From an uncultured Gammaproteobacteria bacterium (lineage in GTDB: Bacteria > Patescibacteriota > Microgenomatia > Daviesbacterales > UBA10151), in NCBI GenBank assembly GCA_964360965.1, contig CAYHYM010000003.1:34102-66101 (forward strand): 32,000 nucleotides of DNA, given 5' to 3'. A program made the translations under genes and the position numbers. Shown one piece after another: positions 1 through 32,000 of the stretch. Each line of letters starts with the position of its first letter. The stretch's first letter is position 1. The notes under the pieces were generated by a model. The model was given only the letters and a program-made list of their open reading frames with translations, was not told the origin of the DNA and searched no databases.

Positions 1-801
1 CTCCAATTTAGTTAAATCAAAAACTGCTGCTGAGCTGTTAATATCTTTGATCTTAAAAAGTGAAGTCATCTCTTCTAAACTTAATAACTCCTTAGCTTGT
101 GGTGGCATCCATCCTAAAAGTGCCAAAAAGTTAACCAAGGCTTCTGGCAAAAATCCATCTTTTTTAAAATCTAACACCCCAATGCTGCCGTGTCTTTTGG
201 ATAGTTTACTTCTGTCTGTTGCTAAAATATTGGGAAAATGTCCAAATTGGGGTAAAGCCCAGCCAAAGGCTTGATAAAGCATAATGTGCTTGGGGGTTGA
301 TGAAATCCAGTCTTCGCCTCGAAGTACATGAGAGATATCCATTAAATGATCATCCACCACACTGGCCAAATGATAAGTAGGGAAACCATCAGATTTTAAA
401 ATTACAAAATCCTCCTGAATACTATTGTCAAACTCAATTTTCTTATTTCCCACTAAATCTATCCAGGAAGTTTTACCGCTCTTTGGGGTTTTGAAATAGA
501 TAGCTTCATCTTGCTCATAGCTTAAGTCTTTATCCACCAGTTTTTTTGCATGCTCTTTATAAAAAGAGAGTCGTTCAGATTGTAAGATCGGACCTTCATC
601 CCAATTAAGCTTTAACCATTTTAAACTCTCATAAATTGCTTCATAACTTTCCCTGACCTCTCTTTTTTTATCAGTATCTTCAACCCGTAAGATAAACTTA
701 CCATTTTGGCTTTTGGCAAAAAGAAAATCAAACAAAGCAGTTCTAATATTGCCTACATGTGGATTACCGGTTGGTGACGGAGCAAATCTAACCCTGATCA
801 T
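1..801 (-). CDS. gltX: Glutamyl-tRNA synthetase, N-terminal 267 codons (3' end runs off the window start)
   Basis: Absent from the ORF track because it is open at the window edge. The reverse complement from ATG 801-799 reads MIRVRFAPSPTGNPHVGNIRTALF..., a class I HIGH-type motif. Further on it reads ...GEDWISSTPKH... and ...DRSKLSKRHG..., a KMSKS-type motif. The frame is open over the whole 801 nt. Confidence 0.9.
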   Translation of the reverse strand, partial: MIRVRFAPSPTGNPHVGNIRTALFDFLFAKSQNGKFILRVEDTDKKREVRESYEAIYESLKWLKLNWDEGPILQSERLSFYKEHAKKLVDKDLSYEQDEAIYFKTPKSGKTSWIDLVGNKKIEFDNSIQEDFVILKSDGFPTYHLASVVDDHLMDISHVLRGEDWISSTPKHIMLYQAFGWALPQFGHFPNILATDRSKLSKRHGSIGVLDFKKDGFLPEALVNFLALLGWMPPQAKELLSLEEMTSLFKIKDINSSAAVFDLTKLE

Positions 802-844
802 AGTGTCCATATTATATCTTCGATTTCTGTATAATAGAAGGGGT

Positions 845-1834
845 ATGACTCTAACTGCCGTTGCCAGAATAACACGCTGGACACTTTTTTTTATTATCAT
901 ATTTTCCATCCTTTCTTTGGGTGGGTTTGCGGCCTATCGGATATGGTATAACAATTACCTAACATCCCTTCCTTTGGTTGAAGAAAAACCAGATACTAAA
1001 TTTGGAATACTGCCATATCCTGATTTTAAAAAAAGTGATGTTTCTTCCTCCAATTTTTCCTACTCGCTGGATACTGTAACAGGAGGCTTACCAGCTTTTG
1101 AAAAAATTATCAAAGTTTATTTTATTCCCAAATCATATGTCAGCTTTCTTGCCCCGGAAAAAGCTGAAAGTTTGGCCCGGCAATTTGAGTTAGATACACA
1201 ACCTGAAATTTTATCCGAAACCAAATACATATTTAAAAAAAATGACAAGAGTTTAACTTTAGATACTGACAGCGGAAATTTTATTTTTGAGAGGGAAGCA
1301 ACAGCAGCAGCTCGAGCACCTGCGGATGATGAACAAAAGCTGATCCAAGATTTTAAAAATTTACTGGAAAAACAGCAGCTACTTTCGGAAGAGTTAAAAA
1401 AAGGGCCACATAAAATTAAATATCTGGAGGATCAAACAATGGATATTTCTCTTTGGCAGGAAAATATTGAGGATAAACCAATAGCCAACCCCACTTTTAT
1501 CCATTCTTTAGTCAGGGCAAAAGTGCTGGGATCCGCATTGGATATTAAAAATTATTTATCTTTAAATTATACCTGGTGGAAGGTTGATAAAAATACTTTT
1601 GCCACATATCCAATAAAAACAGCTCAGCAAGCATATGAAGATTTAAAATCAGGCAAAGCCTCCATTGTAATAAACCCTTCTCAACCTCAAGTTTCCATCA
1701 CTTCAGTATACCTTGGATATTATCTTAGTGAAAATTACACTCCCTATCTGATGCCAATCTTTATTTTTGAAGGACCTTCCTTTGTGGCATATGTACCAGC
1801 TATTTCCGGACAATTTATTGAGCAGGCCAGATAA
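845..1834 (+). CDS. Hypothetical membrane-anchored protein (329 aa, one N-terminal TM helix)
   Basis: ORF track 713..1834. The listed start is a TTG that overlaps gltX by 89 nt on the other strand. The first ATG is 845 (MTLTAVARITRWTLFFIIIFSILSLGGFAAY...). TATAAT at 830-835 lies 9 nt upstream. I recognise no family. Confidence 0.6.
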   Translation: MTLTAVARITRWTLFFIIIFSILSLGGFAAYRIWYNNYLTSLPLVEEKPDTKFGILPYPDFKKSDVSSSNFSYSLDTVTGGLPAFEKIIKVYFIPKSYVSFLAPEKAESLARQFELDTQPEILSETKYIFKKNDKSLTLDTDSGNFIFEREATAAARAPADDEQKLIQDFKNLLEKQQLLSEELKKGPHKIKYLEDQTMDISLWQENIEDKPIANPTFIHSLVRAKVLGSALDIKNYLSLNYTWWKVDKNTFATYPIKTAQQAYEDLKSGKASIVINPSQPQVSITSVYLGYYLSENYTPYLMPIFIFEGPSFVAYVPAISGQFIEQAR

Positions 1835-2732
1835 AATTATTAAATACCCATTCAATAATCTGTTTAGTTTCCTCAAATCTATCATCTGATCCCAAAAGCA
1901 CTATTAAAACTTGATGTCCCTCTCGCTCCACCAGGGTAACTAAATTCTCTTTTGACTGCGGTGTTGTCCCTGTCTTCACTCCCAAAACTCCTATCACTTC
2001 AGATAAAAGTTTATTTAAATTTTGTAATTTATGTTGATATTTTTTATCCAAAGATAAAACTTCTGTTTCTTTGGTGGCAAAAATTCTTTTCAGCTGAGAA
2101 TCTTTTAAAGCCTCCTGAGTAATTTTGGCAATATCTTCCGCGGTTGAAAAATGATCTGCAGAATCAAAACCTGCCGGATTATCAAAATGGCTATTTTTAA
2201 GGGATAAACTAACCGCTTTTTCATTCATTTTATTTATAAATTCTTTTTCTCCTCCGGCATAATTTTGGGCAATGGTATAGGCAGCATCATTGCCGGAAGG
2301 CAGCAACATTCCGAAAAGTAACGCCCGAAAAGTTAATGATTCCCCTTTTACCAAACCTATCCTTGTTCCGGATATTTGAGTTCCTTGATATATCAGCACC
2401 GAGTTGGGTCTAAAATATTCTACTCCCACCAGCGCTGTCATAATTTTGGTAAGAGAACCAACAGCTAATTTTAAATTTGCATCTTTTTGATAAAGTACCT
2501 CATCTGTTGCCAAGTCTTTAATTAGCATCGCCCGGGCAAAAATATAAGGAGGAGGAATATTTAAACTTACGGGAGGAAGATTGTATTTTTGCACTCCTGC
2601 AATTTGGGCATTATTTTGAGGAATTTGTAAAGATAAAAGTATATCCTCTGTTGAGTCTATTAGTATTGGAATGCTATTTACCACAATGATTGCACATATA
2701 ATAAACACTACGGAATACAGATAATGCTTCAT
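1815..2732 (-). CDS. D-alanyl-D-alanine carboxypeptidase, peptidase S11 / PBP5-like
   Basis: The ordered active-site motifs are SLTK (SxxK), SGN (SxN) and KTG. There is an N-terminal hydrophobic anchor. The ATG overlaps the aspS stop in an ATGA arrangement. Confidence 0.85.
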   Translation of the reverse strand: MKHYLYSVVFIICAIIVVNSIPILIDSTEDILLSLQIPQNNAQIAGVQKYNLPPVSLNIPPPYIFARAMLIKDLATDEVLYQKDANLKLAVGSLTKIMTALVGVEYFRPNSVLIYQGTQISGTRIGLVKGESLTFRALLFGMLLPSGNDAAYTIAQNYAGGEKEFINKMNEKAVSLSLKNSHFDNPAGFDSADHFSTAEDIAKITQEALKDSQLKRIFATKETEVLSLDKKYQHKLQNLNKLLSEVIGVLGVKTGTTPQSKENLVTLVEREGHQVLIVLLGSDDRFEETKQIIEWVFNNFIWPAQ

Positions 2733-4087
2733 TTAGTTAATCTAACATCCACTCTTTCCATATCTCTGGGAAAAAGCGAAGCTTGCCTGATATTAGAAAG
2801 GTTTAAGACGTGCATGGTAATTCTTTCTAAGCCGAAAGAGAAACCTCCTTCTGACGGCATGCCAAATTTAAAAGCCATCAAATACATCTCAAAATCTTTA
2901 GGATCCATCCCATGTGCTTTAATTGATTCCACTAATTGTTTATAGTCATTAATTCTTTGAGAACCACTCATTATTTCAACCCCTCTAAATAGAAGGTCAT
3001 AGCTTAAGGAATAATCCGGATCTTTTGGATCAGGTTTGGTATAAAAAGGTTTTGATTGGGTTGGAAAATGAGTAATGGTCACAAAATCGCAGTGATGTTT
3101 TTCTTTTGCCCATTTGCAGATATCGATCTCATCCTGCGGAGTTAAATCTTTTTCTTTCCTGTTATCCCTTCCAAACTCTTTTAATATAACTTCCTGGGCT
3201 TCCCTAAGTGTCAATCTCGGAATATCTCCGAAAGCTATCTGTTCCATTCCAAGTTCTTTTAAAATATCACCACATCCATTTTCAGTTTGCTTTAATGTCT
3301 CCACTGCAACTTTTTCTAAAAGATCCAAAAGATCTTCAAACTCCACAAAACCTATCTCACAATCCATTTGAGTAATTTCCGATAAATGTCTTGTTGTCAC
3401 AGAAGGTTCTGCTCTATATGCTTTTGTGATTGTAAAAACTCTTTCAAGGGATGGAACCAACATTTGTTTGTAAAGTTGCGGGCTTTGGGTCAAAAAGGCT
3501 TTATGACCATAATAGTCAACTTTAAACACTTGTGCTCCTCCTTCTGTAGATGAGGCGACAATGGTTGGAACAACAATCTCAGTGCAACCAATTTCTTTTG
3601 CAGCCTTTCTGAATCCTTCCAAAATACTCGCTTGAACTCTAAATATTGCTTTAACTTTTGGATGGCGCAAAGTGAGAGAGCGAAAATCCAAAAGGGTTGG
3701 TAGTTGTAAATCCAAATCTTTTCCTCCCATATCAAACGGTAGCTCTTCTGCTTTTGACAAGATTTCCATGGAATCTGCAGATATTTCTATTTCACCTGTG
3801 GGAATATTTTCATTGACCAGATTTTCTGGCCGCTTGTTAACTTTTCCAGTTATACAAACTACATCTTGGGAGTGTAGGCTACCCACCTCGAAGGTGGGCT
3901 CTGACTCCTTCGAGGTAGATTTTGTCTGTTGTGATACTACCACTTGTATTAATCCACTTCTATCTAAGATATCCAAAAATAAAATCTTGCCATGGTCACG
4001 GCGGGTTTGCACCCACCCACAAACCTCAACAGATTCCCCAACTTTTTTACTACAATCTAGAATGAGAGTACGTTCCATAAATGTCAT
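2729..4087 (-). CDS. aspS: Aspartyl-tRNA synthetase, archaeal/type-2 (~450 aa) class IIb
   Basis: Has an N-terminal OB fold. Contains LTQSPQLYKQ and motif 2 AYRAEPSVTTRHLSE. The C-terminus reads GMPSEGGFSFGLERITM...FPRD. SPQLYKQ favours Asp over Asn specificity. Confidence 0.9.
   Translation of the reverse strand: MTFMERTLILDCSKKVGESVEVCGWVQTRRDHGKILFLDILDRSGLIQVVVSQQTKSTSKESEPTFEVGSLHSQDVVCITGKVNKRPENLVNENIPTGEIEISADSMEILSKAEELPFDMGGKDLDLQLPTLLDFRSLTLRHPKVKAIFRVQASILEGFRKAAKEIGCTEIVVPTIVASSTEGGAQVFKVDYYGHKAFLTQSPQLYKQMLVPSLERVFTITKAYRAEPSVTTRHLSEITQMDCEIGFVEFEDLLDLLEKVAVETLKQTENGCGDILKELGMEQIAFGDIPRLTLREAQEVILKEFGRDNRKEKDLTPQDEIDICKWAKEKHHCDFVTITHFPTQSKPFYTKPDPKDPDYSLSYDLLFRGVEIMSGSQRINDYKQLVESIKAHGMDPKDFEMYLMAFKFGMPSEGGFSFGLERITMHVLNLSNIRQASLFPRDMERVDVRLTK
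3884..3917. repeat. Short form (34 nt) of the CACCTCGRAGG-TIR element, in frame inside aspS
   Basis: Sequence is cacctcgaagg-tgggctctgact-ccttcgaggta. The ends are 10/11 reverse complements. The core is 10/12 identical to the copy at 15087-15098. It encodes about TSKESEPTFEV in a loop of the OB domain and is locally GC-rich. Confidence 0.6.
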
Positions 4088-4136
4088 TCTGGCTTAATCC
4101 AGAATCTGATAGCATCATAACAACAGAGGTTGACTC

Positions 4137-4165
4137 TTGACAAGATGGCAAGCCAATGCTAATAT
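4137..4165 (+). promoter_or_regulatory. Sigma70-type promoter (TTGACA-17 nt-TGcTAATAT)
   Basis: Consensus -35 TTGACA at 4137-4142, a 17-nt spacer ending in TGc, and -10 TAATAT at 4160-4165. The ATG at 4176 is only 10 nt downstream. Confidence 0.45.
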
Positions 4166-4175
4166 ACTACAAGAT

Positions 4176-4304
4176 ATGTCAAAAGTTGAAGTTATAGATT
4201 TGAAAAGATTTGTCCTGCCGCAGGCAGTTTCTTTTGAAACAATTTTGCTTGGCCTCCTTTTGGTGCTCATTATGGGCGCCTTTTTGGGAGGTCTTTTTAG
4301 GTAA
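4176..4304 (+). CDS. Small hydrophobic peptide, 42 aa (hypothetical)
   Basis: Below the 60-aa cutoff of the ORF track. Sequence is MSKVEVIDLKRFVLPQAVSFETILLGLLLVLIMGAFLGGLFR, with one C-terminal TM-like helix. It is bracketed by a consensus promoter and an intrinsic terminator. It has no SD. Confidence 0.35.
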   Translation: MSKVEVIDLKRFVLPQAVSFETILLGLLLVLIMGAFLGGLFR

Positions 4305-4331
4305 ATAACACCTAAAAAAGATTGAAATTAG

Positions 4332-4355
4332 ACCTCCCAAATGGGAGGTTTTTTT
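4332..4355 (+). terminator. Rho-independent terminator
   Basis: acctccc-aaat-gggaggt followed by a T7 run. It is preceded by a second perfect 10-bp hairpin, ctttttaggt-aaataac-acctaaaaag, at 4293-4319. Confidence 0.6.
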
Positions 4356-4378
4356 ATGGATGAAAGGAGGTGGACATT

Positions 4379-4633
4379 ATGAATGAACGTGATATAGCTG
4401 AAGGACAAGCAACTCGTGAATGGTATTTTAACAGATTTGGAGTTGATGAAACACAACCAGCTCAATCAACTAAGACTAGTATACCGCCAACTACAGGAAC
4501 GGTAAAGGCAGAACCAGATGAAATGCCTAAGCCAGAAAAGCCTAGGGTGGAAACTGTATATCGAGGAGATCAACCGGTTACAGTATTTAATCCAGGTATA
4601 GATTTTACAAAAGGCGGGAGTATACATTTCTAA
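4379..4633 (+). CDS. Hypothetical protein, 84 aa
   Basis: ORF track 4370..4633 (GTG). ATG 4379 is better placed, 8 nt after the SD AAAGGAGG (4363-4370). Sequence starts MNERDIAEGQATREWYFNRFG... and has a Pro/Thr/Glu-rich middle. I recognise no family. Confidence 0.55.
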   Translation: MNERDIAEGQATREWYFNRFGVDETQPAQSTKTSIPPTTGTVKAEPDEMPKPEKPRVETVYRGDQPVTVFNPGIDFTKGGSIHF

Positions 4634-4740
4634 TAAATAGCATTGTTGTAAAACTTTACAAGCTGTTATAGGAATTAGTCGCTTTATTTCAGATAAACTT
4701 CCAATAAATCATGAGGTTAAATGAAAAATATAGTCACAGT

Positions 4741-6321
4741 TCAAACAATGCGAATATCTTTAACTTTAAGTTGTAATTTTTCATTACCATTGTAGCTATC
4801 TATTTCTGGTGTATAGGCTAAATCAATGGACTGCCCATTAGTTAAGGTATTTGCCAGATCACCCATGCCAAAAGCTATGGCATCTAGACCATCTGCCTTA
4901 AATTTTAAATGCTTCCCTTCCCCCACAGTCCTAATATCTGAAATTTGAACAGCATCTGTGGTAAAAATGGGTCTGGGGTTACCAAAACCAAATGGCTCAA
5001 ATTTTTTTAAATCATCCACCAAATCTTTGGTTAATTTATTAACCTTTATTTCCGCCTCAATTTCCAAAACCTGTTCCACTTCATCAGGTAAAGTTATCAC
5101 CAGTTCCTCTAATCTTTTTTTGAACCCATCAATATTTTTAGTTAAAATAGAAAATCCGGCAGCACGGGGATGTCCTCCCACATCTACTAAAATATCAGCA
5201 TGTTTCCTGATCACCTCCACAATATTAATCCCGTTAATTGATCTTGCAGATCCTTTGGATATCTCTTTCCCTAATGATATGGCAATGGTTGGACGATAAT
5301 ATTCTTGAGTAATCCTTCCGGCAATCAAACCAATAATGCCGGGCGACCAATCCTTACTGCTTAATACATGAATATTATTTTGGGTATCAATTAGTAATTT
5401 TGCTTGCTCTACAGCATCTATAGTCATTTTTTGCCTCTCAGTGTTTGTCTTAGATAGTAGTTTTGCCAACCCCTTGGCTTTTGCTGGGTCTTTAGTGCAT
5501 AAAAGTCTTAAAGAATCTATGGCATGCTCTAACCTTCCCATGGCATTTAATCTTGGACCCAAAATATGACCAATTTCATACGAAGAAATCTCATCTAAAC
5601 TTATTCCAGATTCGTTAATAAGAGCAAGCAGTCCAATATTTGTGGTTCTTTGTAAAACCTTTAAACCTTCAGAAACAAAAGCTCTATTTAATCCAACCAG
5701 CGGCATTAAATCACAAACTGTTGCCATTGCCACAAATTGTAATAATTCATGAGCCAATTCCTTTTTAATAACTTCTCTTACCAGACACCAGGCTACCGCT
5801 GCCCCACACATCTTGGTTGAATAAACAATTGCATATGCATCAGGTTTCTTCTCCAAAGGGATATGATGATCTGTAATAATCAAATCAAGTCCTATTTCTT
5901 TGGCAAACTTTGCTTGAGGTATGGCAACTATGCCGTTGTCTACAGTAATCACAACAGTTGCTCCAGAATCCCTAGCAAATTCCAAACCCAATTTTGATAA
6001 CCCGTATCCTTCTTTTTCTCTATGAGGAATATAGGGTAAGGCTTTTGCCCCCATAGATGTCAGGGCTTTATAAAGTATTGCGCATCCACAGATCCCGTCC
6101 ACATCATAATCTCCGTAAACTATTATTAATTCATTATTTTTTATAGCTTTATTAATTCTTGCCTGCGCTTTCCCAATACCTGAAATATTTAAATCTTTTT
6201 CATAGTCTGAAATTTTGGGGTTAAAAAATTGTTCTTTTTCTTTAGGAGTTTTTATTCCACGGTTGATTAGCAACTGCTCAGTAATATCATCAGACCTTTT
6301 TGGTAATATCTTCCACTTCAT
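4741..6321 (-). CDS. recJ: Single-stranded-DNA-specific exonuclease RecJ
   Basis: Carries the DHH family motifs DYDVDGICG, ITDHH and GGHPRAAG (DHHA1). An SD GAGGTG lies 8 nt upstream of ATG 6321. Confidence 0.9.
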   Translation of the reverse strand: MKWKILPKRSDDITEQLLINRGIKTPKEKEQFFNPKISDYEKDLNISGIGKAQARINKAIKNNELIIVYGDYDVDGICGCAILYKALTSMGAKALPYIPHREKEGYGLSKLGLEFARDSGATVVITVDNGIVAIPQAKFAKEIGLDLIITDHHIPLEKKPDAYAIVYSTKMCGAAVAWCLVREVIKKELAHELLQFVAMATVCDLMPLVGLNRAFVSEGLKVLQRTTNIGLLALINESGISLDEISSYEIGHILGPRLNAMGRLEHAIDSLRLLCTKDPAKAKGLAKLLSKTNTERQKMTIDAVEQAKLLIDTQNNIHVLSSKDWSPGIIGLIAGRITQEYYRPTIAISLGKEISKGSARSINGINIVEVIRKHADILVDVGGHPRAAGFSILTKNIDGFKKRLEELVITLPDEVEQVLEIEAEIKVNKLTKDLVDDLKKFEPFGFGNPRPIFTTDAVQISDIRTVGEGKHLKFKADGLDAIAFGMGDLANTLTNGQSIDLAYTPEIDSYNGNEKLQLKVKDIRIV

Positions 6322-6329
6322 TTGTATTT

Positions 6330-6370
6330 CACCTCGCAGGTGAAGAAAATGCAGTTACACCTGCGAGGTG
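6330..6370. repeat. Perfect 13-bp inverted repeat (CACCTCGCAGGTG-N15-CACCTGCGAGGTG), related to the TIR element family
   Basis: The arms at 6330-6342 and 6358-6370 are exact reverse complements. Each arm is also self-palindromic. It lies in the divergent recJ/cca intergenic region. The left arm supplies the recJ SD. Confidence 0.7.
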
Positions 6371-6384
6371 TATTATATGGCAAA

Positions 6385-6413
6385 TTGTACCATACTATGT
6401 CAGGGTGTAGAAT
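6385..6413 (+). promoter_or_regulatory. Candidate promoter for cca (TTGTAC-17-TAGAAT), ATG 7 nt downstream
   Basis: -35 at 6385-6390 and -10 at 6408-6413. ATG is at 6421. No SD lies between them. Confidence 0.4.
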
Positions 6414-6420
6414 TAAGCTT

Positions 6421-7833
6421 ATGAACTACTCATTACCTAACGAGGTTAAAAATATTTTAGAAAAGTTTAAAAAAGCCAAATTTCAAATTTATATTGTGGG
6501 AGGAGCTGTCCGTGATCTTTTAATGGAAAAAGGGGTTAAAGATTGGGATTTCACCACTGATGCCAAACCGGAGGAGATTATAAAATTATTTCCGGAAGGT
6601 TTTTACGATAACAAATTTGGAACAGTAGGAATTCCTATAGAAGTGGGAAAAGACACTTTGGATGGTGGCAGGCTGAAGCGAAGCGTAATCCATGACTCCT
6701 CCGAGGTGGAAGTATATGAAATCACCACCATGCGAAAGGAAGGAGTATACAAGGATTACAGACACCCAGACAAAGTGGCATGGACAGATAAAATTGAACA
6801 AGATCTAGGCAGACGTGACTTTACTGTTAATGCCATTGCCCTTTCCGTCATCCCGACAAATGTCGGGATCCAATTAACAGATCCATTTAATGGCCAGCAG
6901 GATATGAAGGATAAGATAATCAAAGCCGTGGGTGATCCTGGCAAAAGATTTCAAGAAGATGCTCTTCGTTTAATAAGAGCAATCAGAATTGCCACCCAGT
7001 TAGAATTTGACATAGATGAAAAAACTTATTCTGCCATCAAAAAAAATGCTCATCTTTTAAAAGAAGTTTCCCGGGAAAGAATTCGTGATGAGCTCTTTAA
7101 AATACTTGCATCTGGCAATCCTCACTCCGGTATAGTGAAATTGAGAGAAACAGGCTTACTACAAATAATCTTACCCGAACTTGAAAGATGTTTTGGCATT
7201 GTCCAGGAAGGACCCAAACATGATAGAGTTTATGATATTGGAAACCATTCCCTGCTCACTCTTCAACATACACCGTCTACTGATCCGTTAACCAGATTTG
7301 CAGCACTTTTGCATGATATTGGCAAACCGGACACTGTTAACACTGCTCAAGATGGCAATGTCACTTTTTACCATCATGATGTGATTGGTGGAAAATTGAT
7401 TTTAAAAATTGGGAAAAAGTTTAATTTATCGAAAAAGCAAAAAGATAAATTATACCGCTTAGTGAGATGGCACTTATTTACTGTTGATGAAAATCAAACA
7501 GACTCTGCCATCAGAAGATTTATAAAAAATGTGGGGTTAGATTATATAGAAGATATGATGGCATTACGTATTGGAGACAGATTGGGAGGAGGGACCCAAA
7601 AAGCTGTCTCTTGGAGAATGGAAAAATTCGCTGATCGAATAAAACAAGTCCTTAAAAAACCATTCTCTATTTCTGATCTAAAAGTAAATGGCCATGATGT
7701 AATGGAAGTTTTAAAAATCAAACCAGGCCCCAAGGTTGGTGAAATCCTCCAAAAACTTTTTGAAGAAGTCCTAGAAGATTCATCTAAAAATAATCGGAAT
7801 TATCTTATTGATAGAATGAAGGAACTTGGTTAG
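6421..7833 (+). CDS. cca: CCA-adding tRNA nucleotidyltransferase with HD domain
   Basis: ORF track 6322..7833 (TTG). The homologous N-terminus starts at ATG 6421, MNYSLPNEVKNILEKFKKAKFQIYIVGGAVRDLL. Motifs present are DWDF, RRDFTVNA, EDALRLIRAIR and HD LLHDIGKP. Confidence 0.85.
   Translation: MNYSLPNEVKNILEKFKKAKFQIYIVGGAVRDLLMEKGVKDWDFTTDAKPEEIIKLFPEGFYDNKFGTVGIPIEVGKDTLDGGRLKRSVIHDSSEVEVYEITTMRKEGVYKDYRHPDKVAWTDKIEQDLGRRDFTVNAIALSVIPTNVGIQLTDPFNGQQDMKDKIIKAVGDPGKRFQEDALRLIRAIRIATQLEFDIDEKTYSAIKKNAHLLKEVSRERIRDELFKILASGNPHSGIVKLRETGLLQIILPELERCFGIVQEGPKHDRVYDIGNHSLLTLQHTPSTDPLTRFAALLHDIGKPDTVNTAQDGNVTFYHHDVIGGKLILKIGKKFNLSKKQKDKLYRLVRWHLFTVDENQTDSAIRRFIKNVGLDYIEDMMALRIGDRLGGGTQKAVSWRMEKFADRIKQVLKKPFSISDLKVNGHDVMEVLKIKPGPKVGEILQKLFEEVLEDSSKNNRNYLIDRMKELG
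6654..6708. repeat. Long form (55 nt) of the TIR element, in frame inside cca
   Basis: Sequence is cactttggatgg-tggcaggctgaagcgaagcgtaatccatgact-cctccgaggtg. The right end is exactly the reverse complement of CACCTCGGAGG. The core starts TGG and ends GACT, as in the other copies. It encodes about TLDGGRLKRSVIHDSSEV. Confidence 0.55.
6850..6869. repeat. 9-bp perfect palindromic hairpin (ATCCCGACA-aa-TGTCGGGAT) in frame inside cca
   Basis: A GC-rich island that encodes VIPTNVGI immediately after the conserved RRDFTVNAIAL motif. There is a single copy in this window. Confidence 0.5.
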
Positions 7834-9038
7834 GAAGTAGGCTTTAGAGTTTGTTTTGGTAAAATACGCCATCCTTTGGTGAAATCTTCAGGTTGCTGAC
7901 TAACAACATTAATATTGAGCTGCAATTTACCTCTACCTGTGAGCACAGGCAAGCTTGTATATTCTATTAGTTTAGAAAAAACTTCTCCCTTTACAATGTT
8001 AGCTTTATCGGGATCTAAAAATTCATTACTGTAAAGAGTCACATTTAGTACATTAGATAAATTATCTGGATCTTCAATTATTTGTGTCTCTAATTGAAAT
8101 GGGATATCTAATTTCTCCCTTAAAAAATCATAGAATCCAGAAATGGATAACTTCAACCCCGCAAAAATTAGCATACCATCTTCAGGATTTCTACCAATAG
8201 CGCTCAAATAAAGGTTTCCTTCATTATCTATATTCAGCACACCTTGGTCTCCGGTAACATATCTCACAAGAATGCTCCCCTCATCTCTAAAAGTTGTAGA
8301 GATTATATTACCCCTTTGATCAAATACTAATTGTCCTGTGCTATCCAATACTTCAATCAGTCGAGTATTAGCAACTCTATATTTAAAATCTTTCTCTGTA
8401 TCTCCCTCTTTATATCTGTATGTCCCTATGATACCGGTATCATTTTGCCCATAAGTGACAACAAAATCCGGCTCAACACCAACAACCTCTCTTAGCTGCG
8501 TAAACCATGTCTGAAGCTCTTGAAAATTAACAGGTTCTGAACCAATCTCTATAAATAGCTGTTTCCCTTTGAGTTGTTTAATTATTGAAGGATCTTCTTC
8601 TAATAAATTCTTAATTTGATACATAAGCACTCTAAAGGGTGTTACTTCCGTTATAAGATAAATTGTATCTGCCTTCTTCGCATCTTCTAAAAATCCATTA
8701 GCATCATTATAAGATTCTAACCCTATGTCAGGTCGTATTGCTTGTAAGGATTCCTCGATAATTTTGTAATCTATTGACCAACTTCTGTGTAATAAAACAG
8801 GAGTTTTACTCTCCTGAATAGTTTTCACAAAGGTCTCAGGAAATCGCACAATAAACTCACTTTTGGGAAAATAAAATTCTTTTGGCCTACCGGTTGTCCC
8901 AGTAGAAGAAACACGATACATCTCTTCAGCATTACCTCTCGTAAAACGCTTTGGATCTTGTCCTAACTCCTTAGATCTGACCAATGGAACTTTTAGAGAA
9001 AATTCTTTATAAGATATTCCTTGTGGATCTAATCCCAA
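7830..9038 (-). CDS. Adenylate-forming (ANL) enzyme, PaaK / F390-synthetase-like; N-terminus unresolved
   Basis: Contains SSTGTTGRPK (AMP-binding P-loop), TYGQNDTG, YVTGDQG and GRNPEDGMLIFAG. The listed start is a TTG with no SD. The same frame stays open and looks coding up to 9179. The only upstream ATG (9216) is in another frame. Confidence 0.6.
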   Translation of the reverse strand: MGLDPQGISYKEFSLKVPLVRSKELGQDPKRFTRGNAEEMYRVSSTGTTGRPKEFYFPKSEFIVRFPETFVKTIQESKTPVLLHRSWSIDYKIIEESLQAIRPDIGLESYNDANGFLEDAKKADTIYLITEVTPFRVLMYQIKNLLEEDPSIIKQLKGKQLFIEIGSEPVNFQELQTWFTQLREVVGVEPDFVVTYGQNDTGIIGTYRYKEGDTEKDFKYRVANTRLIEVLDSTGQLVFDQRGNIISTTFRDEGSILVRYVTGDQGVLNIDNEGNLYLSAIGRNPEDGMLIFAGLKLSISGFYDFLREKLDIPFQLETQIIEDPDNLSNVLNVTLYSNEFLDPDKANIVKGEVFSKLIEYTSLPVLTGRGKLQLNINVVSQQPEDFTKGWRILPKQTLKPTS

Positions 9039-9225
9039 TGGTTCTATTACTTCTTGACCATAAGGTGTTTCATAAACAGCTTCAAACGTTTTTACTAATT
9101 GAGGTCTTTTACCCTCAAAATAGCGCTCATATAGGTCTGCTTCACCTCTCTCAGGTGTCCATCCCTCTCTCCACAGTAGTTAATGGCGATCCAACTTCTG
9201 TACCCTCTTCTGGCATAACAAAGTT

Positions 9226-9255
9226 AGTATATCAGGATAAGAAATTATTTATCAA
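9226..9255 (-). promoter_or_regulatory. Candidate promoter (TTGATA-18-TATACT) 9 nt upstream of ATG 9216
   Basis: On the minus strand, -35 is at 9255-9250 and -10 at 9231-9226. There is a direct repeat of CCTGATAT. Confidence 0.4.
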
Positions 9256-9300
9256 ATTGATATCAGGTTAAGTTATTAGTTATGGTAAAATTTTAGAAAG

Positions 9301-10185
9301 TTAATGGCCTAATTTTTCTTCCCACCAAACAAGTAAGGCTGTGGCATTAAAGATTGAGGAATAAGTCCCAGAAACAATTCCCACCAGAAGTGCCACCACA
9401 AACCATTTGATGGTTTCCCCACCAAATAAAAGTAAGGCTACCAGTACAAATACCACTGTCAAAGAGGTATTTAAAGACCTTCCTAAAGTCTGGATTACAG
9501 ATATATTGGCCACCTCTATAAATTTTTTGCCAATATTTTTTAAAAGGTTTTCTCTAATTCTATCAAACACCACAATGGTATCGTGTACTGAAAAGCCAAT
9601 TACTGTTAAAAGAGCTGTCACAAATAATATATCAACTTCCACTCCCAGAAATTTTCCTAAAATGGCAAACACTCCCACTACCAATAAGACATCATGCGCT
9701 AAAGCCACAATGGCTGCAATACCAAATCTTAAAGAAGATGCAGGTTTGGGAACTTTTCTAAAAGAAAAGGCAATATATAAAACTATGGCAATACTTGCCA
9801 AAATTATAGCCATTAATGCTTTTTGTCCAAGTTCTCTCCCTATTACCGGGCCAACATTTTCCACTCTTCTTTCTTCCAAGGATCCAAATTTTTTCTCCAG
9901 CACAACTCTCAAGGAGTTTATTTTTCCCTGTTCTGCCGGTTTAGTCCTGATAATTAAGCTTCCGTTTCCTCCTTCCTGTATTTGTCTTACCTCTAAACCT
10001 TCTTGCAAAATAGTTTTTGTTAAAATCTCATTTTTAATTTGTTTTTCAAATTTGTACTCAAGCAAAGCTCCTCCTGTAAAGTCAATTCCTAAGTTCAACC
10101 CTGAAGTTAGTAAAAAATAAATCCCAGGTAAAATTAGAATTAAAGAAAATATAAAATAAAATATTTTGTAACGCATTAAATCCAT
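9301..10185 (-). CDS. secF: Protein translocase subunit SecF
   Basis: Has the GIDFTGG motif and a six-TM layout typical of SecF. Confidence 0.9.
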   Translation of the reverse strand: MDLMRYKIFYFIFSLILILPGIYFLLTSGLNLGIDFTGGALLEYKFEKQIKNEILTKTILQEGLEVRQIQEGGNGSLIIRTKPAEQGKINSLRVVLEKKFGSLEERRVENVGPVIGRELGQKALMAIILASIAIVLYIAFSFRKVPKPASSLRFGIAAIVALAHDVLLVVGVFAILGKFLGVEVDILFVTALLTVIGFSVHDTIVVFDRIRENLLKNIGKKFIEVANISVIQTLGRSLNTSLTVVFVLVALLLFGGETIKWFVVALLVGIVSGTYSSIFNATALLVWWEEKLGH

Positions 10186-10187
10186 AC

Positions 10188-10517
10188 CTATTTGACCTTT
10201 TTTACCTCCTTTAAATCCTTATACATTTGAGTCACCAGTTCATCTGCCACTTTTTTAATTCTTTCTTCCACATTCTCTATTTTCTCTTTTAAAAACTTAA
10301 GTAATTTTTCATCTTCAGGATTTTCATGCAATAATTTTAAAAATAATTTTTTATCTTGCGTCTTTAAATTAGATAAAATTTCATCCAAAATGGCATGATA
10401 TATTGATGAATCCAAAAGATTTGTCAAATGGTGTTTTTCTTCATCTGATAAATCCAGAAGGTGGAGTTCTGCCAAGATTGGATCAATGACAATAATTTTT
10501 TGATAAAAATAAATCAT
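10188..10517 (-). CDS. Hypothetical helical, acidic/lysine-rich protein (109 aa)
   Basis: ORF track entry. Its ATG overlaps the upstream stop (ATGA), and its own stop is 2 nt before the secF ATG. No TM segment and no recognised family. Confidence 0.6.
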   Translation of the reverse strand: MIYFYQKIIVIDPILAELHLLDLSDEEKHHLTNLLDSSIYHAILDEILSNLKTQDKKLFLKLLHENPEDEKLLKFLKEKIENVEERIKKVADELVTQMYKDLKEVKKVK

Positions 10518-11401
10518 ATTATCTTGGGTCCCAAAGGAACTTGATCCTGCGGGTCATCAATAAAAAAATAAAATACCGGACCTTGTCTCGGACCGGATGC
10601 CAATCCTAAATAATGCATCACCTCGGGTGATCCGCCTAAGTGTTTGCCGGTCCACTCGGCAGGTCCGGCATCCCCCACCACCGCCACCACAGCCTGTCCT
10701 GTTTTGGCATTTACCACCAGCATTTTTCTAAATTTAAAAAAATCTCTATATTTGTCAACATTCTCGGCAAAACCCGGAGCAAGGAAGGTTTGAACTGCCA
10801 AATAATATTTTTCCCTCATTTTGTCTTTTTCGGAAAATTCTGATTCTGTCGGGGTAAAATATCCCCAGGCTCCCAGAGCGGGCGCAATGCCGGATGATCC
10901 ATACATGGCCCATTCAGTAAAATTTTGCGCATGTTTGTATAAATTATCACCGGGAAAACGATAAAGATGCTGCTCTCCTCCAATAATACCATAACTTCTG
11001 TTAAGCCTTATTCCCTCCAAAAAGGCACTCACTCTCAAGTTAAAATTTTTTGAAAGAATATCCTCCACTTCTTTTTCCTCATCATTTGTTAAAGATTTAG
11101 CATCTTTGGGGATTCCAAAAAGTTGCCGGGCAACTTTTTGGTTTTCATCAATTTGTGCTGTAATGTGCTGGTTGGGTAAAAGTAAAGGAGGCTGGGATAA
11201 ATAACCTACCGGTTGAGCAAGAAGCATCAAAGACCCCAGTGATGAAACTGCCAGCTGTCTTACGGGGATGCTTTTAGTTAACCAGTCAAGAGAACTTTTG
11301 TGTTTTTCCCAAACTTTATTTTGGATAGCCCGATGACGACCGGTCCATCTTTTCTTTAAATATTCATAATGTGGCCTTTTAGATATAAATTTCCTTGTCA
11401 T
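10514..11401 (-). CDS. Hypothetical membrane-anchored protein (295 aa); C-terminus weakly resembles an RlpA-like double-psi beta-barrel
   Basis: Has a basic N-terminus and one TM helix (LAVSSLGSLMLLAQPVGYL). The C-terminal segment MLVVNAKTGQAVVAVVGDAGPAEWTGKHLGGSPEVMHYLGL resembles the V.V.N..G.SV.V.V.DRGP...DLS pattern of RlpA. That resemblance is by eye only. Its ATG overlaps the secD stop (ATGA). Confidence 0.6.
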   Translation of the reverse strand: MTRKFISKRPHYEYLKKRWTGRHRAIQNKVWEKHKSSLDWLTKSIPVRQLAVSSLGSLMLLAQPVGYLSQPPLLLPNQHITAQIDENQKVARQLFGIPKDAKSLTNDEEKEVEDILSKNFNLRVSAFLEGIRLNRSYGIIGGEQHLYRFPGDNLYKHAQNFTEWAMYGSSGIAPALGAWGYFTPTESEFSEKDKMREKYYLAVQTFLAPGFAENVDKYRDFFKFRKMLVVNAKTGQAVVAVVGDAGPAEWTGKHLGGSPEVMHYLGLASGPRQGPVFYFFIDDPQDQVPLGPKII

Positions 11402-12660
11402 CAGGTCCTTATAATCAATCTTAAAAATGTTCTAGTTACCACATAGGCCGTAAAAATGGACACCAAAACTCCAATTGAAAGAGTGATGGCGAAACCGCGA
11501 ACCAGTGATGTACCAAAATAATAAAGGATGGCAGCAGTAATTAAAGAAGAAACATTGGAAGCCCAAATTGAGACCCAGGCTCTTTTAAAACCCAACTCCA
11601 TTGCCATAGTTTTACTTTTCCCCCACCGTATCTCTTCTTTTATTCTCTCAAATATTAAAATATTGGCATCAACAGCCATTCCTACGGACAGAATAAATCC
11701 CGCAATACCGGCCAGTGTTAAAGTTACCGGAGGCAGAATAAAAAAACCGCTTTTAAAAATTGCCAAAACTAAAAGTGCATAAATTAAGAGGGCAAAATCT
11801 GCTACCATTCCCAAAACACCATAATATAGCCCCATATAAATCACCACCACAGAAAGACCGATCGCACCAGCTATAAAACTATTCTTGACAGATTCTGCTC
11901 CTAAAGTTGGACCAATAAATCTTTGCTCAATTATTTTAATTGGCACAGGCAGCGCTCCGGCATTGAGCTGGATACTCAAATCACGAGCTTCTTGGGTGGT
12001 AAATTGTCCGGTAATAACAGCAGACCCTCCCACTATTTCCTGCTGTACCACCGGAGCGGATACCAGTTGATCATCCAGAAAAATAGCCAATGGTTTGCCC
12101 AAATTTTTCTTGGTAATTTGGGCAAACTTCTCAGAGCCCTCTTGAGTAAATTCAATTGCTACCTGTGGCCCTGCTGCCGACCCCTGACCTGACCCAAAAG
12201 TAACCTGAGCCTTTTTTAAATCTGCTCCTGTTAATCCTGTTGGTGTAAACAGCAATGGGATAGCTGAATCAGTTGATTGCCCGGAGGCAGTGGCTGGTAA
12301 TTCCCGAAAATCCAGTTGTGCAGTTCTACCAACCAACTTTGCTGCTGAAGACGCATCTTTTAATCCCGGAAGTTCAACTAAAATTCTCCTATCCCCCGAA
12401 ACTTTGGAAGTTTGAACAACAGCCTCTGTTACCCCAAATAAATTAACTCTTTTTTCAATTACCTCTCTGGCAGACTCCAAAGCGGATTCATAATCTTTGG
12501 GGTCAATTTTCCCCATATCAGTTAAAAGAATCATCTGTATACCACCCTTAAGATCAAGCCCCAATTTTAATGGAAAATTAAAAGATAACTTGGGAATGTT
12601 AATAAATATAGCAAAAACAGTAGCAGTAATAATGATCAATAAACTTAACCTGAGATTCAT
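11401..12660 (-). CDS. secD: Protein translocase subunit SecD
   Basis: Has the LGLDLKGG motif, a periplasmic domain and a C-terminal six-TM bundle. Confidence 0.9.
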   Translation of the reverse strand: MNLRLSLLIIITATVFAIFINIPKLSFNFPLKLGLDLKGGIQMILLTDMGKIDPKDYESALESAREVIEKRVNLFGVTEAVVQTSKVSGDRRILVELPGLKDASSAAKLVGRTAQLDFRELPATASGQSTDSAIPLLFTPTGLTGADLKKAQVTFGSGQGSAAGPQVAIEFTQEGSEKFAQITKKNLGKPLAIFLDDQLVSAPVVQQEIVGGSAVITGQFTTQEARDLSIQLNAGALPVPIKIIEQRFIGPTLGAESVKNSFIAGAIGLSVVVIYMGLYYGVLGMVADFALLIYALLVLAIFKSGFFILPPVTLTLAGIAGFILSVGMAVDANILIFERIKEEIRWGKSKTMAMELGFKRAWVSIWASNVSSLITAAILYYFGTSLVRGFAITLSIGVLVSIFTAYVVTRTFLRLIIRT

Positions 12661-12663
12661 TTA

Positions 12664-13251
12664 CTAAACAATCACACCTTCTAAAAGTTCCTCCTCGCTT
12701 CCAAAAAGCATTATTTTGGGCTGGACCACAACCCGCAGAATAAACGGATCTCTTCTACGCACCCTAAAACGAAACTCTTCCTCATTCATCACCGAATAGT
12801 TAACCTCAGCTTCTTTTTTGGCCTGCTCATCAGAAATGATGGATTGAAGTTCTGCCAGCACGACCTGACCAACTACCAAAAGATCAATATCTTCAGAACC
12901 TGCAGGTTTTCCCTGTAAAAAACGGGTTGAAATAAAGACAAATTTTATTTTGCCCAGTTTATTTTTGTTTTTTATAATGTTTCCGCCCAAACCAGTTGTT
13001 TTGGCTGCCAGGCTTAAAAGCTCATTATAAAAAATATAATCCTTGCGAAAACGATATAACCTTCTGTTGGCCCGCCACTCAGATGTAACCATGCCATATT
13101 TCTCCATTCTGGCAAGTTCACGCCTGACTGCGTTAATCTCCTCTTGAGTGCGCCTGACTATCTCTCTGACATGAAAAAGCTGATCTTGGTGAGATAAAAA
13201 CAACTGCAATATTTTCACCCTAACACGGGAGACAAAAAGTTCTTCTAGCAT
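12664..13251 (-). CDS. Winged-helix transcriptional regulator with C-terminal nucleotidyltransferase-like segment
   Basis: The N-terminal wHTH is RVKILQLFLSHQDQLFHVREIVRRTQEEINAVRRELARMEKYGMV. The C-terminus has a DIDLLVVG motif. A strong SD GGGAGGTGGTGA lies upstream. Confidence 0.6.
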   Translation of the reverse strand: MLEELFVSRVRVKILQLFLSHQDQLFHVREIVRRTQEEINAVRRELARMEKYGMVTSEWRANRRLYRFRKDYIFYNELLSLAAKTTGLGGNIIKNKNKLGKIKFVFISTRFLQGKPAGSEDIDLLVVGQVVLAELQSIISDEQAKKEAEVNYSVMNEEEFRFRVRRRDPFILRVVVQPKIMLFGSEEELLEGVIV

Positions 13252-13278
13252 TTATTTTCACCACCTCCCTGAGCAGTT

Positions 13279-14493
13279 TTAATAACTTATCTTTGCGCCT
13301 TCCGGCACAGTCTGAATCCAAATCTGACCAGGATTAAATTCTATTTCCTTACCATTGCTACTGACAAATTTAGTTCTATCTACTCTTTTATTTTTAACCC
13401 ATTTACCTTCTATCGCAACACCGTCTTGAAAAATTAAAGCTTTACCAGTTCCTGTTGTACCATAAAGTAAATGGATATTGCCCGGATATCCGTCATTGGC
13501 ATTTGCCTCCCTCTGAAATTGAACAACTATATTTTTGGCTGCAAGCTGACGCTTATTGTTTAAATCAGTTTGTTCTATACCGCCATTTTTTCTTTTATAA
13601 GAATTTGAGACAGCATCATAAATCCACTCCACACCATATTCACCCTGTCCTTCCCAGAAACTGACTGTAATTTTACTTATTTGCCCTTTAGTCTCTTGTG
13701 GTGAGCGTACTTGTACTGAGCTTGTCGAAGTAGTCGAACCATTAAACTTCCAAGGTACATAATTTTTGTCCCAGGAATCTCCATCCTCATCTTTTTCTAC
13801 CCACCCTCTTTTGGCTGCTGTCTCCCACAGCTTTTGGGTGGTGGAATACATGGTATGTTCTGTTGCCACCGGATGACCCAGTCTTTGATAATCCCTCCAA
13901 AAAATAGGAAAACCAATGCTAAATTGATTTAAATCTTTGATTTTATATGCAATAATTTGAGAAAGCGCATCTGCCGGACCTGGGGTATTTGCTCCGCCAA
14001 CATGGGCATATAAAGCATCATATTCTGAAAGCCAGTCCAGATAATAAGTCCGAGCAGATCTGACCGGTCCCACCTGAATATCAGACAAACGACAGTAAAA
14101 AATAGCCATAAATCTGGTAATTCCACCTTCTGCCACCGCCTCATAAATAATATCTGCAGAGGATAATCCTGATTGAGGTCTGGCCTCTGAGTGATTTTCA
14201 ATCATTATTGCCAAGGGCCTTCTTTTCTCCCAAGCCTCTTTAGCCGCCTTGGTATGTAGACTGCCATTTAAAGGACATTTTTCTGTTTTTGGCTCTTTTT
14301 CATCTTCTTCAACAACGCTTGAGGGTCCCGGCAAAGAACTGATTAGCTCTCCGTTTAATGAGGGTGAGGTAGAGGAGAATACCGAATAAGAAAGTGTGGC
14401 GGAGGCACCGTAAATAAAAATTGATAAAATTATACCTACCAAAATCTGCTGCAGTTTAGTTAATTTTTGAAATGTTTCCAAAATACTGTTCAT
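13279..14493 (-). CDS. DUF3048 (YerB-like) secreted/lipoprotein-type protein
   Basis: RPLAIMIENHSEARPQSGLSSADIIYEAVAEGGITRFMAIFY matches the hallmark DUF3048 N-domain as I recall it. There is an N-terminal TM/signal segment. Confidence 0.75.
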   Translation of the reverse strand: MNSILETFQKLTKLQQILVGIILSIFIYGASATLSYSVFSSTSPSLNGELISSLPGPSSVVEEDEKEPKTEKCPLNGSLHTKAAKEAWEKRRPLAIMIENHSEARPQSGLSSADIIYEAVAEGGITRFMAIFYCRLSDIQVGPVRSARTYYLDWLSEYDALYAHVGGANTPGPADALSQIIAYKIKDLNQFSIGFPIFWRDYQRLGHPVATEHTMYSTTQKLWETAAKRGWVEKDEDGDSWDKNYVPWKFNGSTTSTSSVQVRSPQETKGQISKITVSFWEGQGEYGVEWIYDAVSNSYKRKNGGIEQTDLNNKRQLAAKNIVVQFQREANANDGYPGNIHLLYGTTGTGKALIFQDGVAIEGKWVKNKRVDRTKFVSSNGKEIEFNPGQIWIQTVPEGAKISY

Positions 14494-14502
14494 GTTAAAT
14501 TT

Positions 14503-14976
14503 CTAATTTTTTAAAGCTTCTTTAACCACCTGATCTTCCTCCTCTGAAAACTGGTATTTATAAGCTTTACCAAGCTTTACAGATTTGGCAAAAACTCTGG
14601 TTTCTGATCTGGAATGAAGGCTGGTTATAACTATCCCTGATCCTTCATTATCTAAAAAGACAACTGAAAAACTCATATTCCCTCCAGTATCATCATAAGG
14701 GTTGTAGCGCAAAAGTGCCACCTTTTGAATATGTTCCAATCCATCTTTTTCCAATCTTTCCAAAGTTCCCTTGATCTCATCAATACCCTTACCAAAACCC
14801 TCTACTTCTTTTAAAACTTCTTCAAACTTTTTTCTAACATCCCGTTCACCACTCTTTGGAAAAAGAGATTTTAAAAAATTCCTTTGCTGCCATGCCAAAA
14901 TTGTCAAAACCGTAAGCCATATAAAAACTGCCACTGGCAGCAGCCATCCGGCAAAGTCGAACCAATCCGAATACAT
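14503..14976 (-). CDS. DUF4446 family protein
   Basis: Has an N-terminal TM and a coiled region. LLRYNPYDDTGGNMSFSVVFLDNEGSGIVITSLHSRSETRVFAK is typical of DUF4446. Confidence 0.7.
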   Translation of the reverse strand: MYSDWFDFAGWLLPVAVFIWLTVLTILAWQQRNFLKSLFPKSGERDVRKKFEEVLKEVEGFGKGIDEIKGTLERLEKDGLEHIQKVALLRYNPYDDTGGNMSFSVVFLDNEGSGIVITSLHSRSETRVFAKSVKLGKAYKYQFSEEEDQVVKEALKN

Positions 14977-15019
14977 AAGTTACTCTTTTAATATAACTTA
15001 TGAGTACAATTGTTGTCAA

Positions 15020-15062
15020 CTACGTTCATGTAAACGTTCATGTAAACTGAACATAGTCAATC
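15020..15062 (-). repeat. Copy of the RNase P RNA P3 hairpin sequence, with a 12-nt tandem duplication
   Basis: The reverse complement is gattgactatgttcagtttacatgaacg[tttacatgaacg]tag. rnpB 18320-18349 is gattgctacgttcagtttacatgaacgtag. The differences are 1 mismatch, 1 indel and a 12-nt duplication (gttcatgtaaac x2 at 15024-15047). Confidence 0.7.
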
Positions 15063-15075
15063 AAGTAAAATTTAA

Positions 15076-15100
15076 CACCTCGGAGGTGGACTCTAACTCC
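15076..15100. repeat. Short-form TIR element copy, right end degenerate
   Basis: Sequence is cacctcggagg-tggactctaact-cc. The left TIR is identical to the miaA copy. The core is 10/12 identical to the aspS copy. It abuts the stop codon (15103-15105) of the C39-like gene. Confidence 0.55.
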
Positions 15101-15102
15101 TA

Positions 15103-15639
15103 TCAGAAAGTGACTAAGATTGGGCAAAAAACTAAATAGGTTCTTAAACTATCAATAGCCTTCGTAATTCTTTCAATAGTGAAATAAAATCTTTTACCTT
15201 TCCAGGGATCAATAATCACAATTTTATCTCCAATCATTTTCTCAACTAACACAAAATGTGGAGCATGTACACTATGTCTTAAGTAATATATGTCTAAGTG
15301 TAAAATAAATAATTTTTGCTTATGAATTATTTTCTGAATAAAGGGAATATTAATTCTTTGAAATTCTATCTCAAGCTTTCGATTAACAGGTAGATTTTTT
15401 AAGACTTTAGTGAAATATTTGTTACCTACCCATACTTTCAAGGGAAGATTAAATTTTGTTGAGAACTCATTTAAAATACCTATATGGTAAATCTCTCTCG
15501 CAAACAGTATTCCTTTAAACAAAAGTTCTTGTTCATCCTCCAGCTTAAAACTGGTTCCTTTTATGTAAGATAACCACATCAGCAAACAGGCAGGAAGACA
15601 ACTTTCGCAGGTGGTCTGTTTATAGGGAATAATTCTCAT
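15103..15639 (-). CDS. Stand-alone peptidase C39-like (papain-fold) cysteine peptidase domain protein
   Basis: YKQTTCESCLPACLLM has the Q-x5-C spacing of C39 domains. HFVLVEKMIGDKIVIIDP matches the His...Asp-Pro part. It is 178 aa, with no transporter domain and no signal peptide. Confidence 0.6.
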   Translation of the reverse strand: MRIIPYKQTTCESCLPACLLMWLSYIKGTSFKLEDEQELLFKGILFAREIYHIGILNEFSTKFNLPLKVWVGNKYFTKVLKNLPVNRKLEIEFQRINIPFIQKIIHKQKLFILHLDIYYLRHSVHAPHFVLVEKMIGDKIVIIDPWKGKRFYFTIERITKAIDSLRTYLVFCPILVTF

Positions 15640-15645
15640 AAAGAT

Positions 15646-15673
15646 AACTTAGCATTTAAAAATTATTAAACAA
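15646..15673 (-). promoter_or_regulatory. Candidate promoter (TTGTTT-16-TGcTAAGTT) 6 nt upstream of ATG 15639
   Basis: On the minus strand, -35 is at 15673-15668 and -10 at 15651-15646, preceded by TGc. There is no SD. Confidence 0.35.
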
Positions 15674-15701
15674 GCCCCAAAATTTAGGTTCAAATTGCAA
15701 C

Positions 15702-15729
15702 TTGCATATAAATATTTAAATGCTATACT
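15702..15729 (+). promoter_or_regulatory. Sigma70-type promoter (TTGCAT-16-TGcTATACT)
   Basis: -35 at 15702-15707 and an extended -10, TGc + TATACT, at 15724-15729. It drives the 15795 ORF through a 5'UTR of about 59 nt. Confidence 0.5.
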
Positions 15730-15794
15730 CCTTCCACTTTGAATATAAAAAAATGAAATTTTTATAAATTCAAAGTTAAAAGGAGGTGAAAAAT

Positions 15795-16109
15795 ATGTCA
15801 GCAGAAAATTCTCCTGAGCATAGTCAATTGATAGAATTTGACGTAGCGTTGCCAGAGAATCTAACACTTGGCTCTGACATAATAATTCAATTACTTGATA
15901 GATACTCACATGTATGCGTAGAATACTGGACATATATAAATAGACCAGCACAAGTACACTTTGGTTTAGGAGATGCTGTTTCGAGTATCCAATCTGATGC
16001 TGCACATGTGGCAAGCGTAGAAGAATTAGGAAAAGTTTTAGAAATAATTGGCTTACAGCCGCAGGCCCAAGAAATTTATAATAGGATTGGAGTTGAATTT
16101 AAGAGATAG
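15795..16109 (+). CDS. Hypothetical acidic protein (104 aa)
   Basis: ORF track 15786..16109 (GTG). ATG 15795 sits 8 nt after the SD AGGAGG (15781-15786). Sequence starts MSAENSPEHSQLIEFDVALPENL... I recognise no family. Confidence 0.6.
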   Translation: MSAENSPEHSQLIEFDVALPENLTLGSDIIIQLLDRYSHVCVEYWTYINRPAQVHFGLGDAVSSIQSDAAHVASVEELGKVLEIIGLQPQAQEIYNRIGVEFKR

Positions 16110-16186
16110 TATATCTCCTAGTACTTTTCTCAGCCATACTAATAGTTTTTCAACAAAAATCCCATAGTTTTAGCCTCATTTGGTGC

Positions 16187-16215
16187 TTGACAGGCATGTG
16201 GGCTTATGATAGGCT
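16187..16215 (+). promoter_or_regulatory. Candidate promoter (TTGACA-17-TAGGCT)
   Basis: Consensus -35 at 16187-16192 and a weak -10 at 16210-16215. The -10 forms part of a TAGGCTCA direct repeat. Confidence 0.3.
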
Positions 16216-16232
16216 CACACTAGGCTCAAATT

Positions 16233-16514
16233 ATGGCTATCCTTCAAACCAAAAAACAATCTGATTTAGAAAAACGCCTTAAGTTTCTTCGCCAACAAAT
16301 CTATGGTCGGGAATCAGTAGCTAGTAACAAGCAGTATGTAGTAAGTGAAGAAATGACACCAAAAAATACCCATACTACCAACCTACTTACTGATGTAACC
16401 TATCTTAAGGGTGATCTTGCCAAAATTTCTCTTTTAGCAAGTGCAGCCTTGGGCATGCAGATCCTACTATACTTTCTGATGAAAAATCATATTTTAAATT
16501 TTATCAAAATTTGA
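16233..16514 (+). CDS. Hypothetical protein with C-terminal TM helix (93 aa)
   Basis: ORF track entry. The C-terminus is ISLLASAALGMQILLYFL. There is no SD upstream and no recognised family. Confidence 0.5.
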   Translation: MAILQTKKQSDLEKRLKFLRQQIYGRESVASNKQYVVSEEMTPKNTHTTNLLTDVTYLKGDLAKISLLASAALGMQILLYFLMKNHILNFIKI

Positions 16515-16531
16515 AGGGAGGTGATAAAAAT

Positions 16532-16669
16532 ATGCAGATGTATTGTGTTAAATGCCGCACCAAAAGAGACGCTGAAGATGTCCAACAGGTCACTATGAAA
16601 AATGGCAAAAAAGCCAGCAAGGGTCGTTGTCCTGTTTGCAGCACTTCAATGTTTAGAATTGGCGGCTAA
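16532..16669 (+). CDS. Zinc-ribbon miniprotein, DUF5679-like (45 aa)
   Basis: Below the ORF-track cutoff. Sequence is MQMYCVKCRTKRDAEDVQQVTMKNGKKASKGRCPVCSTSMFRIGG, with a CxxC...CxxC layout and an MFRIG tail. The SD GGGAGGTG lies 8 nt upstream. Confidence 0.7.
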   Translation: MQMYCVKCRTKRDAEDVQQVTMKNGKKASKGRCPVCSTSMFRIGG

Positions 16670-16702
16670 TTACTTGGTGATTTGTTCACCATTTCTAAAA
16701 AG

Positions 16703-16728
16703 TCCTCCAAAATGTTGGGGGATTTTTT
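16703..16728 (+). terminator. Rho-independent terminator
   Basis: tcctccaa-aatg-ttggggga followed by T6. It overlaps the stop of the convergent comM-like gene. Confidence 0.6.
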
Positions 16729-18268
16729 AGTGACTTTCATCTCTTGACCTGTATTGAAGGGCTTCGGCAATATGTTCAGTTAAAATACTATCCAATCCAT
16801 CAAGATCAGCAATGGTGCGTGATAATTTAAGCACCCTATGATAACCTCTGGCTGATAAATTAATTGATGATATTGCCTGTTTTAAAAGCTCCAACCCTTC
16901 TTGAGTAATTTGGCAAAAATTCTTGATCTCCGCATTTCCCATTTCCGAATTAGTTAAAATATGGCCGGTTTTAAATCTCCCTCTTTGAATCTGGCGGGCT
17001 CTAATTACTCTTTTCCTAATGGCCTTGGAATCCTCAACAGTCAAATCAGCTGATAATTTATCAACATCAACTGCCGGAATTTCCAGATAAATATCAATTC
17101 TATCAAGCAAAGGACCGGAAACTCTACGCTGATATTTGGCAATCTGACCAGGAAAACAACTACATTGACGCTTTTTGTCACCCAAAAACCCGCATGGACA
17201 GGGATTTTGAGCGGCAAGCAATATAAATTGCGCAGGAAATGTTAAAGTTCCGGCAGCGCGTGAGATGGTAATATGATGATCCTCCAGCGGTTGACGCAAT
17301 GCCTCTAAAACATATCTGGGAAATTCAGGAAACTCATCCAGAAAAAGTACCCCCCTATGAGCCAAAGATATCTCTCCCGGTCTTGGGGTATTTCCTCCGC
17401 CAATAAGACCTATATGAGAAGCGCTGTGATGAGGTGTTCTAAATGGTCTTTGGGTTATCAAAGATTGCCCGTTGCCTAAATTACCGGATATAGAATAAAT
17501 TTTGGTTACCTCTATCGCTTCATCAAAGGTAAGCGGAGGCAGTATTGATGGAAATGATCGGGCAAGCATTGTTTTACCGGCTCCCGGAGGACCCTTTAAT
17601 AGAACATTATGTCCTCCGGCGGCAGCTATCTCCAAAGCTCTTTTGGCGTGCTCCTGTCCTTTAATTTGGGAAAAATCATATCCATAATTTATATCCTCCT
17701 CAAACTCAATTTTTTGAGGTTTAACTGGATTTGTTAATTTTTGACCTAATAAAATTTGAGTTACATCTTTTAAACTATTACATGCCAGTACTTTTACCCC
17801 TTTAACTATTGCTGCCTCCTGTCCATTATCTTTTGGAACAATCATTGTTTTAAAACCCCTCTGTTTGGAAAGTACTGCCAGCGGCAATACTCCCTTAGTT
17901 TTTCTTAAATCACCATCCAAAGACAGCTCACCAACAACCAGGACTCTATCCAAATCCAATCCGTTATCACTACCATTTGGAACCTGTCCTGATGCCAAAA
18001 GCAATCCCAAGGCAATTGGCAAATCATATTGCGGCCCCTCTTTGGGAAGATCTGCGGGAGCAAGATTAACAATTATTTTTCTGGATGGAAAATCACCACC
18101 TGAGTTTTTGATGGCAGATCTTACTCTTTCCTTTGATTCCTCAACTGCCCGATCAGCCAACCCTACTATGGTAAAAGAGGGCAGCCCTTGTGAGGCAATA
18201 TCAACTTCTACCTCAATTGGTACTCCATCAAGACCGACATTGGCACCAGATAAAATTTTAGCAAGCAT
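16727..18268 (-). CDS. comM: Mg-chelatase-like AAA+ ATPase, ComM/YifB family
   Basis: Has Walker A GPPGAGKT, Walker B VLFLDEFPEF and an N-terminal Lon-protease-like domain. The ORF track starts at TTG 18280. ATG 18268 (MLAKILSG...) fits the family N-terminus better. Confidence 0.85.
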   Translation of the reverse strand: MLAKILSGANVGLDGVPIEVEVDIASQGLPSFTIVGLADRAVEESKERVRSAIKNSGGDFPSRKIIVNLAPADLPKEGPQYDLPIALGLLLASGQVPNGSDNGLDLDRVLVVGELSLDGDLRKTKGVLPLAVLSKQRGFKTMIVPKDNGQEAAIVKGVKVLACNSLKDVTQILLGQKLTNPVKPQKIEFEEDINYGYDFSQIKGQEHAKRALEIAAAGGHNVLLKGPPGAGKTMLARSFPSILPPLTFDEAIEVTKIYSISGNLGNGQSLITQRPFRTPHHSASHIGLIGGGNTPRPGEISLAHRGVLFLDEFPEFPRYVLEALRQPLEDHHITISRAAGTLTFPAQFILLAAQNPCPCGFLGDKKRQCSCFPGQIAKYQRRVSGPLLDRIDIYLEIPAVDVDKLSADLTVEDSKAIRKRVIRARQIQRGRFKTGHILTNSEMGNAEIKNFCQITQEGLELLKQAISSINLSARGYHRVLKLSRTIADLDGLDSILTEHIAEALQYRSRDESH

Positions 18269-18302
18269 TGGATTTTGCAATCATTATATAGTAAAATGTA
18301 TC

Positions 18303-18589
18303 TGCCTAGGAAGAAGGATGATTGCTACGTTCAGTTTACATGAACGTAGAGGAAAGTCCAGACAGCAAAGAGCAGGGTGTCCGGCGTAAGACGGAGGTCG
18401 TAAGATCCAGTTAGAGCAACAGTGACGAACCGAGGTAATGCTCGGATGAAACGGGCAATCCTCCCCGCTGCAATCCTAGAATCGGTCAGGTTGCTCGCCT
18501 GATGACCGGAGTAAGGAGCATTAGATAAATGATCATCAATCCTGACTAAATCGGGATGAACAGAATCTGGCTTACTCTCATCCTAGGCA
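18303..18589 (+). ncRNA. rnpB: RNase P RNA, bacterial type A, reduced size (~287 nt)
   Basis: The P1 pairing is TGCCTAGGA...TCCTAGGCA. The P4 strands are GAGGAAAGTCCAGAC and ACAGAATCTGGCTTAC. Other conserved stretches are CAGGGTG, AGAGCAACAGTGA and TTAGATAAATGA. The last 7 nt overlap the stop of the AI-2E gene on the other strand. Confidence 0.85.
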
Positions 18590-19551
18590 CTTTTTTCTTC
18601 TAATACTTCCATCCAAACTACTTGCAAAACAACCACAATCGGTACCGCCAAAAGTGCTCCCCCAAATCCTAAAAGTCTGGTCCCCACAGCCACAGCCAAA
18701 ATAATAATTAAGGGATTTAAGCCTACTGCTCTTTTCATAACTTGCGGCACTATCAGATTATTTTCCAGCTGCTGAATAATAAAATACCAACCGACAACAG
18801 CAGCTGTTATAACCGGAGAAATAGTCAGCGCCAAAATAACTGCCGGAATTGCGGCAATGATCGGTCCAATAACCGGCACCACCTCCATGATTGCAGCAAG
18901 TAAAGCCAGAGGTAGCGCATAGGGAATATTTAAAATAATCAGCCCCAAATATACCAGCAATCCAATAATAATACTCAAAAACAACTGGCCCCTTACCCAT
19001 GCTCCCAGCTTTTCCTCTATTCTGATGATAGATTTTCTGATCTGTCCTGATCTTTCTCCAAATAAAGAAGGAGTTTTTTCTTCTAAACTCTCTTTTTCTA
19101 AAAGCAGATAGAAGGTTAAAACTAAAACAAAAATCACCGTGATAAGATTACTGAATACTTCCAGGGTTATGGAAAAGATATTTTTGGAAAGATTGACCAA
19201 TTGTGACTGAAAAACCGTGTCGTTAACATCTGACAGGTTAAATTGATCGGCTAGTAAAGGCGGAAGAGCAGAAATTAACCTGTTGCTTTGTTCAATAAGC
19301 GGCGGCAATAAAATGGCCAAAATGCCTGCCACTGCTGCTATTATGAAAATGTATGAAATGATAATTCCCAATGCTTTAGGCAATTTTAACTTAGTAAAAA
19401 AATTCACCAGAGGAGAAAGAGCAGACATCAAAATTACTGCCACAAATAAAAGGATTAACAGATCTCTTATTAAGTAAAGCACCCAAAGACCCAAAATAAA
19501 AATGGTGATAAAAATAATTGTTTTATGTGAAATATCAATTTTTCTTGGCAT
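18583..19551 (-). CDS. AI-2E family transporter (PerM/UPF0118)
   Basis: 322 aa with about 8 TM helices, in the layout and Gly/Pro-rich C-terminal helices typical of the family. Confidence 0.7.
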   Translation of the reverse strand: MPRKIDISHKTIIFITIFILGLWVLYLIRDLLILLFVAVILMSALSPLVNFFTKLKLPKALGIIISYIFIIAAVAGILAILLPPLIEQSNRLISALPPLLADQFNLSDVNDTVFQSQLVNLSKNIFSITLEVFSNLITVIFVLVLTFYLLLEKESLEEKTPSLFGERSGQIRKSIIRIEEKLGAWVRGQLFLSIIIGLLVYLGLIILNIPYALPLALLAAIMEVVPVIGPIIAAIPAVILALTISPVITAAVVGWYFIIQQLENNLIVPQVMKRAVGLNPLIIILAVAVGTRLLGFGGALLAVPIVVVLQVVWMEVLEEKSA

Positions 19552-20560
19552 TTTTTTTATTTATAGCACTATCATACCATTTAGCTACCAAGTTTTCTAT
19601 TTGAAGAGAGTAATCTTTACCTGTAATATCAAACCAATTAATACTCTTTTCCTTTTTAAACCATGTTAGCTGACGTCTTACATAGCCGTGGATTTTGTTT
19701 TGCATTATTCTAATCAGCTCATTCTTATTTTTAATTTTACCCTCCAAATAATCTGCCAAAACTCCATACTCTAACCCTAATTCTCTCATTCTTTTAAGCG
19801 ATAAGCCATTTCCATGAAGTTTTTTTGCCTCCTCAATCATCCCCTGGTTTATGCGAGCTACAACTCTCTCATCCACTCTTTGATATAAAATCTTACGCGG
19901 AGCACTCAACCCTATTTTTAAAACATTATAAGATGCAACACCACCTCGGAGGTGGCCCGCTTCGCAGCGAGGCGAGCCGTAAGGACTCCTCCTAGGTGAA
20001 ATATCAAGCTCGATTGCCCTTATTAACCTTCTTGAATTCTCCCTATCAGATTGATTTAAACTTTCCCATTTTTCAGGAGAAACCTTTTTTAACTTTTCTT
20101 GTAACTCTGCTTTAGATAATTTAGCCAGTCTATTTCTTAATTTTTTATCTACAGGTATGGCCAAATTTGGCAACCCCTCAAATATCGCTTTTAGATATAA
20201 ACCTGTGCCACCCACTATAATTGGCAGCTTCCCCTTTGCCCTAATTTCCCCAATCACCCTGTCTGCATCTTTAACATAATCAGCCACACTGTATTGTTTT
20301 TTTGGAGAAACCACATCATACATCCAAATTTTTATTCCATCTATTTCCCAATAACCTATATCATTAGACCTACAAGGTCTTATGCGTTTGACCTCATAGG
20401 TCGAATTAGATGGCATCTTGCCGGTGCCTATATCCAGTCCCCCATATATTTGTCTGGAATCACAAGATACCAACTCACCATTAAATTTCTTGGCCAAGTA
20501 AAGTGCCAAATCAGTTTTACCTGTAGCGGTCGGTCCCAAAATAACTAAAAGTTTTTTCAT
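19535..20560 (-). CDS. miaA: tRNA dimethylallyltransferase
   Basis: Has the P-loop GPTATGKT, SCDSRQIYGGLDIGTGK and IIVGGTGLY. It carries an internal repeat insertion, listed separately. Confidence 0.9.
   Translation of the reverse strand: MKKLLVILGPTATGKTDLALYLAKKFNGELVSCDSRQIYGGLDIGTGKMPSNSTYEVKRIRPCRSNDIGYWEIDGIKIWMYDVVSPKKQYSVADYVKDADRVIGEIRAKGKLPIIVGGTGLYLKAIFEGLPNLAIPVDKKLRNRLAKLSKAELQEKLKKVSPEKWESLNQSDRENSRRLIRAIELDISPRRSPYGSPRCEAGHLRGGVASYNVLKIGLSAPRKILYQRVDERVVARINQGMIEEAKKLHGNGLSLKRMRELGLEYGVLADYLEGKIKNKNELIRIMQNKIHGYVRRQLTWFKKEKSINWFDITGKDYSLQIENLVAKWYDSAINKKNAKKN
19942..19998. repeat. Long form (57 nt = 19 codons) of the TIR element, in frame inside miaA
   Basis: Sequence is cacctcggagg-tggcccgcttcgcagcgaggcgagccgtaaggact-cctcctaggtg. 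The TIRs match 10/11. GC is far above the flanks. It encodes about SPRRSPYGSPRCEAGHLRG. Confidence 0.65.
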
Positions 20561-20582
20561 AATTATCCCTTATAATTGATAT

Positions 20583-21812
20583 ATGGCTAGAAATATTATA
20601 CTGTCTTATCTATTTCTTTTTTTAGTTGTCATAACATTACTACTTTTAGCCACTCATCCAGCTTATTATCCTCATTTACAAACAGATGTTTTTGTTTTTT
20701 ACCAGAGGACTTCTTTTTTTATTAGCAACTTTTATTTAACTAATTTAACTGGTAATGAATACCCACCAGGAGCAATGCTATTTTTTATACTGACTTCTCC
20801 ACTGCTATTGATTAATAACTCTTTTGAAACCTATAAATTAGTATTATTTATAGCCAACTTTATACTAATATTTTTTCTGTCAGTAATTTATATAAAATTT
20901 ACCAAAGCGGAAAATATTATAATTTTTGCAATTATTTTATTATTTACAGGACCAATTATATTTTTTAGGTTTGACCTGTTAGTAGTAGCTCTGGTTGCTC
21001 TATCTTTTTATTTATGGAAAGAAAAAAAGACTGCCTTGTCTTTATTTTTATTATCATTTGCTACTTTAATTAAAGTATATCCCATCATATTTATACCTTA
21101 TCTATTAATTTTAAGTTATAAAAATAATGGCTTAAATCAAATTGTAAAGAATTTTTTAATCTATTTGTTGGGAATTATATTTCTGGTATCTCTGTATCTT
21201 TTTATTTTTCAAGCTGACATCAAAAATTTATACTACAGCTTAAATTACCATACATTGAAGCCTATCGGTCTAGAAAGTGTCTGGGCAACCATCATAATGT
21301 TAATCACTTATTTTAAAAATGGCACAAATTTTCAAATTATTACCTCAGAAGGTATCTGGGGAATTTCCAGTAATCTTCAAATTGCTCCGTTGTGGTTATA
21401 TAATTATATATGGATTGTCCCTTTGGCACTTCTACATCTTTGGTTTATCAAAAAAATTAACAATAAACTGCTTAATTTTGATATTAAATTCTGCCTAATA
21501 AATATTTTACTGTTTTTACTTTTCTCCAAAGTAATCGCGCCTCAATATATTTTGTGGTTTTCTTTACTTTTACCTCTGGTAGATATTAAAAACTTAATCT
21601 TCAAAACTGAATGGATTATTAATCTATTCCTCATTTTATTGATTGTATTTTTGTATCAGTACATATATCCGTTAAATTATAGTGAATGGTTAAACATGTT
21701 CAAACTCAATATGGGAATAGCTCCTCTTTTTCTTATCAATGCTTTACGTAATTTTCTATTAGTATTATTAGCAGTTAGATTATTCAACCAGCTAAAATCA
21801 GCATATGCTTAA
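20583..21812 (+). CDS. Polytopic membrane protein, GT-C fold glycosyltransferase-like (DUF2029/GT87-like)
   Basis: 409 aa with more than 10 TM helices. A YPPGA motif sits in an early loop. It overlaps the downstream GT39 gene by 8 nt. TATAAT at 20571-20576 lies 6 nt before the ATG. Confidence 0.5.
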   Translation: MARNIILSYLFLFLVVITLLLLATHPAYYPHLQTDVFVFYQRTSFFISNFYLTNLTGNEYPPGAMLFFILTSPLLLINNSFETYKLVLFIANFILIFFLSVIYIKFTKAENIIIFAIILLFTGPIIFFRFDLLVVALVALSFYLWKEKKTALSLFLLSFATLIKVYPIIFIPYLLILSYKNNGLNQIVKNFLIYLLGIIFLVSLYLFIFQADIKNLYYSLNYHTLKPIGLESVWATIIMLITYFKNGTNFQIITSEGIWGISSNLQIAPLWLYNYIWIVPLALLHLWFIKKINNKLLNFDIKFCLINILLFLLFSKVIAPQYILWFSLLLPLVDIKNLIFKTEWIINLFLILLIVFLYQYIYPLNYSEWLNMFKLNMGIAPLFLINALRNFLLVLLAVRLFNQLKSAYA

Positions 21813-23043
21813 AAAAATTATCAGAACAAAAAATCTTTTAATAATTCTCTTAATCTTTACAGCCATAACTAGACTTTATAATTTAAATTATCCCAATACT
21901 TATATTTTTGATGAAGTTTATCACGGCTTTACAGCCAAAGAATATTTAAAGGGTAATAAAGAAGCATGGAGCCCTTGGGGTAAATCTGAACCAGGTGTTG
22001 CTTTTGAATGGTTACATCCTCCTATTTCCAAAGAAATAATGACTGCCTCAATGTTTGTGTTGGGGAGTACTGATGCCTGGGCATGGAGATTACCAGGAAT
22101 ACTTTTGGGAGTATTAAGCGTTTTTCTAGTATATAAATTGGGTCTTCTCCTTTTCAAAAAAGAATCCGCAGCCTTAATCTCTGCGTTTGTTTTTTCCATT
22201 GACGGACTAAATTTTGTCCAATCTAGAACCGGCATGAACGATGCTTATCTGGTAGCTTTTGTTTTAACAAGCATTATCTTCTTTCTTAAAGAAAAATATA
22301 TTCTTTCAGCATTATTTATGGGGGCTGCTTTAGCAACAAAATGGCCCGGTATATTTCTAGCTTTAATCTATTTCCCCATTCTATGGTCTCAGCGCAGTTT
22401 TAAACGATTATCTTATTTTATATTAATTCCTCTAATTATTTACCTACTAAGCTATTTGCCTTATTTTTTAATTGGCTATGGGTGGACAGATTTTGTAGAA
22501 TTACATCAACAAATTTGGTGGTATCAAACTAACCTTAAGGCTACTCATGATTATGCTTCACCTTGGTGGTCCTGGCCTCTCAATTTATATCCTGTCTGGT
22601 ATTTTGTGGATTATCAGAAAGACAAAATTGCCAATATTTTTGCCTCAGGAAATCCACTGGTGTTTTGGTTTGGAACACTTGCAATAATTTTAACAGCGTG
22701 GGAAGTAATCAAAGGATTTATCCTAAACTCAAGTCGAGAAGTTACCCAAAATTTATTAATCATTTTAGCTGGTTTTTTCATTTTTTGGCTGCCATGGGCA
22801 GTCTCCCCCAGAATTATGTTTTTATATCATTTTTCCCCGGCAGTTCCGTTTTTATCACTTGCTTTGGGATACCAACTCAATCAATTAAGCAAAATAAAAA
22901 ATGGGACAACCTTAGTAATTATTGCCTTACTACTCATGATTATTAGCTTTTTATTTTTATATCCCTTCTTGACAGGAATTCCTTTACCTAAAGATTTAGC
23001 TAATTTATTCTTTTTAACAAACCTATCTAAAAACCCCTTTTAA
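21805..23043 (+). CDS. Dolichyl/polyprenyl-phosphate-mannose protein mannosyltransferase family (GT39, PMT-like)
   Basis: Has IFDEVYHGFTAKEYL, the DE motif in the first loop. It is polytopic with a C-terminal PMT_4TMC-like region. Confidence 0.75.
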   Translation: MLKKIIRTKNLLIILLIFTAITRLYNLNYPNTYIFDEVYHGFTAKEYLKGNKEAWSPWGKSEPGVAFEWLHPPISKEIMTASMFVLGSTDAWAWRLPGILLGVLSVFLVYKLGLLLFKKESAALISAFVFSIDGLNFVQSRTGMNDAYLVAFVLTSIIFFLKEKYILSALFMGAALATKWPGIFLALIYFPILWSQRSFKRLSYFILIPLIIYLLSYLPYFLIGYGWTDFVELHQQIWWYQTNLKATHDYASPWWSWPLNLYPVWYFVDYQKDKIANIFASGNPLVFWFGTLAIILTAWEVIKGFILNSSREVTQNLLIILAGFFIFWLPWAVSPRIMFLYHFSPAVPFLSLALGYQLNQLSKIKNGTTLVIIALLLMIISFLFLYPFLTGIPLPKDLANLFFLTNLSKNPF

Positions 23044-23099
23044 ATAAATTTAGGAACCAACGTCTCATATAATCTTTGACGACGACCCCACTGTCAAAC

Positions 23100-23882
23100 T
23101 TAACTGCTGGCTGAGGAATATTGTTTTAATGACCAGTTCCATACTTTTAATGATACATAAAATAAAACTAGAGAGAAAATAACAGCATAGGCAATAAGCT
23201 CAGGTGAAAGCAGGCCTAAAAGAGATTTAACCGGAAAACTCATCATTATCCCCACCGGTATGGCAAAAGTTAAAATCCCCCTGATTGGTTCACTATAAAT
23301 ATCAATTGGCATTCTGCCCATACTCGTAAAATCCCGATACATCATAATGGCATGATCAATCTCTGTTGTTAAAATTGCCAAAGATAAAACCAGGATATGA
23401 AATGATAAGGCAATGATAAACCCTGCTGCCACCAGCAGGATATAAATTAAGACACCGCCAAATTCAGCAATCTGCAACCTGTTTATAAAATAAATTATTG
23501 CACCCATAAGTGGTATCAGGGTGATAAAATCCAAAAGATCAGGTCCTACTGCCAGTGATCTAAAAAGAGCATTAATCGGTTTAATAAGATAAAAATCAAA
23601 TGTGCCGGATACAACTGCGCTTCTAAATCTGTAAACTTCCCTAAAGAAAAGTTGGGCCAAAATATCTATTAAATTAAATGTTAAAAAGAAAAAAATGGTT
23701 TGATCCAGACTATATCCTGCCAAAGCATTTATTTTTTTAAGTAAAATGACAATAAAGAATGTAAAAATACCAAATCGCAGTATCTTACCGACCAGAAAAA
23801 TAGCCAGACTCCAGCGAACCATCAGCTGGGTCTGAAAAGAATTAATGGCAAATAACCACCACACTTTTAAATATTTAACCAT
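23100..23882 (-). CDS. ABC-2 type transporter permease
   Basis: 260 aa, 6-TM, and the last gene of an ATPase-permease-permease operon. Confidence 0.7.
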   Translation of the reverse strand: MVKYLKVWWLFAINSFQTQLMVRWSLAIFLVGKILRFGIFTFFIVILLKKINALAGYSLDQTIFFFLTFNLIDILAQLFFREVYRFRSAVVSGTFDFYLIKPINALFRSLAVGPDLLDFITLIPLMGAIIYFINRLQIAEFGGVLIYILLVAAGFIIALSFHILVLSLAILTTEIDHAIMMYRDFTSMGRMPIDIYSEPIRGILTFAIPVGIMMSFPVKSLLGLLSPELIAYAVIFSLVLFYVSLKVWNWSLKQYSSASS

Positions 23883-23883
23883 G

Positions 23884-24678
23884 TTAGTGCCCTACAGCTG
23901 TGTAAATTTTAAGTCCTTTCTCTAAAGTTTTAATCATTAAAAACCACAAAGTAATAACCCAAAAAACTAAAACTGAAAACCCTTGGATAATTTCAACTGA
24001 TGGCATGGTACCCAAATATAACTTAGAAGGAAAATAAATAAGATAAGGAAAGGGTGTCAGCAGAATAATTTGAGATAAAGGATTGGGCAAGATATCTATG
24101 GGAAAAAGTCCTCCTCCCAAACCTTCTAAAAAAATCATCAGTAAGAAAAATGGCCCCCAGCTATTTTCTACCCAAAAAGCTGTCATTCCCAAAATAAAAC
24201 TAATTGTAAAATACAGTATCATTCCCAAAATTGCGGAAAGGATAAAAAGAGTCAAAAAAAAAGTGTCAGTTTGAAAAGCAATCTGAGGTTTGAGTAAAAA
24301 AATCAGCATGGTTATCTCCACTGCCACAAATGAAATATTAAGAAGCTTATCAGCTAAATCTCTGGTAAAATAATAAGTAATAAAATCCAAAGGTTTAATT
24401 AAAAAATTTACAATACTGCCTTCATTAATCTGCCCTGCCACATCCATCACCCGGGATGAAAGAATGATGGCTCTTATCAGTGCTGCCACCAAAATATAGG
24501 TTAGTATCAAAGATTGTGTATACCCAAAAATTTGCTCTTGATTTTGAAAAACAGTCCACCAGATAAAATATGCCAAAAGCAGCTGCAAAATTGACCTTAC
24601 TCTCCACAGAGCAAAATTTAACCTATAAACCAATCCTTGCTCCCAAGTAATTTTAAAAACAGCCAAATATTTACTCAT
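23884..24678 (-). CDS. ABC-2 type transporter permease
   Basis: 264 aa, 6-TM. It overlaps the ATPase gene by 4 nt. Confidence 0.7.
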   Translation of the reverse strand: MSKYLAVFKITWEQGLVYRLNFALWRVRSILQLLLAYFIWWTVFQNQEQIFGYTQSLILTYILVAALIRAIILSSRVMDVAGQINEGSIVNFLIKPLDFITYYFTRDLADKLLNISFVAVEITMLIFLLKPQIAFQTDTFFLTLFILSAILGMILYFTISFILGMTAFWVENSWGPFFLLMIFLEGLGGGLFPIDILPNPLSQIILLTPFPYLIYFPSKLYLGTMPSVEIIQGFSVLVFWVITLWFLMIKTLEKGLKIYTAVGH

Positions 24679-25652
24679 GAGCTTTTGCTGAATACCTTTC
24701 TTATGACATCTTCAATCGGAGGCTCTTCAATAGTTAAGTCTAAAACCGGGAAACTATTAAGAAGTTTGCTTGTTCTGTTGGGCACTTCATCTCTGGGGAC
24801 ATGAATTAAGGCATGATGATTGTCAAATTCTCTAACTTGCCCTATACCCTCCAACTTCTTCTGATCTATCTGGCCTTCAAATTCAATATTTATTACTTTG
24901 TGGGACACAAATTTTTCTACAATATCCTCAAGCAATCCATCATATAAAATCTTCCCCTGATCTATAATAATTACCCTTTGGCAAAGTTCTTTAACATCAC
25001 CCATATAATGGGATGTTAATATAATGGTGGCTTTGTATTTTTGATTATATTGTTTAATAAAATCGCGCATTCTCTTTTGCGCCACCACATCTAAACCTAT
25101 GGTTGGCTCATCCAAAAATAAAATTTTGGGTGAGTGCAAAAGTGCTGCCACCAGTTCACATTTCATCCTCTCTCCCAAAGATAATTTTCTTACCTGGACA
25201 TTTAACAGGTTTTCTATCTCAAGCATTTCCGACAATTCAGCAACTACTTTTTTAAACTGCTCACCAGACACCTCGTAAATTTCTTTATTTAATACAAAAC
25301 TTTCCCAAGCCGGCAGATCCCACCATAGCTGATTTCTTTGTCCCATCACCAGAGCAAATTGTTTTTGAAAATCGGATTGGCGCTTAAATGGTTCATATCC
25401 CAAAACACTGACAAATCCTGATCCGGGATATAACAGTCCGGAAAGTACTTTTAAGGTGGTCGTTTTACCTGCTCCATTGGGACCAATGAACCCTACCAGC
25501 TCACCTTCATTTATTTCAAAAGATACCCCGTCAACCGCTTTTACATCTACATATTTTCTTTTAAGTAGTGATTTTAGGGAACCCAAAAATCCCGGATCTT
25601 TTTGATGAACAGAATAGTATTTTTTTAAATTTTTAACGGAGATAATACTCAC
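24675..25652 (-). CDS. ABC transporter ATP-binding protein
   Basis: Has Walker A GPNGAGKTT, the signature LSLGERMK and Walker B ILFLDEPT. Confidence 0.9.
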   Translation of the reverse strand: MSIISVKNLKKYYSVHQKDPGFLGSLKSLLKRKYVDVKAVDGVSFEINEGELVGFIGPNGAGKTTTLKVLSGLLYPGSGFVSVLGYEPFKRQSDFQKQFALVMGQRNQLWWDLPAWESFVLNKEIYEVSGEQFKKVVAELSEMLEIENLLNVQVRKLSLGERMKCELVAALLHSPKILFLDEPTIGLDVVAQKRMRDFIKQYNQKYKATIILTSHYMGDVKELCQRVIIIDQGKILYDGLLEDIVEKFVSHKVINIEFEGQIDQKKLEGIGQVREFDNHHALIHVPRDEVPNRTSKLLNSFPVLDLTIEEPPIEDVIRKVFSKSS

Positions 25653-25671
25653 TAAGTAGATATTACCACAA

Positions 25672-25944
25672 TCATTTAATCAGTCTCTTAATGGTTTTGC
25701 CTGCAGTAAAACCGGGAAGTTTTTTGCTGGGGATTTGAATAATCTCTCCTGTCTGAGGATTTCTGCCCCGCCTGGCAGACCTTGATCTTATCAGAAATGT
25801 ACCAAAACCAGAAATAACCACTTTCTCGCCACGAACCAAACTATCTCTTACTAAATTAAAGGTAGAATTGACTGCATCTTGAGCTGCTCTTTTGGTCAAA
25901 CTAGCTTTTTTGGCAACCTTTTCTATTAATTCGTTTTTAGTCAT
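25672..25944 (-). CDS. hup: HU family DNA-binding protein
   Basis: 90 aa. Reads MTKNELIEKVAKK...GFGTF...RSARRGRNPQTGEIIQIP, the classic HU arm. Confidence 0.9.
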   Translation of the reverse strand: MTKNELIEKVAKKASLTKRAAQDAVNSTFNLVRDSLVRGEKVVISGFGTFLIRSRSARRGRNPQTGEIIQIPSKKLPGFTAGKTIKRLIK

Positions 25945-25950
25945 AGATTT

Positions 25951-25979
25951 TATATAACAGAAGTTTTAACTTTTGTAAA
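25951..25979 (-). promoter_or_regulatory. Promoter for hup (TTTACA-17-TGtTATATA), ATG 6 nt downstream
   Basis: On the minus strand, -35 is at 25979-25974 and the spacer ends in TGt. The -10 is at 25956-25951. Then AAATCT, then ATG 25944. There is no SD. Confidence 0.5.
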
Positions 25980-25987
25980 GCCCCAAA

Positions 25988-27319
25988 TCAGTTTTGGGGA
26001 GTGGTCATGGTATATTCAGAAACTCTTTTCTCTCTGATGGATGTTATTCTAACTGCACCCGGTACCATCACTTCTTTGGATACTCTTGAAGCTATATCAT
26101 GGGTTAATTTTGGTAGATCTTCATCTGATACCTTTTCAGGGATAACAATCACCCTCACCTCTCTACCTGCTTGCAAGGCATAAGCTTTTTCAACACCCTC
26201 AAATTCGGTGGCTATTTTTTCAATATCAGATAATCTTTTGATATATTCTTCTACATCCTCATGTCTTGCCCCAGGTCTTGCTCCGGATATGGCATCAGCA
26301 ATATAAACAAGTATGGATTCAATTGAGGAGAATGGTTGATCCTCATGATGCTGGGCAATACAATCTACCACCTCCTGGGGAAAACCAAATTTTTTGGCAA
26401 GTTGGACACCTCTTTCTACATGAGTACCTTCATCCCAATCAGTCAAAATTTTTCCCACATCATGAAGAAGACAACCAAGCCTTACCACATTAACATTAGC
26501 ATGGAGTTCTTTGGATAAGGCAATGCCAATTCTTGTTTCCTCTAGTGTGTGGGTAATCATATTTTGACCATATGAGTATCTGTATTTGAACCTACCCAAA
26601 AGACAAACAACTTCTCTTGGCAAATTGTAAACCCCAACATCATGACAAAGCTTTTCACCTGCCTGACACATCAATTTCTCTAAATCTTGCTTGGTTCTTT
26701 CTACGATCTCCTCAATTCTTTGCGGCTGTATCCTTCCGTCTGCAATCAGTCTCTCCAGCGCCACCTTGGCAATTTCCCGTCTGATGGGATCAAAAGAAGA
26801 TATAATCAGACTGTTTGGAGTTTCATCATCCATCACTACATCGCAACCTGTTGCCTGTTCAAAAGTCCTAATATTCCTTCCTTCCTTACCGATAATTCTT
26901 CCTTTAATCTCCTCATCAGGTAGAGAAACTACCGATGTAGTAAATTCGCTGATATAATCTGTTGCTCCATGCAGCATCGCATCTGACAAAATCTGTTTAA
27001 TCCGCTCATCTACCTCAAGTTTTATCTCATCTTCCGCTTGCTTTACTTTTTTAGAAATTTCTGCTGATAAGTCTTTTTCAATCTGCTCTAGAAGAATTTT
27101 TTTGGCCTCTTCCACATTCATCCCTGAAGCTTTCTCCATTTTCCCGGTCAAGTCTTTGCTTAAGTTTTCCAACTCTGTTAATCTTAAATCAGCTTGAATT
27201 TGTTTTTCAGCAATTTGGCGTTCTCTTTCCTCCAAAATTCCCTCTCTTTTGGCAAGTTCTGCTACATCTGCAGAGACAGATGAAACAACTAAATTTTTAG
27301 GACTGAATGTTTTTTGCAT
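25988..27319 (-). CDS. rny: Ribonuclease Y (KH + HD), lacking the usual N-terminal membrane anchor
   Basis: Has a coiled-coil N-terminus, the KH motif GRIIGKEGRNIR and the HD motif LLHDVGK. An in-frame TAG lies 5 codons upstream of ATG 27319. Confidence 0.85.
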   Translation of the reverse strand: MQKTFSPKNLVVSSVSADVAELAKREGILEERERQIAEKQIQADLRLTELENLSKDLTGKMEKASGMNVEEAKKILLEQIEKDLSAEISKKVKQAEDEIKLEVDERIKQILSDAMLHGATDYISEFTTSVVSLPDEEIKGRIIGKEGRNIRTFEQATGCDVVMDDETPNSLIISSFDPIRREIAKVALERLIADGRIQPQRIEEIVERTKQDLEKLMCQAGEKLCHDVGVYNLPREVVCLLGRFKYRYSYGQNMITHTLEETRIGIALSKELHANVNVVRLGCLLHDVGKILTDWDEGTHVERGVQLAKKFGFPQEVVDCIAQHHEDQPFSSIESILVYIADAISGARPGARHEDVEEYIKRLSDIEKIATEFEGVEKAYALQAGREVRVIVIPEKVSDEDLPKLTHDIASRVSKEVMVPGAVRITSIREKRVSEYTMTTPQN

Positions 27320-27341
27320 AACTAATAGAAACTAGGGGAAA

Positions 27342-27357
27342 CCGAAATTAATTTCGG
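27342..27357 (-). terminator. Perfect 16-nt palindrome CCGAAATTAATTTCGG between recX and rny (weak terminator/attenuator or processing site)
   Basis: On the minus strand it is followed only by TTTCCCC, so the T-tract is poor. Confidence 0.3.
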
Positions 27358-27432
27358 CTCTGAGGAGTAATATAATTATGTAAGTTTATCTCTTTCATAA
27401 AACCTCAGTATCTCTAGTTTTCCAAATATAGT

Positions 27433-28125
27433 TTATCTCTTTTCCAAAACATTTGCAACTACATTTTTAACAACGGAATATTCAAACCCTCTTCTTAATA
27501 AAAATTCCCATGCTTTTTTCTTCAAATCTCGTAGAGATTTCTCGTTCAATTCATCCTCCGGCAAGCTTTTCCATACCTTCATTTTTTTCTCCAAAGCCTG
27601 AGAAGCTACCTCTTCTTCACTGTCCCCTGTACCCTGTTCACTGATCACTTTTTCAATTATTTCCCTATCAATACCTTTTTGATAAAGTTCCTGCTTTAGA
27701 GCAATCTTACCTTTTTTTCTAGACCTTCTCCTTGCCTCAACCCAACTTTTTGCAAACTCTTCATCGGACAAAAGCCCCTTTTGTTTTAATTTAGTAATTA
27801 AAAGTTCTATTGCAGCTTCTGAGATTTCTTCTTTGTCTTTTATTTTTCTTTTAAAAGATAAGTTCTTTAAATATCTTCTAACTTCTTCCTCTGATCTTGC
27901 TCTAATATTAAAAAGTCTATACATTCTTTCCATCAACTTCCCAACTTCTGCCTCAAATAACAACTTTTCCACATCGGATGTGTCAAGTACTTTTTCCACC
28001 ATTAACCGATGCTCAACCACTAAATCCTCATCTGCCCCAAAGGCAAACTGCCCATCAAGATAAATATTAAATCTGTGCGGGTTTTTTTTCTGAGGTTCTA
28101 CTGATGTAATCTTTATCATAGACAA
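27433..28125 (-). CDS. recX: RecA regulator RecX
   Basis: Has an N-terminal ...FNIYLDGQFAFG... segment followed by repeated helical units with RSEEEVRRYL. It lies in the recA operon. Confidence 0.75.
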   Translation of the reverse strand: MSMIKITSVEPQKKNPHRFNIYLDGQFAFGADEDLVVEHRLMVEKVLDTSDVEKLLFEAEVGKLMERMYRLFNIRARSEEEVRRYLKNLSFKRKIKDKEEISEAAIELLITKLKQKGLLSDEEFAKSWVEARRRSRKKGKIALKQELYQKGIDREIIEKVISEQGTGDSEEEVASQALEKKMKVWKSLPEDELNEKSLRDLKKKAWEFLLRRGFEYSVVKNVVANVLEKR

Positions 28126-29628
28126 TTAATACTTTTCCCTTTTTTGAACTTTAATTGTACCAAACTTTTGCTCTTGGATTACTTTGGAAAAATAATTTTC
28201 CTTGTTGATAAAATCCGCAACAATATAATCACTAATACCTACCACAGGTTCAATAATCAAAAACCTGGTCAACGGCAAATCTGAGCGGGAAGTTACAATC
28301 TTAAGGTTTCCCGGGAAACCTGCTGCCGCATCCCCCCCCCAAACCGGTAAGATTCCATACCTTTCTTGTCCATACCATTCAAACAAATAACTCCAGGTGG
28401 TGTTTACAAAAAGTGGCACTGTCAAAGCATTTATTGAAAAAGGTTTTCCACCGGCCTTAATATAAATATAATCTATCACCTTTTTTTGATCTGAAATAAA
28501 CATCCCCGGTTGGATAATGATATCGGAGTTAGGTCCAGAAATATTATTTTTTAAAATTAAGTGTAAATTACCTACCACTATCATCAGAGTTAAAATAACC
28601 GCCGCAATTTTCCACTTTAAAAACAACCTGTAAATTAAATAACTTGCCAAAATAATTAAACTAACAGTTGCCCCGCCGCTGTAATAATAGCTGAAACGGG
28701 CAGATAAAATATGCGGAAGAAATCCCCCTACAAACCAGATCAAAAGAAAGACAATTTTTGGCCGAAGATCTCTACTGCGATAAAGCAAAAATAAAATAAC
28801 AACTGTCAAAACTAAAATTAAATTCACCAGCCCATCAACTGCCACCAGGTTATCTTTAAAAAATCGCTGGATGACAGAAAATATATAAGTAAAATCTGAT
28901 AGATTGGATCCATCAGATTTTGAGAAGGAATTCAAAATATTAAAAATTGCCTTTGTGGATCTAAAATTAAATTTTAATTCCCCCAAAATAAAAGTGGAAA
29001 CACTCAAAAGAAAAACTGCTGTTGATATTACAATCGTCTTGAGGGTTAAATTTTTAAATTGTTTTCTAAAAGCTATCACTATTAAAAGAAGTACTAAAAT
29101 TAACAATCCATAAACTGCTTCAAGCTGAACTGATAATCCCAACCCCATTAAAGCAATCATTAAACCATACTGTTTATTTTTAAATAAAAAAAGAGCCATC
29201 CCTAAGTAAAAAATTAAAACCGTTAAAGGGGAAGGAGAGGGATGTCCAAAAATTAAAGAATACTGTGATTGTTCATAGGATACGGCAAAAAGAAGGGCAG
29301 CTAAAAAACCGATCCATTTATTAAAAATAATAGACCCCAAACCAAAAGCTAAAAATATACCCAGTGCGTTTATAATACGAAGTAAAAATGAGACAACTTC
29401 CGGATTATGAAACCCCAAAAAATATGCCGGAGCAATCAGATAATAAAACAATACTCCATGGAAAAGACCACTACTTAAAGAGGTTGGAGGACCGACAATT
29501 TTTAAATTCCCTGTCAGAATATCTAAGGCAGCAAAAGAATCTCTAGCGCCATCGTATGAAAAGTAAATATTTTCCGGAAAATATAAAAAACGGATTAAAA
29601 TGGCAAGGATAAAAATTGCAATTAGCAT
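28126..29628 (-). CDS. Polytopic membrane protein, GT-C/ArnT-PMT-like glycosyltransferase candidate (500 aa)
   Basis: The N-terminus is ILIRFLYFPENIYFSYDGARDS, a first-loop acidic motif. It has about 12 TM helices and a C-terminal soluble domain. There is zero intergenic distance to both recA and recX. Confidence 0.5.
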   Translation of the reverse strand: MLIAIFILAILIRFLYFPENIYFSYDGARDSFAALDILTGNLKIVGPPTSLSSGLFHGVLFYYLIAPAYFLGFHNPEVVSFLLRIINALGIFLAFGLGSIIFNKWIGFLAALLFAVSYEQSQYSLIFGHPSPSPLTVLIFYLGMALFLFKNKQYGLMIALMGLGLSVQLEAVYGLLILVLLLIVIAFRKQFKNLTLKTIVISTAVFLLSVSTFILGELKFNFRSTKAIFNILNSFSKSDGSNLSDFTYIFSVIQRFFKDNLVAVDGLVNLILVLTVVILFLLYRSRDLRPKIVFLLIWFVGGFLPHILSARFSYYYSGGATVSLIILASYLIYRLFLKWKIAAVILTLMIVVGNLHLILKNNISGPNSDIIIQPGMFISDQKKVIDYIYIKAGGKPFSINALTVPLFVNTTWSYLFEWYGQERYGILPVWGGDAAAGFPGNLKIVTSRSDLPLTRFLIIEPVVGISDYIVADFINKENYFSKVIQEQKFGTIKVQKREKY

Positions 29629-30699
29629 CTATCCTTCTGCAATTGTACCAGTATCTTCTTGATTATCTTCTTTGCCAACTACCAACTCTTTTCCTTCCTT
29701 TTGCTTTCCCCAAGCTTCTATAATTTCTTTTCCCAGTTTTTCAGCTTCTTTTTTATTGGTTTTTAGCCAAACAATAACTGCCTCTCTTCCCTGACCAAGT
29801 ACCGCCTCATTCCACTTAATAAATGCCCCGGCTTTAACCAGTATCCCCAGTTCCACCCCCACATCAATTAGCTCTCCTTCATGCGAGATACCTTCCTCAT
29901 ACATATCAAACTCGGCAATTCTAAAAGGTGGAGCCACTTTATTTTTTACCACTTTGACTCTATGACGAGATCCCACCACCAAATCCCCATCTTTAATATT
30001 TTCAATTTTTCTAATATCAAGCCTTACCGATGCATAAAATTTTAGCGCTAAACCCCCTGTGGTAACCTCGGGATTACCAAACATCACCCCAATTTTTTGC
30101 CTTAACTGATTGGTAAATATGACAATGGTATTGGTATTGGCAATTGCGCCGGTCAATTTTCTCAAAGCCTGAGACATTAATCTGGCCTGCATTCCCATCA
30201 TGGCATCACCCATTTCTCCCTCAATCTCTGCCCTGGGCACTAAGGCTGCCACTGAATCAATCGCTATGATATCAACTCCACCTGAACGAATTAAAGCCTC
30301 AGCAATTTCCAAAGCCTGCTCCCCTGTATCTGGTTGAGAGATAAGTAAATCATCTAAGTTAATACCAATCTTTTGAGCTCTTTGGGAATCTAAGGCATGT
30401 TCTGCATCAATAAAGGCGGCTACGCCGCTCTTCTTTTGAGCCTCAGCTATCACATGCAAAGCCAGTGTAGTTTTACCTGAAGCCTCTGGTCCATATATTT
30501 CTATAATTCTTCCCTTGGGAAGTCCTCCCACTCCCAAAGCCAAATCCAAGGCAATAGAGCCTGTGGATATTACCTCTGTTGCCAGTTTTTCCACCCGCTC
30601 ACCCAAACGCATAATAGCACCTGTACCATATTGCTTTTGGATAGCAGCTACCGCAACAGAGACGGCAATCATTTTGGCATCTTGATTATTTCCTGCCAT
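29629..30699 (-). CDS. recA: Recombinase RecA
   Basis: Has Walker [10 protein letters not shown], and FIDAEHALD and [23 protein letters not shown]. Confidence 0.95.
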
Positions 30700-30707
30700 A
30701 CGGCGGC

Positions 30708-30737
30708 AGTATAACAGAGAATAAAAACTTTTTTCAA
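30708..30737 (-). promoter_or_regulatory. Promoter for recA (TTGAAA-18-TGtTATACT), ATG 8 nt downstream
   Basis: On the minus strand, -35 is at 30737-30732 and -10 at 30713-30708. Then GCCGCCGT, then ATG 30699. There is no SD. Confidence 0.5.
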
Positions 30738-30747
30738 TACCTAATTT

Positions 30748-31254
30748 TTAAGTTGAGTAGATTTTAATTGTGTTAATTACTTCTTTGGCAATCCCCTGAA
30801 TGCATTTATACTTTTTGACCTCCTGTCCATTTACCCAGGCAAAATTATCAAACTCTGGAGAAATTTTAACTTTACCTTTGACGTAAAAAACAGCAAACTT
30901 TACACAAATTGTTGGCACTAAATCTGTTCGAAGATATGCCACACTATCAAGATACTTTGGATCATTTACCACCAAACCACACTCTTCTAACGCTTCTCTT
31001 TTAACCAATTTTTCCACCATCCCTTCCCAATCTAAAATATCAAAATTCTGGCGGGTGATGGGGTTATTTTTTAAATCAGACCATTCCAGTTTCCCACCAA
31101 TTACTCCCCAAAGAGAAGGATGAGCAGTTTCTTTTTTAGATCTTTTAAGAATTAAACACTTTTTTAACTTGGGATGATAAATTACACCTGTAACTACAAA
31201 ATAAAAAAGCTTATCTGTCTTGGCTTTCTCAAGTGAAATTTTCATTACCTTCAT
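30748..31254 (-). CDS. NUDIX hydrolase (atypical, expanded Nudix box)
   Basis: Reads GGKLE...(long insert)...REALEECGL. Confidence 0.65.
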   Translation of the reverse strand: MKVMKISLEKAKTDKLFYFVVTGVIYHPKLKKCLILKRSKKETAHPSLWGVIGGKLEWSDLKNNPITRQNFDILDWEGMVEKLVKREALEECGLVVNDPKYLDSVAYLRTDLVPTICVKFAVFYVKGKVKISPEFDNFAWVNGQEVKKYKCIQGIAKEVINTIKIYST

Positions 31255-31297
31255 ATTTATCCCTTTTCAAATTCTTCTCTTAATATATCCGACTCTT

Positions 31298-31714
31298 TTA
31301 ATATTGACTTGCTAATTTTTTGGCAAAATCTTTGTCGGCTTCTATCCAATCTAAACTTGCAAGCCTATTTTTGGGTACCCATTCACAAGTTTCATAAACA
31401 GATCTATCAAACTGAGGTTTCCCCACAAACCTTTCACATTCAACAAAATTAATTTCCACAGTTCCCACCTCTCCTTCATAATCATATCTCATACTATCCA
31501 GCAGCTTTAAAGCTTTTATTTGCTGCCTGACCTCTTCCTCAAATTCTCTCTCTGTTGCTCTAAGTAAATTTCCCAAATCTTCATCTTCTATTTTCCCACC
31601 AATAAATTCCCATTTTAAAGGATGCTTTTTGAGTCTTGATCTTTGTCCGATAAAGAAACTATCTGTTTGAGGATCAAATATAACTGCCCCGACGACTTTA
31701 GTTATTTTTTCCAT
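31298..31714 (-). CDS. NUDIX hydrolase (MutT-like)
   Basis: Reads GGKIEDEDLGNLLRATEREFEEEV. Confidence 0.75.
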   Translation of the reverse strand: MEKITKVVGAVIFDPQTDSFFIGQRSRLKKHPLKWEFIGGKIEDEDLGNLLRATEREFEEEVRQQIKALKLLDSMRYDYEGEVGTVEINFVECERFVGKPQFDRSVYETCEWVPKNRLASLDWIEADKDFAKKLASQY

Positions 31715-31867
31715 TTAATCTGCTCCATATTTTTCTTCTATTTCCCTGGCGTGTTCATTATCATGAGAAATTGTTTCATTAATTATCCATAAAACATTGA
31801 TTGGTTTACCTCTTAAGAGAGTTCCATAAAAATTTGTGATCTGTTTTTCATCTAATTCTTCAATCAT
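31715..31867 (-). CDS. Small ORF, 50 aa (hypothetical)
   Basis: Below the ORF-track cutoff. Sequence is MIEELDEKQITNFYGTLLRGKPINVLWIINETISHDNEHAREIEEKYGAD. Its TAA stop directly abuts the ATG of the NUDIX gene (TAAATG). There is no clear SD. Confidence 0.3.
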   Translation of the reverse strand: MIEELDEKQITNFYGTLLRGKPINVLWIINETISHDNEHAREIEEKYGAD

Positions 31868-31957
31868 TTTAACAGAACTTACAGAATCTTGTCATATAAT
31901 AATGGGTACCTGTCAGTTATAGTTTATGAATGGATAAGTCGAAGGGTCGACCTTTTT

Positions 31958-31990
31958 AAAAAAATCCGAACTCGCTTTAAGTCGAATCGG
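31958..31990 (-). terminator. Probable terminator of a minus-strand gene lying beyond the window end
   Basis: On the minus strand an interrupted stem, CCGA-T-TCG / CGA-GT-TCGG, is followed by ATTTTTTT. A second small hairpin, GTCGA-aggg-TCGAC (31938-31951), lies on the other side of the A/T tract. Confidence 0.4.
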
Positions 31991-32000
31991 TAGCCCGCCT

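Follow-up and report, generated by a model that had tools for sequence, protein, structure and literature searches.

The gene for tRNA dimethylallyltransferase (miaA) on a 32,000-nt stretch of DNA, hereafter the window, from a Candidatus Daviesbacteria (CPR) genome recovered from Hainich groundwater carries a hairpin within its coding sequence, which raises the question of what kind of element this is. CPR genomes are ~1 Mb in size and leave hardly any room between genes, and these bacteria are commonly regarded as having few mobile elements. A first-pass annotation had described a 57-nt hairpin with 11-nt arms in frame in MiaA, and the present analysis bears this out. The element is composed of CACCTCGGAGG-TGGCCCGCTTCGCAGCGAGGCGAGCCGTAAGGACT-CCTCCTAGGTG, with C6 opposite T as the single mismatch between its arms, and it is decoded as SPRRSPYGSPRCEAGHLRG with the MiaA frame intact. 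The loop ends, TGG...ACT, are read on the plus strand, and the copy is therefore antisense to miaA. An AlphaFold model of MiaA predicts the insert to be a low-confidence coil (residues 191-204, pLDDT <50) situated between helix 176-187 and strand 212-219, in agreement with the loop position that had been envisaged, and ortholog comparison identifies the site as a hypervariable linker.

Table 1. Hairpin copies in the window and associated features (window positions).
Feature	Position	Strand	Remarks
miaA, tRNA dimethylallyltransferase	19535-20560	-	341 aa; host gene
Hairpin element in miaA	19942-19998	+	arms 19942-19952 and 19988-19998, one mismatch; loop 19953-19987
Inner hairpin module M1	19958-19978	+	21 nt, nested, CGCTTCGCAGCGAGGCGAGCC; encodes SPRCEAG
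AA flank 3' of the miaA element	19999-20000	+	instance of the family-wide RA rule
Short copy in the AspRS gene (aspS; 2729-4087, minus strand)	3884-3917	+	34 nt; loop TGGGCTCTGACT; read as TSKESEPTFEV; covariance model 48.3 bits
'Paired 13-mer' subtype, recJ-cca intergenic	6330-6370	+	palindromes CACCTCGCAGGTG and CACCTGCGAGGTG with 15 AT-rich nt between; perfect 13-bp inverted repeat
Long copy in the CCA-adding enzyme gene (cca; plus strand)	6654-6708	+	5' arm decayed to CACTTTGGATGG; 32-nt loop, TGGCAGGCTGAAGCGAAGCGTAATCCATGACT
Short copy overlapping or abutting the stop codon of ORF 15103-15639 (minus strand)	15076-15112	+	3' arm decayed to CCTATCAGAAAGTG

The four relatives of this hairpin that had been listed for the window are all present at the places given for them (Table 1), two with decayed arms (the cca and 15076 copies), while the 6330 copy has nothing but its arms in common with the family, its AT-rich spacer being unrelated. 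Spacers near-identical to that of the 6330 copy occur at two other loci, where the arm centre is altered to match. The arm motif, with at most one mismatch, occurs nine times in the window against 0.12 expected (a 75-fold enrichment) and ACCT-N3-AGGT seven times against 0.30 expected; a covariance-model search of the whole window with filters off returned no further full copies. The aspS insert is located in an OB-fold loop, with the IQVV and QDVV strands on either side, and this copy ends in A, giving a U.G pair in the mRNA. The decayed cca copy is orthologous to perfect short copies at L145 (sequence identical to that of L005) and L146, and L019, L021 and L022 lack the 15076 copy in the intergenic region syntenic to its site.

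The miaA copy had been put forward as the prototype of the family. It is instead a derived composite, in which the common form with loop TGGCC-GNNN-GGACT has received a nested 21-nt hairpin, M1. Without M1 its loop becomes the common loop TGGCCGTAAGGACT, and MiaA orthologs lacking M1 read SPRRSPYGHLRGG. The same composite of arms, common loop and M1 is present in L086, and the inner modules M1 and M2 were each found alone too, M1 away from any arm. The notion that the long forms share one common GCGAAGC-containing expansion likewise had to be abandoned: the two long forms (miaA and cca) carry this motif on opposite strands, as part of different inner modules. The insertion in miaA is an old, orthologous one, and orthologous copies with the same junctions were found at L019-L022.

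The family is real and dispersed. Copies exist beyond the window: Daviesbacteria, Curtissbacteria and other CPR-like contigs of low GC content yielded more than 100 of them, the element is carried by more than 120 metagenome loci, and MAGs of Daviesbacteria, Curtissbacteria and Patescibacteria hold 14 true copies, while L003 and L006 are chance matches. Some MAG hits are labelled 'Gammaproteobacteria'; these look like mislabelled CPR bins, since their GC content is 36-38% and they are syntenic with the window. Copy number per genome is roughly estimated at tens, and an array form (arm-loop-arm'-loop-arm) occurs. Of 88 loop-typed copies, 75 (~85%) fall within open frames 450 nt or more in length and the remainder are intergenic; none of the 88 visibly breaks a gene. 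The host ORFs match 94 Pfam families, e.g., aminoacyl-tRNA synthetases, RF1/2, YchF, Map, MurB, HMG-CoA reductase and CCA.

Full-text literature searches yielded nothing relevant, either for the arm and loop strings of the element or for CPR in combination with palindromic or in-frame elements, and a Microgenomates genome paper reports no mobile elements (PMC7143001); these hairpins apparently form an undescribed family of the Microgenomates. A known RNA family or a tRNA-like piece is ruled out as their identity: Rfam (whole window at gathering threshold, locus at E<=10) returned RNase P RNA and nothing at the element, and ARAGORN found no tRNA-like piece. A phage origin was also discarded, a scan of viral contigs having given one irrelevant hit of 65% GC.

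The basic unit consists of CACCTCGRRGG, a T.T mismatch, a G-C pair, a G.A mismatch, a short inner stem and loop, and CCYYCGAGGTG, followed by RA. Its commonest form measures 34 nt, and copies in the window range from 34 to 57 nt. R8R9 is complementary to Y3'Y4' in 91 of 94 copies (AA/TT 38, GA/TC 34, GG/CC 19, AG/CT 0), and stem cells are paired in 99.8%, a value reached by none of 500 shuffles. The T.T mismatch is invariant, while G.A alternates with A.G and T-A. Among non-redundant copies the first flanking position is a purine in 84 of 90 and the second is A in 71 of 90. Of 50 independent copies, 36 have TGG..ACT on the C-rich strand (p=0.003), irrespective of the direction of the host gene, where strand was assigned by the GC skew of short contigs as a proxy for known replication origins; a second proxy, the majority coding strand, gives 19 of 27, and four of the four window copies lie on the C-rich strand. 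At the sequence level, the arms also contain strings resembling Shine-Dalgarno and anti-Shine-Dalgarno motifs.

Five of the six reading frames of the element are free of stops. Four of these five are used and the TGA frame never is, with 34 copies in the same orientation as the host gene and 41 in the opposite one. The miaA and aspS sites read identical DNA in differing frames, and frame and orientation together give four different peptides; this use of several frames for one DNA sequence led to the rejection of a selected peptide module. Going by the open frames, the insert is probably translated as 11-19 extra residues, and read-through would yield peptides such as SPYGSPR, CEAGHLR and ESEPTFEVGSLHSQDVVCITGK.

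MiaA and AspRS orthologs without the element exist. The majority of AspRS orthologs have a short, empty loop, and those bearing the element are scattered through the tree, filled and empty sister pairs included. AspRS of the TSKES lineage is exactly 12 residues longer than its empty orthologs. In the nearest empty ortholog (L144, 80% amino acid identity) the loop is too diverged to fix the junction, and no filled/empty pair close enough to define an insertion junction was found.

The family sits in frame within genes, in either orientation and in several reading frames, is found in some orthologs and not in others, and is marked by stem covariation, kept mismatches and a polar flank. The explanation favoured here, with moderate confidence, is that of a miniature, non-autonomous and selfish REP-like hairpin of Microgenomates (CPR) that is mobilized in trans, is translated, and is accommodated by surface loops. 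The element would spread, or would once have spread, into new sites, coding sequence included, and in-frame copies in tolerant surface loops of housekeeping proteins would survive, being transcribed and translated. Their loops may subsequently evolve in place through indels and through nested insertion of other small hairpin modules, the latter leading to the 57-nt miaA copy. Mobilization may take place in trans on the single-stranded hairpin, by an enzyme of the HUH/Y1 type (REP/IS200-like) or another structure-specific enzyme; such a mechanism is suggested by the bias towards one strand, by mismatches that are conserved, by the polarity of the flank and by the absence of any clear target duplication. 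Single-strand transposition at the replication fork, and Y1 enzymes associated with REPs, have been described (PMC5027513, PMC3333891, PMC3479197). The arms might in part be kept complementary by quasipalindrome template-switch correction at replication. Against this explanation, Pfam searches detected no transposase or nuclease among the unannotated ORFs of the window or in the multi-copy locus L117, and tblastn with an approximate IS608 TnpA query gave no Y1 match in ~1 Mb of sampled loci. The copy number, at a rough estimate only tens per genome, also speaks against it, as do the lack of a filled/empty pair close enough to define the junction and the high conservation of the arms at orthologous sites (below).

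Among known systems, a closer description than MITE is that of REPs or IS200/IS605 ends. Similar to REP/REPIN-RAYT and IS200/IS605 hairpins, the unit is a single imperfect hairpin of 20-40 nt with conserved mismatches (PMC3333891, PMC3116915, PMC3479197, PMC5027513); it derives polarity from a short flank, lacks a clear target duplication, has an orientation linked to the replication strand, as judged by the two indirect proxies above, and forms doublets and arrays like BIMEs. REPs differ in being extragenic by definition, in usually numbering hundreds and in bearing GTAG/CGTC tags (PMC3733652), whereas the CPR element is ~85% intragenic, numbers tens per genome, and starts with CACC (CACC...GGTG, then RA). 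REPs are accompanied by a cognate RAYT (Y1 HUH) gene, usually with REPs on either side; no RAYT or TnpA turned up in the window, in L117 or in the ~1 Mb of sampled loci. The analogy with Rickettsia palindromic elements (RPEs) drawn in the first-pass annotation is apt at the level of how the element works. As summarized in PMC10969869 (after Ogata et al. 2000), RPEs insert in frame into genes; both are palindromic selfish repeats situated in frame in unrelated housekeeping genes, and also in intergenic regions, of a reduced AT-rich genome, and both add a peptide at tolerant surface positions. On the same account RPEs are ~100-150 bp long with one conserved peptide, while the CPR element is 34-57 nt long and read in four frames and both orientations; it is three times smaller, occurs in a different phylum (Microgenomates), and is distinguished by a loop built of nested modules, by conserved internal mismatches, by the polar RA flank and by its strand bias. 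The CPR hairpin probably belongs to none of the known families, and is set apart from RPEs by size, peptides and host.

If the selfish reading is right, selfish DNA can persist in reduced CPR genomes when shrunk to ~12 codons, with nearly all frames open, inside essential genes. The family accounts for recurrent odd peptides in CPR protein catalogues (PRRS...HLRG, TSKESEPTFEV, FDFAQD) and for loop-length variation in conserved enzymes, and bears on annotation, alignment, phylogenomics and structure prediction.

The alternative that fares best, although we regard it as unlikely, is a functional cis-element under selection, i.e., a structure in DNA or RNA to which a CPR-specific protein binds. 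Its role might lie in the stability or processing of mRNA, in making translation pause at the boundaries between domains, or in replication and the organization of the chromosome, and its spread would be secondary. Among five miaA orthologs the arms are ~94.5% identical, compared to 66% for the genes and 48% for third codon positions, while the loop between the arms is unalignable; conservation so far above that of the genes is unexpected for inert selfish DNA, and the hairpin could thus have a function. At cca, two compensatory pairs distinguish the stems of orthologous copies, and the invariant T.T, the covariation of G.A with A.G and T-A, and the lack of any AG/CT stem point the same way. 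In addition, the stem variant goes with the site and not with the genome (GAAGG at aspS in three genomes, GGAGG at miaA in five). Genome-wide concerted evolution is an unlikely source of arm conservation, because stem variants are mixed within genomes yet common to orthologous sites. The stem transitions of the cca and aspS copies in the window give G.U in the mRNA sense; the tally of G.U versus A.C wobbles, meant to separate RNA-level from DNA-level constraint, is nevertheless even (~4 versus 3) over all of the few imperfect copies. Also against a cis-element are the near-equal use of both orientations relative to the host gene, the patchy distribution among close orthologs, the tolerance of decayed copies, the lack of anything common to hosts and positions except loop tolerance, and the lack of an Rfam match. 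Moreover, template-switch correction, by which hairpins can be maintained, would make stems perfect and, at a fixed site, give the appearance of compensatory double changes with no selection involved (PMC8794818, PMC7202029). Such correction is a way of mutating rather than a family of elements, and it does not explain the same 34 nt in unrelated genes. Arm conservation together with compensatory changes among orthologs offers a tractable test of selection on nucleic acid structure versus template-switch correction.

A more speculative variant, which we consider doubtful, holds that the hairpin, with its 11-bp stem, invariant T.T and covarying G.A, is the recognition site of a CPR-specific enzyme binding ssDNA or RNA and is actively maintained in essential genes, its arms staying intact at orthologous sites across deep divergence because they are used by the host or by a domesticated HUH-type enzyme, and its 34 + 2 nt design guaranteeing in-frame insertion. 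Should a dedicated enzyme recognize the T.T/G.A hairpin, it would provide a new hairpin-specific ssDNA tool.

The label 'MITE-like with terminal inverted repeats' suits the 11-bp inverted arms but fits loosely, and a classical MITE seems improbable. Such an element would be a deletion derivative of an IS with a DDE transposase, the arms being its terminal inverted repeats and the RA flanks a 2-bp target duplication, so that 34 + 2 = 36 nt are inserted in frame. The 12 additional residues of TSKES-lineage AspRS fit this scheme, as does the enrichment of RA on both sides of the 34-nt copies (of 33, 20 have it upstream and 19 downstream). The exact 2-nt flank match is however at chance level (16 versus 14.6 expected), and the arm-to-arm lengths of the other classes are spread over all residues modulo 3. 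The 34-nt core is below known MITE sizes (~50-500 bp), its supposed terminal repeats make up the stem of a single unbroken hairpin, whose internal mismatches are conserved and whose RA flank is polar, and no IS bounded by such arms, as a parent would be, was present in ~1 Mb of loci; furthermore, a strand bias is unexpected for cut-and-paste DDE elements.

Very improbable is an untranslated element that is excised at the mRNA level or skipped over by ribosomes, cf. yeast mitochondrial 'byp' elements and T4 gene 60. Mobile GC-rich palindromic clusters or 'byp' elements are reportedly found in mitochondrial protein genes (Lang et al., PNAS, 2014), and they too are short GC-rich hairpins (27-55 nt) dispersed through the coding sequence of a compact genome rich in AT. 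The presence of a GC-rich hairpin within genes of an AT-rich genome would suit bypassing, as would the Shine-Dalgarno-like and anti-Shine-Dalgarno-like strings of the arms and the loss of 1 nt within the element of L018, by which miaA is split, although this is one replicate assembly with a coverage of only 3x. Byps break the frame and the ribosome bypasses them, while the CPR element always preserves it, which implies read-through. All intragenic copies examined keep the host frame open and shun the stop-bearing frame, which counts against skipping because a skipped insert would have no need to keep the frame, and L021, L146 and the cca copy of the window have compensating indels by which the frame is restored.

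An artefact or chance palindrome (assembly chimeras or low-complexity coincidence), for which the low coverage of source contigs and nothing else speaks, has a negligible probability given independent copies from many assemblers and assemblies (the latter from NCBI, ENA, JGI and Logan) at both orthologous and non-orthologous sites, the conservation of orthologous positions, and the strong enrichment statistics. Fold z-scores were -3.1 for the miaA copy, -3.9 for the aspS copy and -6.1 for the 6330 copy.

The 57-nt hairpin repeat in miaA is built as the first-pass annotation had described it, and the four further copies proposed there all lie at the places reported, although the spacer at 6330-6370 proved unrelated to the other loops. 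The window copies are not chance occurrences; the arm motif with at most one mismatch occurs nine times in the window versus 0.12 expected, ACCT-N3-AGGT occurs seven times versus 0.30 expected, and the folding energies of the copies are far lower than those of shuffled sequences. A covariance model derived from 34 foreign copies returned no additional full copies in the window.

Features of the window, with strand where assigned
Feature	Position	Description
miaA copy	19942-19998	CACCTCGGAGG / 35-nt loop / CCTCCTAGGTG; arms 11 nt, one mismatch
Short form	3884-3917	inside archaeal-type AspRS gene
Long form	6654-6708	inside CCA-adding enzyme gene; 5' arm decayed
Short form	15076-15112	3' arm decayed
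Perfect 13-bp inverted repeat	6330-6370	AT-rich spacer; divergent recJ-cca intergenic region
Second palindromic insert in miaA	20366-20402 (-)	GACCTATGAGGTC-AAACGCATAA-GACCTTGTAGGTC, read as TYEVKRIRPCRS
Bacterial class A RNase P RNA	18306-18590 (+)	125 bits; only 285 nt vs 367-position model; 8-nt overlap with end of ORF 18583-19551
PMT_2-like membrane glycosyltransferase ORF	28126-29628 (-)	500 aa; between recA (29629-30699) and recX (27433-28125)
Intrinsic-terminator-like hairpin	4283-4356	AGACCTCCCAAATGGGAGGTTTTTTT, aspS-upstream intergenic region; preceded by 12-nt perfect inverted partner (4283-4294 / 4330-4341)
GC-rich imperfect inverted repeat	17575-17628	TACCGGCTCCCGGAGGAC / GTCCTCCGGCGGCAGCTA, inside ComM/Mg-chelatase-like gene; most GC-rich part of the window
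Promoter-like stretch	14977-15010	TTGACAA-N17-TATATTTAAAGAGTAACTTATG, upstream of DUF4446 gene

Based on its MiaA and AspRS homologs, the window belongs to Candidatus Daviesbacteria (Microgenomates, CPR), and its exact MiaA sequence is encoded on Hainich groundwater contigs. The pattern search beyond the window that had been proposed recovered copies in other genomes and in metagenomes. The short-form pattern returned 14 true copies in MAGs of Daviesbacteria, Curtissbacteria and Patescibacteria, with matches also in low-GC ‘Gammaproteobacteria’ bins that share synteny with the window and probably carry a wrong label; a metagenome scan with the loop and two stem positions left free returned at least >120 loci. 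Two genome-scan matches were discarded as chance, and a scan of viral contigs gave no relevant matches.

In low-GC contigs the unit reads CACCTCGRRGG-[loop]-CCYYCGAGGTG. Among the matches listed, R and Y, which the pattern leaves free, are complementary in 91 of 94 copies, the stem variants being AA/TT (38), GA/TC (34) and GG/CC (19), with AG/CT absent from all 94; in the alignment, 99.8% of stem cells are paired, a value as high being reached in 0/500 shuffles. The loop ends ‘TGG...ACT’ are really the stem continuing inward, with an invariant T.T mismatch, an invariant G-C pair and then G.A (24 copies), A.G (4), T-A (3) or another combination (2). The loops include TGGGCTYTGACT (12 nt, giving the commonest unit, of 34 nt), TGGCC-GAAG/GAAT/GTAA-GGACT, TGG-CGAGG-CAGAGA-CCTCG-ACT, whose inner stem covaries with CGAAG/CTTCG, a stem-TGAGCGAAGTCGAA-stem module coding for the peptide FDFAQD, and the cca-type GGCTGAAGCGAAGCGAAAGCC. 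Since two inner modules are also found alone, far from any arm, these modules are independent small hairpins nesting in the outer one. The arms themselves belong to 13-mer palindromes (CACCT-N3-AGGTG), and in arm-loop-arm'-loop-arm arrays the middle 13-mer is common to both units. After ...CGAGGTG, 84/90 of the matches listed have a purine at +1 and 71/90 an A at +2; the flanks are asymmetric, the 5' flank being weakly RA (purine-A), and exact 2-nt duplications at the flanks show no excess over chance. The 6330-6370 repeat represents a ‘paired 13-mer’ subtype, in which two full palindromes CACCTCNNAGGTG are separated by 15-26 AT-rich nt, and which is also present at the foreign loci L032, L044, L027 and L005:2608-2659; between L032 and L044 the spacers are nearly the same, and the arm centre differs in both arms together.

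The miaA copy had been regarded as the prototype of the family, yet its orthologous junctions and a 21-nt insert in a common loop mark it as old and composite instead. In four syntenic Daviesbacteria loci the element has the same nucleotide junctions as here (...ATTT/CACC...GGTG/GT..., slashes marking the junctions), with unalignable loops of 14, 15, 26 and 50 nt. The window loop consists of TGGCC-GTAA-GGACT plus the 21-nt insert CGCTTCGCAGCGAGGCGAGCC (M1, a nested inner hairpin), many MiaA orthologs without M1 reading SPRRSPYGHLRGG, and the 341-aa window protein (ORF 19535-20560, minus strand) contains ...ELDI-SPRRSPYGSPRCEAGHLRG-GVASYNVLKIGL. At one of the syntenic loci, L021, the 5' arm lies in a different frame, read FTSEES, and the frame is regained through an additional G in the other arm; the constraint is thus on nucleotides rather than on the peptide. 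Across five miaA sequences the arms are ~94.5% identical versus 66% for the genes and 48% for third codon positions, the only arm changes being one 1-nt insertion in L021 and two substitutions (one in the window, one in syntenic L022), both of them synonymous and pair-breaking. This persistence of perfect arms at orthologous sites is the main unexplained point, and it favours the main rival explanation, i.e., selection on a functional hairpin, which we nevertheless consider unlikely; quasipalindrome template-switch correction can yield the same arms without selection (PMC7202029, PMC8794818).

L018 is a replicate assembly from the same Hainich population, and its miaA element (L018:940-995) lacks one nucleotide (GGGC for GGGCC), which leaves the gene as two ORFs of 213 aa and 124 aa; at only 3x coverage, this deletion could be a sequencing error at the GC hairpin or a genuine frameshift allele. 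The second miaA insert, located in a low-pLDDT region, has an ACCT-N3-AGGT architecture like the element but outer bases G...C, and scattered MiaA orthologs contain a related peptide, TYEVKRTGPRRS.

Most of 120 AspRS orthologs lack the element and show just a short loop, for example VSGEKAPDLHPQ, while in ~25 the same OB-fold loop contains the element, read as TSKESKPTFEV, HLEGVKAHLRG or HLGGV.... In a neighbour-joining tree, orthologs with the element are interspersed with empty ones, and filled/empty sister pairs are present. The aspS element DNA of the window and two other loci, L145 and L146, is 32-33/34 identical, with diverged flanks and, in L146, another reading frame; the divergence of L144, the closest empty ortholog, is too great for the junction to be fixed. 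The cca site is orthologous in the same three loci, whose stems (GGAtGG/CCTCC, GAAGG/CCTTC and GGGGG/CCCCC) differ in two compensatory pairs.

Among the matches listed, 75 of 88 loop-typed copies sit within open frames that are 450 nt or longer, roughly the share expected from coding density, the rest being intergenic, and none visibly splits a gene. Orientation relative to the host gene is the same in 34 and opposite in 41, and no intragenic copy listed uses the TGA-containing frame. Within the 34-nt class, the open frame reading PRRWALTPSR (same orientation, offset 1) is used by 0 of ~33 copies and the remaining open frames 13, 10, 8 and 3 times, an avoidance that may reflect the codon phase of an RA target. 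Host ORFs match 94 Pfam families, including Met-, Leu-, Ile- and Asp-tRNA synthetases, RF1/2, YchF, Map/PepP, HMG-CoA reductase, MurB, Mur ligases, CCA and glycosyltransferases. Comparison with orthologs and structures, also proposed earlier, places the MiaA insert in a low-confidence coil; in the AlphaFold model (mean pLDDT 79), residues 191-204 (pLDDT <50) lie between helix 176-187 and strand 212-219, and the segment aligns to a variable linker in solved MiaA structures. The 34-nt unit, the commonest, plus RA makes 36 nt, or 12 codons, a design that would preserve the frame. AspRS of the TSKES lineage exceeds empty orthologs by exactly 12 residues, but other size classes cover all residues mod 3.

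The strand reading TGG...ACT is the C-rich strand in 51/67 copies among the matches listed, and in 36/50 (p=0.003) once orthologous duplicates are taken out and a host ORF is required. The bias holds for either host-gene strand (23:7 and 13:7), and against the majority coding strand it is 19/27 (p=0.05); in the window, 4/4 loop-typed copies are on the plus strand, whose skew is negative throughout. With a stop in one of six frames, just a 60:40 split by orientation relative to the gene is predicted, and the excess persists after adjustment for this, at 26 expected versus 36 observed (z ~2.9, computed from the counts for the 50 copies). Action on the lagging-strand template is known for IS200/IS605 and REP systems (PMC5027513, PMC3333891), whose pattern the present bias matches, with replication direction inferred from skew alone.

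In the best explanation, which we hold to be moderately likely, a selfish miniature hairpin would be mobilised in trans, would be translated and tolerated in protein loops once inserted, and would later be remodelled by indels and nested hairpins. The conserved mismatches, polar flank, lack of a clear target duplication and strand bias suggest a hairpin-specific single-strand enzyme of HUH/Y1 type as the mobiliser; a gene of this kind turned up neither in the window nor in the multi-copy locus L117 nor in ~1 Mb of loci, the last searched with an approximate IS608 TnpA query.

Selfish palindromes inside genes are a concept 25 years old, and what is unexpected to specialists in mobile DNA and CPR is the extreme miniaturisation, nested modular architecture, conserved non-canonical pairs, strand bias and deep orthologous conservation in CPR genomes. 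Full-text searches found no arm or loop strings, and the literature searched held nothing relevant on CPR with palindromic or in-frame elements. The closest system by function is the Rickettsia palindromic element (RPE; PMC10969869), whose size and single peptide are not matched here, and the closest by structure are REP/REPIN elements and IS200/IS605 end hairpins, the extragenic location and tag of REP being likewise unmatched. Since at least one defining feature of each fails, the element belongs to none of RPE, REP and MITE; the earlier interpretation is partly supported, holding as to dispersed in-frame palindromes that work like RPEs and not as to a MITE (size, parent IS) or a prototype (composite structure).

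Further small GC-rich hairpin families are present in the same genomes (various, at L013, L014, L027, L034, L043, L064 and L065) and in the MiaA orthologs P0020, P0034 and P0093; they sit inside genes and nested in one another, and include stem-TGAGCGAAGTCGAA-stem (peptides FDFAQD/FDYAQDK), CCGCTTCGC..GCGAGGCG and repeats translating to WIPAYAGMT. Elsewhere, recA directly neighbours recX at syntenic L019 and L021, unlike in the window, and the promoter-like stretch upstream of the DUF4446 gene is strongly conserved in 4/4 genomes (window, L019, L021 and L022).
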